Assembly (NCBI GenBank): GCA_038245785.1
Contig: JBBRSB010000001.1
Location: 361,175 to 425,174, forward strand
Source: Gloeobacterales cyanobacterium
Lineage (GTDB): Bacteria; Cyanobacteriota; Cyanobacteriia; Gloeobacterales; PMM-0068
Reading direction: 5' to 3'
DNA length: 64,000 nucleotides
The translations under genes were made by a program, and so were the position numbers. Positions 1 to 64,000 of this stretch are shown piece by piece; position 1 is the first letter of the stretch, and each line of letters begins with the position of its first letter. Below the pieces are notes generated by a model. That model did no database searches and was not told where the DNA came from. It saw only the letters and a program-made list of their open reading frames with translations.

Positions 1-564
1 CAGTTCTTTCTCTGAAATTTCTCCGGTATAGCCCAGGACTTGGGAGGCTAAATTGCCGTGAGGATACAAGCGACTGAGTTCAGCATCGACTCTTACGCCT
101 GGCAAATCTGCTCCATGTTCTTTCATCCGGATCACAAAGGCTGGATCTAAGCCTTGGAGCAAACGAACAGGATAGGGAGAGCGGAATCCTGCAATGCGCA
201 GTTTCCGGTACATCTCTTCAGAGGTAAGACCCGTATAGGGAGCTAGACGCTCCAGAACCGCTGGCCATTTTCGAGGGCGCACCTGGAGCGGGTCTAGGAA
301 CAAAGAGTAGGTTAACTGACTACTGACCAAAACTTTACCGTTGCGGTCTAGGAGTTCTCCCCGTTCTGGAGCCTTTGGCAAGAGACGGATACGGTTACTT
401 TCAGCTTGCTCTCGATGTTCTGCGCCTTCAACAAGCTGTAAGAGGACCAAGCGAAGCACCAAGGCACCCAACAGCGTAGCGCCAATACCCAAGAGGGTAA
501 TGGCCCTTAAGCCACCCCCGGACCATCGTTTTTCTTTTTCGTCAGTGCCTGTGCCTAGCTGCAT
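1..564 (-). CDS. mrdA: Penicillin-binding protein 2 (N-terminal part; runs off the window edge)
   Basis: Manual translation from ATG at 564: MQLGTGTDEKEKRWSGGGLRAITLLGIGATLLGALVLRLVLLQLVEGAEHREQAESNRIRLLPKAPERGELLDRNGKVLV. TM anchor followed by the class B PBP motif RGxxxDRNG. Confidence 0.85.
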   Translation of the reverse strand, partial: MQLGTGTDEKEKRWSGGGLRAITLLGIGATLLGALVLRLVLLQLVEGAEHREQAESNRIRLLPKAPERGELLDRNGKVLVSSQLTYSLFLDPLQVRPRKWPAVLERLAPYTGLTSEEMYRKLRIAGFRSPYPVRLLQGLDPAFVIRMKEHGADLPGVRVDAELSRLYPHGNLASQVLGYTGEISEKEL

Positions 565-614
565 AAACTAATTATGCGCTTTTCAGAGCTGAGTATATCG
601 GCTAGCTGGGGCTT

Positions 615-1253
615 TTAACGGCGAATAGCGACAGGAGCATCCAACTTAAGATTGAGGGAGCGGTCAGGCCGGACTACTACAACCCTGGGAGCCGTCACGT
701 TGCCGACGATTACGCCAGCCGCCGCGCCTCCGAGTAAACCACCCAAAGAAACTCCACCCGTTACGGCGCCGAGAAGGGCACCACCAGCGGCACCAATGGC
801 AGCATCTCCTGCAATCGCTCCCCCTTCATACTCTCTAGGATCCTTTTCATCGGGAATCATATCGGAACTGGCGCGCAGAGAAGTGTACTGCCCGTTGATG
901 ACAACTCCATCCGCAAAGAATTTTAGGCCGCCAGGTACCGGAGCGAACCGTCCACGCACTTCTGTCCCCTTAGGGAAGACGACCCCGCCTCGGTTATCTA
1001 CTACATCTTGAGAGGTCACCAAGGTAGCATTGGCATCTTTACCTGGATCTAAGTATTGGGTTGAGTTGGCTGGAGCTGCTACAGGAACTGCTGCTCCTGC
1101 TTCCAAACGCGCAACTCCCACATTGAAGCGCCGATTGTTGACTTGAGATGCACTATTGTCTGGCTCCAAAACTGGATAGTCTGCTGCATACACCGACAGC
1201 AGAGGAGTTACAGCCATGGAAAGAGAGAGTGAAAGAACTAAGAAACGACGCAT
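615..1253 (-). CDS. Secreted conserved cyanobacterial protein with TrbI-like beta domain and C-terminal glycine zipper
   Basis: Signal peptide; VVFPKGTEVRGRF motif; GAAGGALLGAVTGG glycine zipper. Confidence 0.65.
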   Translation of the reverse strand: MRRFLVLSLSLSMAVTPLLSVYAADYPVLEPDNSASQVNNRRFNVGVARLEAGAAVPVAAPANSTQYLDPGKDANATLVTSQDVVDNRGGVVFPKGTEVRGRFAPVPGGLKFFADGVVINGQYTSLRASSDMIPDEKDPREYEGGAIAGDAAIGAAGGALLGAVTGGVSLGGLLGGAAAGVIVGNVTAPRVVVVRPDRSLNLKLDAPVAIRR

Positions 1254-1553
1254 GATGTCCTCCTGAGAACTAATAATTTTGGTGTCCGCACGGTGCCCCT
1301 CTAGCGTCCCCTCATTCGTTGAGCACCATTTAGGTCTATACCCGTCCGTTTTCTTCAGGGGGCAACTCTACCCTCATTATAGAACGGTAGATGTAGTTGG
1401 TTAATTCCCGAAATAGACTTTACTGGGTACTTTACGACGCTACATATGGATAGATAATCAGCGTACAACATAGTATTTGTCATGAAATACTAGCATACGC
1501 AAGAAAGTTTACGGGTTTACGACTGTTGTCTAGAGCACGGTTAGCTTCTAGAT

Positions 1554-2546
1554 CTAAAACTGCTTCAAGAAACGCTGGTCGCTATTGTACAAAAGCCGGA
1601 TGTCGTCGATGCCGTAGAGTAACATAGCTAATCGCTCAATGCCCAGACCTGCGGCAAAGCCTTGGACTTTCTCAGGATCATAACCAACGGCTTTGAAGAC
1701 ATTTGGGTCTACCATCCCAGCGCCTAGGACTTCTAACCAGCGACCCCCAGATTTAGATTCCCACCAGATATCTACTTCCATGGAAGGCTCGGTAAAGGGG
1801 AAAAAGCTTGGGCGAAAACGGGTAGGACGCTCTCCCAAAAGCTCTTCTATAAAAATAGTCAGAGTTCCTTTGAGGTCTGTAAAGGTAATATCCTCATCCA
1901 CGGCCAACACTTCTAATTGATGAAAGATCGGATAGTGGCTGGCATCTACGGCATCTCTGCGGAATACGCGCCCAGAGCAGATCATACGGAATGGAGGTTC
2001 ATTTTCTTCCATGTAGCGAATCTGAATGGAAGAGGTTTGGGTCCGCAGGAGCTGACCATTAGGCAGATAGAGCGTATCCTGCATGTCCCTGGCTGGGTGG
2101 TCTGCTGGTGTATTCAAAGCTTCAAAGTTGTAATATTCCGTCTCCACTTCCGGTCCTGTAGCAGGAGAGTAGCCCAAGCCCACAAAAATATCCGTGATCC
2201 GGTCAATGGTTCCGAGAATAGGATGGATACTGCCCTGGGGAATATAGACACCGGGCATCGTCACATCAAGGGCTTCTGCAGCCAGTTGGCTATTAAGTTT
2301 GGCCTCTTCTAAGGTCGCTTTGCGTTCCTGTAACTGCTCTTCGAATTCGTTTTTAATCTGGTTGGCCAAAGCGCCAATCACCGGACGCTCTTCTGCCGAA
2401 AGCTTGCCCATGCCTCCCAAGATCGCCGAAAGCTTCCCCTTTTTCCCCAGGTACTCAATACGTAGCGCTTCTAAAGCTTCCAAGTTAGGGGCTTCGGTAA
2501 GAGCAAGATGGGCTTCTTGGTGGAGTTGATTTAGTTGGTCTTTCAT
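1554..2546 (-). CDS. pheS: Phenylalanyl-tRNA synthetase alpha subunit
   Basis: Motifs [41 protein letters not shown]. Start set at MKDQL (2546) rather than the ORF-track 2582. Confidence 0.97.
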
Positions 2547-2630
2547 GACACATCGCAGTCTACGTTCCCTATTGTCTCTCAAGGCTGCGGTTTTTGGCCC
2601 GACTACCCCTTCAACGTTTTGGAAAATAGT

Positions 2631-3474
2631 TCACTTAAGCGCTGGAGACCCATTATCTGGAGCAATGCGCACATCCAGGATGTTAAAGATTTCGCTCTCC
2701 TTCGCTAGGCGTAGGGCTTGATAAAATTCTTCTCCTATTTTTATCACAAAGCCACGACCACCCGTTGTGACCTCAGCGTATCAACCTAGGGATACTTGAA
2801 TAAGCAGAGGTATAGTTAGTTGAAACAATCACAATGTAACTATAAGAAGAAGTTTCCAGTGACGTCTACCGTCCTGTATCCGTGCAACGGTGCTAGTAAT
2901 GCTTACCTCTGGTAGACGGCGCTATGGTCTACGACCCCTCGGTCCATCCTGACTCTAAGGCTCTGCCTATAGAGCGAGGCTTCCGCGCTTTTAGCTAATT
3001 GCTCTGCCAGCGCTACGACTTGTTCCTGTAAGCCAAAGCGGTGGACCTCCGCACAGGCCAGAATGACCGGAGCTTTAGCCTGATTGAGCATTTTCAGCGT
3101 CTCGGCAACCGATTCTGCCAAAGGGCCTGACTCAGTTCGCTTCACGGGCGGCGGCAGATGCTCAGCTTCCTCAATTTCTGCATAAACCATATCGCGGGGA
3201 ATTTCCAGATAGACCGGGCGCTTGAAGGTTATGGCATAGTCGATAGCCCGGTGGATCTTGCTTCTGCGGTTTTTGGGTTGTCGAGGATCTCTGCGTAGAG
3301 AGTAACTTCCTCGTACACGCGACGCTGGGTCTCGTGGGTCATCACAATTGGCTTGATCGGATTCTCCACCAGAGCATCGTAGAGCGTCAGGGCAAAATCA
3401 CCAGGGATGCCAAAGGCATGTTGCACACCTTGCTGATACAAGAGTTCAAAGATATGCGGTGCTAGTTGAGGCAT
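2631..3474 (-). pseudogene. Fragmented TPP-dependent alpha-keto acid (indolepyruvate/pyruvate) decarboxylase
   Basis: N-term GVQHAFGIPGDFAL...HE; middle KRPVYLEIPRDMV and PVILACAEVHRFGL; C-terminal fragment GGRGFVIKIGEEFYQALRLA...ILDVRIAPDNGSPALK* at 2631-2765. Large internal deletions and frameshifts. Confidence 0.8.
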
Positions 3475-3770
3475 TTTGGTTACCTTCCCTAATCACTATG
3501 TTGATTCCGTGTGCCTATTGAAGAGGATCATCAATTTTTTCTGGATGGACCACGAAATAGAGCTACACCTTCGATCATGAACGAATTAGACAAAAAATGC
3601 TGTTTTAGCAAAAAAGATACAAAATTTTGGGCCTAGTCTCTACCTTTGAAACCAAGATTCAATAGGAGATGAAGGAGTTAGAGGGAATGCTGAACCTGCC
3701 TCTAAATGCTTAAAATGCCAGCACTGTGCTAGCATGTCCATGGATGGTGCTTTTGATGCTGGAGGTCCTG

Positions 3771-3995
3771 ATGGCAACGCTTACGATTCGCAATGTGCCG
3801 GATGAATTGGTCGACCGCATTAAGCGGTTGGCTGGACAAAAGGGGGTTTCGATGGAGCAGGAAATCCGCGATTTGTTGCAAAGTCGTTATGAGAAGCGCA
3901 GTGTGGTGCTTGAGCGCATACGTCAGCGCTGGGAAACGTTGCCGCTTCAATCTGCCGAACCGATACAGGACTGGAAAGCGCAGGGACGCCCCTGA
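3771..3995 (+). CDS. FitA-like ribbon-helix-helix antitoxin
   Basis: MATLTIRNVPDELVDRIKRLA...SMEQEIRDLL; GGAGG RBS before ATG 3771; directly upstream of a PIN gene. Confidence 0.85.
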   Translation: MATLTIRNVPDELVDRIKRLAGQKGVSMEQEIRDLLQSRYEKRSVVLERIRQRWETLPLQSAEPIQDWKAQGRP

Positions 3996-3997
3996 TA

Positions 3998-4387
3998 GTG
4001 ATCGATACGATGGTATTTGCCTATGCTCTGCTACGGGTTGAGGATAAACATGAGCAAGCCCTTGCCGCGCTAGAAGGGACAGGGCAAATTATTGTGCCGG
4101 ATTCGCTGTTTGTGGAGTTAGGGAATGTGGTGTGGCAATGGATCCAGTTTCGGCAGTTGTCTCTGCAGGTTGGATTGGATGTGTTGGCAGATGCAGAGGC
4201 GTTGGTGGATAAGGTGGTTCCGATCGCCCGGATTCGGGAGATAGCGTTGGAGTTGGCCGTTCGGGCGGGGCATTCGTTTTACGACACGCTATTTATAGCA
4301 GCAGCCATTCAGGAGAAGACGCAACTGCTGACGTTTGACCGCAAGTTGGCAGCAAAGTTCCCCGACCAGGTGCGACTTTTAGAATAA
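3998..4387 (+). CDS. vapC: PIN-domain toxin (VapC/FitB family)
   Basis: IDT N-terminal motif; E..NV; SFYDTLFIAAA...LLTFDRKL. Confidence 0.88.
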   Translation: MIDTMVFAYALLRVEDKHEQALAALEGTGQIIVPDSLFVELGNVVWQWIQFRQLSLQVGLDVLADAEALVDKVVPIARIREIALELAVRAGHSFYDTLFIAAAIQEKTQLLTFDRKLAAKFPDQVRLLE

Positions 4388-4511
4388 TGATTTCTGTAGA
4401 TAAATTTGCTGTGGCCAGGTGTCGCAGTCTCGCTTAACAACAAGGTCAGGTGCATCGCGTCTATTTGGATGAGTTAGGCGATATTGAACGGTTGCCGCTG
4501 GGAGTGGCTCC

Positions 4512-4562
4512 CTTCGGCTCCGCTCAGGGAGCAAGAGCCCCGCTGGCTGAGCGAAGTCGAAG
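4512..4562. repeat. REP-like palindromic element (16-bp imperfect inverted repeat)
   Basis: CTTCGGCTCCGCTCAG (4512-4527) pairs with CTGAGCGAAGTCGAAG (4547-4562). Confidence 0.7.
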
Positions 4563-4930
4563 CTAGCTCTTTACTGGAACGATCGCGGCAAGAGGAATCC
4601 CAAGAAGCGAGTCGGGCCATAATAGAGATGCTGACAACAATACTGGTTTACAAGTTCACAGATTTGGGCCGAAGGGAGGCAGAAGCGATGCTAGGGATTT
4701 CACTTGAAGAAACGCGGTTTTATCGGGAAGTCAAGGAAGAAGGACGAGAGGAAGAAGGCCAATCGCTAGTTCTGCGCCAATTAAATCGGCGGGTTGGAAC
4801 ATTGCCAGAATCTGTCACAAGCAAAATTTCTGATCTGTCGATCGAGCAAATTGAATCTCTAGCTGAGGCATTGTTAGATTTTCAATCGATTGCTGATTTA
4901 GAGGCTTGGCTGGAGAATTTGCCAAAGTAA
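4563..4930 (+). pseudogene. 5'-truncated Rpn/DUF2887-type protein with C-terminal DUF4351 domain
   Basis: IIEMLTTILVYKF...LEETRFYREVKEEGREE...LVLRQLNRRVG...LAEALLDFQSIADLEAWL. The N-terminal nuclease-like half is missing and the 5' part of the ORF reads through the REP-like element. Confidence 0.75.
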
Positions 4931-4965
4931 GACTCGATTCCGTTTTGGCCTCGTTCTAACTAACG

Positions 4966-6021
4966 CTACCTCCGTCGGGAGCGTGCGGCCACCGCTAATT
5001 CTTCTAGCAAGACTTCGGTTTCTTCCCAAGCAATGCAGCTGTCGGTGATGCTTTGGCCATATTGCAGGGGTTTTCCAGGCTGGATGTCCTGACGACCGGC
5101 GAGCAAGTGACTTTCAATCATGATGCCGATGATGCGTCTATCTCCACCTGCGAGCTGAGTCGCCACATCGCGGCAGACCTCTGGCTGTTTATTGTAGTCT
5201 TTATGGCTATTGGCATGGCTACAATCAATCATCACACGCGCTTTTAGGCCCACTTTCTCTAGGTGCTCACTGACCTGTTGGACGTGCTCAGCAGAATAGT
5301 TGGTTGTGTTGCGACCGCCTCGGAGAATGATGTGACAGTCTGGATTGCCGCTGGTGGTGAAAATAGCAGATTGACCCTTTTTAGTCTGGCCCAGGAAGCA
5401 GTGGGGGTGGGCCGCTGAGACAATCGCTTCGATGGCAATTTGTAAATTTCCAGAAGTCCCATTCTTAAAACCAATGGGGCAGGAAAGACCGGAGGCCAGT
5501 TCGCGGTGTACTTGGCTTTCGGTTGTGCGAGCACCAATCGCGCCCCAGCTAACTAAATCGGTGTAGTACTGTGGGGTCATCAAATCTAGAAATTCGGTAC
5601 CAGCGGGTACACCCATCTCGGCTAGATCTCGTAAGAGCTGACGGCCAATGCGCAGACCGTCATTAATTCGAAAACTGCCATCCAGGTATGGATCGTTGAG
5701 CAAACCCTTCCAGCCCACGGTGGTCCGAGGTTTCTCAAAATAGACGCGCATGATGATCAGCAGATCATCCGCCAGGCGATCATGGACTTTCTTGAGCCGC
5801 TGCGCATACTCACGGGCTGCCTCAGGATCATGAATCGAGCAGGGACCGACCACAACCATCAGCCGATCATCTTCACCCTTAAGAATGCTTTGGATGTTCT
5901 TTCGCGTTGAGTGCACGGTCCAAGCGGCATCCTCGGTAAGCGGTAGTTCCTCAAGCAGGGCGGCTGGAGAGGTTACCACCTCGTTCCAACTAATACGCAA
6001 ATCGTCCATATCAAATTTCAT
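4966..6021 (-). CDS. aroG: DAHP synthase, class I-alpha (AroG/AroF type)
   Basis: GPCSIHD, RVYFEKPRTTVGWKG, IGARTTESQVHRELASG, DCSHANS, YGQSITDSC. Confidence 0.95.
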   Translation of the reverse strand: MKFDMDDLRISWNEVVTSPAALLEELPLTEDAAWTVHSTRKNIQSILKGEDDRLMVVVGPCSIHDPEAAREYAQRLKKVHDRLADDLLIIMRVYFEKPRTTVGWKGLLNDPYLDGSFRINDGLRIGRQLLRDLAEMGVPAGTEFLDLMTPQYYTDLVSWGAIGARTTESQVHRELASGLSCPIGFKNGTSGNLQIAIEAIVSAAHPHCFLGQTKKGQSAIFTTSGNPDCHIILRGGRNTTNYSAEHVQQVSEHLEKVGLKARVMIDCSHANSHKDYNKQPEVCRDVATQLAGGDRRIIGIMIESHLLAGRQDIQPGKPLQYGQSITDSCIAWEETEVLLEELAVAARSRRR

Positions 6022-6251
6022 AGAGAATCTGCCAGTTCAATGAACAAAGCGGAGAAAGCATAGCACACGGGGTGTACCCATGAAGAAGCGAACACAGATT
6101 TGCCAGAAACGCATCTCTGGAGAGGGCTCTGACTAGAGCTATACTAGCTCCCCCTGAGAATTAATTCCCTTTAGTTCGGTCGGCACAACTGCTTCAATAA
6201 CGATACAATTTCACTGCATCGTAAAGGGTTAGGCCAGAGTTACCACTGAAA

Positions 6252-6758
6252 TCATTCACGCTTTGGATACTCGCCTGAATCTAAAGCTTCACGCAGCCTC
6301 TTATAAGTTGTTTCTGAATATTTGTTTACATTGCTTCTCATTCCTGTGCTAATGCATGTGTGATAGCGATGGTTATCGCGCAACTTAAAGAGCCTTATCA
6401 TTGTTATTACATCATAAGAACGCACACTCAATTTTTCGGCTAGTTGGGCACATGTATAAGTGTAGTAATCTTCTTTAGAAAGATGGATTTTGGAAAGTGC
6501 AATATCAGGATCATCAAGTTCAGTAGTCACTTTAAGGGCGGCATCCTCTGTTTCTCCATTGGCTAATGACTCAAACTGCCCTACAATCTTGTTAATGCTA
6601 TTCTCCAGACGAGTAAGTTTATTAGTTAGGCGTTCATCAACAACTTCAGAAAGTATATTCCTGAGTCTGTCTTCAGACACCCCAATCATGTCATTATTTT
6701 CACGATTGAGGCGTGCCTGGCTCAGGGGAACAACAACATTATTTAACTCTAATGACAT
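6252..6758 (-). CDS. Hypothetical protein (coiled coil plus possible C-terminal winged HTH)
   Basis: 168-aa ORF with AGGAG RBS; last gene of the 7874-6252 operon; YTCAQLAEKLSVRSYDV is helix-turn-helix-like. Confidence 0.65.
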   Translation of the reverse strand: MSLELNNVVVPLSQARLNRENNDMIGVSEDRLRNILSEVVDERLTNKLTRLENSINKIVGQFESLANGETEDAALKVTTELDDPDIALSKIHLSKEDYYTYTCAQLAEKLSVRSYDVITMIRLFKLRDNHRYHTCISTGMRSNVNKYSETTYKRLREALDSGEYPKRE

Positions 6759-6769
6759 GTGCCAACTCC

Positions 6770-7045
6770 TTAGGCAATTGCAGAAGATTGAGATTTTTCA
6801 TGGATACGTTCTCTTACTAGACTTTGAGTCTCAGAGGCGATAAATTCAAGATCATCTTGTGAAAGAACACTTCCTAGTTCCTCCTGTAAAATTGCCATTA
6901 ATTTCTCTTTATTGAGGCAATTTTGACTCTCGGCTAGCTGAGTTAAGTATTCCCCTAAATGTTCTCCAATATCTAATCCAGCAGAAATTTCAAAATCATC
7001 CTCAACCTGGAGCGCCCAGTTCATCCAATTTTGTTCAGTACTCAT
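6770..7045 (-). CDS. Small acidic hypothetical protein
   Basis: 91-aa ORF with AGGAG RBS, tightly packed in the operon. Confidence 0.6.
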   Translation of the reverse strand: MSTEQNWMNWALQVEDDFEISAGLDIGEHLGEYLTQLAESQNCLNKEKLMAILQEELGSVLSQDDLEFIASETQSLVRERIHEKSQSSAIA

Positions 7046-7065
7046 ATCCGTTTTTCTCCTTAATG

Positions 7066-7638
7066 CTACCTACTGAAATCCGACTTGCTGATAATATCTG
7101 TCGCTGTCTTCACAGAAAGTTCAAAGTAATTCAGGTTCTGCTTGGAAGGGTCAGGACCAAAATCTACTAGTTGAAGCTTTTTGTAGAACCCATGGGCTTT
7201 AGATAGTGCATGTAAACCCAGCCTTCCTTTATATTCTAAATCGATACTCCTTTGAATAGCGAAGGTTATCAAAGCGGTACCAACAGCCTTATACATTGGT
7301 CCTTCTGGCGAGGGTCGATTCCAAGGAGCTACAGCCAGAAAATCCACGTAGACTAGGCCTCTACCGTTCTCCAACCTAGAACGATAACGGTCTATTTCTA
7401 GGATCATCATTCCCTGCGTGATCCTGTCACACTCTAATGCATATAGTTCATAACTAGGTGCCCTTGGTACTGATGCTTTTTTCGTCCACTCCCAGTGGCT
7501 GTCTTGCTCATCAGAAGCTTGTAGTCTTGGTTTCCAGAAGGTCTCGAAATCAGCTAGGTGTTTGTCTGATATAGGAATCAAGTCTGCATTAACAACCTGT
7601 TGGTTCTTGACGTGAAAAATTTTGACACTTGCTTTCAA
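7066..7638 (-). CDS. GNAT acetyltransferase (putative toxin)
   Basis: VYVDFLAVAPWNR...YKAVGTALI, GRLGLHAL...GFYKKL. Confidence 0.8.
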   Translation of the reverse strand: MKASVKIFHVKNQQVVNADLIPISDKHLADFETFWKPRLQASDEQDSHWEWTKKASVPRAPSYELYALECDRITQGMMILEIDRYRSRLENGRGLVYVDFLAVAPWNRPSPEGPMYKAVGTALITFAIQRSIDLEYKGRLGLHALSKAHGFYKKLQLVDFGPDPSKQNLNYFELSVKTATDIISKSDFSR

Positions 7639-7664
7639 GACAGATCCTTTCTATCTAGCAAAAG

Positions 7665-7874
7665 CTAGAAGAGTAAAACTTCAGATTTTTCTTTATCCAA
7701 AGACTCGACGTAGAACTTTTCCCCTTGTTCGATGCGCTGCTCAAGAACTGCCATCATCCTCAGAGCCTGCCGCAGAATGGCAGACTTACTCATTTCCTTT
7801 TTCTCGCTGAGTTCTGTGAGCAGCTCCAATTCGGATGACGACAGATTTAATGAAATTAACGTTTTCTTGTTCAA
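7665..7874 (-). CDS. CopG/RHH-family regulator (putative antitoxin)
   Basis: ISLNLSSSELELLTELSEKKEMSKSAILRQAL; GGAGG RBS before TTG start. Confidence 0.8.
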   Translation of the reverse strand: MNKKTLISLNLSSSELELLTELSEKKEMSKSAILRQALRMMAVLEQRIEQGEKFYVESLDKEKSEVLLF

Positions 7875-7904
7875 ATTTTGTTGCCTCCAGACCTCGCACC
7901 TTCT

Positions 7905-7928
7905 ATATATAATATATATTTTATATAT
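7905..7928. promoter_or_regulatory. AT-only palindrome, putative RHH autoregulatory operator
   Basis: ATATATAA-N8-TTATATAT about 30 bp upstream of the RHH start codon. Confidence 0.45.
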
Positions 7929-7983
7929 CCGTCAAGGTGGAATCATTCCCTCCGGTGATAGATGTCCTCAGCTTTAGGCTGCG

Positions 7984-9435
7984 TCACCCACGACACAAAT
8001 ACTTCAGCAACGACACAATCTCATTCAGCGGTACCATCTGCTGAGAGCGGTCATTCATATTGCGTAGGGCAACGACACCGCTTTCGATTTCGCTAGGGCC
8101 GAGAATCAAAACATAGGTAATTTTCTTCTCATTGGCATAGCCCAGCTGCTTGCGCATCTCATTAGGGCTAAAAGGCTCATCCCCATAGAAAATTTCAGTG
8201 CGGATCCCTTCATGACGCAGTTGCTTCGTTAGATTCAAGCCGAGCGTAGCCGCTCCTGGATCGGTGAAGCGCGTTACCAGCACTTCAGAAATTGGAGGCA
8301 CGGTTTGCAATAGATCCAGCATTTCCAGGGCGGTCAGCAAGCGGTCTAAGCCAAAAGAAGTGCCCACTGCAGGCAGGTCAATTTTGCCATCGGATAGGTC
8401 ATGAATCAGACGGTCATAGCGTCCACCACCGCCGATACTGCCTATATTTGCAGGTGTCACGGTTTCAAAAATCGTCCCGGTGTAATAATCCAATCCACGG
8501 GCCAATGTGAGGTCCACTTTGTAGTTTTGCTCTGGGACTTCATAGTCTTTCAGATGGCCCAGGACCTTCTCTAGGTCCTGAATTCCTGCGAGCGCTAGGG
8601 GAGATTCAACCAGCAGTTCTTGAGCCTGAGCTAAAACTTCGAGGGAATTTCCTTCCAGGCCAATTACCTTGAAGAGTTTTTCAACGGTCTCTTTTGCACA
8701 ATTTTTGGCTAATAACTCCTGCTGGACTTCTTCTGGAGTAGCCTTGTCCAACTTGTCCACCGCCGTCAGGGCCACTGCTTCTTGATTTTTAGGAATGCCC
8801 GACCATTGAATCAAACCCGTCAGTAATTTGCGGTGATTCATCCGAATCGTGAAGGAGGGAAAACCAAGGCTGCTTAGGATTTCAGAACCAATAGCCACCA
8901 GTTCGGCTTCGACCAAGAGGCTTTCTGCCCCAATCACGTCTACATCGCACTGAAAAAACTCTCGATAGCGACCGGCACCCGGTCTATCGCCCCGCCACAC
9001 GGGCTGTATTTGATAGCGCTTGAAGGGACGAGCCAATTTGCGTAGCTGACGCTTGCCCTTGGCGTCCGAAGGGTCTGGATAGGTTTGGTCGCCATACATG
9101 CCCATCACCCGTGAAAGAGGAACGGTCAGGTCATAGCGCAACGCGAGGCGTGACTCAGCCTCATTCAGGTAACTAACCAAGAAATTAGGTTCGTCCGTCT
9201 CCTGTTTCAAGGCCTCTCTCAGCTTCCCACTACTAATCACGTGATAAATCAGTTTTTCCCCTTCTTCGCCATATTTGCCCGCCAGCGTCTCCCAGCGCTC
9301 GATAGAAGGCGTTTCCAACGGTTCAAAACCATACTTGCGAAATACCTGCTTCATCCGGTCGATGACGTATTCCCGGCGATTCATCTCTTGGGGCAAAAAG
9401 TCGCGGGTGCCCCCCATAATCCCAAGTTCAGTCAT
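7984..9435 (-). CDS. hisS: Histidyl-tRNA synthetase
   Basis: GTRDFLP, LRYDLTVP, RYREFFQCDVD, LARGLDYYTG, GGGGRYD, GTSFGLDRL, anticodon-binding domain. Confidence 0.96.
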   Translation of the reverse strand: MTELGIMGGTRDFLPQEMNRREYVIDRMKQVFRKYGFEPLETPSIERWETLAGKYGEEGEKLIYHVISSGKLREALKQETDEPNFLVSYLNEAESRLALRYDLTVPLSRVMGMYGDQTYPDPSDAKGKRQLRKLARPFKRYQIQPVWRGDRPGAGRYREFFQCDVDVIGAESLLVEAELVAIGSEILSSLGFPSFTIRMNHRKLLTGLIQWSGIPKNQEAVALTAVDKLDKATPEEVQQELLAKNCAKETVEKLFKVIGLEGNSLEVLAQAQELLVESPLALAGIQDLEKVLGHLKDYEVPEQNYKVDLTLARGLDYYTGTIFETVTPANIGSIGGGGRYDRLIHDLSDGKIDLPAVGTSFGLDRLLTALEMLDLLQTVPPISEVLVTRFTDPGAATLGLNLTKQLRHEGIRTEIFYGDEPFSPNEMRKQLGYANEKKITYVLILGPSEIESGVVALRNMNDRSQQMVPLNEIVSLLKYLCRG

Positions 9436-9555
9436 CGGTCCACTCAGTAGAAATCATGCACGCTCAATTGTAACGGGCGGAGTGTTCTGGATCAGTTTGC
9501 AAGACCTGAGTAATCCGATACCAGTACACTAAGGAACACAGGGCTTTAATTATTT

Positions 9556-11058
9556 ATGTCTAATATCCCCTCTGAAGACCGCTTGCGCGTAGTTCGTACC
9601 AATATTGCTGCCGTGCAGGTGATTGTAGAAACCGTGGCTGGAACCCTCGGCCCAAAAGGCTTGGATGTGCTGCTGGTAGACGATTTGGGGCGGATCATTC
9701 TGACTAATGATGGGATTGAAATTTTAAGACAGCTCGATGCCCAACACCCCTGTGCCCGTCTGGTCATTCAAGCGATTGAAGCCCAGGAAACGGCTGTTGG
9801 CGATGGCACAACCACCGCTACGGTGATGGCTGGAGCGCTGCTCGAATCCGCCCTTCTTGCCCTACAGAAAGGAGTCCCGGTTAATCCGATTCTTTCGGGA
9901 ATGGTTAAAGCCTCGTCAGTAGCTGTTCGTGTATTGGAAGACATGTCCAAGCCTGTACCCTTGGACAGTCCACTCCTCCTCCAGACTGCCCTGATTGCGG
10001 CCCGTGGAGACGAAACCTTAGCTCAATTAGTCGTAGAAGGCGTACGCACCTTGGGCCCTGAGAAACTGAAGGACCCCGAATTCCGATTGAGCAGCCTGAT
10101 TGCTCCTCGCTTGGGGCAAACCAGTCAGCTGGTGGCAGGAACCGTTTTGAGTAAGCCAGCCCTAAATCCGCCCCTAATGGCCTGGGAAAAAACGGGTGGC
10201 ATTTTGGTTGTGGCCGATGCCCTAGAGCCGGAAAGTTTGGACCCCCAAGCTTTGGGCACGGAAAGTGGCTTTAATCAGTATTTAGTGATCCAAAATCGTT
10301 TCCGCGAAGCCTTGCAGAATCTCTCTGGCAAAGGAATCGTAGTCCTCTTAGCGGAGAGAAGCATTGATCCCACTGCTTTAGAAGTTTTGAATCAGTTGGG
10401 AGTCCTTGCTTTTGAACGGGTCAGTCAGCGCGACTGGCGGCGGATTTGTCAATTTACTGGAGCCACACCGATCACGCGTACGGCGCTGGCCTCCAAAGAT
10501 TTACCTTTAGGCAAAGCCCACGCCCGCTATTTGGGAGAACAGGCTCGTCTCCTTTTTACGGAAGGGGTTGGCGAACCGATGGTAACCCTTCAAGTTGGAG
10601 CCATCTCTGATGAAGTCCTCGCCGAGAATGTGCGGGTAACTACCGATAGTTGCGGAGCTGTACAGGCTGCTTTACACCAGGGCATTGTCGCAGGCGGTGG
10701 CGCGGCAGAAGTGGCCTGCCGTCCGGCTGTCCAAGAACTCCTAGACCAAACTCAAACCCTAGAACGATACGGAATCCAAGCAGTGCTAGAGGCGCTGAGT
10801 CGTCCCTTAGAGCAAATGCTCAGCAATGCTGGCTATGCTCCCCTCGAGAAAATTGCTCAGGTTTTGGCCCAGCAACAAATGGAGCACAATCCACACCTAG
10901 GGATTGACCAAGAAACTGGGAATATCACGGACCTCTGGAAGCTGGGGATCGTAGATCCAACGGAGGTCAAAACCCATGCACTTAAGGTAGCCTGTGAAAT
11001 TGCAGGCCGCGTATTGCGGATCCAAACTATTGTGCGCAAGCGGGAAGAATCTTCGTGA
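9556..11058 (+). CDS. TCP-1/cpn60-family chaperonin, thermosome-like (group III type)
   Basis: TLGPKGLDVLLVD, TNDG, HPCARL, VGDGTTT, AGGGAAE, GIVDPTEVK. These are group II/III-style rather than GroEL-style motifs; no groES adjacent. Confidence 0.88.
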   Translation: MSNIPSEDRLRVVRTNIAAVQVIVETVAGTLGPKGLDVLLVDDLGRIILTNDGIEILRQLDAQHPCARLVIQAIEAQETAVGDGTTTATVMAGALLESALLALQKGVPVNPILSGMVKASSVAVRVLEDMSKPVPLDSPLLLQTALIAARGDETLAQLVVEGVRTLGPEKLKDPEFRLSSLIAPRLGQTSQLVAGTVLSKPALNPPLMAWEKTGGILVVADALEPESLDPQALGTESGFNQYLVIQNRFREALQNLSGKGIVVLLAERSIDPTALEVLNQLGVLAFERVSQRDWRRICQFTGATPITRTALASKDLPLGKAHARYLGEQARLLFTEGVGEPMVTLQVGAISDEVLAENVRVTTDSCGAVQAALHQGIVAGGGAAEVACRPAVQELLDQTQTLERYGIQAVLEALSRPLEQMLSNAGYAPLEKIAQVLAQQQMEHNPHLGIDQETGNITDLWKLGIVDPTEVKTHALKVACEIAGRVLRIQTIVRKREESS

Positions 11059-11894
11059 AACGAGTTTCATGGCTATGGTTGATGCTGGTCAGCCCGGTGT
11101 GTTTGAGTGCAGTGATCGCGGCACCCCTGTCTTATAAGTTGATCTCTAAAAAAGTGAGTTCAGTGCCAGCTGTTGCGCAGACGCTCCAGCGTCCGTTGGC
11201 TGCTACGCCTCCCTCTCCAGCCCAGGACATGCAAGCTGTAGGAGAAGTCCAGGTCTTTAATCAGAGTGGCACTCCTATCCAAGTAATCTTGACCCGCAAA
11301 GATGGAGCCACCCAAGAAAGCTATTGGAACTTTTCCTCTCGGCAAGGCAAAGATATGCGCCTGAAAGTAGACGAAAAACCGGTGCTGCTCTTCGCTGGAG
11401 ATGTAATAGCGGCGATCGCCATGGATGGCTCACGCAATTTTTGGGGTCCTTTTGTCACCGGACGTCCCAATGTTCCTCTGACATGGGATATCAAGAAAAA
11501 AATGTGGACACTGACGATTAATCGAGGGCTGGAGCCTATCGCTGCGGGCACCGCTCCCTCCTCCAAGAACCCTCCTGTCCCAGCTACGCCCTCAAGCCGC
11601 AAGGGTTCTCTACGGGTCGGTAACACTACAGATTTAAAAGTAAGAATTGTCCTGACCAAGCGAGATGGTTCTGTCTCCGGTGCCTTCTGGGATTATGAAC
11701 CACAGGAAGGGAGTGCCGAAGGGGTGGAATTGGCCCTTGGCGAAACGCCTCTTGTCGTTCAGGAAGGCGATATCTTGATGGCTTTTAGCCCAGAATTCCC
11801 AGACCGCTTTTGGGGACCCGATATTATTGGAGCCACCCCCGCTCCTTTTTGGGACAACAAGCGTAGAGTCTGGAGCGCTTTGTTAAAGCCTTAG
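11055..11894 (+). CDS. Secreted hypothetical protein with two internally repeated ~95-aa beta-rich domains
   Basis: Signal peptide; repeats G.(V/L).V.N...VILT(RK/KR)DG....W...GD......FWGP...WD.K..W; GTGA overlap with the chaperonin stop. Confidence 0.7.
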   Translation: MKRVSWLWLMLVSPVCLSAVIAAPLSYKLISKKVSSVPAVAQTLQRPLAATPPSPAQDMQAVGEVQVFNQSGTPIQVILTRKDGATQESYWNFSSRQGKDMRLKVDEKPVLLFAGDVIAAIAMDGSRNFWGPFVTGRPNVPLTWDIKKKMWTLTINRGLEPIAAGTAPSSKNPPVPATPSSRKGSLRVGNTTDLKVRIVLTKRDGSVSGAFWDYEPQEGSAEGVELALGETPLVVQEGDILMAFSPEFPDRFWGPDIIGATPAPFWDNKRRVWSALLKP

Positions 11895-12373
11895 GATTCT
11901 AGCCAGGGTAATTTTTCAGGCCAGCTAAAGTCTCCCCATTCCTTAGCTCGTTTGAGATGAAGGGGGTGGGGCATTCGTTCGTAGCCTTTATCTCCAGGCA
12001 CGGTGATTACATAGACAAAGCCCGTCCCCCCAGCCCGAATCCCAATTCCCCGCAGAACCTGAGCCGCCTCCAACAAAAACCAGTGAGAGGTGCCCTGGCG
12101 GTCTTTTTCCATAAATTGACGCACAGGAATGACTACGTGCTGAGGCTTATAGCGGTCCCAGCCTCCTGCCTCCAGACTATCCAATTGGGCCCAGCCACCC
12201 AAGGGAATATCAAGGTCGGGATATTCGCCCTTACGTTTTCCCCAGGTGACCAGAGCTGCCCCTTTAGTCCCGACCACGGGTAATTGGGCATGGGGAATGG
12301 GAAAGTAGGTCCGACGATGCTCGATTTGCCCGGACTTTGGATTATGGGCTTTGTACTCTACGCCACCGCACAT
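11891..12373 (-). CDS. Hypothetical protein, possibly a distant SRAP/YedK-like family member
   Basis: N-terminal MCG; WG motif; VVIPVRQFMEK. Confidence 0.6.
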   Translation of the reverse strand: MCGGVEYKAHNPKSGQIEHRRTYFPIPHAQLPVVGTKGAALVTWGKRKGEYPDLDIPLGGWAQLDSLEAGGWDRYKPQHVVIPVRQFMEKDRQGTSHWFLLEAAQVLRGIGIRAGGTGFVYVITVPGDKGYERMPHPLHLKRAKEWGDFSWPEKLPWLES

Positions 12374-12710
12374 GAGTTCGCATTGTCTGTGGACACGTAC
12401 ATCTACTTTATCTGGTCAAAGACTGCGTGACCTACGCCATAGTAGCGAAGCGTTCGCAAACTCTTGCTAGGCTAAGATAAGTATTTAAGGAACGACAGAG
12501 CGAGATTTACCACCTATAGAGCACCTGTTGAAAAAAATTGAGCAATATTGACCGCAGAATATCCTCTTGCTAAATCTTAGACACGTGCAAACTTTTCATG
12601 GTTTTTCTCCAAGCCGCTTGAACAAAATTAAGAAATTCTAGTTTTTAGCTTTTTGATGACAGCTCATTGTATAACTTTAGGTTTCTTTCCAAATTCCAAA
12701 AATAGAGAGC

Positions 12711-14342
12711 TTGATGTTAAAAAGTAAACAGTGGTTGGCACACAAAGAAAATCAGATAGTGGTCCTTCTGTTATTTAGCGGACTACTGTTTAGAAGTATA
12801 ATTGCTACTTTTCTATCTCCTGGTTTTGATGAATCCTATTACTATCTCTATGCACTCCATCTTGATTGGAGTTATTTTGATCACCCACCCCTGATTGCAT
12901 TCACAACAGGATTAGGGCCGTGGCTCACAGGCGAAGTCTCTCAGTTCACCATTCGCATAGGTTCTCTACTTTTATACACAGGTACACTGACATTTTTGTA
13001 TCTAACGAGTGCCCAATTATTTTCTAAACGAGCGGCGACTTGGACACTAGCAATTGCAACGACCATCCCCATTTTTCAAATTGTTTTTGGAACCCTGAAT
13101 CTACCAGATGTTCCCTTGATGTTCTTTTGGTCAGCAAGTCTATATGTTGCTGCCTGCGAGTTTTTTCACAAATCTAAAACTTACGCTCCTAGCTATCGTA
13201 TTGCCATCCTTGGTTTGTTGGTGGGCTTAGCTTTCTTAGGAAAATATCATGGTGCTCTTTTAGGCCTAGGCTTAGTGGCTTTTTGCCTAACAAACCCCCG
13301 TCATCGCTCGGCCCTATTTTCTCCCTGGACAGCATTAGGAGTGACTATATTTTTAGCTACTATCTCCCCTGTATTGTTTTGGAATATGAATCATGATTGG
13401 GCCTCTTTTCGCTTTCAATCAGGACGAGTTGTTCCTAGTAATAGCTTAAAAATAAATGATTTGTTTACTACATTTCTCGTGGGCTTAGGTTATCTGTTTC
13501 CCACTTTAGGATTGCCCCTGTGGTGGGTAACTCTAAAGGCAACTTTTGCTCAGGTGATGCCTATCATTAATCCAAAAATAATTCCTATAGAACAAGAGAG
13601 TAGTCAGAAACAACGGATGATTTTATGGGTGTCTTTACCCATTTTTCTATGGTTCACCTTCATTGGCGGATATCAACCGATCCTTCCTAGCTGGCCAATG
13701 CCAGGATTCTTTGGGGCTACGTTACTATTAGGACTACAGGCGTCCATCTGGGAAAGTAAATTTCCGCAACGGGTACGCTCTTGGTTGCAAGGCTCAGCCG
13801 CTGTTATAGTCTCCCTTATGCTTTTTGCCCTGCTCCATGTGACCTGGGGAATCATTCAAAAGCCTGGACAATATGCCTTAGGAGGCGGATTTTGGCCCGC
13901 TAAAGACGACAGCTCAACTCAACTGATTGATATCCAGCAGCTTCGTCAGGGCTTTATCCAATCACCTGTCCTGAGGAAAGCTTTAGCTCGTGCTGATTTT
14001 GTCTTTACCAATAGATATTTTCTGGGAGGACAGATTGCGATGGCCTTGACACCGATCGAGAATAAGAGAATCACTTGTTTCGATGCAGACCTTCGTGGAT
14101 TTGCCTTTTGGTCAAAAGATACTGAAGGGCTGAATAAGGATGCTCTTTACATTACCTCTGAACTCTTTGGACAAGGGGAAGACATAAACGCAAAATATGG
14201 CAGCTATTTCCGTTCAATTGAAAAGATTGGGGAAGTTCCCATTCGCCGAGGAGGGGTAGTGGTACAGGTCTTTAATGTTTACTATGCTAAAACTTTACTC
14301 AAACCCTATCCACGACCCTATGGTTTGAAATCACCATCTTAG
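12711..14342 (+). CDS. Membrane glycosyltransferase (GT39/ArnT-PMT family)
   Basis: DESYY, YFDHPPL, PDVPL, GKYHG; many TM helices. Confidence 0.9.
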   Translation: MMLKSKQWLAHKENQIVVLLLFSGLLFRSIIATFLSPGFDESYYYLYALHLDWSYFDHPPLIAFTTGLGPWLTGEVSQFTIRIGSLLLYTGTLTFLYLTSAQLFSKRAATWTLAIATTIPIFQIVFGTLNLPDVPLMFFWSASLYVAACEFFHKSKTYAPSYRIAILGLLVGLAFLGKYHGALLGLGLVAFCLTNPRHRSALFSPWTALGVTIFLATISPVLFWNMNHDWASFRFQSGRVVPSNSLKINDLFTTFLVGLGYLFPTLGLPLWWVTLKATFAQVMPIINPKIIPIEQESSQKQRMILWVSLPIFLWFTFIGGYQPILPSWPMPGFFGATLLLGLQASIWESKFPQRVRSWLQGSAAVIVSLMLFALLHVTWGIIQKPGQYALGGGFWPAKDDSSTQLIDIQQLRQGFIQSPVLRKALARADFVFTNRYFLGGQIAMALTPIENKRITCFDADLRGFAFWSKDTEGLNKDALYITSELFGQGEDINAKYGSYFRSIEKIGEVPIRRGGVVVQVFNVYYAKTLLKPYPRPYGLKSPS

Positions 14343-14395
14343 TAATGGTAAAACTCATGATTCCGCAGGAATGCATTCTTTCCTGACTGAGGTTC

Positions 14396-14941
14396 TCACC
14401 TGGACTCTTTCAATATTTCAAGAGCTTCATCGCACCAATCTACCCACTCTGCCTCAAAGCGCATTCCCCGACGCAGGGTGAGATGCATTAATTGTTCTTT
14501 CCAGGTTGGGGCTGTGGGATTTGGCAAAACGGTAGGCTCGATCGCTTGATAGTTCTGTAGCGCCTTCAAATGGAGATTTCGTCTCCGCTCCACTTCTGCA
14601 ATCAGGTCCTCTGTCGGAACGAGATTCCCTGCAGAAATCTTAATCAGTAAATCCTCTCGAATCACGCAGGGATGACTGGGTTCAGCTAACCACTTAAGCA
14701 GGCTTTGCTTGCCCAGATCGGTAATCGAGTAAATTTTTTTATCTAGCCGTCCTTCACGCGGTATCGCTTCCGCAGTAACCAAGCCTTCAGACTCTAGTTT
14801 CGCTAGCTCCCTATAGATCTGCTGTTGAGCGGCATTCCAAAAAAAACCAAGCGTCTCGCTGAATTGTTTCGACAAATCATACCCACTCTGAGGGGTTTCT
14901 ATGAGGCAAGAGAGGATTGCTGCTGCTAAAGCCGTAGTCAT
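14396..14941 (-). CDS. PadR-family transcriptional regulator
   Basis: SGYDLSKQF...FWNAAQQQIYRELAKLE...KKIYSITDLG; divergent from the dev operon. Confidence 0.92.
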   Translation of the reverse strand: MTTALAAAILSCLIETPQSGYDLSKQFSETLGFFWNAAQQQIYRELAKLESEGLVTAEAIPREGRLDKKIYSITDLGKQSLLKWLAEPSHPCVIREDLLIKISAGNLVPTEDLIAEVERRRNLHLKALQNYQAIEPTVLPNPTAPTWKEQLMHLTLRRGMRFEAEWVDWCDEALEILKESR

Positions 14942-15070
14942 AGGTTGAAAGACAGAACTACCCCAAATATAGGGGGCAAATTGTCAAAAGTGATTTTTGC
15001 AGGTTCCTTGCCCCCGTGCCTTCGAGCACCTGCTCATCCCTAAACGCTATCATTGGATACAACAATTTTT

Positions 15071-15086
15071 ATTCAACTAATTGTAT
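15071..15086. promoter_or_regulatory. Possible PadR operator
   Basis: Imperfect palindrome ATTCAA-CTAA-TTGTAT between padR and devB. Confidence 0.3.
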
Positions 15087-15133
15087 TATATTGCTTGTAT
15101 AGAATTCATTTCCAAGACAGCGAGGATGACTTT

Positions 15134-16357
15134 ATGCAGAATACTGATGAGCGACCGCAGGCATCAGCCTCTCTATTCCTTCGAAAATTGTTGCCTCCGA
15201 AGCGCTGGATGCTGGGTCTAGGGACGGGTACAGCTTTGATAACGCTTGCCCTCTCTGGCTACTTTCTGCGACCGTTGATCGCGGGATTTCAGTCTTCTAC
15301 GCCCCAACCTGTGCTGCGTCGCCCCGTGATTAAAGCCGTTACAGCGCTGGGGCGGTTAGAGCCTCAGGGAGAAGTGATTCAACTGGCGGCTTCCACTCAG
15401 GGAGGCCGACTGCAGCAGTTGTTGGTCAAGGTGGGTGATCAGGTCCAAAAAGGACAAGTGATTGCTGTTTTGGATACTCATGATCGCTTGCAAGCGGCCC
15501 TGAATCAGGCAAAACGACGGGTAGCAGTAGCACAAACTCGGTTGGCACAGGTAGAGGCAGGGGCAAAGACGGGAGAGATTAACGCCCAGAGAGCAATGGT
15601 TGCCCGGATTTCCGTCCAGCAACGGGAGGATGTTGCTGCAAAATCTGCCATCGTCCGCCGTTTAGAAGCTGAGGTTCGCAATGCTCAATTGGAATATCAA
15701 CGCTATGAATCTCTTTACCAACAGGGAGCGGTTTCAGCTTCACTGCGGGATAACAAAAAATTAGCCCATGAGGTGACCCTACAGCAGCTCAATGAAGCAA
15801 AAACCAATCGCAATCAAGTGGCTGAAACGCTGGCCAAACAAGTTCAAGAAGCTGAAGCTACGCTTGACCAGATTACGGAAGTGCGTCCTGTAGACGTAGA
15901 GGCCGCGAGGGCTGAAGTGCGGAGTGCAGAGGTCGCCGTTCAACAAGCGCAAGCGGAGCTAGATTTAGCCTCGATCAAGGCACCCAGGAGGGGTCAAATT
16001 CTCAAAGTTCAAACCTGGGAAGGCGAAAGTATCGATAGCCAAAAGGGGATTGTGGCGCTGGGCCAAACAGATCAGATGTACGCCGTTGCAGAAGTGTATG
16101 AAACCGATTTACCCAGAATTCGCTTGGGTCAACTGGCTACGATTACCCGTAATACCGGGGGTTCCTTAACCCAGCCGCTGCATGGTGTTGTGGATGAAGT
16201 GGGTTTAGAAGTTGCCAAGAAAGACGTTTTGAATACAGATCCAGCGGCTGATCTTGATGCACGGGTAGTTGAAGTGAAAATTCGCCTTAATCCGCTCGAT
16301 AGCCAGAAGGTTAAAGGGCTCACCAATATGAAAGTGAAAGTAGCGATCAACCTGTAG
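15134..16357 (+). CDS. devB: DevB-family ABC exporter membrane fusion protein
   Basis: VTALGRLEPQGEVI, long coiled coil, VAEVYETD, DARVVEVKIRL. Start set at MQNTD after GAGG. Confidence 0.92.
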   Translation: MQNTDERPQASASLFLRKLLPPKRWMLGLGTGTALITLALSGYFLRPLIAGFQSSTPQPVLRRPVIKAVTALGRLEPQGEVIQLAASTQGGRLQQLLVKVGDQVQKGQVIAVLDTHDRLQAALNQAKRRVAVAQTRLAQVEAGAKTGEINAQRAMVARISVQQREDVAAKSAIVRRLEAEVRNAQLEYQRYESLYQQGAVSASLRDNKKLAHEVTLQQLNEAKTNRNQVAETLAKQVQEAEATLDQITEVRPVDVEAARAEVRSAEVAVQQAQAELDLASIKAPRRGQILKVQTWEGESIDSQKGIVALGQTDQMYAVAEVYETDLPRIRLGQLATITRNTGGSLTQPLHGVVDEVGLEVAKKDVLNTDPAADLDARVVEVKIRLNPLDSQKVKGLTNMKVKVAINL

Positions 16358-16389
16358 ACCGTGAATCATTCTCAAAGGAAATAGAAGCC

Positions 16390-17547
16390 ATGAAACGCAG
16401 AATCTTTTTAGCCTGGAGACAACTTTCACGGGAGCGCACACGTATCTTGGTCGCCATCGCAGGCATTGCTTTTGCGAATGTGCTGATGTTTCTGCAAATT
16501 GGATTTCGTAGCGCTCTGTTTAATGGTGCTGTTCAGCTTCATGACAGTTTAGACGGCGATATTGTGCTGGTGAGTGACCGCTACAAGGCGTTGATTGCCC
16601 TCGATCGTTTTACAGAACGGCGTTTGTATCAGGCCTTTGGCTATGAAGGTGTACAGTCCGTTAGCCCTGTGTATTTACAGCCCGTTCAGTGGAAGAATCC
16701 AGAAAACAAGCAAATTTGGAATCTCTATGCCATTGGTTTTAATCCAGATGACCATGTAATCAATCTGCCTGCAGTACAGGCCAATCTAGAAAAACTGAAA
16801 CAACCGGATACCGTGATCTTTGATCAAGGTTCACGGGCAGAGTTTGGGCCTGTTACTCAGCTATTTAAAGAGCATGGTGTATTCAGCACTGAAGTCGAGA
16901 ATCGGCAGGTGGAAGTTGTAGGACTATTCAAGCTAGGAACTTCGTTTGGTATCAACGGCAATCTGATTACGAGCGATATTAATTTTTTACGTCTGTTCCA
17001 CGAGAGGCGACAAAAAGGACTAATTGATATCGGTGTGATCAAATTGGAATCGGGAGCCAATGCCGCACAAGTGCTGCAGAATTTGCGTTCGGGCCTCCCG
17101 GATGATGTACGCATTATGTCCAAGCAAGAATTTATGGATCAGGAGAAAAGCTTTTGGAATACGAGTACGCCCGTCGGCTATGTGTTTGATTTAGGTGCCG
17201 TGATTGGCTTTATCGTTGGGGCTGTCATTGTCTATCAAATTCTCTATAGCGACGTCTCGGATCACCTGCCAGAGTATGCGACGCTGAAAGCGATTGGTTT
17301 TAAAGACCGTTATCTATTATTAGTTGTCTTTCAAGAATCTTTAATTCTGGCAGCGATGGGATTCATTCCTGGCTTTTTAATTTCACTAGGGTTCTATCAA
17401 GTGACACGTCAAGCAACTTTGTTGCCTATGTTGATGACTCTTGATCGAGCCTTATTTGTATTAGTTTTAACAGCGTTCATGTGTTCTATTTCTGCAGTCA
17501 TTGCCATTCGTAAACTTCAATCTGCCGATCCAGCGGAGGTATTTTAA
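16390..17547 (+). CDS. devC: DevC-family ABC permease
   Basis: LAWRQL...AIAGIAFA; VIVYQILYSDVSDHLPEYATLKAIG; KLQSADPAEVF. Confidence 0.93.
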   Translation: MKRRIFLAWRQLSRERTRILVAIAGIAFANVLMFLQIGFRSALFNGAVQLHDSLDGDIVLVSDRYKALIALDRFTERRLYQAFGYEGVQSVSPVYLQPVQWKNPENKQIWNLYAIGFNPDDHVINLPAVQANLEKLKQPDTVIFDQGSRAEFGPVTQLFKEHGVFSTEVENRQVEVVGLFKLGTSFGINGNLITSDINFLRLFHERRQKGLIDIGVIKLESGANAAQVLQNLRSGLPDDVRIMSKQEFMDQEKSFWNTSTPVGYVFDLGAVIGFIVGAVIVYQILYSDVSDHLPEYATLKAIGFKDRYLLLVVFQESLILAAMGFIPGFLISLGFYQVTRQATLLPMLMTLDRALFVLVLTAFMCSISAVIAIRKLQSADPAEVF

Positions 17548-17549
17548 TT

Positions 17550-18266
17550 ATGAGCTATGAGTTACAAGAATCTGCCATCTCTATCCAAAATATAAACTAC
17601 TACTATGGTCAGGGACACCTGCGCAAACAGGTTTTATTTGATGTCAGCCTAGAAGTGCAAGCAGGCGAGATCGTGATCATGACTGGCCCGTCTGGCTCAG
17701 GAAAAACCACCCTCTTAAGTCTGATTGGATGTCTACGGGCATCGCAAGAAGGCAGTCTCAGGATTTTGGGTCAAGAGCTACGGGATGCCGCTCAAGAACA
17801 ACTGGTAGAATCTCGACGAAAACTAGGCTATATCTTCCAAACGCATAATTTATTGAAGTTTCTGACGGCACAGGAAAATGTGCAAATGCCTCTAGAACTC
17901 CATGATCTTGCCTTCGAAAAAGCACAGGCAAAAGCCAAAAAGATGCTGCTCGAAGTTGGCCTAGAGGAACGGGCCGATTACTATCCAGAGAATCTTTCTG
18001 GTGGGCAAAAGCAACGCGTTGCCATCGCCCGTGCTCTGGTCACCAATCCTAAAATTGTGCTTGCTGACGAACCAACGGCGTCACTCGATAAGCAGTCTGG
18101 TCGCGATGTGGTGGAATTAATGCAGAAGCTAGCGAAAGAACAGGGCTGCACCATTCTGCTCGTAACTCATGACAACCGCATTCTCGATATTGCCGACCGA
18201 ATTGTTCATATGGAAGACGGGCGATTGGTAACGGATGCTGTTTTGGATTTTTCGAAATCAAATTAA
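17550..18266 (+). CDS. devA: DevA-family ABC ATP-binding protein
   Basis: GPSGSGKTT, LSGGQKQRVAIARAL, LADEPTA, VTHD. Confidence 0.94.
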   Translation: MSYELQESAISIQNINYYYGQGHLRKQVLFDVSLEVQAGEIVIMTGPSGSGKTTLLSLIGCLRASQEGSLRILGQELRDAAQEQLVESRRKLGYIFQTHNLLKFLTAQENVQMPLELHDLAFEKAQAKAKKMLLEVGLEERADYYPENLSGGQKQRVAIARALVTNPKIVLADEPTASLDKQSGRDVVELMQKLAKEQGCTILLVTHDNRILDIADRIVHMEDGRLVTDAVLDFSKSN

Positions 18267-18288
18267 GGTTTAGAGGAGAAGCGTTACT

Positions 18289-18744
18289 ATGTATCACTCC
18301 ATTGTTAGAAGGATTGTGCGTCAAGGCTTCCAGCACCTCAGTTCAGGAGAGAGTGAAGCTGTCCTCAAATCATTCGCGCCTGACGTTACTTTTTGCTTTT
18401 TAGGAAATCATGCCTTGGGTGGTGAACAGCATGGTGTCCCTGCCGTACGGGAATATTTCAAGCACATCTACCGTCTGTTTCCTGGCATTCAGATCGAGTC
18501 ACAGGCAATCATGGTGCATGGGTGGCCGTGGGACACCATTGTGACCACGCGCTTTGTCGTTCGTGCCCCCTTGCCCGATGGCCGCACCTATACCAATGAG
18601 GGAATGCAGTTTATGCGCTTGCGCTGGGGCCGCGCTGTTGAGGATTACCTCTACGAGGATACACACAAGCTTATAGAAGCACTGCAATACCTCGCTCAAC
18701 AGGGAGTAAATGAGGCGCTTGCAGCACCGTTAGCTGTAAAGTGA
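18289..18744 (+). CDS. SnoaL/NTF2-family protein
   Basis: FAPDVTFCFLGNHALGG, VHGWPWDT, YTNEGMQFMRLRWG...YEDT. Confidence 0.8.
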   Translation: MYHSIVRRIVRQGFQHLSSGESEAVLKSFAPDVTFCFLGNHALGGEQHGVPAVREYFKHIYRLFPGIQIESQAIMVHGWPWDTIVTTRFVVRAPLPDGRTYTNEGMQFMRLRWGRAVEDYLYEDTHKLIEALQYLAQQGVNEALAAPLAVK

Positions 18745-18943
18745 CATGCTCTACATCCCTTTGGGCTTTTTGTCTGGAACTTCTATATGTTGCGACCTGC
18801 AATAATAAACAGACGTGGCCAGCTGTTGCAACGGATCAATCCACTAGCCCTAAAGACAATCGCGCTGAGGGGTGATATCGCATTCAGGTGGCGTTGAAAG
18901 CCATATGTTAGGATTAAGCGTATCTGTGGCCAGTAAAGGATAT

Positions 18944-19567
18944 ATGCCGACGCTGATCGCTACCGAACTAACCCTTGCTCAACTTCGCGATCGCTTTGGC
19001 ATTGTCCGATCCAGCGAGGCTAATTTCTTCGGGGAATGGTTCGCCCCCTACACAGAAATTACAGAAGCCGAACAGACAGCCCTTGATCGAGTGCAGCAAA
19101 ACTACCTCAGCCAACTCGAGGTTCAATCACTCAATGAAGAAACAGTCAAAATGGTTGTGGTCTCCCCGCTGCTAGACATTGCTGGACTTTATCGCTATCC
19201 CTTCACGATCGACTCAGAAGTCAGTATCGAAATTCAAGAAACTGATGAAAATGGTGTTGCATTAGTTGGACGAATCGATACGTTGATCGTAAAAAAACAA
19301 TTATGGATTTTGGTGGTTGAATCAAAACGGTCTCGCTTCTCGGTGCAGGCAGCCGTTCCCCAGGCACTTGCCTATTTGCTAGCCAAACCACAAACCACCC
19401 AACCTGGCTACGCTTTAATCACCAACGGTGGCGAATTTTTGTTCATTAAGCTGCTTGGCCAAGAATCCCCAAGCTATGATTTCTCCGATACCTTTTCACT
19501 GTTAAATCGTGGCAATGATTTGTTCAAAGTTCTATGCGTTTTGAAACGAATCGCCGTAGCACTATAA
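18944..19567 (+). CDS. Type I restriction HsdR N-terminal-like (PD-(D/E)xK) domain protein, cyanobacterial family
   Basis: NEETVKMVVVSPLL, GRIDTL...VVESKR, PQALAY, TNGGEFLFIKL. Start set at ATG 18944. Confidence 0.8.
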   Translation: MPTLIATELTLAQLRDRFGIVRSSEANFFGEWFAPYTEITEAEQTALDRVQQNYLSQLEVQSLNEETVKMVVVSPLLDIAGLYRYPFTIDSEVSIEIQETDENGVALVGRIDTLIVKKQLWILVVESKRSRFSVQAAVPQALAYLLAKPQTTQPGYALITNGGEFLFIKLLGQESPSYDFSDTFSLLNRGNDLFKVLCVLKRIAVAL

Positions 19568-20461
19568 CCCAATATTCACAGGCCATACATACTTTTCGCT
19601 CTTTCCCCCAGCCCAAGAACGTGCAACAACTTTCCGGCTGCTCCGAGTGAGTTGAGCCAGGCAGCATGGCACCAATGGCAGGGCCGTAGTTTAGAGGGGC
19701 GCAGCCGCATAGAAGAGCAGAGCCTTTTGGGTTCCGTAACCAACACGCTATGGAGCACTCATAAAAGTCATAACAAAAGTAGTCACAAGTCAGTCAATCT
19801 CAGTCTTTAACTCAGTCATCAGTAAGTTTTACTGAATAGGTACGGGTTGGTCAACTGACTGGAGCGATTAAGGAGAATAACTTACCCTATCCGTCACCAC
19901 CATTATCAGACGGTGGGTTTGAAAATGACGGGAACTTTCAAGATGGTTTCCCCCTAGATGGCTATCCATCTCCACCGTTATCGGAGGGTATGGATTTGGG
20001 ATTTGTGGTTGACAATGAACTATACCAAGAGTTGTATGACAGCGACCCATTAGAAGGGTTATCGAGCTTGGAAGAAGATAGCTTTGAGAAGGTGCCAGTT
20101 ATCACGCCAATCCATCAGAGTCATCGGAGGATATGGGAAGTGCTGGTTCTGGTCCCTACACCTGGGAGATAAACGACTCTACATCTGAGAGCGAGGGGGA
20201 AGTATAGAGCGATCGCCAAGCTTGCGGTTCGGTAATGGTTGAACGGTACGGAGGCGATCGTCTGAGTTGAGGGGCGATGCTCTGACAGGGATGCTATGCG
20301 TTCGCGGGTAAGATTCAGAGGGGTAATCTCGTCCGGTTTGCCGATGCGATCGCGCTTTTTCAAGACATGACAGTTGGCTGCATGGAGAATTCCTTGTACA
20401 ATTACTCAGCTTAGTTGTTAGTGTTGGGTTCGCTTAACCCGATAAAGATCATTGAATAAAA

Positions 20462-20737
20462 ATGCGATTTGACTGGAATGACGACAAAAGCAACCTTCTC
20501 AAACAGAATCGAGGCTACTCCCTTGAAGAAGTTGCTGCCATCTTAGCTGGCGAATATGTAGAGCGGGTGAAACGAGATGACCCAGAACAATTTATTGCGA
20601 TCGGCTATCTGGGGAATACTCTGTTATCGGTCATATATGAAGTTCGCTATGATGATGAAGGGGAATACGTCTGGTTAATTACTTACTGGCAAAGTACGAG
20701 AAGAGAGAGAGAAATCTATGAGCAATATCTCTACTGA
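20462..20737 (+). CDS. brnT: BrnT-family toxin
   Basis: MRFDWNDDKS...RG; followed by an overlapping antitoxin-like gene. Confidence 0.8.
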   Translation: MRFDWNDDKSNLLKQNRGYSLEEVAAILAGEYVERVKRDDPEQFIAIGYLGNTLLSVIYEVRYDDEGEYVWLITYWQSTRREREIYEQYLY

Positions 20738-21002
20738 AGAACTCGAACAGAAAATTGAGGCAGGGGAAGAAGTCGTTGATCGCTATTTTGACGCTACGGC
20801 CACAAGAGTCGGCACGCCTCGTCAAATGACTTCGCGCAGACGACAGGATTTAGTGACAACAAACCTGGAAATGCCTCGCCCGATGCTAAACGAACTCGAT
20901 CAATTGGCTGATGAACTCAACATAAGTTCTCAAGCCGTGATTAAAATGATGCTGAGGCGTGCTCTTGATGAACACTATCTTGCCAAGAAATCAGTCTCAT
21001 AG
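20718..21002 (+). CDS. CopG/BrnA-like antitoxin
   Basis: ELEQKIEAGEEV..YFD; C-terminal RHH TNLEMPRPMLNELDQLADELNISSQAVIKMML. Confidence 0.8.
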   Translation: MSNISTEELEQKIEAGEEVVDRYFDATATRVGTPRQMTSRRRQDLVTTNLEMPRPMLNELDQLADELNISSQAVIKMMLRRALDEHYLAKKSVS

Positions 21003-21053
21003 CGTCTAGCGCTGCCAGCACAAGTAAATCTTTTAGATTTCTGTGTCAGACTT

Positions 21054-21644
21054 CTAAATCTCTCTCCGCCCTTCTAGCGCACGGGCCAAAGTAACTTCAT
21101 CGGCATATTCTAAATCTGCACCCATCGGTAAACCAAAGGCAATGCGGGTGACGCGGGTGAAGGGCTTGAGCAGTTTACCAACGTAGAGCGTGGTGGTTTC
21201 CCCTTCGACGCTGGGATTAATCGCCAGAATTACTTCCTGAATTTCATCGCTGCTAACCCGTTGAATCAGTTCTTTGATATGCAGCTGTTCGGGACCAATG
21301 CCATCCATCGGAGAAATCAGTCCCCCAAGGATGTGGTAGTAGCCTCGATATTCACGAGTTTTTTCTAGAGCCACTAAATCTCTAGGTTCAGCGATTACGC
21401 AGAGGGAGGCTAGATCTCGATTCGTATTGCTACAGAGCTCACAGATTGGGTCTACCGACAGGTTGAAACAGCGGGTGCAGGTTCCGACCTGTTCGGTGCA
21501 GTCAATCAAAGCTTGAGCAAGTTGTTGAACTTCTTGCTTGGGTCGTTTTAGGGCATGGAAAGCCAGCCGTTGAGCAGTTTTAGGGCCAATGCCAGGAAGG
21601 CGCTGAAACTGCTCAATCAAGCGAGCAAGAGGGCGAGTATACAT
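21054..21644 (-). CDS. recR: Recombination protein RecR
   Basis: [14 protein letters not shown]4 zinc finger, Toprim domain, LEYADEVTL. Confidence 0.97.
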
Positions 21645-21680
21645 GAGGTTGGCCCAAAATGGGCGGTTTTAGAACAAGCC

Positions 21681-22001
21681 TTAGAACAAACCAGGAATGC
21701 TCAGACCGCCCGTGAGTTCTGACATTTTGGTTTTCATCAGGTCAGCCGATTTATTGTAGGCATCCTTGAATGCAGAAAGAACGAGGTCTTCTACAAATTC
21801 TGGGGACTCTTTGAGGGCATCGGGTTTGATGACAAGGCTCAGAGGCTCTTGGTTGCCACTCATAGTCACGGTAACCAAACCACCGCCACTGCTGCCTTCC
21901 ACCACGGCTTCAGCCAATTCATCTTGGACCCTGGCTGCATTCGCTTGAACTTGCTTTGCCTTTTTGAGGGCCTCTGAAAGCTGGCCAAATCCTTTAGTCA
22001 T
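21681..22001 (-). CDS. ybaB: YbaB/EbfC nucleoid-associated protein
   Basis: EGSSGGGLVTVTMSG; directly upstream of recR. Confidence 0.93.
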   Translation of the reverse strand: MTKGFGQLSEALKKAKQVQANAARVQDELAEAVVEGSSGGGLVTVTMSGNQEPLSLVIKPDALKESPEFVEDLVLSAFKDAYNKSADLMKTKMSELTGGLSIPGLF

Positions 22002-22133
22002 GAGAAATTATCCTTTGCAACAGGGGTACATCACTCCATTTTACCCACTGGGCCGTCCATTTCTTAGCGGGGCTTGCGAACCGCAATCCCCAGCATCCGG
22101 TAAGATTTATATCTGACCCCTGGAGATTGTGTT

Positions 22134-23126
22134 ATGGCCCGCATGTACTACGACGAGGATGCCAACCTCGACTATTTAAAAGGTAAGACCATTGCAGTGA
22201 TTGGCTATGGCTCCCAAGGGCATGCCCACGCCCTCAATGCCAAGGACTCTGGTGCGAACGTAGTGATCGGGCTTTACGAAGGTTCACGCTCCACCGCTAA
22301 AGCAGAGAAAGAAGGATTGGCCGTCAAATCTGTAGGCGATGCTGTTGCCGCCGCCGATTTAATCATGATTTTGTTGCCTGATGAATCTCAGAAAGAAATT
22401 TTTGAAGCGGAAATTCGCCCGAACTTAGCGGCGGGTAAAGTTTTGGCTTTTGCCCACGGCTTTAACATCCACTTCTCCCAAGTCGTCCCTCCCAGTGATG
22501 TGGATGTAATCATGGTTGCTCCAAAAGGGCCTGGTCACTTGGTCCGTCGCCAATACGAAGAAGGTAGAGGCGTGCCTTGTCTGTTCGCCATTTATCAAGA
22601 TGCGACGGGCAATGCCCGTGACATTGCGATGGCCTATGCCAAAGCAATTGGCGGTACACGGGCCGGGATCTTGGAAACCAGCTTCCGCGAAGAAACTGAA
22701 ACAGACCTCTTTGGAGAGCAGGTAGTTCTGTGTGGTGGTTTGACGGCTCTGATTAAGTCTGGTTTTGACACTCTGGTCGAAGCAGGCTATCAGCCAGAAC
22801 TGGCTTATTTTGAGTGTCTTCATGAAGTCAAGCTAATCGTCGATTTGATTGTCGAAGGCGGCTTGGCAAAAATGCGGGATTCAATCTCTAACACGGCTGA
22901 ATATGGTGATTTGACCCGTGGGCCTCGCCTGGTGGATGACAACACCCGCAAAGAGATGCGCAAGATTCTGAACGAAATCCAAACCGGACAATTCGCTAAG
23001 GAATTCGTCTTGGAAAATCAATCGGGTAAAGCTGCTTTCAATGCCATGCGTCGTCGGGAAGCAGAACATCCGATTGAAGCGGTGGGTACGGAATTGCGCT
23101 CAATGATGAGCTGGCTGAAAAAGTAA
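22134..23126 (+). CDS. ilvC: Ketol-acid reductoisomerase
   Basis: [36 protein letters not shown]. Confidence 0.98.
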
Positions 23127-23143
23127 GCTAAGCCTGTTTTTTT

Positions 23144-23178
23144 AAACCCTGGATTCAGCTGCGAATCCAGGGTTTTTT
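23144..23178 (+). terminator. Rho-independent terminator after ilvC
   Basis: AAACCCTGGATTC-agctgc-GAATCCAGGGTTT followed by a T-run. Confidence 0.85.
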
Positions 23179-23249
23179 GTGGCTGGTTGGTGAGAATTTT
23201 TTGCTGGTCCGGGGAAGACTATCACTATGACGAGGGGAAGAGAAAAAGA

Positions 23250-24284
23250 GTGATTCTCAAAGAGCTAGATCCATTTATCTCAGAAGATAGGTTTGAAAGG
23301 GCTGGCCGAGTGGCTGAAGAACAACTAGCCTTTTATCTCCGTCGAGCTTTTGTAGACGACAAAGACATTCTCGTATTCAATAATCTCCGCTTTGAAAAAG
23401 ATGATGATGCAGCACAGATAGATCATTTAGTTCTCCATAAATATGGAATGATCATTGTTGAGAGTAAGAGTGTAACGACCAAGGTTGAAGTTAATGAATG
23501 GGAAGAGTGGAGCCGTTGGTTTGACAATTCTTCTAAAGGAATACCCTCTCCTATCCAGCAAGCTAAAAGACAGGGTGAATTCCTAAGAAGCTATTTAAAT
23601 CAGTTTGCCCCTGTCCTTTTAGGTAAGTCCTTTCTAGGACAAAGTCGCTTTGGGAGAATGCCTATTGATCACATCGTAGCTATATCTGATTCTGGAATTA
23701 TTGAGCGTCCCAAAATAGCTTCTTTAGAAGAAATATGTAAAGCAGATCAAGTGCCAGACCGAGTGAGACTAATTTTTGAGAGATGGTCTAAAGCCAGTAG
23801 ACTTTTTACTTTTGATTTGAAAAAAGGAGGCTATGAACTGTACAAAGATGAAATTACTAATATAAGCAAATTTCTGATTGAAAAAAATGAGCCATTACTT
23901 CTGCAAACATTATCTAAAGAAGCTCCTGTAGCTAAAGCAGCTCCGAGGTCATTAACACTAGAGAGAGAAATACTGGAATCCTCAAAGGATGAACTTAGAT
24001 CTTCCTATAGCAAGCCTTCAATTATAAAAAAGCAGCATTCACAAGTGGCTCATGTCGAGGAAGTGAAAGTTTGTGGATATTGCAAGAGCAGTGAGCTAGC
24101 TATAGAGTATGGTTATAACTACTATTTTAAGTGCCTTAAATGTGAAAAAAATACCACGATAAAACCCATTTGTACAGTATGTAATAAGAATGGGAAGATT
24201 CGTAAAAAGGGAAGAGAATTTTATCTGGACTGTGCTCAATGTAAAACTTCTAAATTGTTTTATACAAATCCGGTAGTCCAATAG
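23250..24284 (+). CDS. NERD nuclease-domain protein with C-terminal Cys-rich zinc ribbons
   Basis: AGRVAEE, AQIDHLVL...IIVESKS, SPIQQAKRQ; four CxxC pairs at the C-terminus. Start set at GTG 23250. Confidence 0.85.
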   Translation: MILKELDPFISEDRFERAGRVAEEQLAFYLRRAFVDDKDILVFNNLRFEKDDDAAQIDHLVLHKYGMIIVESKSVTTKVEVNEWEEWSRWFDNSSKGIPSPIQQAKRQGEFLRSYLNQFAPVLLGKSFLGQSRFGRMPIDHIVAISDSGIIERPKIASLEEICKADQVPDRVRLIFERWSKASRLFTFDLKKGGYELYKDEITNISKFLIEKNEPLLLQTLSKEAPVAKAAPRSLTLEREILESSKDELRSSYSKPSIIKKQHSQVAHVEEVKVCGYCKSSELAIEYGYNYYFKCLKCEKNTTIKPICTVCNKNGKIRKKGREFYLDCAQCKTSKLFYTNPVVQ

Positions 24285-24420
24285 TTTGCCCCCCTAGCCA
24301 CCCTTAGCGCAGCTTCCCGTTGGCGTTCGTGTAGCGCTCTGTAAGAGACAGCCTGCCGAAGGTGCAGGTTACTATAGATTTCAATTCAGAACCACCCAAG
24401 ATTGGGCAGGACTGATTAAT

Positions 24421-24462
24421 ACCCCTCAGGCCCTACGGGCCAGCTCCCCTTAAGGGGAGCCT
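24421..24462 (+). repeat. Double-hairpin dispersed repeat, copy 1
   Basis: ACCCCTCAGGCCCTACGGGCCAGCTCCCCTTAAGGGGAGCCT. Confidence 0.85.
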
Positions 24463-24514
24463 CCTCTGGAGGCAGAAAGATAGCGTTGCATTGTAGCCTT
24501 TCGACAAGAGTGAA

Positions 24515-25126
24515 TCAGCCCTGAATACTGGGGAGCAGGGGGGCCTCAGGAAAAACGTTCATTAAATTTAGCGATAAGTCTGGAAAGTAAGGCAAGATAA
24601 TAGCCTCATCAGATAAAAATATTCGTTTCGTACGATAGCTAAAATTCTTTTGGGGATTGCGATAGGGGCCGCTATAAACTTCCAGATGCTTTTCTTGTAA
24701 GTTGATAATCCAATAGTCAGAGATGGCAGCTTCAGCGTATAGAGCTAACTTAACTTGCTGATCAAAATTCAGCGTAGAATCAGAAATTTCGATCACCCAA
24801 AAAATATCAGAGGGACCGGGGTGAGCACTCAGATAGTCATCAGGATGGTTTCGTACAATCGCATAATCAGGCTCAGGAGAACTGTCTGGAGGTATGACGA
24901 TCGGCTCTTGCCCCCGGAGCGTTGCACGCTCTCCTAAGATTTTGAGTAATTCTCGGTTCAAACGGGTGCTACAGACTGAATGAGCGGTGCCTTTAGCTGC
25001 CATTTCAATAATTTGTCCGTAAATTAGCTCAACACGTTTATTCCCGAGGAAAAACCCCAACGCTCCGAGACGATTGTACTCATCTAGAGAAAAGCGTTTA
25101 ACCGTAGCGAAGGCTGTATTGATCAT
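24515..25126 (-). CDS. Uma2-family (DUF820) endonuclease
   Basis: RVELIYGQIIEM, PEPD, VIEISDSTL, KLALYAEAAISDYWIINL. Confidence 0.9.
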   Translation of the reverse strand: MINTAFATVKRFSLDEYNRLGALGFFLGNKRVELIYGQIIEMAAKGTAHSVCSTRLNRELLKILGERATLRGQEPIVIPPDSSPEPDYAIVRNHPDDYLSAHPGPSDIFWVIEISDSTLNFDQQVKLALYAEAAISDYWIINLQEKHLEVYSGPYRNPQKNFSYRTKRIFLSDEAIILPYFPDLSLNLMNVFPEAPLLPSIQG

Positions 25127-25133
25127 CTCGTCA

Positions 25134-27188
25134 CTAACGCCCTAATAACCGCTCTCTAAGCTTTTTAATCTGGTCTCGATGCTCTGCCGCCTTCTCAAAA
25201 TCTAGCTTCTTAGCCGCTTCCTTCATCTGAGTTTCCAGTTGGCTAACTAAGAGAGGAACGTCTTCCAAAGGAATTTCTGAGACTTTTTCAACAGCAGTTT
25301 CTAGCTCTTTATCATTGAGTTTGCGAGAGGCTGCCAGAAAATTGAGAATGCTGTTGCCCCCCGTCTTTTTGACAATCGACTTGGGCGTAATGTGGTGCTT
25401 TTCGTTGTAGGCCATTTGAATATTTCTACGTCGCTCTGTTTCTCGGATCGCTCGGTCCATAGAATTGGTGACGCGGTTAGCGTACATAATCACTTGTCCC
25501 CGCACGTTACGGGCAGCCCTGCCAATAGTCTGAATCAGAGAACGTTCGGCGCGTAAGAAGCCTTCTTTGTCCGCATCCAGAATAGCGACCAAAGAAACCT
25601 CAGGCAAGTCTAGTCCTTCTCGAAGTAAGTTAACGCCAATCAAGACATCAAATTCCCCTTCTCGCAGGGCTTGCAGGATTTCAATCCGTTCGATTGCTTG
25701 AATCTCAGAGTGAAGATAACGGACTAAGACCCCGCGTTCTTGGAAATACTCTGTCAGGTCCTCGGCCATCCGTTTGGTCAGCGTCGTTACTAAGACCCGC
25801 TCGTGGAGATTCACCCGCTGGCGAATTTCATCCAAAAGGTCATCCACCTGTCCTTCGGTAGGCCGAATGAAAATCTCTGGGTCTAAAACACCCGTAGGCC
25901 GAATCACCTGTTGAGCAACATAGCCGCCTGAAACACGATTCTCAGCATCATATTTCGCTTCAGAACGTTCTAGCTCCCATAGGCCAGGAGTGGCAGAGAC
26001 AAAAATAGTCTGGGGAACCATGTTCCAGAATTCCTCTGATTTCAACGGACGGTTATCCGCTGCTGAAGGAAGCCTGAATCCGTAGTCGATTAAAACTTTC
26101 TTTCGGGCCTGGTCCCCGTTAAACATGCCCCGAATTTGCGGCACGGTGACATGGGATTCATCCACCACCAGAAGCCAATCATCTGGAAAGTAGTCCACCA
26201 AGCAAGAAGGAGCCTCCCCTGGAGCCCGCCCCGTCAGGTGACGACTATAGTTTTCAATGCCATTGCAGTAACCCACTTCGCGCAGCATCTCCAAGTCGTA
26301 TTTCGTGCGCTGAGCAATACGCTGGGCTTCCAGAAGCTTATTCTGACTCTCCAGCTCTGCAACCCGTTCTTCTAACTCTTGGGCAATGGCGGCACAGGCC
26401 CGTTCCAGTTGTTCTTTGGGCGTGACGAAGTGTTTCGCTGGATAGATATTCAGTCCCGTGACACTACTCAAAATCTCGCCACTGACAGGATCTAGCCAAC
26501 GGATAGCTTCTATTTCATCTCCGAAAAACTCTATCCGGACAATCCGGTCTTCATAGGCGGGGCCAATTTCTACTACATCCCCACGCACCCGGAAATGGCC
26601 TCGGCCCATCTCCACATCATTGCGGTCATATTGGACCGTGACGAGTCGGCGCAGCAGTTCACGCTGGTCTAGCTGGGCTCCTACTTTGAGGGAAACGGCC
26701 TGCTTCAGATATTCTTCCGGCATGCCCAGACCGTAGATGCAAGAAACAGAGGCCACCACAATCACATCTTTGCGCTCAAAGAGGTTGCGGGTTGCTGAGT
26801 GGCGCAGCATATCAATTTCGTCATTGATTGCGGCAGACTTTTCGATAAAAGTATCAGTCCGAGGAATATAGGCTTCTGGCTGATAGTAATCGTAGTAACT
26901 GACAAAATATTCCACTGCATTCTCAGGAAAAAATTCCCTCAGTTCATTGCACAGCTGGGCCGCCAGGGTTTTGTTATGGGCTAGGACCAGGGTTGGTTTT
27001 CCTACCCGTTCAATGACATGGGCAATGCTAAAAGTTTTTCCTGTCCCTGTTGCGCCTAAAAGGGTCTGGGAAGGAATGCCACTGTTACAATTTTGACTCA
27101 AAAATTCGATAGCCTGTGGCTGGTCTCCCAAGGGGGCGTAGGATGAGGTTAAAGCATAGGGCGATGGTGCGATGAGTCGTTCTATCAC
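25134..27188 (-). CDS. uvrB: Excinuclease ABC subunit B
   Basis: [39 protein letters not shown]-terminal UVR domain. Confidence 0.98.
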
Positions 27189-27371
27189 AGGGATAACCTC
27201 GGTCTCAAGGGGGATAGTGGCTATTCTTATATGTTAGTTTGTCCTCAAGTATAGCTATATTTACTCTATGCAGGCTAGCGTCGGAAGGATGAATAGCGCT
27301 CTTCTTCCGTGGTCGGATATAATCCAACCTCAGAGCTAGAATCTATCTGGGCAGGATATTAAAGGTTTGCG

Positions 27372-28076
27372 ATGGATATATTGGTCATTGAAGACGACGA
27401 AACCGTAGGCAAGCTTCTTGAAATTGTACTTAAACAAGAAGGATTTACAGCCCGTTTTGCCAAGAATGGCCTTACAGGGCTCAAAGCTTTTGAAGAAGTC
27501 AGTCCTGATGTGGTCCTGCTTGATTGGATGTTGCCAGGTCTAGATGGTCTGGAAGTCTGCCAGCGGATGCGCGCTTTGCCTGGAGGCAATAAGCCCTACA
27601 TTATGATGCTCACCTCCCGTGACGATGAAACGGATAAGGTGATTGGTCTTTCCACGGGCGCTGATGACTATCTGATTAAGCCTTTTAGTCCGAAGGAACT
27701 GATCGCGCGCATCCGAGCGCTTGTGCGCCGCTCTCAGCGAGAAGAAGCAAAGACCGCTTCTCATGTTCTTAGGTCTGGTCATTTCAAGGTCGACCTTGAT
27801 GGTCGTATTGCCCAGAAAGGGGAAGAGTCTCTTGTGCTCACGGCCTTAGAATTGGACCTGCTCGCTACTTTTGTAACTCAGCCCAACCGCGTATGGACCC
27901 GAGACCAACTGATCAATCGGCTGTGGGGAGATGATTTCTTCGGGGATGAGCGGGTTGTAGACACTCATGTGGCCCGTCTGCGCAAAAAAATTGAAGAGGA
28001 CCCGGCTCATCCTGAGTTCTTGAGAACGGTCATTGGCGTTGGCTACAAATTTGTAGATAGCGCTACGGGTGATTAG
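27372..28076 (+). CDS. OmpR-family response regulator
   Basis: Receiver (EDD, LLDWMLPG, GADDYLIKPF) plus winged HTH (VVDTHVARLRKK, TVIGVGYK). Confidence 0.95.
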   Translation: MDILVIEDDETVGKLLEIVLKQEGFTARFAKNGLTGLKAFEEVSPDVVLLDWMLPGLDGLEVCQRMRALPGGNKPYIMMLTSRDDETDKVIGLSTGADDYLIKPFSPKELIARIRALVRRSQREEAKTASHVLRSGHFKVDLDGRIAQKGEESLVLTALELDLLATFVTQPNRVWTRDQLINRLWGDDFFGDERVVDTHVARLRKKIEEDPAHPEFLRTVIGVGYKFVDSATGD

Positions 28077-28080
28077 TCCA

Positions 28081-28123
28081 ACCCCTCAGTCCCTACGGGA
28101 CAGCTCCCCTCGAAGGGGAGCCT
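28081..28123 (+). repeat. Double-hairpin dispersed repeat, copy 2
   Basis: ACCCCTCAGTCCCTACGGGACAGCTCCCCTCGAAGGGGAGCCT. Confidence 0.85.
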
Positions 28124-28280
28124 CTTCTGAGACAAGAAAGCTGTGGGGGTAGGGTTAGAACTGTAGGGAATGCAATAACCCTACCCGAACAAGCTCATCT
28201 CTAGAGTCTACAAGAAGCAGTGAGCTATCGCTTTGGCACCGTCTACAGCCAAATCCAAGCCATCCTTCTCCTTCCAGAAT

Positions 28281-28323
28281 AGGCTCCCCTTAAAGGGGAG
28301 CTGTCCCGTAGGGACTGAGGGGT
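28281..28323 (-). repeat. Double-hairpin dispersed repeat, copy 3 (inverted relative to copy 2)
   Basis: Reverse complement ACCCCTCAGTCCCTACGGGACAGCTCCCCTTTAAGGGGAGCCT. Confidence 0.85.
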
Positions 28324-28447
28324 ATCTTCCTCAGGGGGGATGCGCAAAACCAATTCTTCTATGTGAAATCTTTGCGTCACACCAGAGACACAGACTCGTC
28401 AAACCATACCACTAAGATTTCATCAAGAGTTAATTGAGACACATGCT

Positions 28448-29293
28448 ATGGCCAATCATCACGATGCTCTGGGGACGTATTTAAGCGGTATTGGTAGATT
28501 GCCTTTGCTAAGTCATGAAGATGAGGTACTTTTCGCCCGCCAAGCCAAGCAAGGGGGAGCCCTTGGTCGTAGAGCACGCGATATTCTGGTGACAAGTAAC
28601 CTAAGATTAGTACTTCATATTGCTAAGAAATATCAGTACCGAGGCTTGGATTTAGCCGAATTGGTCCAGGAAGGTAATCTGGGCTTGATGCGGGCCGTAG
28701 ATAAATTTGACCCGGAGAAAGGATATCGCTTTAGCACCTATGCCTACTGGTGGGTCCGTCAAAGCATTACCCGTGGCATTGCCGAAAAGTCTCGCACGAT
28801 TAGACTCCCTGTCCACATGGTAGAAAAGGCCAACCATTTTCGTTCTGCTGTCCAAAATTTTGTGAATAGCCATCACCGCAATCCAACCCATAAAGAGTTG
28901 ATCCATAACTTGGGGTTTGATGAGGAAACTGTAGATTTGTTGCTCAGAGGTTTGCGCACTCCCTGGAGCCTGGACCAGCCGATGGGAAATTCAGAAGAAT
29001 ATTCTTCTCTGAGCCAGGTGTTACCAGCCGAGGGCATTGACCCACTCGACAGTCTGGAGCACGAAGGGGAAGTGTCAGAACTGATGGAAGGACTCACACC
29101 GACCGAAAGAAAGGCGATCAACCTCCTCTTTGGTTTAGAGTCTAGAGAACCTTTGGAGACAGACCAAGTCGGCAAAATTCTGGGGGTTAGCCGTGAGCGG
29201 GTCCGCCAGCTCAAGTCCCAAGCGCTCAAGAAGATGCGTGGTCGACTGGAAGCAACAGAACAGGCCCAGAAAGAAACAGCGATTTGTGCTTAG
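28448..29293 (+). CDS. RNA polymerase sigma-70 factor, group-2-like (no region 1.1)
   Basis: NLRLVLHIAKKY, QEGNLGLMRAVDKFDPEKGYRFSTYAYWWVRQSI, RTIRLPVHM, VSRERVRQL. Confidence 0.92.
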   Translation: MANHHDALGTYLSGIGRLPLLSHEDEVLFARQAKQGGALGRRARDILVTSNLRLVLHIAKKYQYRGLDLAELVQEGNLGLMRAVDKFDPEKGYRFSTYAYWWVRQSITRGIAEKSRTIRLPVHMVEKANHFRSAVQNFVNSHHRNPTHKELIHNLGFDEETVDLLLRGLRTPWSLDQPMGNSEEYSSLSQVLPAEGIDPLDSLEHEGEVSELMEGLTPTERKAINLLFGLESREPLETDQVGKILGVSRERVRQLKSQALKKMRGRLEATEQAQKETAICA

Positions 29294-29381
29294 ATGCGTT
29301 GTCTCTGGCTCCTGATTTCCCCTCGCTTTTTTCTTCGAGCATGGGTAAATTGGGGGCCATTTCAAGGGACGATAGAGCGCT

Positions 29382-29756
29382 ATGAGCCAAGACTATATCT
29401 ATATCAAACGACTTCCCTGCTGGGGATACACCGGAGTTTTGGCTCCAGAACGGGAGCTAGGCCGTGTTTTTTACCTCGATTTGGCCCTTTCGGTAGATAC
29501 AAAACAGGCAGCTAAGCACGACGACTTAAGTAAAACAGTGGACTATGGGAAACTGGCGGTAGCCGTTCAAAAACAGGTGCGAGAATCCCATTTTTTCCTA
29601 TTAGAAACTCTAGCGGACCATCTAGCCCAGTTCATCCTCCGTGATCCCTTAGTTTTAGAGGTTCGCTTGAGCATTACTAAACCCCAGTTACCTATCCCAG
29701 ACTGCTATGGGGAAGCTTGTATAGAAATTTTGAGGACACGGGAAGACTATAGATAG
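29382..29756 (+). CDS. folB: Dihydroneopterin aldolase
   Basis: GYTGVLAPERELG, DDLSKTVDYG, LLETLA, ITKP. Confidence 0.92.
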   Translation: MSQDYIYIKRLPCWGYTGVLAPERELGRVFYLDLALSVDTKQAAKHDDLSKTVDYGKLAVAVQKQVRESHFFLLETLADHLAQFILRDPLVLEVRLSITKPQLPIPDCYGEACIEILRTREDYR

Positions 29757-29897
29757 GCACACCGTAAACGTGGGCAATGGGGCTTTCTATGATTTTTTGT
29801 TATCAGGAATGCCTGCTATCTTCGTAAAAGTTTATCGTCATCCTCTTTTCAGAACTTAACAAAATTAGGTACAGTAGGTAACAGCATCTAGGGGCGT

Positions 29898-32033
29898 GTG
29901 ATGAGGAGCAAGCTAGAACGTGGAAAAAGTTATCTACTGACCTTATCTTTTCTGGCATTGGTAGCAGGAAGTGCGGCTTTTCCTTTCATGGCGCTCAATT
30001 CTTGGGCTAAGAGTGGCAAGTCTGGTTTAGAAGTTGCAGCGCCTCCTCCTGATTTTGCCAAAGCAGAGCAGATGAGTACCCCTGCTGAACGCATTACTCG
30101 TCTCCAAGCAGTGGGCCAAAGTTTAAAGAGTCCTTTGGACCAGGCGCGCACACGTTTCCTATTAGCCCATTCCTATCTAGAGCAAAAGAATTCGACGGCG
30201 GCCCAAGATGCGCTGGAAGGGCTCAAACATCCTGTCCTAGAGGGATGGATTCTGGCTAAACAAGCCGAAATCTTGGGCCAACAGGGGAACAAAGCCCAAG
30301 CATTGGCTAAGTGGCAACAAGTCTTGACTGAAGATGCGGGTGGTTTTCCTGTGCCTGAAGCCCTCTATCAGCGAGGTCTTTTGGGCGATCAAGCCAGTTG
30401 GAATGAGCTCTTAGAAAGCTATCCAAAGCATGCTCGGGCTGCTGATGTCTTGCGGGTGCGGCTGCAGGCAAAACCTGATAACGTCCCCACCCTCAGTCAG
30501 TTTGTGCGCAACTTTCCTAATGAGCCGGATAGTCTGAGTTTCGCCCGTCAGCGAGAGAAATTAGGGACGCTGGCTCCGCAAGATGGACAGGGGATTGGGA
30601 TGATCTATCTCCGTCAAAAGCTTTACCGAGAGGCGGCGCAAGCTCTTTCTATAGCTCCTGCGACTCCAGAGAACCTGCTCGCTCTGGGCACATCCTTAAA
30701 AGCAGTGCGCGACCCCGCTGCCGTCAGTGCTTTTGACCGTGTCATGGCACTCGCTCCTCGGAGTGAAGAAGCCGTTGATGCCCTTTTTGAGAAAGCGGAA
30801 GTGCTCCGGGGTGATGCAGGCAGGCAAGTCTACCAACAAATTGCTCAGCAATATCCTGAACATGCGGCTGAAGCGATGGTTGCTCTGGCCAAGACGGGCA
30901 ACAAAGCCGAAAGGTTACAGGGCTACCAACGAGTTCTGGATTCCTACAGTAACGGTGCAGAAGCGGCAGAAGCCGCTTGGGAGCTAGCTTGGGATAAAGC
31001 TAAGCAAGGCGATACGAAAGGTGCCTATGAGACAGCACGCAAAACCATTGACACCATTCCAGACCAGTACCGCTATTCACCAATGGCTATGTTTTGGGCG
31101 GGCCGTTGGGCAGAACAACTAGGCGACACAGGAGCGGCCAGAAATGCTTGGAAGGAAGTTCTCAAGCGTCATCCCAATACCTACTATGCCTGGCGTGCTG
31201 CCGTGCACCTAGGGATGGATGTGGGCAGTTTCTATAACCGTCAGTTGCCCTATGTCCACACGATTGACCAGACTAGGCCGCCTACCGTTTTGGCTGGTTC
31301 TGGAGTCGTCAAAGAACTCTATGGTTTGGGACTGGAGCCAGAAGCCTCCATGCAGTGGAAGTCAGAGATGTACCTCGTGGCTTCTGAGAAGATGACCCCG
31401 GCCCAACAGGCCACGGATGCAGTCTTTACAGGCCAGGCCGGGCAGCATCTTGCCGCCATCAAACAGCTCAATCTGATCAATCGCAACCTCAAGGATTCCC
31501 AAGTCTTAGAGCTGCGCAAAGACCCTGCCTTTTGGCAAGCCGTCTATCCCCTCTATTACTGGAAATCTGTAGACCAGTGGAGTGCAGCCAATGGCGTCAA
31601 TCCGCTGATGGTTCAAGGATTGATTCGTCAGGAATCTGGTTTTGATTCATCCATCCGTTCCCGGACGGGAGCACAGGGATTGATGCAGATTATGCCCGGC
31701 ACAGGACAAGGGATTGCCCGTAGTCTAGGGGTTGCTGGTGGAAGCCTGACTGATCCTGAGACCAATATTCGCTTCGGGACCTGGTATTTAGCGTCTACCC
31801 ATCGCCGCTGGCAAGATAATTCCCTCCTGGCCGTGGCTAGCTACAATGCCGGACCAGGCAATGTGGCAAAATGGACGGGCTCTTCCACTTTGTCAGACCC
31901 GGAAACGTTTATCGAGAATATTCCCTTTCAGGAAACTCGGGGCTATGTTAAATCGGTGTTTGGCAACTACTGGAACTACCTCAGGCTCTACAGCCCAGAA
32001 ATTGCCTCGCGGGTCCGTTCTTTAGAGAAGTAG
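29898..32033 (+). CDS. Soluble lytic murein transglycosylase with TPR repeats
   Basis: TPR-like helices then SLT domain: IRQESGF, GLMQIMP, ASYNAGPG, IPFQETRGYV. Confidence 0.92.
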   Translation: MMRSKLERGKSYLLTLSFLALVAGSAAFPFMALNSWAKSGKSGLEVAAPPPDFAKAEQMSTPAERITRLQAVGQSLKSPLDQARTRFLLAHSYLEQKNSTAAQDALEGLKHPVLEGWILAKQAEILGQQGNKAQALAKWQQVLTEDAGGFPVPEALYQRGLLGDQASWNELLESYPKHARAADVLRVRLQAKPDNVPTLSQFVRNFPNEPDSLSFARQREKLGTLAPQDGQGIGMIYLRQKLYREAAQALSIAPATPENLLALGTSLKAVRDPAAVSAFDRVMALAPRSEEAVDALFEKAEVLRGDAGRQVYQQIAQQYPEHAAEAMVALAKTGNKAERLQGYQRVLDSYSNGAEAAEAAWELAWDKAKQGDTKGAYETARKTIDTIPDQYRYSPMAMFWAGRWAEQLGDTGAARNAWKEVLKRHPNTYYAWRAAVHLGMDVGSFYNRQLPYVHTIDQTRPPTVLAGSGVVKELYGLGLEPEASMQWKSEMYLVASEKMTPAQQATDAVFTGQAGQHLAAIKQLNLINRNLKDSQVLELRKDPAFWQAVYPLYYWKSVDQWSAANGVNPLMVQGLIRQESGFDSSIRSRTGAQGLMQIMPGTGQGIARSLGVAGGSLTDPETNIRFGTWYLASTHRRWQDNSLLAVASYNAGPGNVAKWTGSSTLSDPETFIENIPFQETRGYVKSVFGNYWNYLRLYSPEIASRVRSLEK

Positions 32034-32040
32034 GTCCCTT

Positions 32041-32712
32041 GTGCGCATCGATGTTTTGACGTTGTTTCCAGAATTCTTCGCGAGCCCTATGGCTGCAAGT
32101 CTTCTGGGAAAGGCCCTGAAAAGTGAACGGGTTGCGGTGCACTGCACCAATTTTCGAGACTATACTACCGACAAGCATCGCACCGTAGATGACGTGCCCT
32201 ATGGCGGTGGCGTGGGCATGGTCCTCAAGCCGGAGCCCTTATTCGCTGCGGTTGAAGCTCTGCCAAGCTTGCCTCCCCGTGAAATCATTCTGCTGACGCC
32301 CCAAGGCGAACCCTTGAAGCAAGAGCATTTTCAAGAATTTAGCCAACTCCAACAGTTGGTCTTGATCTGTGGGCATTATGAGGGCGTGGATGAGCGCGTC
32401 CGGGAACATTTGGTCACCCGTGAGATTTCTTTGGGAGACTTTGTATTGACGGGTGGAGAAATCCCAGCATTGGCCCTGATTGATGGGGTGATACGCCTTC
32501 TGCCCGGCACCGTGGGCAAAGCAAAATCCCTTGTGGAAGAAAGCTTTGAAGGCGGCCTTTTAGAATATCCGCACTATACGAGGCCCCCAGAGTTTCGGGG
32601 TTGGCAAGTCCCTGAAGTCTTGCGTTCTGGGAACCACAAAGCTATTGCTCAATGGCGAAAAGAGCAGCGACAGACCCGGACCCAAGCGCGCCGCCCTGAT
32701 TTACTTGCTTGA
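32041..32712 (+). CDS. trmD: tRNA (guanine-37-N1)-methyltransferase
   Basis: DDVPYGGGVGMV, CGHYEGVDER, SLGDFVLTGGE, EYPHYTRP. Confidence 0.97.
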   Translation: MRIDVLTLFPEFFASPMAASLLGKALKSERVAVHCTNFRDYTTDKHRTVDDVPYGGGVGMVLKPEPLFAAVEALPSLPPREIILLTPQGEPLKQEHFQEFSQLQQLVLICGHYEGVDERVREHLVTREISLGDFVLTGGEIPALALIDGVIRLLPGTVGKAKSLVEESFEGGLLEYPHYTRPPEFRGWQVPEVLRSGNHKAIAQWRKEQRQTRTQARRPDLLA

Positions 32713-32915
32713 ACTTGACCCTCCCCACCGTACGCTTCCTGAGTGGCCCCTGAGTTTACCCGTGTCTGGCAGCCGAAGGCGAGAAGGGCTTGTCGAAGGA
32801 AGGCGGATGAGGTATTTCACAGGACTCAGGCAATAAAGGATACTCCGTGCTTTAAACTTCGATAACACAGAGGACAGTTACAACCCCGGTCAAACTGGAA
32901 AGGCTTGGATTTTCT

Positions 32916-33197
32916 TTGGACGAAAAATACGTACAACACCCAAACTTTGGCTTGCTCTACATCCTTTGTACCCTTGATGCTAATTCAGCATTGTTTACGA
33001 CCCTCTATGCACAACGACTATTCTTTCTCGTCTCGGTACAGGAAGGGAGAACGCTGAATTTTGAACCCAAAACTCGCGCTGAAACCCGCAGTCTCTTGGA
33101 AAATCGGCTGAGGGCAATCAGAAGGAGTCCGACGACAGCGGCTCTACAAGAAGAGATGGCGCTTTTAGAAAAATACTATAAGCAACTATTTATCTGA
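32916..33197 (+). CDS. pipX: PII/NtcA-interacting protein PipX
   Basis: YVQHPNFGLLY..C, LFTTLYAQRLFFLV, FEP, ENRLR. Confidence 0.9.
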   Translation: MDEKYVQHPNFGLLYILCTLDANSALFTTLYAQRLFFLVSVQEGRTLNFEPKTRAETRSLLENRLRAIRRSPTTAALQEEMALLEKYYKQLFI

Positions 33198-33207
33198 GGG
33201 GCGGACC

Positions 33208-34317
33208 ATGGCGAAAATTCTAGTTGTTTTGGGAACGCGGCCTGAAGCCGTCAAGCTCGCTCCCCTGATCTTGGCACTCAAGCAATATCCCTGGGAAATA
33301 CAGGTGGTTGTTACAGGCCAGCATCAGGAAATATTGCATCAAACCTTGGGCTGGTTTGGCATTGCTCCAGACCAAGACTTGAAAATCATGAGTGTGAAAC
33401 AAACGCTCAGCGATATCTTGAGCCGGGCACTAACGGGGCTAGAAAAAGTATTCCAGCAGGAAAAACCAGACCTGGTATTGGTCCAAGGAGATACTTCCAC
33501 TACGTTTGCTGGGGCTCTAGCCGCTTTCTATCAAAAGATTCCGGTGGGACATGTAGAGGCAGGGTTGCGCACGGGTAAAGCTGATGACCCTTTCCCAGAG
33601 GAAATGAACCGCCGATTGACTTCACAGCTAGCCCATTGGCATTTTGCACCGACCCAGCTGGCCATGGAAAATCTTTATCGAGATGGGATTCACCAGAATG
33701 TCTATCAGACAGGCAATACCGTTATTGATGCGCTCCTCTCCATGGGTGCGCAGCATCCAGACCCAGGCGTGCCTGCCGATTGGGAGCACAAACGGGTCCT
33801 CTTAGCGACCGTTCATCGTCGAGAGAACTGGGGAGCGCCGATTGAGCAGATTGCTCAAGCTTTTTTACATATCCTGAATCAGTTCCCCGATACCCAGTTG
33901 GTTTTGCCGCTCCATCCCAATCCCACGGTCCGCGAACCTTTGCAGGCCGCTCTCAAGGACCATCCCCGAGCTTTGCTCTGTGCCCCTTTGGACTATCCCC
34001 AACTGGTCGGAGCGATGCAGCGCTGTTATTTAGTGCTTACGGATTCAGGAGGCATTCAGGAGGAAGCTCCAGCCTTGGGCAAACCGGTCTTAGTCTTGCG
34101 GGAAACCACCGAACGTCCAGAAGCGATTAATGCAGGGGTGGCCTGTCTAGTTGGTACCGATACGGAGGCTATTGTCGCGGCTGCCACGCATCTATTGAAT
34201 GATTTGCCTGCGTACAAAACGATGGCTTGCGCTATTAATCCCTTTGGAGATGGAACCGCCAGCACCCAGATTTGCAAAATCCTGGAAGAGTTTATAGAAA
34301 GTTCCGGTTTGCACTGA
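33208..34317 (+). CDS. wecB: UDP-N-acetylglucosamine 2-epimerase (non-hydrolysing)
   Basis: GTRPEAVK, TGQH, QGDT, HVEAGLR, PFPEEMNR, TDSGGIQEE, NPFGDG. Confidence 0.96.
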   Translation: MAKILVVLGTRPEAVKLAPLILALKQYPWEIQVVVTGQHQEILHQTLGWFGIAPDQDLKIMSVKQTLSDILSRALTGLEKVFQQEKPDLVLVQGDTSTTFAGALAAFYQKIPVGHVEAGLRTGKADDPFPEEMNRRLTSQLAHWHFAPTQLAMENLYRDGIHQNVYQTGNTVIDALLSMGAQHPDPGVPADWEHKRVLLATVHRRENWGAPIEQIAQAFLHILNQFPDTQLVLPLHPNPTVREPLQAALKDHPRALLCAPLDYPQLVGAMQRCYLVLTDSGGIQEEAPALGKPVLVLRETTERPEAINAGVACLVGTDTEAIVAAATHLLNDLPAYKTMACAINPFGDGTASTQICKILEEFIESSGLH

Positions 34318-34544
34318 GCGCTGCTTTCCCCTCTGGGCGGCAGATACAGGTTTCGAGCCTGATAGTTTTGTGATCCCGGTTCGAGACAGTCGAGATTATT
34401 TATAGTTTGATCGAGGACCTTTTTCGGTTTCAGACAGGAGCAATTTTAGGGTTTGAGATAAGAGCAACTGCTCTTTGAAGGTCTACCATATGTTTAGTGT
34501 TCAAAAAATATCTTGACCTTATTGACCCCTACATGTAGTCTTTT

Positions 34545-35315
34545 GTGATAGAATCCACGCAAAATATGGGGATCTTGCAACGGGTCCAGGCTCTTCGCAA
34601 TGAATTACCAAACATCGTTTGTTTCATTGCAGTGACTAAAACTGCCTCGGTAGATCAGATTCGCTCCGCCTACAACGCAGGCGTGCGTGATTTTGCAGAA
34701 AGCCGAGTGCAGGACGCCCAAAACAAGATGCTCTTACTTCAGGACTGTCAGGATGTGAGGTGGCATTTGATCGGTAGTTTGCAGGCTAATAAGGTCCGTT
34801 CGGCCCTCAAGTTGTTTTCATGGATTCATTCTGTGGATCAGCTTGATTTAGCATTGCGGATCGATCGTATTGCCGAAGAACTAGGTGTCTGCCCGAACAT
34901 TCTGCTTCAGGTCAAATTGTTGCCAGACCCTGGTAAAAAAGGGTTCTCTCTGGAAGGTTTGCTCGAAGCGCTCCCTCAATTGGATGCGTTAGAGCATGTG
35001 CGGATCAGGGGACTGATGACTATCGCCCCCTATGGGATTAGTCCTCCCGAACAATATTCGCTTTTTTCCCGAGTGAAAGCTTTAGCGGAAGATCTCAAAA
35101 ATCAGGTTTGGCAGCGCTTGTCGATGGATGAGCTCTCGATGGGGATGTCTGGGGATTATCCCCAGGCGGTTGCTGCGGGAGCAACGATGGTTCGCATCGG
35201 TCGGCATATTTTCGCTCCCGAACATGGGAGCACAGCTCCCGAATCTGGGAGCACAAGGTTAGAAGCAAGTGGTCAAGTTCAAATTTCTTCGTCAATACAG
35301 GAGTCCACGTCATGA
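34545..35315 (+). CDS. pipY: PLP-binding protein YggS/PipY
   Basis: [37 protein letters not shown]. Start may be ATG 34566. Confidence 0.93.
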
Positions 35316-35986
35316 GTGGTATTTGGAATCGTGTCAAAAATTTTGTTGGGTTGAACGACCCTCTCGATAATTATGACGAGAGGGATTACGGTTCTTTGTA
35401 TGCCCAAGAGAGCACCCAGTATGACCCGGATGCTATGGCACCTCCTCCGGCTGGGACGGTGGATGCGCGTCCTTCTCTATCGTCTGCACTGCAAGACTTC
35501 TCCAGTGGTTCTCCCACAGCCCAAGGTGCTCCTGCCTATGCAGACCAAAATGTCGATGTTTATCCCCGCCGTGCGGTTCGAAATAACTTTAGTGGAGCAA
35601 GTACTGTGACAGGCAACGTAATCGGAATGCCCAATATTTCCTCTTCAGAGGTTTTGGTTCTTGAGCCCAAAGGATTTGAAGAAGCCCCTCTGGTCGTTCA
35701 ACATCTGCGGGACCGTAAAACTGTAGTCCTGAATCTGACATTGATGGAGCCGGATCAAGCTCAGCGCACGGTAGACTTCATCGCTGGGGCAACCTATGCC
35801 GTGGATGGTCATCAAGAGCGGGTCGGCGATGGCATCTTCCTCTTTGCTCCTAGTACGGTGACGATTAGCGCAGGTGGAACCGTTAAAGCTGCTCCTGCTC
35901 CTAGTGCTGCTGTCACGAATACAGGCAGCTTGCTGGGTGGTGATTGGCGTGCTTCTGAACCCCCTCGTCGCAGCATGCAGTTCTAA
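35312..35986 (+). CDS. sepF: Cell division protein SepF
   Basis: C-terminal LEPKGFEE...VVLNL...[16 protein letters not shown]...FLFAP. Confidence 0.93.
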
Positions 35987-36017
35987 GACGCCGTAGCCAA
36001 TTGGCAGAGGAAAACTT

Positions 36018-36812
36018 ATGACCGCTTTAGGGATTGTGGGTGGAGGTCAAATGGCCGAAGCCCTCATTTCTGGTCTTTTAGCTAAGAAAGCGTACTCGAC
36101 TTCTGAAATCTTAGTGAGTGACCCTAGTGCAGGGCGTAGAGACTATCTCAAAGATAAGTTTGGGATAGTGGTTACGGGAAGTAACCAAGAAGTTAGCGAA
36201 AGTACGGTTTTACTCTTCGCCGTTAAGCCCCAAGTTTTTCCTCAAATCATCCAAGACATAGGCGCGGTGGCCCGTGATCGACTCCTGCTATCGATTTTGG
36301 CGGGTGTTTCATTGCAGCAATTAGAAACCGCTTTTCCAAATAGCTCAGTCGTGCGCGTGATGCCGAATACTCCTGCTTTGATTGGTCAGGGAATCAGTGC
36401 CTTGAGCTATGGCAAGCACGTAACCGCTGAGCAGCAACAGACGGCGCAACGAATTTTTAAGGCGGTAGGCACGGTTGTAGAAGTGCCTGAATCTTTAATG
36501 GATGCAGTGACCGGGCTTTCGGGGTCGGGGCCTGGCTATGTGGCCCTTTTAGTAGAAGCTTTGATGGACGGAGGCGTTTTGGTTGGTTTGCCTCGTCCTT
36601 TGGCACGCAGCTTAGTGCTGGAGACGATTAAAGGGAGTATCGCCCTTTTGCAAGAACAAAACCTTCATCCTGGAGAACTCAAAGACCGCGTTACCAGTCC
36701 GGGCGGGACTACGATTGCAGGGATTGCAGCCTTAGAAAAAGCCGGAGTACGTAGTGCTTTGATTCAAGCTGTGGAAGCAGCCACCCAACGTTCTAAAGCC
36801 TTGGGTTCGTAG
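36018..36812 (+). CDS. proC: Pyrroline-5-carboxylate reductase
   Basis: GGGQMAEA, AVKPQ, RVMPNTP, TGLSGSGP, VTSPGGTT. Confidence 0.97.
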   Translation: MTALGIVGGGQMAEALISGLLAKKAYSTSEILVSDPSAGRRDYLKDKFGIVVTGSNQEVSESTVLLFAVKPQVFPQIIQDIGAVARDRLLLSILAGVSLQQLETAFPNSSVVRVMPNTPALIGQGISALSYGKHVTAEQQQTAQRIFKAVGTVVEVPESLMDAVTGLSGSGPGYVALLVEALMDGGVLVGLPRPLARSLVLETIKGSIALLQEQNLHPGELKDRVTSPGGTTIAGIAALEKAGVRSALIQAVEAATQRSKALGS

Positions 36813-36949
36813 AGCGGTTACTCATTGCTAAACGACCAAGACTGAACCTATGATTTGACCTATCTGTCCAACAGCATATATTAACGAAAAGGTGCTAGTT
36901 TTGATAATATAGGGTCAAAGGATATTCAGTATTAACGGAACCGATAACA

Positions 36950-38098
36950 ATGGTTAATGCTCCTAGAGCAGGCCAATACATACAACAGATAGAGGGCTAC
37001 AAAGCCTTTATACCTAATCCGCTGCCACCTGTACCTGAAATTATTATGGATCAGGAGATGTGGAATCTGCTATCTCAAGCAGATCGTGCGTTGGGTCGTC
37101 TAGACGGAGCAACCGATGCTCTACCAAATCCAGATCTATTTGTGTTTATGTATGTTCGGAAAGAAGCAGTTCTATCAAGTCAGATTGAGGGTACACAAGC
37201 ATCTTTGATAGATGTTCTAGAATTTGAATCTCAGGCTTTGCAACCAGATAATCCTCAGGATGTGGCTGAGGTTGTGAACTATGTCGCCGCGATTAATTAC
37301 GGTCTTGAACGCCTCAAAAACTTACCTGTATCTTTGCGATTAATTAGAGAAATTCATCAAAAGTTAATGGAAGGAGTGAGAGGTTCTGAACGCAATCCAG
37401 GGGAGTTTCGCCGTAGCCAGAATTGGATTGGTGCAGGAGGGTGTTCCTTAGCGGAGGCTACTTATGTTCCTCCCCCGCCACATGAAATGCTCCAATCTCT
37501 AGATAATTTGGAGAAATTTTTGCATAGTCTACAACCTATACCTACCTTAATTAAAGTTGGGTTAGCTCATGCTCAGTTTGAAACCATTCATCCTTTTCTC
37601 GATGGCAATGGAAGAACAGGTCGATTACTAATTACGTTTCTGTTGTGTGAGCAAAATATCCTACAGCGTCCTCTACTCTACATCTCTTACTATTTCAAGA
37701 AATATCGTACTGAATACTATGATCGCCTTCAGGCTGTGCGAGACAGCGGCAACTGGGAAGGTTGGCTGAAATTCTTTCTGCGCGGCGTTTACGAAGTTGC
37801 TCAAGAAGCTGCTGCTACTGCCCGTAAAATAGTCAACTTGAAAGAGGAACATCGTCAATTGGTACTTAATAATATGGGGCGTAGATCAGGTAATGCAGTC
37901 GCGTTGCTTGAGAGCCTTTATTTCAGGCCAATTGTTACGGTAGAACATGCTGAAGCAATTACAAATCTGTCGTATCCCAATGCAAACACCTTAATTAAGG
38001 ATCTTTGCGACATAGGTCTTCTGCAAGAAATTACCGGACAAAAACGCAATCGCGCATTCTCTTATGCTCCATACCTAGCTGTTTTCCGGGATACTTAG
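36950..38098 (+). CDS. Fic family protein (Fic_N + Fic + HTH)
   Basis: EAVLSSQIEG inhibitory motif; HAQFETIHPFLDGNGRTGR catalytic motif. Confidence 0.95.
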   Translation: MVNAPRAGQYIQQIEGYKAFIPNPLPPVPEIIMDQEMWNLLSQADRALGRLDGATDALPNPDLFVFMYVRKEAVLSSQIEGTQASLIDVLEFESQALQPDNPQDVAEVVNYVAAINYGLERLKNLPVSLRLIREIHQKLMEGVRGSERNPGEFRRSQNWIGAGGCSLAEATYVPPPPHEMLQSLDNLEKFLHSLQPIPTLIKVGLAHAQFETIHPFLDGNGRTGRLLITFLLCEQNILQRPLLYISYYFKKYRTEYYDRLQAVRDSGNWEGWLKFFLRGVYEVAQEAAATARKIVNLKEEHRQLVLNNMGRRSGNAVALLESLYFRPIVTVEHAEAITNLSYPNANTLIKDLCDIGLLQEITGQKRNRAFSYAPYLAVFRDT

Positions 38099-38202
38099 CA
38101 ACAATTCAACCTGACAATGTGACCTGTCTAAACAGCGATACTTAGGGCTTCCGGATTGCCAAGTTTTTCACACATAACATTTTCTTCATTGACCTGCAGC
38201 AT

Positions 38203-40809
38203 TTACTTAATAAAGAACCGGAGGAAAAATATCACCAGCAACACTATACCAAAAATTACAAAACCAGGCTTCTTAGCAATTCCAATTGCTAATTTCAAAA
38301 GATCTGCAATGATTTTCAGCTTCTTATCTGGAAGACCCGTCAACCTCTTTAAGACAAAGTCCATTGTAGATTGAGAAGATGAATCCTGTTTTAATGCCTC
38401 TGGCAAGATACCAGTAATGACTTGTCTATAGTAAGACCACTCATCTACAAAAGGCTTATAGTAGTCTCTTTTGAAAGAAAAGTATTGAATCCATTTGAAG
38501 AAAATGGTTAGCCAAGGAACGATTTGTTTTACATAAAAATCTTGAGAGGTTTTAGTAGGTAGAGCCTCTTGCTCAACATCTTGAGAAGATAAATCTGCAT
38601 CAAGATTCCTCAAAATTCTATCTCGCTCTTGCTCTTCATCTAGCAGATTTGCAAAAGCAACTAAGGAACGTGTTGCAATTTGCTGAGCTACAGTATTGCG
38701 GGAATTTTTTACCCAGCCATACATCGCTCCTTCAATTCGAGTTGGAGGGCGCTGCTCATTTATCCAGATCTGGCAGCGATAGAAAGCTTTTTTCTTATTA
38801 GGCTCCCAATAAATCAAATAATCTCCACCCAATAGATCAACACGTTGCTCAAAATAGATTTCAGTTAAAACTCTGACGATATCCTCACGTTCGTTTTCCT
38901 TTACTTCAGCAACTAAAGATTGAAGCTGAGGTTCAATTGCATCAAAATGTAGACGTGCCTGACGACCAATAGCGAACAGGATCGCTTCACGCACAAAAGG
39001 GTGTTTCTCTTTTTGGAGAATTGTATGTAAACGCTCAAAAATATCTCCAGGAGTTAGTTTACCAATATTCTGTACACACTCGATCTCTCCATAGGTTCGC
39101 ACAACAGTTGCAAGGAGGCTTTCCCGTGAGTTTATCTTCGATATGTCTATATATTCAGGAAGATTCCGTAGCTCTTCATCCGTCCAATTTTCAAGAATTT
39201 TTACTGTTCCTTCTGGGTCTCTTTTGTAAGCACCTGCTAAACTTATACCAACTGCTCTATTGAATTTAATGATTGAGGTTTCTGGACTAGAAGAACTTTC
39301 TTGTTGTTGAATTATACTGTGCAGCCATGTACTTAGTTCCCTTAAATGGAATTGTAATACAAGCGGAAGAGTATTATTGAGAAATTTATTTCTAACCACA
39401 TTACTTTTATCTTTAGCTAACTTTTTCAATAAATTATGCAGTTCCTCAGATAGTCCCTTTGAGCCTTCTGTCTCAACATAACACGCAGCATAGCCAACAG
39501 TAAGTGCTACTGTACCTTTTATGTAATCTTCTGCCTTTGAACTTTCGCCATTCTCTTCATTACGCTCTTTCAAGATAGCCTCAACTTGTTCAACCCTCGA
39601 CTGAGGCAGCTCTAACCATGAATGAAGCATGTCGAAAAGTTGTTCATCTTGGTCAGAATTTCGCCATAGTGCCATTGCATAAGCTGCAGTGGATTGAACG
39701 GAAGTATTTTTATCTGCAGCGAGTTGGAGTAAAGTTGTTGCAATTGAGTTTTTTGAAGTCGAGCCAATATCACTTATCGTCTTAGCAATTGCATAACGAA
39801 TCTCTCCACACTTTATCTCATCACCATATAGCTCTGGATTCGCCAAGCGTTCTACTACAGAATTCCTAACAATATTTACCATTACGGGCAATGCTGATAA
39901 AATTTGCCTACGATCACTATCCCAAGCCACTTTAAATAAGGTTCGACGTTCCTCACCGGAAGAAGAACGAATTTCAATTTTAGTTCCTTGGTCTTTTGTC
40001 TCAGTGAAGTTGAAAAAATGAGAAAGGTTCTCTAAATCGCAGTAGTCGAGTGCACGAAGCGAAGCATCCCGTCGTTGCCAAACCTTCTCAACGATTTCTT
40101 CTAAAGCAGCAAAAAATTGATCTTCAAATAGCCCATCAAAAAAACTTAACCCTAGTACAAGTAGTCTTTCACGGGGTTCCAGTTCTTGAAGATACCACTT
40201 GCGAAGAGAGTCCTCTTCAGAGAACGTATTAATTAGCTGTTCAGAGTCGGAAACGCTTTCGCGTGATAATGGATACCAGAATTTATTTTTACTTTCGGGT
40301 GGTTGTCTCCAAGCAGTAAAAGGTGTATTTGTACTTATAACAACATAGTGCTTTCCTGAAACTGCGGCTTTCCGAATTCGGTCCAGATCGTAACCAACAT
40401 TTTGAGGTGCAACCTGATTTAGGATGAAAACTGTGGCTTTTTTTGTATTTTGAAGCTCTATATCGATAATTTGTGGCTCAGGACTGCGACGCCACTCTCT
40501 TGCGATTATTTCACTACCACTGGACCTTAATTGTTCAATTAAACGAGCTGCAATATGTCTAGCTAGAGAGTCTTTATTAACCTCAGAGCTTCCTTCTAAA
40601 ACTAAAAACCTGCGCTCCTTAATCATTTTGAGAAGATCAGACATAATTTTAGGGCTTTTAAAATAGGGAGATTTATATTGCTCAAGAGATAGCTCAAAGA
40701 AGTCAGATTTCTGCTGCAGTATAGTTTGATTAAGGTCTCCCACAAAATTAAAATTACCACCAAATTCATTATCTTTGAAGACGGTCTGCTGCATATTTTC
40801 TTGACTCAT
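38203..40809 (-). CDS. NLR-like protein: N-terminal putative amyloid motif, degenerate P-loop region, HEAT/ARM-like helices, C-terminal TM helix
   Basis: Residues 7-28 match the C-terminal repeats of the upstream ORF; FLVLEGSSEVNKDSLA is a degenerate Walker A; LAADKNTSVQSTAAYAMA, LAKDKSNVVRN and EKHPFVREAILFAIG are HEAT-like; ends PGFVIFGIVLLVIFFLRFFIK. Confidence 0.75.
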   Translation of the reverse strand: MSQENMQQTVFKDNEFGGNFNFVGDLNQTILQQKSDFFELSLEQYKSPYFKSPKIMSDLLKMIKERRFLVLEGSSEVNKDSLARHIAARLIEQLRSSGSEIIAREWRRSPEPQIIDIELQNTKKATVFILNQVAPQNVGYDLDRIRKAAVSGKHYVVISTNTPFTAWRQPPESKNKFWYPLSRESVSDSEQLINTFSEEDSLRKWYLQELEPRERLLVLGLSFFDGLFEDQFFAALEEIVEKVWQRRDASLRALDYCDLENLSHFFNFTETKDQGTKIEIRSSSGEERRTLFKVAWDSDRRQILSALPVMVNIVRNSVVERLANPELYGDEIKCGEIRYAIAKTISDIGSTSKNSIATTLLQLAADKNTSVQSTAAYAMALWRNSDQDEQLFDMLHSWLELPQSRVEQVEAILKERNEENGESSKAEDYIKGTVALTVGYAACYVETEGSKGLSEELHNLLKKLAKDKSNVVRNKFLNNTLPLVLQFHLRELSTWLHSIIQQQESSSSPETSIIKFNRAVGISLAGAYKRDPEGTVKILENWTDEELRNLPEYIDISKINSRESLLATVVRTYGEIECVQNIGKLTPGDIFERLHTILQKEKHPFVREAILFAIGRQARLHFDAIEPQLQSLVAEVKENEREDIVRVLTEIYFEQRVDLLGGDYLIYWEPNKKKAFYRCQIWINEQRPPTRIEGAMYGWVKNSRNTVAQQIATRSLVAFANLLDEEQERDRILRNLDADLSSQDVEQEALPTKTSQDFYVKQIVPWLTIFFKWIQYFSFKRDYYKPFVDEWSYYRQVITGILPEALKQDSSSQSTMDFVLKRLTGLPDKKLKIIADLLKLAIGIAKKPGFVIFGIVLLVIFFLRFFIK

Positions 40810-40814
40810 ATTCT

Positions 40815-41279
40815 TTAGCTTTCCTGAGTTAAGTTTCCACTAAACTTCACGTCCCCACCAATTTCTAGATCAGAAAACATTACTTGCTCGATAGAACCAC
40901 CTTTACTTGCCTTTTGAGTCATATCTCCTTTTAGTTCAAGGGTGTTTGCCTTGATACCGCTCATCATTATCTGGCGGGTGACGCCTATCTGCTCAAGTTG
41001 CTTCACTAACTCCTTAAGTTGTGTGGCAAAAATTTCATCATCATTCATTTGTGTTATTAGCTCTGCTTCTACTATTGCAATGTTGGATTCTGTTGGCTGT
41101 TTTTCCGTCCGTGTTAATAAACCTTCCGTGCCCGATTCTTTAAATCTTTGATGAATAGTAGTTGCCAATTGAGCTATTTTGTCAGATGCACTTTTCCCTA
41201 TTGCTTTTCCTCCTTCTTTTAGAGCCTCACCAAAAATGAGCGTTGCGATTGTGCTTGCAATTGCTGTTATAGTTTCCAT
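40815..41279 (-). CDS. Bell/HeLo-like helical effector with two C-terminal putative amyloid pseudo-repeats
   Basis: Hydrophobic N-terminal helix METITAIASTIATLIFGEALKEGGKAIG; ~100-aa helical domain ending DEIFATQLKELVKQL; repeats at residues 102-122 and 131-152; AAGGAG RBS. Confidence 0.75.
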   Translation of the reverse strand: METITAIASTIATLIFGEALKEGGKAIGKSASDKIAQLATTIHQRFKESGTEGLLTRTEKQPTESNIAIVEAELITQMNDDEIFATQLKELVKQLEQIGVTRQIMMSGIKANTLELKGDMTQKASKGGSIEQVMFSDLEIGGDVKFSGNLTQES

Positions 41280-41617
41280 AGAAAACTCCTTTTTCTTTCT
41301 AAAATCTGCCAGATTGGGCGTATCCTTGCTCAGGAGCTTGCGATCGACTTTCTTGGTCTAATTACCTGCGTAGCGTGATAGGCAGACAAATTCTCCGTAT
41401 ATTACCACTTAAGGGGAGTCGGTAGACAACCTTGATATAAATCCCCCTGAATAATAAAGGATTTGCAGCCTATGTTTGCTATGCCATTCAGCTCAAACAC
41501 CGCTTATGCCCGACCGGAAGAGCACTATGTGCGGGAGTGAATACTGTTTTATGGCAGATGCCATTTCTCGGAGAGCACTACGATAGCGTAAAGCTTGCAA
41601 AGCACTCTATAGCGAAA

Positions 41618-41648
41618 AGCCACCCGAAGGTATACTCTCGGGTGGCTC
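41618..41648. terminator. GC-rich hairpin, possible terminator
   Basis: AGCCACCCGA-N10-TCGGGTGGCT with an A-run on the left (U-run on the minus strand), downstream of the minus-strand GNAT gene. Confidence 0.45.
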
Positions 41649-41858
41649 AACTTTAGACATAGCCCAGGAGTATCTCATCCTGGAACGCAGGAGTTAACCC
41701 GCAGGTATAGACACACTATACCCATACCCTAAAAGACTGCACAAGGTCGCAACCCATAATCATCCATAATTCGACCAGTCTAGCGATATGGGGACTTTTA
41801 GGGTTGCCAAATTTTTACGTATAACGCTCCGCTTGAGCGTTATTCTTCACCATAAATC

Positions 41859-42458
41859 TCACTGGACATCAGGGGCTGAACTACCTAATAAATCAATCAA
41901 AGGCTTTAGATCGAGGTACATCGTACGATAGGGCGTAGTTGGAGGGAGACTTTCATGGGAATCGGCAAAGTCAAAGCCCATCTTGGCATAGAAACCTGAT
42001 GCATCGTAGGGTGGCTCTGTGTCTGGATCATAGAGTGCGTCAACAGTCATAAACCTGACTCCAACGATCGGCTCAATTTCGGTTATGACATACTCAATGG
42101 CCCACTCAACTAGATGGCGACCTGCTCCTTTCGCCCGTCGATCGACCGCCAGTAGACCAATTTTGATGGCTGGGAATGTGCGGTATTTCACACCCTCTTC
42201 TAGCAAAATCTGATCTTCTACCTGTAACTTATCCGCTAAGAGTGTAATGTACCCAGCGAGGGAGTCACCAACTCGCATCACCCAACAGTGACAAATGCTG
42301 GCATCAATTTCGCGTTGAATGCGCCCCTGCTTCCAGTAGGTTACAAATTCTCCCCGTAAACAGCGAAACCCCTGACCTAGATTAGAAAGTTCAGGGGTCA
42401 AGTGCTCTACTTCGACTTGGGCAAAGTCAATTCCTTCAAATTTACTTTGGCTGGGCAT
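41859..42458 (-). CDS. GNAT acetyltransferase toxin (TacT/AtaT-like)
   Basis: GYITL, FPAIKIGLLAVDRRAKGAGRHLV, GVRFMTVDAL, GFYAKMGF. Start re-set to MPSQSK (42458). Confidence 0.8.
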   Translation of the reverse strand: MPSQSKFEGIDFAQVEVEHLTPELSNLGQGFRCLRGEFVTYWKQGRIQREIDASICHCWVMRVGDSLAGYITLLADKLQVEDQILLEEGVKYRTFPAIKIGLLAVDRRAKGAGRHLVEWAIEYVITEIEPIVGVRFMTVDALYDPDTEPPYDASGFYAKMGFDFADSHESLPPTTPYRTMYLDLKPLIDLLGSSAPDVQ

Positions 42459-42615
42459 TATTCTGTAACTGTCGAAGACGACGGGCCGCAATACGGCTGG
42501 CGAGGGCAAGTGCCCGCTCATTTGTGACGTACTGACCTGACTCAATCGCCTCTATCAACCTTTTAGCAGCATCACCTGTAACTGGTTTTGATTCAGTGTG
42601 GATAGGGTACTTCAT
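42442..42615 (-). CDS. Small (57-aa) putative antitoxin, absent from the ORF track
   Basis: MKYPIHTESKPVTGDAAKRLIEAIESGQYVTNERALALASRIAARRLRQLQNNAQPK*; its end overlaps the GNAT start. Confidence 0.6.
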   Translation of the reverse strand: MKYPIHTESKPVTGDAAKRLIEAIESGQYVTNERALALASRIAARRLRQLQNNAQPK

Positions 42616-42675
42616 CGGAATACTTAGACCGTATAGCTCTTAGTATAGCAACTCTTAATCGAAAACTCATTCTCA

Positions 42676-42769
42676 ATGTTGTATCAAATAGACCTAAAAC
42701 CCAAGCTGAAGCAACCTCATTGACGTAGCGCTTCACCAAGGCACTGTTGTCTAGAAAATAGATCGCCAT
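42676..42769 (-). pseudogene. 5' remnant of a PIN/VapC toxin
   Basis: MAIYFLDNSALVKRYVNEVASAWVLGLFD, then unrelated sequence. Confidence 0.75.
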
Positions 42770-42772
42770 CTA

Positions 42773-43033
42773 TCAGCGTTCCTCTACAATTGTCCTAGAA
42801 ATAGGCTCTCCCTCTACCTGAATGAGCTGCTTCTCTAGTGGTCGCTTATAGGAGGGTTTCTTAATCTGTTTCACTAATCCAGCAGTGACCAATGCTTGAT
42901 GAAATGCAACTCGCTTAGCTGTCTCTTCCTGATTTGCAAGGTGATCTTGAATAGCTTGATTAAGCTGTTGTAACTCTTCTGGTTCGAGAGACTGAAGTTG
43001 TTCAAGTATTTGTTTGAGAATTGCATGGGGCAT
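42773..43033 (-). CDS. Putative antitoxin partner of the truncated PIN toxin
   Basis: Ends LIQVEGEPISRTIVEER, a tail typical of VapB-like partners; 3 bp before the PIN start. Confidence 0.65.
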   Translation of the reverse strand: MPHAILKQILEQLQSLEPEELQQLNQAIQDHLANQEETAKRVAFHQALVTAGLVKQIKKPSYKRPLEKQLIQVEGEPISRTIVEER

Positions 43034-43084
43034 CAGTACTCACCTGGGTTACTTCGTTACCTATTCTAAAAAGTTCAGCCTTCA

Positions 43085-43312
43085 TTACTCAAGCAGTCGC
43101 CTCACTTGAGCTAAAGCTTCATCTCCTGGAATTGCTTCCACAGAACCACTTCGGATTTCATCACGTCGTCTCTTTGCCTCAGTTGTCCAAACTGCCTGAA
43201 TCGCAGGGTTAGTATCGAATTCTAAGCTTTCTACTAGCTTGTCTGCCAAAAGCGCTCTCGATGCACTGGGCAGAGATAAAAGCTCCTCTGTCAGTTTTTC
43301 AATTGACTGCAT
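43085..43312 (-). CDS. Putative addiction-module antitoxin (TIGR02574-like)
   Basis: LSLPSASRALLADKLVESL...W..EAKRR...G...IPGDE. The cognate toxin is absent except for an overlapping ATG. Confidence 0.8.
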   Translation of the reverse strand: MQSIEKLTEELLSLPSASRALLADKLVESLEFDTNPAIQAVWTTEAKRRRDEIRSGSVEAIPGDEALAQVRRLLE

Positions 43313-43353
43313 AGCTTCTCACCAACTGCCGAATACTGCTCACAGTCTAACAG

Positions 43354-43602
43354 AGACAACACTGCTTCCTTCCGTACGTAACTGTATAGAAGTTCTTCCG
43401 GTCCTGGGAGTAGTCGGCCAATCCCATCAAGCCGACCCAATGCTAACCCCGCAGCTTCGAGTCGCCGCTGGAGTTCCGAATCTACTCGAATTGGTGGAAT
43501 GGGAGGCAAGGGCGCAGGAATAAAAGCTGTGTAGGAAGTCTCACCCATACTTTGCTGCACCCACCGCCCTGCCCGCTCTGACCCCTTAGTAAAGGATGGC
43601 AT
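43354..43602 (-). pseudogene. 5' fragment of a second Fic gene
   Basis: RAGRWVQQ...AFIPAPLPP...ALGRLDG...YVRKEAVLS, homologous to 36950..38098; truncated before the catalytic motif. Confidence 0.8.
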
Positions 43603-43692
43603 ACTTAAAAATTTTCTAGTAAAGCAAGCAATAGTTTACTTTACTAGTGCTCCTTTTGTCCGTTTCCCAAGTAGGCATCACTCTGCCGCTGG

Positions 43693-44016
43693 TCACGACC
43701 GTTCGCTTGTCGCTGGAACTTTGAGATGAACCAAGGCTTTTTGCAATACACTTGGCTTCACACTCAACCAAACTTGATTGCGCTCGTCCTCGGTGTAACC
43801 CACTATCACAGCCCCAATTGGTGAACCAATATCGGGATACATCTCTGGAGTCATGTCTCCAGTTTCCACAAAATCGGTAATCTGAACAATGCATCGAATC
43901 TCATCGTCGCCCAGGTCTACGAAAATCCCAAATGGCGCATGATGCTCAACCTTGCCATGAATCAGTTCTCCCAGCCGATACTTTGATTTAACCTGATTCC
44001 AGAACTGATCGCTCAT
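43693..44016 (-). CDS. S1 RNA-binding domain protein
   Basis: GELIHGKVEHHAPFGIFVDLG...IVQITDF...QVWLSVK. Confidence 0.8.
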   Translation of the reverse strand: MSDQFWNQVKSKYRLGELIHGKVEHHAPFGIFVDLGDDEIRCIVQITDFVETGDMTPEMYPDIGSPIGAVIVGYTEDERNQVWLSVKPSVLQKALVHLKVPATSERS

Positions 44017-44057
44017 TGCATTACCTCGGTTTTAGAACTCTGGGATATTGGTTCAAG

Positions 44058-44357
44058 TTACGAGCGGCGCGAATGACGTGCCACGTAATCGCGGAGCACG
44101 CCGTCCATGCGTGATTGCCAGCCTTCGCCCGTGGACTTGAAGTACGCTACGACTTCAGGGCTGTAGCGGATCGATACAAGCAGCTTCTTGTTTTCTGATT
44201 TTGGACGCCCGCGCAGTGTTAGCAGCGGAACCATCGACTTGAGCTGCTCCGGAGTAAGTGGCTGTGCATCAGGGTCAGACTTTGCTGCTGCAGTAATCCT
44301 TTTATCTTCTTCCTCAGTATGCATCACGATAGCAGGCCGTTTAGATACTTTGGACAT
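44058..44357 (-). CDS. brnA: BrnA antitoxin
   Basis: RGRPKSENKKLLVSIRYSPEVVAYFKSTGEGWQSRMD. Confidence 0.9.
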   Translation of the reverse strand: MSKVSKRPAIVMHTEEEDKRITAAAKSDPDAQPLTPEQLKSMVPLLTLRGRPKSENKKLLVSIRYSPEVVAYFKSTGEGWQSRMDGVLRDYVARHSRRS

Positions 44358-44598
44358 AGTGCTTCACCTCGCGGCGCAGGCTGATGATTCTACACACCTC
44401 GCCACGGTTTACAAAAGCTACGTAGTAGAGGATCTCGGTCTTCGGAGCTAGAGCGATCATGCGCGTCTCTTTGTATTCGAAGTGTTCGTCGACCCATACC
44501 AGCGCAGCTTCCCAATCGAGCTCACCTGCCAATGCCAGAGAGACGCCGTGCTTTGCACTGTTCGTAGCGTCCTTAGTTGGACCGAACTCGATTTTCAT
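44341..44598 (-). CDS. brnT: BrnT toxin (possibly damaged)
   Basis: K...NSAKHGVSL, ETRMIALA, RIISLRREV; the usual RxAxxxE tail appears shortened. Confidence 0.8.
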   Translation of the reverse strand: MKIEFGPTKDATNSAKHGVSLALAGELDWEAALVWVDEHFEYKETRMIALAPKTEILYYVAFVNRGEVCRIISLRREVKHYVQSI

Positions 44599-44705
44599 GC
44601 TTTATTGTAGCTACAATAAAGCATGCTTGTCAAAACTTGGGGCTTCTAGAATCGCCAAATTTTTCGCGTGTCATGGAATTACTGTGCTGCTGCCACGTTT
44701 GTAAA

Positions 44706-44858
44706 CTACTGAACTTCAGACGCAGAGAGCCGCCCCTCCATCGGTTCATACTCATTTTCCAGTAGCCAATGCTGGGCTTCATCATAAGTAGGGCTAGTGT
44801 AGATCACTGCATAATTCTTCGCAGGGTCGAAGATACGACAACGGCCCAACTCATCACC
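44706..44858 (-). pseudogene. C-terminal remnant of a hypothetical protein
   Basis: Protein-like frame GDELGRCRIFDPAKNYAVIYTSPTYDEAQHWLLENEYEPMEGRLSASEVQ* with no start. Confidence 0.45.
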
Positions 44859-44883
44859 TAATAACAGCAAAAGTTAGGGCGGA

Positions 44884-45366
44884 CTACCACTGAGCCTTAT
44901 AGAGCTGGACATTGCTGTTGGTCAGGACCTCAAAAGTGCGGTCTCGCACATATTCTACTTGGGGACGATCAAGATGGATCGGCAAGGGAGAAAGCGTAAA
45001 AGCAACCACATCAGCACTTAAATTCATCGCCCGGCCCTGAATATCGTTGACCGTATTAATAATAGGGGTGAACGCTGTAGGAGACGCAGGCTTTGCTGGA
45101 GCAGGTTTATTTCTTTGATTCACTTGGTCAGCTACTTGCTTAAAGCGTCTGTCAGAAGAAGTAATCATGCCTGCACGGAAAGTCTTGGCTTGCAAAGGCT
45201 TATCTTCAACCACACGCAGCATAACCTGCGCATTTGGTCTCTGAGTATTTGGATTTGCCTGTACGGGCAGCAACAAGGGTGCGCTCAGCAGACATAGGAC
45301 TAAGCTACAGATGAGGTTGTTTCGCATTGCTTTACATCTCATATCCGAACTATCCTTATGCAACAT
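44884..45366 (-). CDS. Secreted hypothetical protein
   Basis: Signal peptide MRNNLICSLVLCLLSAPLLLPVQA; the real start is probably the internal Met. Confidence 0.6.
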   Translation of the reverse strand: MLHKDSSDMRCKAMRNNLICSLVLCLLSAPLLLPVQANPNTQRPNAQVMLRVVEDKPLQAKTFRAGMITSSDRRFKQVADQVNQRNKPAPAKPASPTAFTPIINTVNDIQGRAMNLSADVVAFTLSPLPIHLDRPQVEYVRDRTFEVLTNSNVQLYKAQW

Positions 45367-45412
45367 ACCTTACACGCTCTAGATAGATTGAAGCAATAGG
45401 GACCAATTCAGT

Positions 45413-46435
45413 TCAATAATCTTCGTCTTGAATAGTTATCCAATCGTCATCAACGCGTAGCCCCATTCCCTGAACAAGAGGACGCGTACGTTTCTGATTC
45501 GGAGCATGAAGGAGTTGACGAACCATTTCGATATCGTCAAAACAAGGATGCCCTCCCCGACCAGCATATAAACATTCCCCTAAAAATTTGAGAATCACTC
45601 GACGCTGCAGGGCGACGGGCTCTTCTCGTAGTTTCAAGCGATGCAAACGAGCGGGCGAACTATAAACCTGTTCATAAATCTTTTCCGTTTGGGCTTCTAG
45701 ATAACGACGTTCTTCAGACAGAATTTCCACCGTCCGACTCAGACTTTGTTCCACCCGTGGATTGAAATGTTGGGCAAGATAGGGCAAAAGTTCCAAACGA
45801 ATGCGGTTGCGTTGATACTTTAGGTCCTCGTTGGTTTGGTCCAGACAAACGGGCAATTGATGGAGTTGGCAAAATTCCTGGGTTTCTTGGCGGGTAGTAC
45901 TGAGCAACGGACGAACCAAATGGACTTTATGACCTAACGTCCTTGACCAGGGCAAGCTGCCCATCCCATCCATGGCACTGCCACGGGTTAGATTAAAGAG
46001 TAAGGTTTCTGCACGGTCGCTGGCCGTATGGGCGGTGAGGACGATGGGAATAGCCAAGGATTGGGCTACCGCTTGGAACTGCTCATAGCGCCACCTGCGT
46101 GCCTCGGCTTCAGACGGAGGAGCGACAACGGCTCGGATAACGGTACAGGGGACATTAAGCGTTTCACAAAACTGACGAACTATTTCACTATCCGCTGCCG
46201 AAGCCTCTCGCCAGGCATGGTCCAGATGAAGGACCTGCAACTGCCACTGTTTCTCCGGGCAAAGGTCCACTAAGAGCTTCAAAAGACAGAGCGAATCTTG
46301 GCCTCCAGACACGCCAATCAGTAGAGAATCTCCCCGCCCCCACAATTTCCGGGAGTGGACTTCCGTTAAGAGTCTTCGGTGGAGAGGATGAAGAGACAAA
46401 ATAGGGCTAGTGCTGTCTATAGAAGGGTTTGCCAT
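45413..46435 (-). CDS. tilS: tRNA(Ile)-lysidine synthetase
   Basis: VSGGQDS PP-loop, HLDH, ARRWRY, TAHTASDRAET, RPLL, RNRIR. Confidence 0.95.
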   Translation of the reverse strand: MANPSIDSTSPILSLHPLHRRLLTEVHSRKLWGRGDSLLIGVSGGQDSLCLLKLLVDLCPEKQWQLQVLHLDHAWREASAADSEIVRQFCETLNVPCTVIRAVVAPPSEAEARRWRYEQFQAVAQSLAIPIVLTAHTASDRAETLLFNLTRGSAMDGMGSLPWSRTLGHKVHLVRPLLSTTRQETQEFCQLHQLPVCLDQTNEDLKYQRNRIRLELLPYLAQHFNPRVEQSLSRTVEILSEERRYLEAQTEKIYEQVYSSPARLHRLKLREEPVALQRRVILKFLGECLYAGRGGHPCFDDIEMVRQLLHAPNQKRTRPLVQGMGLRVDDDWITIQDEDY

Positions 46436-46726
46436 CTTATCTTGTTGTACTTAACCCCGAAATAATCTTGTCCTGATAGATTTTGCATGACCCAAGGTAT
46501 TTACAAAACCACCTGCTTCAGCTCACGTATGTGCAGGGCCGTATACACAGAGATGCTACACGTCTTGTCGTAGCACGATTTTGATTGTTCTTTCAGAGGC
46601 ATTTCCAGTATGAGCATGAACCAGATTACAGTGGCAGTTGGTCTTACCTTGAGTCTGCTGAAAACCTTTCTAGTCTAGAACCATTCCCTGGAAACCTTGG
46701 ATGTAGATAAATCCTTCTGTTCCTCA

Positions 46727-46769
46727 ACCCCTCAGTCCCTGCGGGACAGCTCCCCTGGGAGGGGAGCCT
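46727..46769 (+). repeat. Double-hairpin dispersed repeat, copy 4
   Basis: ACCCCTCAGTCCCTGCGGGACAGCTCCCCTGGGAGGGGAGCCT. Confidence 0.85.
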
Positions 46770-47098
46770 TTTCTGGGAGGAAAAGGAGCGCTCAGATTTG
46801 GGTACAGACACTGCCAAAGCGATAGTTCATTTGCTCACTGGGTCAACGGAATACGCGCAGGCCTAGACTTTCTAAAATCGCTGTGTGGGGAGCATCATAA
46901 GTTAATTTAAGCTTCCTGCGGAAAGTGGCTTTTGCCATCTACTTCCATAATCAAGCAGTGCGCGTGAATATACAAATCTGTGATTAGGACACTGGCGATA
47001 CACGCGTAAGGGGCACGGGATTAAGGCTAGCGCGTATCCTGCGGGCTCTAGGGATGCGCTTATTTGTGTAGTTGTAGTGTTATATTCTCAAAAAGCCC

Positions 47099-47163
47099 AG
47101 GCTCCCCTCCCTAGGCGAAGCCTTCCCGAAGGGTGGGGAGCTGTCCTGCAGGGACTGAGGGGT
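47099..47163 (-). repeat. Double-hairpin dispersed repeat, copy 5 (inverted, with nested insert)
   Basis: Reverse complement ACCCCTCAGTCCCTGCAGGACAGCTCCCC[ACCCTTCGGGAAGGCTTCGCC]TAGGGAGGGGAGCCT. Confidence 0.85.
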
Positions 47164-47193
47164 AAGGAATTACTGCAAGAGCTCTAGTCAGCC

Positions 47194-48096
47194 TTAAAGG
47201 CTTTTCCTGTAAGTGCTGGGCGTTACTCCGATGGTGCGACGGAAGAGGTCGGAGAAGTGGCTTTGACTTTGGAAACCAACCTGTTGCGTAATTTCTAGGA
47301 TGGACAAATTTCCCTTTGCTAAAAGCCGTTTTGCTTTATCAATCCGGCATTTGATTACATACTGGCCGGGAGAAATCCCCACCGATTGTTTGAACATGCG
47401 GGCAAAGTGATAGGGACTCATCTTTATTAGGTCAGCCAATGCTATCAAGCTTAGATCTTGGTCTAAATAATTGTGGATATAGTCTATCACCTGTTGTTGC
47501 TTGTACTTCGGCAAACCACCTCTATAGTCTTGGATGTTCTGTCGCCAAACAGCATGATTACGCAGTAGATGAACCGCCATCATTGTTGTTAGTGAATCGA
47601 AATAGAAGCGACTGCTGTTCTCTCCATTTTGAAGTTCATTTTTAAGCGCTAGACCCATGCCATGGATAAGCGTGTCGGTAGTTTTGAATCGTCGCATAAT
47701 CTCTAGAGGGCGGCCATCTAGAGATTCAAAGACAGATCTTAAAAGAAAATTGGGCTCAAGACGCACAATTAAAAATTCCTTTTCTCTAGACCAGCGGCAC
47801 TTGCTAGTTAGTTGGGCAGGAGCAATGGCAACATCACCAGCATGACAATGTTCACGGTGCCACTTTCCATCCTCGAAAGCATCTATAGTGTTAGCTGGAG
47901 TTAGGTGAATGACAACAGTATTCTGTTCATAACACATCTCAGGAGTCTCATGAACAGGCTGACGATGATACTCGACAAAAACGCCATCCGAAGCAGTTTT
48001 ATAACTTGATAAGATGGGCAAACGCGGGAAAATTGCTAGAATTCTATCTTTTTCCTCGATATCTAAAGATATCAAGCTTTCCTCTTTCATTTCCAT
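47194..48096 (-). CDS. AraC-family transcriptional regulator
   Basis: VIDYIH...LSLIALA...MSPYHFARMFKQSVG...VGFQSQSHFS. Confidence 0.93.
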   Translation of the reverse strand: MEMKEESLISLDIEEKDRILAIFPRLPILSSYKTASDGVFVEYHRQPVHETPEMCYEQNTVVIHLTPANTIDAFEDGKWHREHCHAGDVAIAPAQLTSKCRWSREKEFLIVRLEPNFLLRSVFESLDGRPLEIMRRFKTTDTLIHGMGLALKNELQNGENSSRFYFDSLTTMMAVHLLRNHAVWRQNIQDYRGGLPKYKQQQVIDYIHNYLDQDLSLIALADLIKMSPYHFARMFKQSVGISPGQYVIKCRIDKAKRLLAKGNLSILEITQQVGFQSQSHFSDLFRRTIGVTPSTYRKSL

Positions 48097-48478
48097 GCTC
48101 TACTAGCCTACTAAATAATTAGTCTTATTTCCCACTACTCAGTTCCAGTCTGTCATAAGATTAGCTCTTCGTTGCGTCTGATACATGCCGAAGATGTGTA
48201 CCAGATGTGTAACTGGTTGAAAAGCAAGATTCCGCTAAGCTGAGTTGATAACGGAGCTGAAATCTTCTCAGACAGGTGTAGGCGGGAGGCAGAGAAATAG
48301 CGGGCTACACCAGTTGGATTTATAGATCAAATATGAGAAAACGCACGACAAAATCGGTAGAAAATGCTGGCTCTTCCCTGAGCTGCATTACTTAGACCAC
48401 TAGCTTTTTATCCAAAATCGTAGAAGCGCTCATCAGCATTGCGGTGAAGCGTGTCAATTTATTAAGAACGATGAATTA

Positions 48479-48553
48479 TGGTGGCAATGGCTGGATTTGA
48501 ACCAGCGACAAAGCGGGTATGAACCGCTTGCTCTACCACTGAGCTACATTGCC
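48479..48553 (-). tRNA. tRNA-Met(CAT), elongator type
   Basis: GGCAATG TA GCTCAGTGGTAGAGC A AGCGG TTCATAC CCGCT TTGTC GCTGG TTCAAAT CCAGC CATTGCC ACCA; full cloverleaf, G1-C72 paired, encoded CCA. Confidence 0.93.
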
Positions 48554-48665
48554 GAGATCGCAAGCTTTTTAGTTTATCAGAATCATTGACTTTATGAGAA
48601 GAGAATTTTATATGCGCAAGCTAAGAGGGTTTAGCCCGCCCACACCGTGTTTCCGACTGTTCCGG

Positions 48666-49358
48666 CTACTCAGATCCCAGAGTCAATTCCAAGTACTTCT
48701 TGCGCACTTCCTGGATATCCTGCCACATCAGCCATTTGGGAGCCCCTGTTTCACGGGACTGGTTGCGCAAGAGATAGGCCGGATGAAACACAGGCATCAC
48801 CCAACGTCCTTCCCATTCCTGCCACGTTCCCCGGACTTTGGTAATGCCCCGCTTCTCTTTCAGAATTACCTGCATCGCATATTTTCCCGTCAGCAGAATC
48901 ACTTTCGGGTCTACTAAGCGAATTTGCTCAAAAAGATAGCCACTACATGCTTCTGCCTCTTTGGGGGAAGGATCGCGATTTTCTGGAGGACGGCACTTGA
49001 GCACATTACAGACATAGACATCTTCTTTTGGATCAAACTGGACCGATTCCAGGATTTTGTCTAAGAGCTGGCCCGATTTACCAACATAGGGAATCCCTGT
49101 CTGATCCTCATTCAAGCCCGGAGCTTCGCCGATAATCAATAATTTGGCGTTTGGATTGCCGCGCGAGACTACCGCATGGGTCCGCGACTTGCCCAGCTCA
49201 CAGCGTTGGCACTGGTTGCAATGCTGAGCGAGGATTATTAAATCTGGGTAGATCCCGGGTGGGATAGGGACTTTGGCATCTAGGGGAATCTTTTCCAAAT
49301 CAACTGTAGGCGTAGACTCTACGGGCAAAATAGAGCCAAAGAGATCAAATTGTTCCAT
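48666..49358 (-). CDS. Uracil-DNA glycosylase family 4
   Basis: CNQCQRCEL, IIGEAPG, VGKSGQLL, NVLKCRPPENRDP, FHPAYLLR. Start set at MEQFDLF. Confidence 0.93.
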   Translation of the reverse strand: MEQFDLFGSILPVESTPTVDLEKIPLDAKVPIPPGIYPDLIILAQHCNQCQRCELGKSRTHAVVSRGNPNAKLLIIGEAPGLNEDQTGIPYVGKSGQLLDKILESVQFDPKEDVYVCNVLKCRPPENRDPSPKEAEACSGYLFEQIRLVDPKVILLTGKYAMQVILKEKRGITKVRGTWQEWEGRWVMPVFHPAYLLRNQSRETGAPKWLMWQDIQEVRKKYLELTLGSE

Positions 49359-49461
49359 GAGGATCACAAAACCAGCGTCTTTAATCTTTGTAGCATTCAC
49401 CGCGACGTACGCACAGGTTATAACTGCTTCGCTAGTGACGTATTCCCTTCAAATAAAGGCC

Positions 49462-50346
49462 ATGCTCAAGAAAAATGCCCCCCCTGCGACCACGCACAAT
49501 CGCCTAAAACCCTGGTTAGATTTCTATCGCCCCTTCGATCCGCAGGGGGGGCGGTCGGGTGCGCAAGCTAGCCCAGAATCAGCTGCTCCTGAAGTTTCTC
49601 CCCTAAGCCTTAAAGGGCCACGGATTAGCGCTGGAGCAGAGGGTAACCAAAATCTCCCCCATTTCCGTATTCCCGATGAACTGCTTTCCGTGCTGCCTCC
49701 GAAGCCTCAAGAAATCGATATTGTGCCGATTATCCCGGAGTACTTTTTAAATACTTGGTTTGCTCGTTACGATGCCAGCAATTCTTTGCAGTGCCGAGGC
49801 AATGGCGATGGAGAAACTCCTGGCTTAGAGCGCAATCGCCAAACAGGATCTTGGATAGCAACGGCTCATCCCTGTGGTCACGGTTGTCCTAGCTATGAAC
49901 TGTACCTGGCCCAGCGGGGACAAAATGCCCAGCAGCGTCAAAAAATCAAAGAACAATTCCAGCAAGAACATCAAAAACCAATAGCGATGTGCACGGGTCT
50001 AGAAGTCCGTTTACTATTCTTGGTCGTTGGTCAAGATGGCAAACTCTACGGACCTTGCGATTTACGCTCCCACAGTATCTATTTCCTCAATGATGCCGCC
50101 GCGCAGGTCAAGGTGCTTCTCCAGATGGAAGCAGCAGGACGGATTGACTTGTGGCGTTCAGTTTTGACTCTGCACAAACAAAAGCAACGCGTGGGCCTAG
50201 CACAGGGTCCGAGTCGAGAGAACTATACGGTGGGCCTGAAAGTAAAACATCTTTCGGTTCCGGGTCTTTCGGTTCCTGCTCCTGCCACAGAGGAGACTCC
50301 AATAGAGCGATTTATTCTGCCGGAATTGGAGGCGAAATTAGTATAA
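49462..50346 (+). CDS. Hypothetical protein resembling phage Gp3-like recombination directionality factor family
   Basis: LPHFRI...PKPQEIDI...Y...LQCRGNGDGE...CGHGCP...C...RLLFLV...G...LRSHS pattern. Start set at ATG 49462. Confidence 0.55.
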   Translation: MLKKNAPPATTHNRLKPWLDFYRPFDPQGGRSGAQASPESAAPEVSPLSLKGPRISAGAEGNQNLPHFRIPDELLSVLPPKPQEIDIVPIIPEYFLNTWFARYDASNSLQCRGNGDGETPGLERNRQTGSWIATAHPCGHGCPSYELYLAQRGQNAQQRQKIKEQFQQEHQKPIAMCTGLEVRLLFLVVGQDGKLYGPCDLRSHSIYFLNDAAAQVKVLLQMEAAGRIDLWRSVLTLHKQKQRVGLAQGPSRENYTVGLKVKHLSVPGLSVPAPATEETPIERFILPELEAKLV

Positions 50347-50441
50347 CGATTGAAGTTAACCCTAATAGTTTTGGAGTCTGCGTGGCAGAGGAAGAATCTT
50401 TCAGAAAGACGAATATAAAATGCTTATGTATGTAGAGCACA

Positions 50442-50780
50442 ATGATGACTCCCACAGACCGTTTAGATAGTATTGATGCTCGATTAGAGCGTCTTGTTTT
50501 AGTCAGTGAGCAACAGGCCGCCAGCATAGAGCGAATAGCAGAAGCTTCTGAAGCCCAACGCCAATCTATTCAGACTATGGTGGGGGCTGTATCAGAATTG
50601 GCCTGGTCACATACACAACTATCCCAAACGAGCAGCCAATTGGTAGCCTTGGCGGAAAGGTCAGCTCAAGAGGGATCGGCTAATCTGGCCCAAAGTAATC
50701 AGATGGCTATGAGAGATGTAGAAAATCTATTACACGAACTGATAGAAGAACTGCGTCTGGGGAGAGGAGGCCAACCCTAA
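50442..50780 (+). CDS. Coiled-coil hypothetical protein
   Basis: TDRLDSIDARLERL heptads. Confidence 0.6.
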   Translation: MMTPTDRLDSIDARLERLVLVSEQQAASIERIAEASEAQRQSIQTMVGAVSELAWSHTQLSQTSSQLVALAERSAQEGSANLAQSNQMAMRDVENLLHELIEELRLGRGGQP

Positions 50781-50785
50781 TCGCA

Positions 50786-51424
50786 TTATCTCTGTAACAT
50801 CGCCCAAACAAAGCCTGCTCCACGTCCTTGGACTCTAGCCATCTTGATCCACAGCAAGGTCATGTGTTCCAGATGCAGACTCATGGAGAGATTACCCGTA
50901 TCAACAGGTTCCCATCCAAGCTGTTGACAAAAATCGGCAATAACCGATTTTGCAGCGGCATCATTGCCCGCAATCAACATGGCAGGTTTCAAGTCGCCAT
51001 ATCCCGGATAGTGGCTATCTTCAAAGTTTTCGTAGCCGTAAATAGTAAACGCTTTAACCACATAGGCATCGGGCTCCAGTTGCTGTAAGGTTTCGCTGCC
51101 GGATCGTTGACTTTGCAAGCCGTGTGCCAGGTCTGCACTCACAGGATTGGTGCAGTCCACTAAAACTTTCCCTTTGAGGGCAGATTTAAGTGGAGTTAGG
51201 ACAGATTCGATCGCAGCAAAGGGCGTTGCCAGAAACACCACATCCGCTGATTCAACCGCCTCCAGAGGTGACTGAACAAGAAGAGCAGGATTGCGGTTCA
51301 GGGCCTGTTGAACGGTCTGCGACTGTGGATCACGAGCGGCAATGACCACCGAGTGACCAAGTTTTTGCAAGTGATCGGCTAACGGTGCACCGACATTGCC
51401 AACACCAATAAAGGTAAGGTTCAT
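50786..51424 (-). CDS. NADPH-dependent F420 reductase-like oxidoreductase
   Basis: IGVGNVG, FLATPF, VDCTNP, VVKAF, AGND, PVDTG. Confidence 0.88.
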   Translation of the reverse strand: MNLTFIGVGNVGAPLADHLQKLGHSVVIAARDPQSQTVQQALNRNPALLVQSPLEAVESADVVFLATPFAAIESVLTPLKSALKGKVLVDCTNPVSADLAHGLQSQRSGSETLQQLEPDAYVVKAFTIYGYENFEDSHYPGYGDLKPAMLIAGNDAAAKSVIADFCQQLGWEPVDTGNLSMSLHLEHMTLLWIKMARVQGRGAGFVWAMLQR

Positions 51425-52137
51425 GAGTTAACTTCCAGTGCTTCCAAAACTAATTTTGCGGTTTCTGAACCAGAATTTTGCTGCTGTCCGGTGATCAAAT
51501 GACCATCCCGCACCGCATGGGGCGCAAAAGCTTCCTTTGTGACAAAATTTGCTCCTAATGCTTTTGCTTCGTCTTCAATCCGAAAAGGCATCACTTTCTG
51601 ACCCACCACCTGATCGGCATACTCTTCTTCACTGTTAGCAAAACCCGTCATCGTTTTACCGTGAATCAAATACGCTCCATTGGACAGCTTCGTTTCAAGC
51701 AGGACGCAAGTGCCGTGGCAAAGAGCAGCCGTGGGTTTACCTGTTTCGTAGAAGTTGACGAATCCTTGAATCAGGGCAGTATCTTGACGGAAGGTGAACA
51801 TGGGAGACTGCCCTCCACAGACAACGATCGCGTCAAATGCATTCATATCCAGATCAGCAATGGCGGATGTAGCGTCCAGTAATTGCATGAATTCGGGTTG
51901 ATCGATGTATTGCAACGAAAGCGTGTCCTCTTTGGAATAGCCAGAGGCATCACGTGGATCGCTCAAGCTATCAAATTCAACCTTGCCGCCCTTAGGACTG
52001 GCGATCGTCACCTGGCAACTTGCGTTGATAAATGAATCATAGGGATGAATCAATTCCGAGGCCCAGAAGCCCACCGGACCGCCCAGCGTTGTTGAGATCG
52101 ATGGATTGGCAACAATCAGCAGAATATGTTTACTCAT
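51421..52137 (-). CDS. DJ-1/PfpI (type 1 glutamine amidotransferase-like) protein
   Basis: GFWASELIHPY, ASPKGG, CGGQSPM, ALCHG, LITGQ. Confidence 0.9.
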   Translation of the reverse strand: MSKHILLIVANPSISTTLGGPVGFWASELIHPYDSFINASCQVTIASPKGGKVEFDSLSDPRDASGYSKEDTLSLQYIDQPEFMQLLDATSAIADLDMNAFDAIVVCGGQSPMFTFRQDTALIQGFVNFYETGKPTAALCHGTCVLLETKLSNGAYLIHGKTMTGFANSEEEYADQVVGQKVMPFRIEDEAKALGANFVTKEAFAPHAVRDGHLITGQQQNSGSETAKLVLEALEVNS

Positions 52138-52243
52138 GGAATTCCGTTTCTAAAGTACACGTAAGACCGTCAGTCGTATTCCAGTGTGTATCGGGTATCA
52201 TTTATTTGTCCAATGGATATTTTGTATATATTTCATTCAGCCC

Positions 52244-53149
52244 GTGAATCTTTCTGGAATCGATCTCAATCTGCTGGTAGTCTTCGATGCGCTCATAGCA
52301 GAGCGCCACGTTACTCGTGCCGGAGAACGCATCGGTTTAAGTCAACCTGCGACGAGTAATGCCCTGGCACGACTGCGGAATTTAACTGCTGATGAACTAT
52401 TTGTCAGAAGCGGTGGTGGATTACACCCCACACCTGTGGCAATCGCACTGGCCCAGCAAATTCAGCCTGCCTTAAAACAAATTCAAACGGCGTTATTACG
52501 AGAACAAAATTTTGACCCCACGATCAGCGATCGTGTGTTTTCCATTGGCATGACTGATTACGTCGAATTCGTGATCTTGCCTCGGTTACTGGAGGTTTTG
52601 GAAACCACTGCACCCAATGTCAAGATTCAAGTTCGAACAGGCGATCGCCCATACCTCTTCGCCTTGCTGGATAGCGGAGAAGTCGATCTCATCTGTGGAT
52701 TATTTCCAGAGCAAATTGCGTGGCATGAGGAACAGTTGCTCTTTCAAGAACAGTACGTTTGCGTGTGCCGCCGCGATCATCCCTTGATCGATGATTCCCT
52801 TTCACTCAAGGACTACCTTGCGGCTTCTCATTTGTTAGTGTCCATTCAGGAGGATAGGGTCGGTCGTGTAGACAAATTTTTAGCAAAACAAAACTTGAGA
52901 CGACACGTTACCCTGTCCATTCCTCATTTTTTAGTGGCACCGTTCATCCTTGCTCGTACCCATCTGGTTGCCACCCTGGCAGAACGAGTGGCAAACGAGT
53001 TTGTCAAAACCCAAAACTTAAAAATTCTTCCCTGCCCGTTACCGCTTGGGGGATTTTCTGTATTCGTGCGATCGCACCAAAGTACTCGTAACCATGCGAC
53101 CCACGTTTGGCTTAGAGCCGCAATTGCAGAGGTGGCGATGATAGTTTGA
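52244..53149 (+). CDS. LysR-family regulator (NodD/LeuO-like)
   Basis: IDLNLLVVFDAL..ERHVTRAG...LSQPATSNALARLR...DELFVR; divergent from the DJ-1 operon; GTG start 52244. Confidence 0.93.
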   Translation: MNLSGIDLNLLVVFDALIAERHVTRAGERIGLSQPATSNALARLRNLTADELFVRSGGGLHPTPVAIALAQQIQPALKQIQTALLREQNFDPTISDRVFSIGMTDYVEFVILPRLLEVLETTAPNVKIQVRTGDRPYLFALLDSGEVDLICGLFPEQIAWHEEQLLFQEQYVCVCRRDHPLIDDSLSLKDYLAASHLLVSIQEDRVGRVDKFLAKQNLRRHVTLSIPHFLVAPFILARTHLVATLAERVANEFVKTQNLKILPCPLPLGGFSVFVRSHQSTRNHATHVWLRAAIAEVAMIV

Positions 53150-53249
53150 AAGCGATTGGCTGGCAGCTCAGAAACGGTCCCAGTACAATAAATATTAAGG
53201 CTAAAAGAGTTTCTTCTCACTAGGCGGGGAGCTCCATGCCAAGGAAATA

Positions 53250-55094
53250 ATGACTGGACAACAAAAAAGTGACTTGGGGGAATTGAACCTACTAAAAAAG
53301 GCTGTACGCAAGTCCCTATCTGTATTTCGCTATGGCGGCAAAGCTTTGGCACTGGTATGGACTACCAGTCACACACTGACCGTAACCCTGGCCGTTTTGA
53401 CCTTGGTCGGTGGATTGTTGCCTGGTGTGATTGCCTACATCGGGAAGCTAATTGTCGATAGCGTGGTGTTGGCTTCTCGTAGCGGGTTGGTGAGCGATCG
53501 CAGTCTTGCCTTGAATTATGTGGCTGTTGAAGCAGCTGCGATTGTGATGTTAGCAGCCTCTCAGAGAGGTCTGGTGGTATGTCAACAGCTGCTGCGGGTT
53601 TTGCTCGGTCAACGGGTGAATGTATTGATCTTAGAAAAAGCGCTAACCCTGGATCTGGCTCATTTTGAGGACTCAGAATTTTACGACAAAATGACTCAGG
53701 CCCGTTCGGAAGCATCCAGTCGACCCTTATCCCTGATTAGCCGTAGCTTTGGGCTGTGTCAGTCTGCGCTGACTTTGTTGACCTTCAGCGGCTTGCTGTT
53801 AAAACTTTCTGTCTGGGCAGTATTGGTATTGATTGTGGCGGCGATTCCGTCTTTCATTGCCGAAACCCGTTTTTCCGAACATGCCTTTCGCTTGTTCCGC
53901 TGGCGCTCACCTGAAACGCGTCAGCAAAACTATTTAGAAACCTTGCTTGCCCGAGAGGATTATGCCAAGGAAGTGCAGCTTTATCAACTGGGTCCGATGC
54001 TGCTGCAACGTTACCGTGATACCTTTGCACGGCTTTATGGTGAAGACTCTAAACTCACGATTCAGCGGGGCGTTTGGGGCTATGGGCTAGGGCTACTCAG
54101 CACATCTGCATTTTATGGAGCCTATGCCTGGATCGTCATCGAAGCAATCGCGGGCACGATCAGTTTAGGCGAAATGACGATGTATCTGGTGGTATTTAGA
54201 CAGGGACAGTCAACTTTTGCCTCGGCCCTGACCTCTATCGGGGGGATGTATGAAGACAACCTTTATCTCGCCAATCTCTATGAATTTTTAGAGCAGCCGG
54301 TTCCCCAATCCAAGGGTAAATTGACTCAGGGAATTGTTCAGGATGGCATCCGGTTTGAGCATGTTTCCTTTAGCTATCCAGGCAGTCAGCAACCCGTTTT
54401 AAAAGATATCTCCTTGCACTTGCAGCTCGGCGAGAAACTGGCGATCGTGGGTGAGAACGGCTCTGGCAAAACCACGTTGATTAAGCTTCTGACAAGACTT
54501 TATACCCCAAGCAGTGGCAAAATTTTCCTGGATGGAGTGGATTTAAATGATTGGGATATTGATGTATTGAGACGACGAATTGGCGTAATTTTCCAAAACT
54601 TCGTTCAATATCAATTTACGGTTGGGGAGAATGTGGGTGTGGGAGATGTGGAACATCTCTATGACCGGGATGAGTGGGAAAATGCATCGGATAAAGGGAT
54701 GGCAAAATCCTTCATCAATGTTCTACCGCAGGGATTCAGCACACAGTTAGGAAAATGGTTTAAAGGAGGTCAGGAGCTATCGGGTGGGCAATGGCAAAAG
54801 ATTGCCCTTTCACGAGCTTTCATGCGCTCAGAAGCTGACATTCTTGTCTTAGATGAACCGACGGCGGCTATGGATGCCGAAGCCGAGATGAATATCTTTA
54901 ATCATTTCCGTTCCCTGACCAAAGACCAAATGGTGGTCTTGATCTCCCATCGTTTTTCTACGGTGAGAATGGCAGACAAAATCATCGTGATGGCAGGGGG
55001 TGAAATTGTAGAACAGGGAAGCCATGAGCAGTTGTTGGCAGCTAATGGACGCTATGCCTATCTGTTCTCTCTTCAAGCTGCAGGTTATCAGTAG
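53250..55094 (+). CDS. ABC transporter, fused permease/ATP-binding
   Basis: TM domain plus GENGSGKTT, LSGGQWQK, ILVLDEPT, ISHR. Confidence 0.94.
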   Translation: MTGQQKSDLGELNLLKKAVRKSLSVFRYGGKALALVWTTSHTLTVTLAVLTLVGGLLPGVIAYIGKLIVDSVVLASRSGLVSDRSLALNYVAVEAAAIVMLAASQRGLVVCQQLLRVLLGQRVNVLILEKALTLDLAHFEDSEFYDKMTQARSEASSRPLSLISRSFGLCQSALTLLTFSGLLLKLSVWAVLVLIVAAIPSFIAETRFSEHAFRLFRWRSPETRQQNYLETLLAREDYAKEVQLYQLGPMLLQRYRDTFARLYGEDSKLTIQRGVWGYGLGLLSTSAFYGAYAWIVIEAIAGTISLGEMTMYLVVFRQGQSTFASALTSIGGMYEDNLYLANLYEFLEQPVPQSKGKLTQGIVQDGIRFEHVSFSYPGSQQPVLKDISLHLQLGEKLAIVGENGSGKTTLIKLLTRLYTPSSGKIFLDGVDLNDWDIDVLRRRIGVIFQNFVQYQFTVGENVGVGDVEHLYDRDEWENASDKGMAKSFINVLPQGFSTQLGKWFKGGQELSGGQWQKIALSRAFMRSEADILVLDEPTAAMDAEAEMNIFNHFRSLTKDQMVVLISHRFSTVRMADKIIVMAGGEIVEQGSHEQLLAANGRYAYLFSLQAAGYQ

Positions 55095-55143
55095 GCTTCT
55101 TGCTCCTTTCCCCAACTCTGGGCAGGGGGGCTAACCTCATGTT

Positions 55144-56319
55144 TCAACGAGCATCCTGCGGAAGAAAGGTGCGGTCCATCGGTAGTGGTGCCACAGGCTC
55201 GGTTAGGGTGAACGTTCCTTTTTCAATCCATTGTTTAAGCTCTTCCGCTACTTTTTGGGCGAGGAATAGGCTCGATACAGGCGCTGTTTTAATCTTTTTG
55301 CCTTGGATCGTGATCGAGCCAGACTTTAGTTGCGCATAGCTCACCAATCCAAACGTGGGCCGCACTCTGCGCGGAATCGAGAAATCGACCACGGGAGCCA
55401 TAATTTCGCTATCAGGAATGGCCGCCCGCTCAATCACTTTTGGAGAGAGAACTGGTAAGGGAATGCCTACTCCCAACATGACAGAGGTTCCATAATTATG
55501 GAAGTGACAGCCTCGAACCCAGGAACTTTGCATCTGCTTGGCGTCTCCAATCAGAGCGAGAGTCGCCGCTGGACCTAAAGGGGTGCCATTGGGTAAGCGC
55601 TTCTGCAAAGGGAAATGCTGGGTTCCTTCCCAGGCAATATATCCCACTCCACCGCCCAAGAAAATCCGGGAGCCGATGCCGACGACTTCCAGTTCAGGGT
55701 CATTCAAGAGAGGAGAAATCGCTCCAGCATTGCCATAGACTGCATTGCCCAGGTTACTCTGGAGTGTTCCCAGATAGGTGTAGAGCGTCCGTTCCCCGCC
55801 ATTGACGCCCACTAAGAAATTCTGATAAGCATTGCGGGGATTGAATAAATAGAACTGATTGATCGAGTCTTTAGTAATTACGGTCTCAAAGGATTTGCGG
55901 GGATAGCAATCATTGGCGCTGCCGATACCCCGAAAACGTACTTCCTTTCCGCCTATTAGTTGTTCCATGACATGACCGCCGCCATACTGCCATTCTTCTG
56001 TTTCCATCGCACCAGATTCGCGGGTAGTCGGTTGCGCCGCTCCTAAAAATAAGTCCACCGCCCCAAAGCCACAGTAGACTTCCACATCGTTCAGCCAGGC
56101 TTTGGCCAAACGAATCGGAGGGTCCGTATGACCGAGATTGAGAATTGCTCCTGACCCTTCCATCGCTTCAAAGGTCCCCGTCGTGATCACATCCGTCTGT
56201 TCATAGGTTTTCTGAATCCCCTCCCGAATAGCCATCTCTTTAATCTCTTGAACCGTGCGCACGCGGACCGTTTTGTCCAGAATGCGTTCATTGATTTCGT
56301 CTAGGCTGCGGTGGCTCAT
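55144..56319 (-). CDS. Homocysteine biosynthesis protein (DUF39, aspartate-semialdehyde sulfurtransferase type)
   Basis: EINERI, DVITTGTF, GAVD.FLGA, YGGGHV, DCYPR, NPRNAYQN, SPLLNDP, IGSRIFLGG, GDAKQM, GVGIP. Confidence 0.88.
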   Translation of the reverse strand: MSHRSLDEINERILDKTVRVRTVQEIKEMAIREGIQKTYEQTDVITTGTFEAMEGSGAILNLGHTDPPIRLAKAWLNDVEVYCGFGAVDLFLGAAQPTTRESGAMETEEWQYGGGHVMEQLIGGKEVRFRGIGSANDCYPRKSFETVITKDSINQFYLFNPRNAYQNFLVGVNGGERTLYTYLGTLQSNLGNAVYGNAGAISPLLNDPELEVVGIGSRIFLGGGVGYIAWEGTQHFPLQKRLPNGTPLGPAATLALIGDAKQMQSSWVRGCHFHNYGTSVMLGVGIPLPVLSPKVIERAAIPDSEIMAPVVDFSIPRRVRPTFGLVSYAQLKSGSITIQGKKIKTAPVSSLFLAQKVAEELKQWIEKGTFTLTEPVAPLPMDRTFLPQDAR

Positions 56320-57089
56320 GATAAGGTCTGCAAGAAGTGGAATAGGGCTTTTTGGAAATGTTTGGGTTGTTCAATTTGGGGTAGATGCCCACACTGGTCT
56401 TTGATGACCAACTGGCTGTTCGGGATATGCTTGCGGAATTGTTCAGCCCAAGAAACAGGGATTAACCCGTCTTCTTTTCCCCAGTACAACAAAGTAGGGA
56501 TGTGAATTTTAGCAAGCTCTTCCAGACTAATTTTGCCTTCGGGTTTCATTCTTAGTAAAGCAGGAGCGGTGACCGTACCGAGCATCAGGTCTTGTAAAAC
56601 CTGAGGATCCAGGGCTTCTGGGTCATAGATAGCCGAACGCACAATCTGGTCGATGACGTTGAGCCCTCGGTCCAGACGCATCTTCGGCGGACGATCAATA
56701 ATGCCCTCCAATCCAGCACTGGCGACCAGAACTAAGGCTTTGACTTTTTTGGGATCGTGGAAGTAGGCCCTTAAGGCTACCCATCCCCCCAAGCTATGGC
56801 CAATCACAATAGCAGGCTCTTGCAGCCACTCTGAAAGATTGCGACCAATCCATCCGGGAGAAAGCTGCTCTGGCATCGCTGACTTTCCATGCCCTGGAAG
56901 ATCTAGGACCACTACCTGATATCCCTCTTCCGCTAAGACCTCAGCCGTTTGAGACCAATGACTGATGCCACCGCCCATGCCATGCAACATCACAACTAGC
57001 CCCTTAAATGGCCGCTCGCCTGCAGAGAGGGCAAAGATATTGACCCCTTGCCAAAGCAAAGATTGTTCCAAAAATCCAATCATGTACAA
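56316..57089 (-). CDS. Alpha/beta hydrolase
   Basis: LHGMGG, DLPGHG, GHSLGG, WGKED, CGHLPQIE. Confidence 0.9.
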   Translation of the reverse strand: MYMIGFLEQSLLWQGVNIFALSAGERPFKGLVVMLHGMGGGISHWSQTAEVLAEEGYQVVVLDLPGHGKSAMPEQLSPGWIGRNLSEWLQEPAIVIGHSLGGWVALRAYFHDPKKVKALVLVASAGLEGIIDRPPKMRLDRGLNVIDQIVRSAIYDPEALDPQVLQDLMLGTVTAPALLRMKPEGKISLEELAKIHIPTLLYWGKEDGLIPVSWAEQFRKHIPNSQLVIKDQCGHLPQIEQPKHFQKALFHFLQTLS

Positions 57090-57149
57090 AACAGGGAGCT
57101 AATTTACTTGTACCTTGTGATTGTTTATGGAGGGCAACAGATAAGAGAT

Positions 57150-58004
57150 TCAACTCACCCCGTACTTCTTAAACCATGCCTGCAATCGCTTGTCTCCATC
57201 GTCAGCCTGTTCTTTGCGATAGGTGGGGCGATAGTCCGCATGAAAACCGTGGGGCGTATTGGGATAGACCACGATTTCTGAAAGACTCCCGGCATCCTTG
57301 AGCGTTTTTTTCATCTGTTCAATGCTAGCGAGGGGAATGCTGTCATCACTGCCACCATAGAGACCGAGCACAGGCACTTTCAGAGAAGCAGCAATATCCA
57401 CGGGGTTTTTAGGCTTCAACTCGCTGGCTTCGCCTGTTAATGGACCATACCAGGCCACCGCTGCTCTGACCTTAGGATTGTGGTCGGCATACATCCAGAC
57501 GATCCGGCCTCCCCAGCAAAATCCGGTAATCCCCAGTTTGGTAATATCGCCTTTACTGAATTTTTTGGTCCACTCTACGGTCGCATCCAGGTCCGAGAGC
57601 ACTTGCGCATCAGGGACTTTGGCAACAACTTTAGTCAGGATTTCTTGGATGTCCGTCATCTTGGACACATCCCCTTGACGGGCATAGAGCGCTGGAGCAA
57701 TGGCCAAATAGCCTTGTTTAGCGAAGCGGCGACAAACATCTTTGATGTGTTCATGGACCCCGAAGATTTCCTGAACTACCAGGACCACGGGGAAAGGACC
57801 CCCTTTGGCTGGCATTGCTTGATAGGCTGGAATCTCACCATCGGCAACCGGAATTTTGACCTCGCCAACCGTTAACCCCTGGCTACTAGTAGTAATAGTC
57901 TTTGCCGAAATAGGCTGAGCGGCTAAGGCAAAACCTACAGCCAAGGTAGTCATCACAAAGGTTCTACGGTTAAATTCTGTTTTTCCTGGCAAGTTCTCGT
58001 TCAT
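57150..58004 (-). CDS. Dienelactone hydrolase family protein with Tat signal
   Basis: NRRTF Tat motif; [19 protein letters not shown]. Confidence 0.92.
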
Positions 58005-58113
58005 TTGGATACGGCTCTTTGGATCACATCATTCAGATTAGGTTATGAAGCCCAGCTTGACAAAGCTCCTAGGGCTAAGATTCATGGTAGAGCCCTCTCT
58101 CCGAAGAATTACT

Positions 58114-60099
58114 ATGTCCCAACCCTCTTCCCCAACTAAAAAGCCCAATCGGTTGGTCCATGAGGCCAGCTTATATCTACGCAAACATGCCTACAACCCG
58201 ATTAATTGGTATCCCTGGGGCGAAGAAGCGCTGAAGAGAGCGGCTGAGCTGGACCTTCCTGTTTTCTTAAGCGTTGGCTATAGCTCTTGCCACTGGTGCA
58301 CGGTGATGGAGAATGAGGCTTTCTCTGATCTGGCCATTGCCGACTTTATGAACGAACACTATGTGTCGATCAAAGTAGACCGGGAAGAACGTCCTGATTT
58401 AGACAGCATTTATATGCAATCTCTCCAACTGATGACCGGACAGGGAGGATGGCCGATGAATGTATTTCTGACACCGCAGGACCTGATTCCCTTTTATGGA
58501 GGGACTTATTTCCCTATAGAAGCGCGTTATGGCAGGCCGGCTTTTATGGAAATTCTGGACAGAATTCAAGAGTTCTACCACAGCGAGAAAGACAAGATCC
58601 AAACCCATAAGACTCAGCTCCTTAGCGCTTTGCAACAAGCGACCCATCTCGCCCCTATCACACAAATTGCTCCACAAACCCTGCGCTCTGGCTTAGAGCA
58701 ATGTCAGCGAATCCTCCAGCGGGGCGGGCCTGGCCCCAATTTCCCGATGATTCCCTATGCGGATCTAACCCTGCGAGCCAGCCGATTTACGGCCTGGGGA
58801 GATCTAGCCCAGGAGTCTCGTCAACGGGTGGAAGAAAGAGCTGAAGACCTCGTTTTAGGCGGGATCTTTGATCATGCTGGCGGTGGTTTCCATCGCTATA
58901 CCGTTGACGGAACTTGGACAGTGCCCCACTTTGAGAAAATGCTCTATGACAACGGGCAAATTCTAGAGTTCATCAGTGATCTCTGGCGAGCGGGCTATCA
59001 AGAACCTGCTATAGAACGGGCCGTTCAGAAAACTATCCAGTGGCTAGACCGGGAAATGACTAGCCCTCAAGGATACTTCTATGCCGCTCAGGATGCAGAT
59101 TCCGAAGGTGAAGAAGGCAAATATTACATATGGAGCTATTTAGAACTAGAACAAGCGCTGACTGCCGAAGAATTTAAATTGTTGACCGAACAGTTTGACA
59201 TTGCCCCTTCAGGAAATTTTGAAGGTCATATCGTCCTGCAACGTATGAATACAGGACCGTTCTCCGAAGTTTTAGAGAATGCTTTGGCTAAACTGCATGA
59301 CATCCGCATTAAGCGTATTCCGCCCGTAACCGATACCAAACTGATTGTGGCCTGGAATGCTTTACAGGTATCGGGTCTCGTCAAAGCAGGACTGGCCTTT
59401 AATCAATCGGATTATTTAACCCGCGCGGCTCGCTGTCTGGAATTCATGCTGGAGCATCTACAACCGGATGGTCGACTGCATCGGGTTTACTATGGCAGTG
59501 ACCAACCCACGACTGTACTAGCAAAATCAGAAGACTATGCGCTGCTGATTAAAGCCTTACTCGACCTATACGAAGCCACGCAGGAAACTCGTTGGCTAGA
59601 GCAAGCGCAAAGTCTACAGAACCAAATGGATGAATATCTCTGGGACTTGGAAGTGGGGGGATATTTCAACACCAGCAGCAGCGACAGTCAACATTTGATT
59701 CTGCGAGAAAAAGACTATCAAGATAACGCTACGCCCAGTGCTCATGGCATTGCCGTGCGCAATTTAGTCCGGCTGTTCTCTTTCACAGATGACCAGGATT
59801 ATCGAGAACGTGCGTACAGCATCCTTCTCCTCTTTGGGCAAGTCTTGCAAGAACTCCCCAGAGCTTGTCCCAGCCTCTTGAGTGGCTTAGATGAATATCT
59901 GCACCAGACTGTCCTGAAAGGCTCACAAGAAATCGGGAGTGAATTTTTACACCATTACTTGCCGAGTCTATCGTTTAAGAAAACTAACGATAATCACACC
60001 CTCGTTTGTCGTGGCCTTGAGTGTTTAACACTTGCGAATTCACCTCAGGAATTGCAGAAACAAATTCAGCAAAGTATTACTCGTGAGAGTGTTATCTAG
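58114..60099 (+). CDS. Thioredoxin-domain protein YyaL/SSP411 (DUF255)
   Basis: NRL...SLYLRKHA.NPINWYPWG, GYSSCHWC, KVDREERPD, GGWP, PHFEKMLYD. Start set at MSQP. Confidence 0.92.
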   Translation: MSQPSSPTKKPNRLVHEASLYLRKHAYNPINWYPWGEEALKRAAELDLPVFLSVGYSSCHWCTVMENEAFSDLAIADFMNEHYVSIKVDREERPDLDSIYMQSLQLMTGQGGWPMNVFLTPQDLIPFYGGTYFPIEARYGRPAFMEILDRIQEFYHSEKDKIQTHKTQLLSALQQATHLAPITQIAPQTLRSGLEQCQRILQRGGPGPNFPMIPYADLTLRASRFTAWGDLAQESRQRVEERAEDLVLGGIFDHAGGGFHRYTVDGTWTVPHFEKMLYDNGQILEFISDLWRAGYQEPAIERAVQKTIQWLDREMTSPQGYFYAAQDADSEGEEGKYYIWSYLELEQALTAEEFKLLTEQFDIAPSGNFEGHIVLQRMNTGPFSEVLENALAKLHDIRIKRIPPVTDTKLIVAWNALQVSGLVKAGLAFNQSDYLTRAARCLEFMLEHLQPDGRLHRVYYGSDQPTTVLAKSEDYALLIKALLDLYEATQETRWLEQAQSLQNQMDEYLWDLEVGGYFNTSSSDSQHLILREKDYQDNATPSAHGIAVRNLVRLFSFTDDQDYRERAYSILLLFGQVLQELPRACPSLLSGLDEYLHQTVLKGSQEIGSEFLHHYLPSLSFKKTNDNHTLVCRGLECLTLANSPQELQKQIQQSITRESVI

Positions 60100-60214
60100 T
60101 TTAATATTTTGAGGCTCAACCTCCAGGCTCATCAGCGAACGGGACCTAGTGGATATCAATTGACACAGGCAAGGAAAAGCATCCACAATAGAAGAAAGTT
60201 AGAATTTCTGACCT

Positions 60215-60511
60215 ATGACTTTTCCAGAAAGTGCGACCAGTAAAATTGGTAAAAAAGGTGTCGTGGTGATTCCAGCGCGGCTTCGGCGGCGGTATGGATT
60301 AGAAGAAGGGTCGCTTGTGATTACTGAAGAAACTGCTGAAGGGATTCTCATCCGTCCTGCAGTAGCCCTTCCCGTTGAGATTTATAGCCCTGAGCGTCAA
60401 GCCGAATTTCTCCTGTCTAACGCTACCAACGAGGAAGAATATGAGATGGCAAAGGCGGAGGTGATTGCTATGGGGCTAGATCCCGATCAAATTCAACACC
60501 ATAGACCCTAA
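60215..60511 (+). CDS. AbrB/MazE/SpoVT-family antitoxin
   Basis: KIGKKGVVVIPARLRRRYGLEEG...GILIRP. Confidence 0.88.
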   Translation: MTFPESATSKIGKKGVVVIPARLRRRYGLEEGSLVITEETAEGILIRPAVALPVEIYSPERQAEFLLSNATNEEEYEMAKAEVIAMGLDPDQIQHHRP

Positions 60512-60516
60512 ACACC

Positions 60517-60915
60517 ATGGAACGGGTCTTTCTTGATGCTAACGTCCTGTTCTCTGCTGGCTATAAAAGTACTAGACTCAGAATCCTCTGGACATTGCCG
60601 GATGTCATACTTTTGTCCTCCGATTACGCTGTTAGAGAAGCGGAACTAAATCTAAAACAGTTCCGACCCGAAGTAGTTGTGGCGCTAAAGGAACTGCTCA
60701 AGGGGGTTACGATATCCAGCTTTGCCCAGTTACCGCCTTTACCCGCTGATATCACCCTAGTGGAGAAAGATGCACCCATTCTTCAGGCTGCCATCGGAGT
60801 TCAGGCAACTCATCTCCTAACGGGGGATATAAAACACTTCGGCCCTCTGTTTGGGGTCACCATTCAAGGGGTGCTGATTCTCTCTCCCGCCAAATATCTA
60901 AAAGATAAGGAATAA
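60517..60915 (+). CDS. vapC: PIN-domain toxin
   Basis: VFLDANVLFSA, KDAPIL.AA, LLTGD..HF. Confidence 0.87.
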   Translation: MERVFLDANVLFSAGYKSTRLRILWTLPDVILLSSDYAVREAELNLKQFRPEVVVALKELLKGVTISSFAQLPPLPADITLVEKDAPILQAAIGVQATHLLTGDIKHFGPLFGVTIQGVLILSPAKYLKDKE

Positions 60916-60922
60916 AAATTCT

Positions 60923-62062
60923 ATGCGTAGAAACAGAATGCACATCGAAACGATTGCTATTCACGCAGGTCACAGCATAGACCCGATCACTGGAGCGGTA
61001 ACTCCTCCAATTCATCTATCTACGACCTTTGAACGGTCTGAAGAGGGTAGTTATCCCCACGGTTATGTCTATTCCCGCACAGGCAACCCCAATCGAGAAG
61101 CCTTAGAGCAATGTCTTAGCGCCCTGGAACGTGGCGCAGCAACCGCCGCTTTTGCTTCAGGTTCCGCTGCAACCATGAGTGTTTTCCAAGCTCTTTCTCC
61201 GAAAGACCATGTCTTAGCTCCAAAGGATGCTTATCATGGGACCGCCAAGCTCCTAACAGAGATCTTTATTCCCTGGGGACTCACCGTCACTTTTGTCGAT
61301 ATGACCAACCTCAGTCAAGTGCAAGAAGCACTCCAGCCCAATACCAAACTGATTTGGACCGAAACCCCTTCCAATCCGCTTTTGAAAATCACAGATATCA
61401 CCCAAATCGCGAACTTGGCCCATTCCGTAGGAGCCCTGTGCGTCACGGACAATACCTGGGCAACCCCTGTCTTGCAACGGCCGCTTGAGCAGGGTGTAGA
61501 CCTTATCCTTCACGCCACCACTAAATATTTAGGCGGTCATAGTGATGTTTTAGGAGGAGCTGTCGTTTCCAAAGAGAAAGATGCTTTCTTTCAAAAAATC
61601 AGAACCATACAGCAAACCGGAGGTGCCGTCCCTTCGCCTTTTGACTGTTGGCTGACGCTGAGAGGGATTCGCACGCTGCCTTATCGAATGCGTGGCCAGT
61701 CAGAAAACGCCCTCAAGATAGCCCAGTTTCTAGACCAGCATCCTGCCGTTGAAAAAGTTTATTACCCAGGATTGGAGCATGATCCAGACCATGACCTTGC
61801 AAAGCGACAGATGAAGCTTTTTGGCGGCATGCTTTCTTTTCAAGTCGCCGGAGGTCAGGACCGAGCGATGGCAGTTTGTTCCAAAGTAAAATTATTTACC
61901 CGTGCAACCAGTCTCGGCGGCACCGAAAGTTTAATCGAACATCGTGCTTCTATAGAAGGGCCCAAAACACAAACTCCAGACAATTTGCTGCGCGCATCCA
62001 TTGGTCTGGAACATATTGATGATTTGATTGAAGATCTGATGCAGGCTTTAGAAGCTTCTTAG
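60923..62062 (+). CDS. metB: Cystathionine gamma-synthase/lyase family PLP enzyme
   Basis: YSRTGNP, FASGSAA, ETPSNP, DNTW, TKYLGGHSD, SLGGTESL. The exact substrate (MetB vs MetC/CGL) cannot be resolved. Confidence 0.8.
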   Translation: MRRNRMHIETIAIHAGHSIDPITGAVTPPIHLSTTFERSEEGSYPHGYVYSRTGNPNREALEQCLSALERGAATAAFASGSAATMSVFQALSPKDHVLAPKDAYHGTAKLLTEIFIPWGLTVTFVDMTNLSQVQEALQPNTKLIWTETPSNPLLKITDITQIANLAHSVGALCVTDNTWATPVLQRPLEQGVDLILHATTKYLGGHSDVLGGAVVSKEKDAFFQKIRTIQQTGGAVPSPFDCWLTLRGIRTLPYRMRGQSENALKIAQFLDQHPAVEKVYYPGLEHDPDHDLAKRQMKLFGGMLSFQVAGGQDRAMAVCSKVKLFTRATSLGGTESLIEHRASIEGPKTQTPDNLLRASIGLEHIDDLIEDLMQALEAS

Positions 62063-62212
62063 TGTTTTAGTGCGTCCAAAGTACAAAAGTACAAAAGAAG
62101 AACTTGTGGAGGGTATGCTCAGTAGAGAAGGGTTCGCTGCACAATGAAACTATTAACCAACAACGCTGAGGAGCTTCGGGGCTACTTATACTTAATAGCC
62201 TAGGAGGGCACC

Positions 62213-63445
62213 GTGGGCCTAACGCTTTTACATTATCTTTTACCACCGATTGTCGGGTCGGCCATTGGTTTTACCTCGGACCAAATTGCCATTCGCATGC
62301 TTTTTCGGCCCTACAAACCGCTCTATCTGTTTGGGCGTCAGCTACCACTAACGCCTGGTCTTTTCCCAAAAGGGCAGGTGCGCTTTGCGGGTAAAGTTGC
62401 CCAAATGATGACCGATAAGCTGCTGACTCCCGAAGAGATCCAGCGTATCGCCCAGCGTCTACTGACGCCTGAAAGGCTGGAGGAAGGACTGCGCTTTACT
62501 TTGCTCTATATTCTGGGCGAGTATAGCGACCCCCGTCGTCGTGCTCGTCTGTCTGTTTCCTTGGGAGATATTCTCAAGCAAGTCTTTAGTGCGTCGTTGC
62601 CTCAGTGGATTGAACAGCTAGGCCGTTCCGCCACCCTTGAAAAATGGCTGGAACAACTTTTTGATCAGGTGATTTTGGGTTTAGCCATCAATCCAGCCCA
62701 AGCAGGCAGCATCGCGCAGTGGATTGAGCAGAATCTTTTTACGCCAGAACGAGTGCGTCAAGCGCTGGTTAACGTTCTTACCCCTCAGACTTTAGAAGCG
62801 CTTGACCGGGAAGCTCGTGAGCGGAGCAAGGGAGGACTTTGGGTGGTGGCTAACTTGATTGGCCTGAAAGACCCTCTTGTTCGCTTGAAAACTTTTTGCC
62901 TGGAACGCCCGGAAGCTGCCGATGAACTTTTTGGCCGCTTCTTAGTGGAAGTGGGAGTTCATGAACGCCTGGTTGCCGCCCTTACTGACCTGAGTATTCG
63001 AAATTTTTCGGCGGTCACCATCCAAAGTTTGCGCCGCCAGTTTGTCGGTAGTATCATCCAATCGCTAGAAGTCCAAGGGCCAGTCCTCAGTCAACGGATT
63101 GGAGAATCTATTGACTGGAATCGCTGGGCTGCTGCTGTACTGGATCGGATTACTGGTTCTGAGCAAACCCTAGAGTGGATTGACAGCCTGGCGAAGGGCA
63201 CCAGCGGTATTCTGAATATCTATTTGGCCCGTGAGTTAGAACCACTTGTGGTTAAATTCTTACCTTCTCTAGGCTTAGAAGAATTAGTAGTCAAGAAGAT
63301 TTGCGCCACTTCAGCCCAGGAACTAGAAGAAGCGATCCAGCAAGTAGCACGCAATGAACTGAAAGCGATTCCTTATGTGGGCATGACGCTTGGATTCTGC
63401 GTCGGTCTTTTTGAAGTTTTGCTGGTAACTTTCCTGCCCAGCTAA
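62213..63445 (+). CDS. DUF445 family membrane protein
   Basis: [12 protein letters not shown]...TPGLFPK; C-terminal [17 protein letters not shown]...G..LGF.VG. Confidence 0.88.
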
Positions 63446-63897
63446 GGGCCAAAATTTACTTCGCCCATAAGAATTCTCTTGGTCATAAGAATTACTTTGG
63501 ACGTGAGTCAGATGACCTTCATCGAGATGTCATAACGGCAACATATCGAACCCTCATAGTTTAAATAGATAGAACGTATCTCGGATGGCTTCATGAAATA
63601 TCTGAATGTCGTGAGATTTCTATTTCTTAGCTTTGTCACCCTAGTGGTCTTCAATAAGCTCGTGGTCTTCAATAAGCTCATGGAAAACACCAGTGCGGCT
63701 CAAGCAGACCCTAAACTCTTAGCCGATGAAGAGATCTCTATGCCAAGATTGGTGAGCAATTCCAGTGTGAGAAGGAGCCTATTCTGCTTATTGGAGAGTA
63801 GTTGAAAGATCTATAAGACTTTGTATGAATCGACTTTTGCCCCCCTTCCTCTCAAAGTTGGGCAGGGCTGATTCATTCTTGGAAAGGCTGTAATCCA

Positions 63898-63963
63898 ACC
63901 CCTCAGGCCCTTGCGGGCCAGCTCCCCACCCTGCGGGAAGGCTTCGCCTAGGGAGGGGAGCCT
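63898..63963 (+). repeat. Double-hairpin dispersed repeat, copy 6 (with nested insert)
   Basis: ACCCCTCAGGCCCTTGCGGGCCAGCTCCCC[ACCCTGCGGGAAGGCTTCGCC]TAGGGAGGGGAGCCT. Confidence 0.85.
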
Positions 63964-64000
63964 TTGCTGCAAAGAGGCTCAAGCTTATGACATGCACCGC

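What the first reader, a model, noticed from the sequence alone, without database searches (positions are those of the whole stretch)
38203..41279. Candidate amyloid (prion-like) signalling cell-death/defence system: effector and receptor share a 22-aa motif
Seen: two co-oriented genes 5 bp apart. The 154-aa ORF ends in EQVMFSDLEIGGDVKFSGNLTQ (res 131-152, nt 40889-40824). The 868-aa ORF starts with QQTVFKDNEFGGNFNFVGDLNQ (res 7-28, nt 40791-40726). They align without gaps at 10/22 identity (Q,F,D,E,GG,F,G,L,Q), keep the alternating hydrophobic/polar pattern, and swap N/D at two positions. Established: a motif shared between an effector C-terminus and the N-terminus of an adjacently encoded NLR is the hallmark of fungal HET-s/NWD2 signalling and of bacterial BASS motif/Bell-domain pairs. 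Inference: the activated receptor templates amyloid folding of the small protein, which unleashes a membrane-damaging helical domain (abortive infection). I do not recognise this motif or this receptor type as a described pair, so it may be a new family.
Basis: partly seen in the sequence, partly recalled or inferred. Interest (0 to 1): 0.93.

Follow-up and report, generated by a model that had tools for sequence, protein, structure and literature searches.

The report
Amyloid-motif death switch, unusual membrane receptor
Two adjacent cyanobacterial genes look like a known kind of suicide switch, in which a sensor passes a short self-propagating fold to a small membrane-attacking protein, but here the sensor is an undescribed, membrane-anchored relative of innate-immune receptors that has lost its usual nucleotide-binding motifs.

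Summary
The two ORFs, the 5-bp gap and the gapless 10/22 motif match are as described. No shuffle of 1000 reaches the match score, z 8.8.

The amyloid-signalling reading is supported by comparison. Across 24 homologous pairs, cognate motif similarity beats every one of 10000 random pairings. The receptor family carries several unrelated N-terminal motifs. Each matches the C-terminus of its neighbour, which may be a Bell-like, PNP_UDP, TIR/SEFIR or CHAT protein.

The motif and effector are not new. Relatives' C-termini appear letter for letter in the published Bell-side BASS6 set.

The receptor does look new:
- No NB-ARC or NACHT match.
- A confident model with a STAND fold plus HEAT solenoid.
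- Walker A and B eroded in all sequences checked.
- A C-terminal membrane helix.
- Relatives with SH3b, ARC6-IMS or Ig domains beyond that helix, and VanY neighbours.

The family has 447 clusters at E<=1e-30. I found no paper describing it.

Verdict: a new variant of a known kind. Amyloid formation, toxicity and the trigger are untested.

The parts
40815..41279 (-). Effector gene, 154 aa (P0001): Bell-like helical domain followed by two BASS6-type pseudo-repeats
   Evidence: ORF and translation. 61 homologous clusters, mostly Nostocales. Relatives' C-termini are in the published Bell-side BASS6 set.
41286..41291 (-). AAGGAG ribosome-binding site 6 nt upstream of the effector ATG
   Evidence: Read directly from the sequence.
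40989..41279 (-). Effector residues 1-97: five-helix domain. Helix 1 (residues 2-16, METITAIASTIATLIF) is hydrophobic with Glu at position 2
   Evidence: AlphaFold2 model, pLDDT 81.7, helices 2-16, 28-49, 52-60, 64-80, 82-97. Family consensus starts MEPIT, like the 'MEPIS' motif described for Bell and Hell domains.
40914..40976 (-). Pseudo-repeat r1, effector residues 102-122 (RQIMMSGIKANTLELKGDMTQ)
   Evidence: Strands 102-107, 114-116, 120-123 in the model. r1 versus r2 gapped score 35 against 16.8 +/- 3.7 in shuffles. Weak across the family: 10 of 57 members reach <=2 of 200 shuffles.
40824..40889 (-). Pseudo-repeat r2, effector residues 131-152 (EQVMFSDLEIGGDVKFSGNLTQ): the copy that matches the receptor
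   Evidence: Strands 131-136, 144-146, 150-153. Score 56 against receptor residues 1-36, 0 of 1000 shuffles reaching it.
38203..40809 (-). Receptor gene, 868 aa (P0002)
   Evidence: ORF and translation. 112 homologous clusters. 447 representative clusters at E<=1e-30.
40726..40791 (-). Receptor N-terminal BASS6-type motif, residues 7-28 (QQTVFKDNEFGGNFNFVGDLNQ), single copy
   Evidence: Residues 1-33 are predicted disordered, pLDDT 31-34. Matches effector r2.
39970..40701 (-). Receptor residues 37-280: STAND-like nucleotide-binding-domain fold with a helical and a hairpin subdomain
   Evidence: Model pLDDT 89.2, pTM 0.87. VIA-align: 6mfv_A Z 11.7, rmsd 3.8, 264 aligned, model 38-438; Apaf-1 3sfz Z 9.9, 317 aligned; MalT 8bob_C Z 9.4; EfAvs5 9jap_A Z 10.7. 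Foldseek top hits are SAMD9 and AVAST5.
40567..40596 (-). Deviant Walker A, residues 72-81 (EGSSEVNKDS; family consensus GGxxx[VI]DK)
   Evidence: In 100 aligned homologues the position before Lys is D76/N9 and never G. Lys79 is kept in 88. Ser/Thr after Lys in 26. 0 of 89 further representatives have GxxxxGK[ST].
40414..40434 (-). Deviant Walker B, residues 126-132 (TVFILNQ)
   Evidence: Position 131 is T49/P29/S10/N5 and not Asp among the six commonest residues. Position 132 is Q41/E22/D16.
38839..39957 (-). Receptor residues 285-657: alpha-solenoid (HEAT-type), the presumed sensor
   Evidence: Pfam HEAT_2 1.3e-5 at 336-396. HEAT_2 in 28 of 47 homologues. Helices in the model. PP2A-A and SF3B1 solenoid matches.
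38209..38265 (-). C-terminal transmembrane helix, residues 849-867 (GFVIFGIVLLVIFFLRFFI); one residue follows it, so it is a tail anchor
   Evidence: Kyte-Doolittle 19-mer mean 2.82. An equivalent helix occurs in 20 of 24 homologues checked and in 72 of 89 further representatives. In long homologues SH3b, ARC6-IMS or cadherin domains follow it.
38001..42000 (.). Low-G+C stretch holding the pair (0.39-0.41, against 0.45-0.53 in most other 2-kb bins of the window)
   Evidence: Composition profile.

Best explanation
This is a two-gene regulated cell-death module of the amyloid-signalling type. The receptor (868 aa) sits in a membrane by a C-terminal tail anchor, with its bulk in the cytoplasm. 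That bulk is a HEAT-type solenoid (presumed sensor), a STAND-fold oligomerisation module whose Walker A and B motifs are eroded, and a disordered N-terminal 22-residue BASS6-type motif. On an unknown cue the receptor is inferred to self-associate. This brings several N-terminal motifs together so that they fold cooperatively into a cross-beta nucleus. The nucleus templates the two pseudo-repeats at the C-terminus of the 154-aa effector, as NWD2 does for HET-S. Folding of that tail frees the hydrophobic helix 1 of the Bell-like bundle, which attacks the membrane and kills the cell. Shown here: gene arrangement, motif sharing beyond chance, co-variation of the motif between partners across the family, modular exchange of effector domains, the predicted folds, the eroded P-loop and the membrane helix. 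Inferred: amyloid formation, templating, membrane damage, lack of NTP dependence, and the cue (phage infection, or envelope/peptidoglycan damage).
For: (1) The motif match is far beyond chance. (2) In 24 effector/receptor pairs the cognate scores sum to 1224, against 659 +/- 52 for random pairings, with 0 of 10000 reaching it; 12 of 24 cognates rank first. (3) The same receptor core carries unrelated N-terminal motifs, each matching its upstream neighbour. Examples are GDSSTFNVGNTTQN in P0049/P0085 at 21/29 identity, YGNARFYGNF in L020 and VAGRD in L022. (4) These neighbours have different death or immune domains: PNP_UDP_1 (L006, L018, L022), SEFIR/TIR_2 (L013), CHAT (L020) and Bell-like domains. 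These are the domains reported for BASS-linked and fungal amyloid-signalling effectors. (5) The effector family is in the published Bell-side BASS6 set. Elsewhere it pairs with NB-ARC NLRs bearing the same motif class, so the HEAT receptor takes the place of an NLR. (6) Effector model: five helices with a hydrophobic helix 1, then two three-strand repeats. This matches the description of Bell models as four helices cupping helix 1. (7) The receptor has a STAND fold. (8) A non-NLR receptor using a BASS motif to fire a Bell-type effector in phage defence has been shown for Bab/Agp.
Against: No experiment exists for this pair. By the section headings and abstract of Dyrka 2020, only BASS1 and BASS3 were tested for prion and fibril formation, so amyloid formation by BASS6 is itself an inference. 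Within the close BASS6 clade the cognate partner is often not the best-scoring one: ranks 5, 13, 17 and 18 of 24 occur. Fine-scale co-variation is therefore not shown; the signal comes from differences between motif classes. 9 of 24 receptor loci have no motif-sharing gene within 4 kb, one of them at a contig end. The eroded Walker motifs leave it open how, or whether, the module oligomerises. The effector's helical domain has no significant structural match (best Z 6.3). The r1/r2 repeat is weak by sequence in most family members.
Confidence: 0.68

Rival explanations
1. The shared motif is a homotypic docking tag, not an amyloid. It would hold effector and receptor in a stoichiometric complex by beta-strand pairing, in the manner of the effector-associated domains (EADs) of Kaur et al. 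Activation would be by release or allostery, without a self-propagating fold.
For: EADs show the same genomic logic: one copy on a core component, one on the effector, and adjacent copies most alike. BASS6 itself has no experimental amyloid data in what I read. AlphaFold2 folds the effector's two repeats as an ordinary intramolecular sheet.
Against: The motif is about 22 residues, rich in Q, N and G, free of proline, and predicted disordered on the receptor. This fits the composition described for BASS motifs. EADs are small folded domains, mostly helical. The effector's two repeats against the receptor's one parallel HET-s/NWD2. Tested BASS families do form prions and fibrils, and BASS11 does so in vivo.
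Confidence: 0.15
2. The mechanism is the same, but the module is not antiviral. It would be an envelope or peptidoglycan surveillance, or developmental cell-death, switch. The receptor family would report damage or remodelling of the cell wall to a death effector.
For: At least 27 of 112 receptor homologues carry SH3b (16) or ARC6-like IMS (11) domains, which lie beyond the membrane helix. In 6 loci such domains are on a separate downstream ORF. In 5 of the 14 relatives' loci compared (plus the window), a conserved gene of about 250-280 aa follows; Pfam calls the 3 that were scanned VanY D-Ala-D-Ala carboxypeptidases. The family is concentrated in filamentous or aggregate-forming cyanobacteria.
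Against: The window's own receptor ends one residue after the membrane helix and has no VanY, SH3b or IMS neighbour. Its neighbours are Fic, GNAT and addiction-module genes in a low-G+C patch, a defence-island-like setting. Bab/Agp shows an antiphage role for this signalling logic.
Confidence: 0.25
3. The receptor is a decayed, non-functional NLR whose nucleotide-binding site has rotted. The pair would be a relic.
For: Walker A and Walker B are non-canonical.
Against: The same deviations are shared across the whole family: none of the 100 aligned homologues has Gly before the Lys, and 0 of 89 further representatives are canonical. The reading frame stays open, with about 60 nearly invariant positions. 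Lys79 is kept in 88 of 100. This looks like a conserved derived state, not decay. Inactive STAND modules are known working parts of other conflict systems.
Confidence: 0.04
4. The similarity is chance between two low-complexity termini.
For: Both segments are rich in G, N, D and Q.
Against: 0 of 1000 composition-preserving shuffles reach the score. Adjacency and matching recur with unrelated motifs.
Confidence: 0.01

Closest known systems
Bell-domain / BASS / NLR gene pairs of filamentous bacteria (Dyrka et al. 2020, bioRxiv 10.1101/2020.01.06.895854), specifically BASS6
   Same: A small protein of about 150 aa with a hydrophobic N-terminal helix and an acidic residue at position 2. A C-terminal motif of about 22 aa is repeated at the N-terminus of the next, collinear gene <=10 bp away. 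The host is a cyanobacterium. Relatives of this effector are in the BASS6 Bell-side set.
   Different: Those pairs were defined by an NB-ARC or NACHT receptor with TPR or WD repeats. Here Pfam finds neither: 0 of 47 receptor homologues at E<=0.01. The repeats are HEAT, the Walker motifs are eroded and the protein is membrane-anchored.
HET-S / NWD2 of Podospora anserina
   Same: The effector has two pseudo-repeats and the receptor one. The effector is a helical membrane-targeting domain with an N-terminal helix. The genes are adjacent. This comparison rests and on general knowledge.
   Different: No sequence relation to the HRAM motif was tested. The receptor is not a NACHT-WD protein. The host is a bacterium.
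Bab / Agp (BASS11) antiphage system of E. coli (Ibarlosa et al. 2024, bioRxiv 10.1101/2024.11.07.622273)
   Same: A Bell-type effector fired through a shared BASS motif by a receptor that is not an NLR, in a defence-island setting.
   Different: Agp is TPR-GreA/B-C-PIN and soluble. The receptor here is STAND-fold plus HEAT plus a membrane anchor. The motif family differs (BASS6, not BASS11), and the effector is longer, with two repeats.
Inactive STAND modules iSTAND and iSTAND2 of MoxR-vWA ternary conflict systems (Kaur et al. 2020 PMC7159879; 2021 PMC8195603)
   Same: A STAND module with eroded NTP-binding motifs is used as the presumed sensing component and coupled to effectors through a short shared N-terminal element. 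These systems are enriched in multicellular cyanobacteria.
   Different: No MoxR or vWA gene lies next to this pair. The coupling element is a BASS motif, not a folded EAD. Homology to iSTAND could not be tested because no profile was available.

Membership tests
Bell-domain effector with BASS motif (Dyrka 2020) | Helical domain of about 100 aa whose N-terminal helix is hydrophobic, with an acidic residue at position 2 or 3 ('MEPIS'-type start) | tested here: met
   M-E-T-I-T-A-I-A-S-T-I-A-T-L-I-F; E2 is nearly invariant and the consensus is MEPIT. Five helices in the model. The feature is as described.
Bell-domain effector with BASS motif (Dyrka 2020) | Sequence relatives are counted as Bell homologues with a BASS6 motif by the authors | tested here: met
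   C06_s065 and C06_s054 equal the r2 and r1 regions of P0036, which is 52% identical to P0001. C06_s064 equals the C-terminus of the L012 effector. That 'C06' means the Bell-side BASS6 set is my reading of the Materials text.
Bell-domain effector with BASS motif (Dyrka 2020) | Structural likeness of the helical domain to solved Bell, HeLo or 4HB domains | tested here: inconclusive
   Foldseek: nothing at E<=0.001. VIA-align wide: best Z 6.3. ZAR1 CC (Z 5.0) and MLKL (Z 4.7) appear only at background level.
BASS/NLR amyloid-signalling pair | The motif is shared by the effector C-terminus and the N-terminus of an adjacent collinear gene | tested here: met
   5-bp gap, score 56, 0 of 1000 shuffles reaching it. 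The same holds in 14 of 24 receptor loci.
BASS/NLR amyloid-signalling pair | The receptor has an NB-ARC or NACHT domain with TPR or WD repeats | tested here: not met
   No NB-ARC or NACHT match for P0002 at E<=1, nor in 47 homologues at E<=0.01. The repeats are HEAT.
BASS/NLR amyloid-signalling pair | The motif forms amyloid or prion and the receptor side seeds the effector side | not testable with these tools
   Needs ThT, electron microscopy, foci and cross-seeding assays.
STAND NTPase (NLR-like) | Fold of nucleotide-binding domain, helical domain and winged helix, followed by a repeat sensor | tested here: met
   On a predicted model (pLDDT 89.2): 6mfv_A Z 11.7, rmsd 3.8, 264 aligned over model 38-438. 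Also Apaf-1, MalT and Avs5, and SAMD9 and AVAST5 by Foldseek. ESM Atlas neighbours are nSTAND5 and nSTAND3, 0.91-0.92.
STAND NTPase (NLR-like) | Walker A GxxxxGK[ST] and Walker B hhhhD[DE] | tested here: not met
   EGSSEVNKDS and TVFILNQ. Family-wide the pattern is [DEN]K, with no Asp among the commonest residues at the Walker B position.
iSTAND / iSTAND2 ternary systems (Kaur et al.) | An adjacent MoxR AAA+ and vWA gene pair | tested here: not met
   The neighbours are Fic (convergent), GNAT and small addiction-module ORFs. No gene beyond the pair is shared between the window region and any of the 14 relatives' loci compared.
iSTAND / iSTAND2 ternary systems (Kaur et al.) | Sequence homology to the iSTAND profiles | not testable with these tools
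   No iSTAND profile or sequence was at hand. Pfam gave only a weak nSTAND3 match (E 0.038).
HET-s/NWD2-type repeat arrangement | Two pseudo-repeats on the effector, one on the receptor | tested here: inconclusive
   For P0001 r1 versus r2 is significant (0 of 200 shuffles), and the model repeats the strand pattern. Across the family only 10 of 57 members reach <=2 of 200. The published set lists both r1- and r2-type fragments of one protein.

The most novel reading that the evidence does not exclude
The receptor family would be a transmembrane counterpart of NLRs that works without nucleotide. It has a pseudo-NTPase STAND module and a HEAT solenoid on the cytoplasmic face, anchored by a single helix. 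In longer relatives this helix is continued by peptidoglycan-binding or periplasmic domains (SH3b, ARC6-IMS, Ig/cadherin), with VanY as a neighbour. These proteins would carry an envelope or cell-wall signal across the membrane and convert it, by amyloid nucleation at the N-terminus, into activation of interchangeable death effectors (Bell, PNP_UDP, TIR, CHAT). The window's tail-anchored form would be the minimal version, sensing a membrane-proximal event such as phage entry.
Probability: 0.3. Interest if true: 0.8.

Novelty: new variant of a known kind. Interest (0 to 1): 0.62.

Why it matters
Bacterial amyloid signalling has so far been described for NB-ARC and NACHT receptors and for one soluble TPR-GreA/B-C-PIN receptor. 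This finding adds a sizeable unnamed protein family: 447 clusters at 50% identity with E<=1e-30. It uses the same N-terminal motif logic with at least four effector classes. It lacks a working P-loop by sequence, and it is membrane-anchored.

If the mechanism holds, three things follow:
- Nucleotide-driven switching would not be required to nucleate the signalling amyloid.
- Amyloid signalling could be launched from a membrane, possibly in response to cell-wall cues.
- A compact two-gene system would be available to test these points.

It also shows that BASS motifs and Bell effectors move between receptor classes as modules.

Tried and rejected
- **Family libraries.** Pfam, NCBIfam and PADLOC scans of both proteins gave nothing above the curated cut-offs. 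A Pfam scan of 59 effector homologues at E<=1 gave only scattered noise and no consistent family.
- **Solved structures by sequence.** Profile searches with both families gave 0 hits at E<=1 for the receptor and E<=10 for the effector.
- **Effector fold.** Foldseek against the PDB and VIA-align against 48161 chains gave no match above background.
- **Complex prediction.** Effector 96-154 with receptor 1-40 scored 0.15 against a mark of 0.32; the tool's verdict was 'no answer' and the controls were not run (collected).
- **Expression.** No RNA holder was listed for the locus. The only holder is a DNA run that may be the source sample.
- **Earlier scan notes.** Three look-ups, by place, sequence and words, returned nothing.
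- **Fused forms.** I looked for effector domains fused directly to this receptor. None of the 112 homologues carries PNP_UDP, TIR or CHAT in the precomputed Pfam column. In the rows of the best 150 representatives whose best stretch covers the profile's start, it begins within about 50 residues of the protein's N-terminus; rows whose best stretch lies further into the profile were not judged.
- **Partners for orphan receptors.** A search within +/-4 kb of the 9 orphan receptor loci, on both strands and at both termini, found only background scores of <=38.
- **Second copy.** There is none in the window's own genome.
- **Motif classes by regex.** This was crude: 44 of 112 were left unclassified, many visibly BASS6-like. 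I use it only to say that several classes exist.
- **Promoter and terminator scan.** It gave no more sites than shuffles.
- **** timed out and was rerun.


Full report
**1. Observation**

The window holds two co-oriented minus-strand ORFs. One is a 154-aa ORF at 40815..41279 and the other an 868-aa ORF at 38203..40809. Five bases separate the TAA of the first from the ATG of the second. An AAGGAG lies 6 nt upstream of the first ATG.

They align without gaps at 10 of 22 identities.

The best ungapped segment between the two termini scores 56 (BLOSUM62, 10/24 identical). None of 1000 shuffles of the receptor's first 40 residues reaches it (mean 20.0, sd 4.1, max 42). The receptor is also the best match among the N-termini of all 48 window ORFs of 150 aa or more; the next best scores 31.

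**2. The effector**

61 clusters of homologues were found, nearly all about 152 aa and mostly from Nostocales. The family consensus begins MEPIT, followed by a hydrophobic stretch and an invariant E-A-x-K-E-G-G-K.

An AlphaFold2 model built on 59 sequences has mean pLDDT 81.7. It shows:
- five helices (2-16, 28-49, 52-60, 64-80, 82-97);
- then two runs of three short strands (102-107, 114-116, 120-123 and 131-136, 144-146, 150-153).

The two runs correspond to two pseudo-repeats, r1 (residues 102-122) and r2 (residues 131-152). In this protein r1 and r2 align with one gap at score 35, against 16.8 +/- 3.7 in shuffles (0 of 200). Across the family the repeat is weak by sequence: only 10 of 57 members have <=2 of 200 shuffles reaching their score. 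The receptor motif resembles r2 (score 56, 0 of 1000), not r1 (score 19, 341 of 1000).

No Pfam, NCBIfam or PADLOC family covers the protein. No solved structure matches it by sequence or convincingly by fold.

**3. The motif and effector are already described**

The supplementary data of Dyrka et al. 2021 (PMC8086366) hold the Bell-side training fragments for each BASS family. I searched this supplement by string and read passages of Materials. Three entries under 'C06' match my set letter for letter:
- C06_s065 is identical to the C-terminus of P0036.
- C06_s054 is identical to the r1 region of the same protein.
- C06_s064 is identical to the C-terminus of the effector in locus L012.

P0036 is 52% identical to the window's effector. 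[quoted passage not shown]

So the effector belongs to the Bell-domain family and the motif to BASS6, as defined in Dyrka et al. 2020. For that preprint I read the outline and sections 6, 7 and 9.

By that paper's headings, prion and fibril tests were done for BASS1 and BASS3. I saw no test of BASS6.

**4. The receptor**

*Sequence searches.* Pfam finds only HEAT repeats below the cut-off and a weak nSTAND3 match (E 0.038) over residues 54-93. Among 47 diverse homologues none matches NB-ARC or NACHT at E<=0.01. 28 match HEAT_2 and one matches nSTAND3. A profile of the family finds no solved structure by sequence.

*Predicted structure.* An AlphaFold2 model on 100 sequences is confident, with pLDDT 89.2 and pTM 0.87. 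Its parts are:
- residues 1-33 disordered;
- 37-181 an alpha/beta domain with six strands;
- 199-280 helices and a hairpin;
- 285-657 an alpha-solenoid;
- further helices up to residue 867.

*Fold matches.* Foldseek ranks SAMD9, AVAST5/Avs5 and Avs4, all STAND proteins, among HEAT proteins. VIA-align gives the matches below.

| Chain | Protein | Z | Aligned residues | Notes |
|---|---|---|---|---|
| 6mfv_A | archaeal STAND protein with TPR sensor | 11.7 | 264 | rmsd 3.8; model 38-438 |
| 9jap_A | EfAvs5 | 10.7 | 145 | |
| 3sfz | Apaf-1 | 9.9 | 317 | model 38-424 |
| 8bob_C | MalT | 9.4 | 280 | |

AAA+ domains also match residues 34-195. ESM Atlas neighbours of residues 35-330 are nSTAND5 and nSTAND3 clusters, at 0.91-0.92. 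The receptor is therefore NLR-like in architecture: a STAND module followed by a repeat sensor.

*Eroded nucleotide-binding motifs.* The strand-loop-helix at residues 68-81 reads FLVLEGSSEVNKDS. In 100 aligned homologues:
- the Gly before the Lys is replaced by Asp in 76 and Asn in 9, and is never Gly;
- Lys79 is kept in 88;
- Ser or Thr after the Lys occurs in only 26;
- at the Walker B position after strand 126-130, the residue is Thr 49, Pro 29, Ser 10 or Asn 5, with no Asp among the six commonest residues;
- the next position is Gln 41, Glu 22, Asp 16.

Among 121 further representatives, 89 had a recognisable segment. None of these is canonical, and the residue before Lys is D in 53, E in 16 and N in 8. 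The other 32 were N-terminally truncated or missed by my regular expression.

This is a conserved derived state, not decay. It resembles in kind the inactive STAND modules (iSTAND, iSTAND2) described by Kaur et al., of whose papers I read passages. No MoxR or vWA genes are nearby. Homology to iSTAND could not be tested.

*Membrane anchor.* Residues 849-867 form a strongly hydrophobic helix (Kyte-Doolittle mean 2.82), with one residue after it. 20 of 24 homologues checked have an equivalent helix; the four without include the 655-aa forms. 72 of 89 further representatives have one beyond residue 700.

In longer homologues the helix lies at about 830-910 and is followed by further domains. SH3b is present in 16 and ARC6-like IMS in 11 of 112, and some also carry cadherin or Ig domains.

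In several loci these domains sit on a separate downstream ORF. Pfam confirms this in L009, L012, L013, L018, L019 and L020. A conserved gene of about 250-280 aa follows in 5 of the 14 relatives' loci compared (plus the window): L004, L010, L012, L019 and L020. Pfam calls the three that were scanned (L004, L012, L019) VanY D-Ala-D-Ala carboxypeptidases.

The window's receptor is the short, tail-anchored form. It has neither extension nor VanY; a convergent Fic gene follows it.

**5. Do adjacency and motif sharing hold elsewhere?**

*Receptor loci.* 24 receptor loci came from one-genome-per-species contigs. I examined all of them.

| Outcome | Loci | Count |
|---|---|---|
| Upstream co-oriented gene whose C-terminus matches the receptor N-terminus | L001-L004, L006, L009, L010, L012, L013, L018-L020, L022, L024 | 14 |
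| Degenerate: both genes truncated | L007 | 1 |
| No such gene within 4 kb on either strand | L005, L008, L011 (contig end), L014-L017, L021, L023 | 9 |

Most of the non-cyanobacterial receptors are in the last group. These are a Methanotrichaceae archaeon, two Longimicrobium, a Myxococcaceae bacterium and Thiohalocapsa.

*Partner domains.* The partners are not all Bell-like. Pfam gives PNP_UDP_1 for L006, L018 and L022 (E 1e-27 to 2e-29), SEFIR/TIR_2 for L013, and CHAT for L020.

*Motif classes.* The motif differs in kind between loci, and each time it is matched by the neighbour. Examples:

| Pair | Identity |
|---|---|
| P0049/P0085 (GDSSTFNVGNTTQN class) | 21/29 |
| L006 | 17/27 |
| L010 | 18/31 |
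| L018 | 14/22 |
| L020 | 12/24 |
| L024 | 12/24 |

*Test of cognate pairing.* I used 24 pairs: the window, 14 loci, and 9 pairs of database proteins. I matched those 9 only by equal contig length and source, so they are probable rather than certain pairs. Cognate scores sum to 1224 against 659 +/- 52 for random pairings (0 of 10000). 12 of 24 cognates rank first.

The signal comes from differences between motif classes. Inside the close BASS6 clade, cognates rank anywhere from 1 to 18. This is partly because some receptor motifs are shorter and my scoring allowed no gaps.

*Sample of cyanobacterial genomes.* The effector profile hits 32 of 401 genomes and the receptor profile 6 of 401, counting the window's own genome. 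The five other genomes with the receptor:
- Two have an adjacent co-oriented motif-sharing effector (G002, G154).
- One has the effector on the opposite strand, about 300 bp away (G266, L057).
- One has a co-oriented upstream partner that carries the motif at its own N-terminus (G242, L059).
- One has an adjacent Bell-like gene, but the receptor's N-terminus is unclear (G056, L058).

*The same effector family with other receptors.* In L030 to L033 the downstream gene is an NB-ARC-type NLR with an intact GMGGVGKT and the same motif class. Pfam gives NB-ARC at 1.1e-17 for L030. In L028 and L029 the downstream gene is a membrane protein, and Pfam finds TPR repeats in the L028 protein. The HEAT receptor thus occupies the position of an NLR in an otherwise standard module.

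*Fused forms.* I saw no form with an effector domain fused to this receptor.

**6. Mechanism**

By analogy with HET-S/NWD2 and with Bab/Agp, I propose the following sequence:
1. A cue causes the membrane-anchored receptor to self-associate through its STAND-fold module.
2. The clustered N-terminal motifs nucleate a cross-beta fold.
3. This fold templates r1-r2 of the effector.
4. Helix 1 of the Bell bundle is released and damages the membrane.

The eroded P-loop, with an acidic residue where the phosphate-binding glycine should be, suggests that assembly does not depend on NTP. The anchor suggests a membrane-proximal cue. The relatives' SH3b, IMS and VanY context suggests cell-wall sensing for the long forms.

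None of these steps is shown. What is shown is the architecture, the co-variation, the modularity and the predicted folds.

The local setting fits a mobile defence-type islet but proves nothing. It is a low-G+C patch (0.39-0.41) holding Fic, GNAT, an addiction-module antitoxin and a Fic fragment.

**7. Novelty**

I searched the literature three times and read in the following papers: Dyrka 2020, Dyrka 2021, Ibarlosa 2024, Kaur 2020 and 2021, the 2025 ASM deep-learning paper and a 2026 STAND survey. For most of these I read passages only.

No held paper combines 'amyloid signaling motif' with 'HEAT repeat'. Dyrka 2020 does not mention HEAT or transmembrane receptors. The receptor's hallmark 'DFFEP' linker is absent from the stored part of the 2021 supplement, though that file was cut when stored.

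The bioRxiv supplements, notably Table S2 of Dyrka 2020, were not readable and could list such pairs. Subscription papers are also outside the library.

On this basis the effector and motif are known. The receptor class, with 447 clusters at E<=1e-30, appears undescribed as an amyloid-signalling partner. A non-NLR receptor has a precedent in Agp, so this is a new variant of a known kind.

Noticed in passing
window 36950..38098 (+) and 43291..43602 (-): A complete Fic/DOC gene (Fic_N plus Fic) lies convergent to the receptor. A 103-aa ORF with only the start of Fic_N lies 5 kb away on the other strand. Between them are the pair, a GNAT-like ORF (41859..42545), several 57-86-aa ORFs, and one with an 'Unstab_antitox' addiction-module domain (43085..43312). 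Together with the low G+C this looks like a small variable islet between housekeeping genes: SepF and ProC on one side, TilS on the other.
   Followed up: partly
L004 6948-7754, L012 8790-9641, L019 8788-9528 (also L010, L020): In 5 of the 14 relatives' loci compared (plus the window), a conserved gene of about 250-280 aa follows the receptor and its SH3b/IMS-domain ORF. Pfam calls the three scanned VanY D-Ala-D-Ala carboxypeptidases. This hints at a link between the receptor family and peptidoglycan.
   Followed up: partly
L028 1992-3452 and L029 from 2037: The same Bell/BASS6 effector family is followed here by a protein with the N-terminal motif and then predicted membrane segments. Pfam finds TPR repeats in the L028 protein, and no NTPase domain within the part held. 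This may be yet another non-NLR partner type.
   Followed up: partly
L059 3851-4213 (-) next to the receptor at 1084-3657 (-): The upstream partner is 120 aa and carries the shared motif (GGNYNE.I.GNYIQG) at its N-terminus rather than its C-terminus, followed by a helical region.
   Followed up: no
L057 703-1200 (-) and 1495-5754 (+): A Bell/BASS6 effector and a long-form receptor are divergently oriented about 300 bp apart, and the motif is still shared.
   Followed up: no
L060 1504-3471 and 3443-4762; also L009, L010, L024: The receptor is split into two overlapping ORFs of about 655 aa and about 220-870 aa. This explains the 655-aa 'short forms' that lack a membrane helix.
   Followed up: partly
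L039 and L043: A conserved 143-aa ORF is inserted 3 bp after the Bell-type effector. It precedes an NB-ARC-type NLR that carries the motif.
   Followed up: no
L007 3297-3863 and from 3860: A PNP_UDP-like effector truncated to 188 aa abuts a receptor lacking its first ~200 residues. This is probably a decayed copy of the L006-type pair.
   Followed up: no
window 48479..48553 (-): A tRNA-Met gene, the only tRNA in the window, lies 7 kb from the pair.
   Followed up: no
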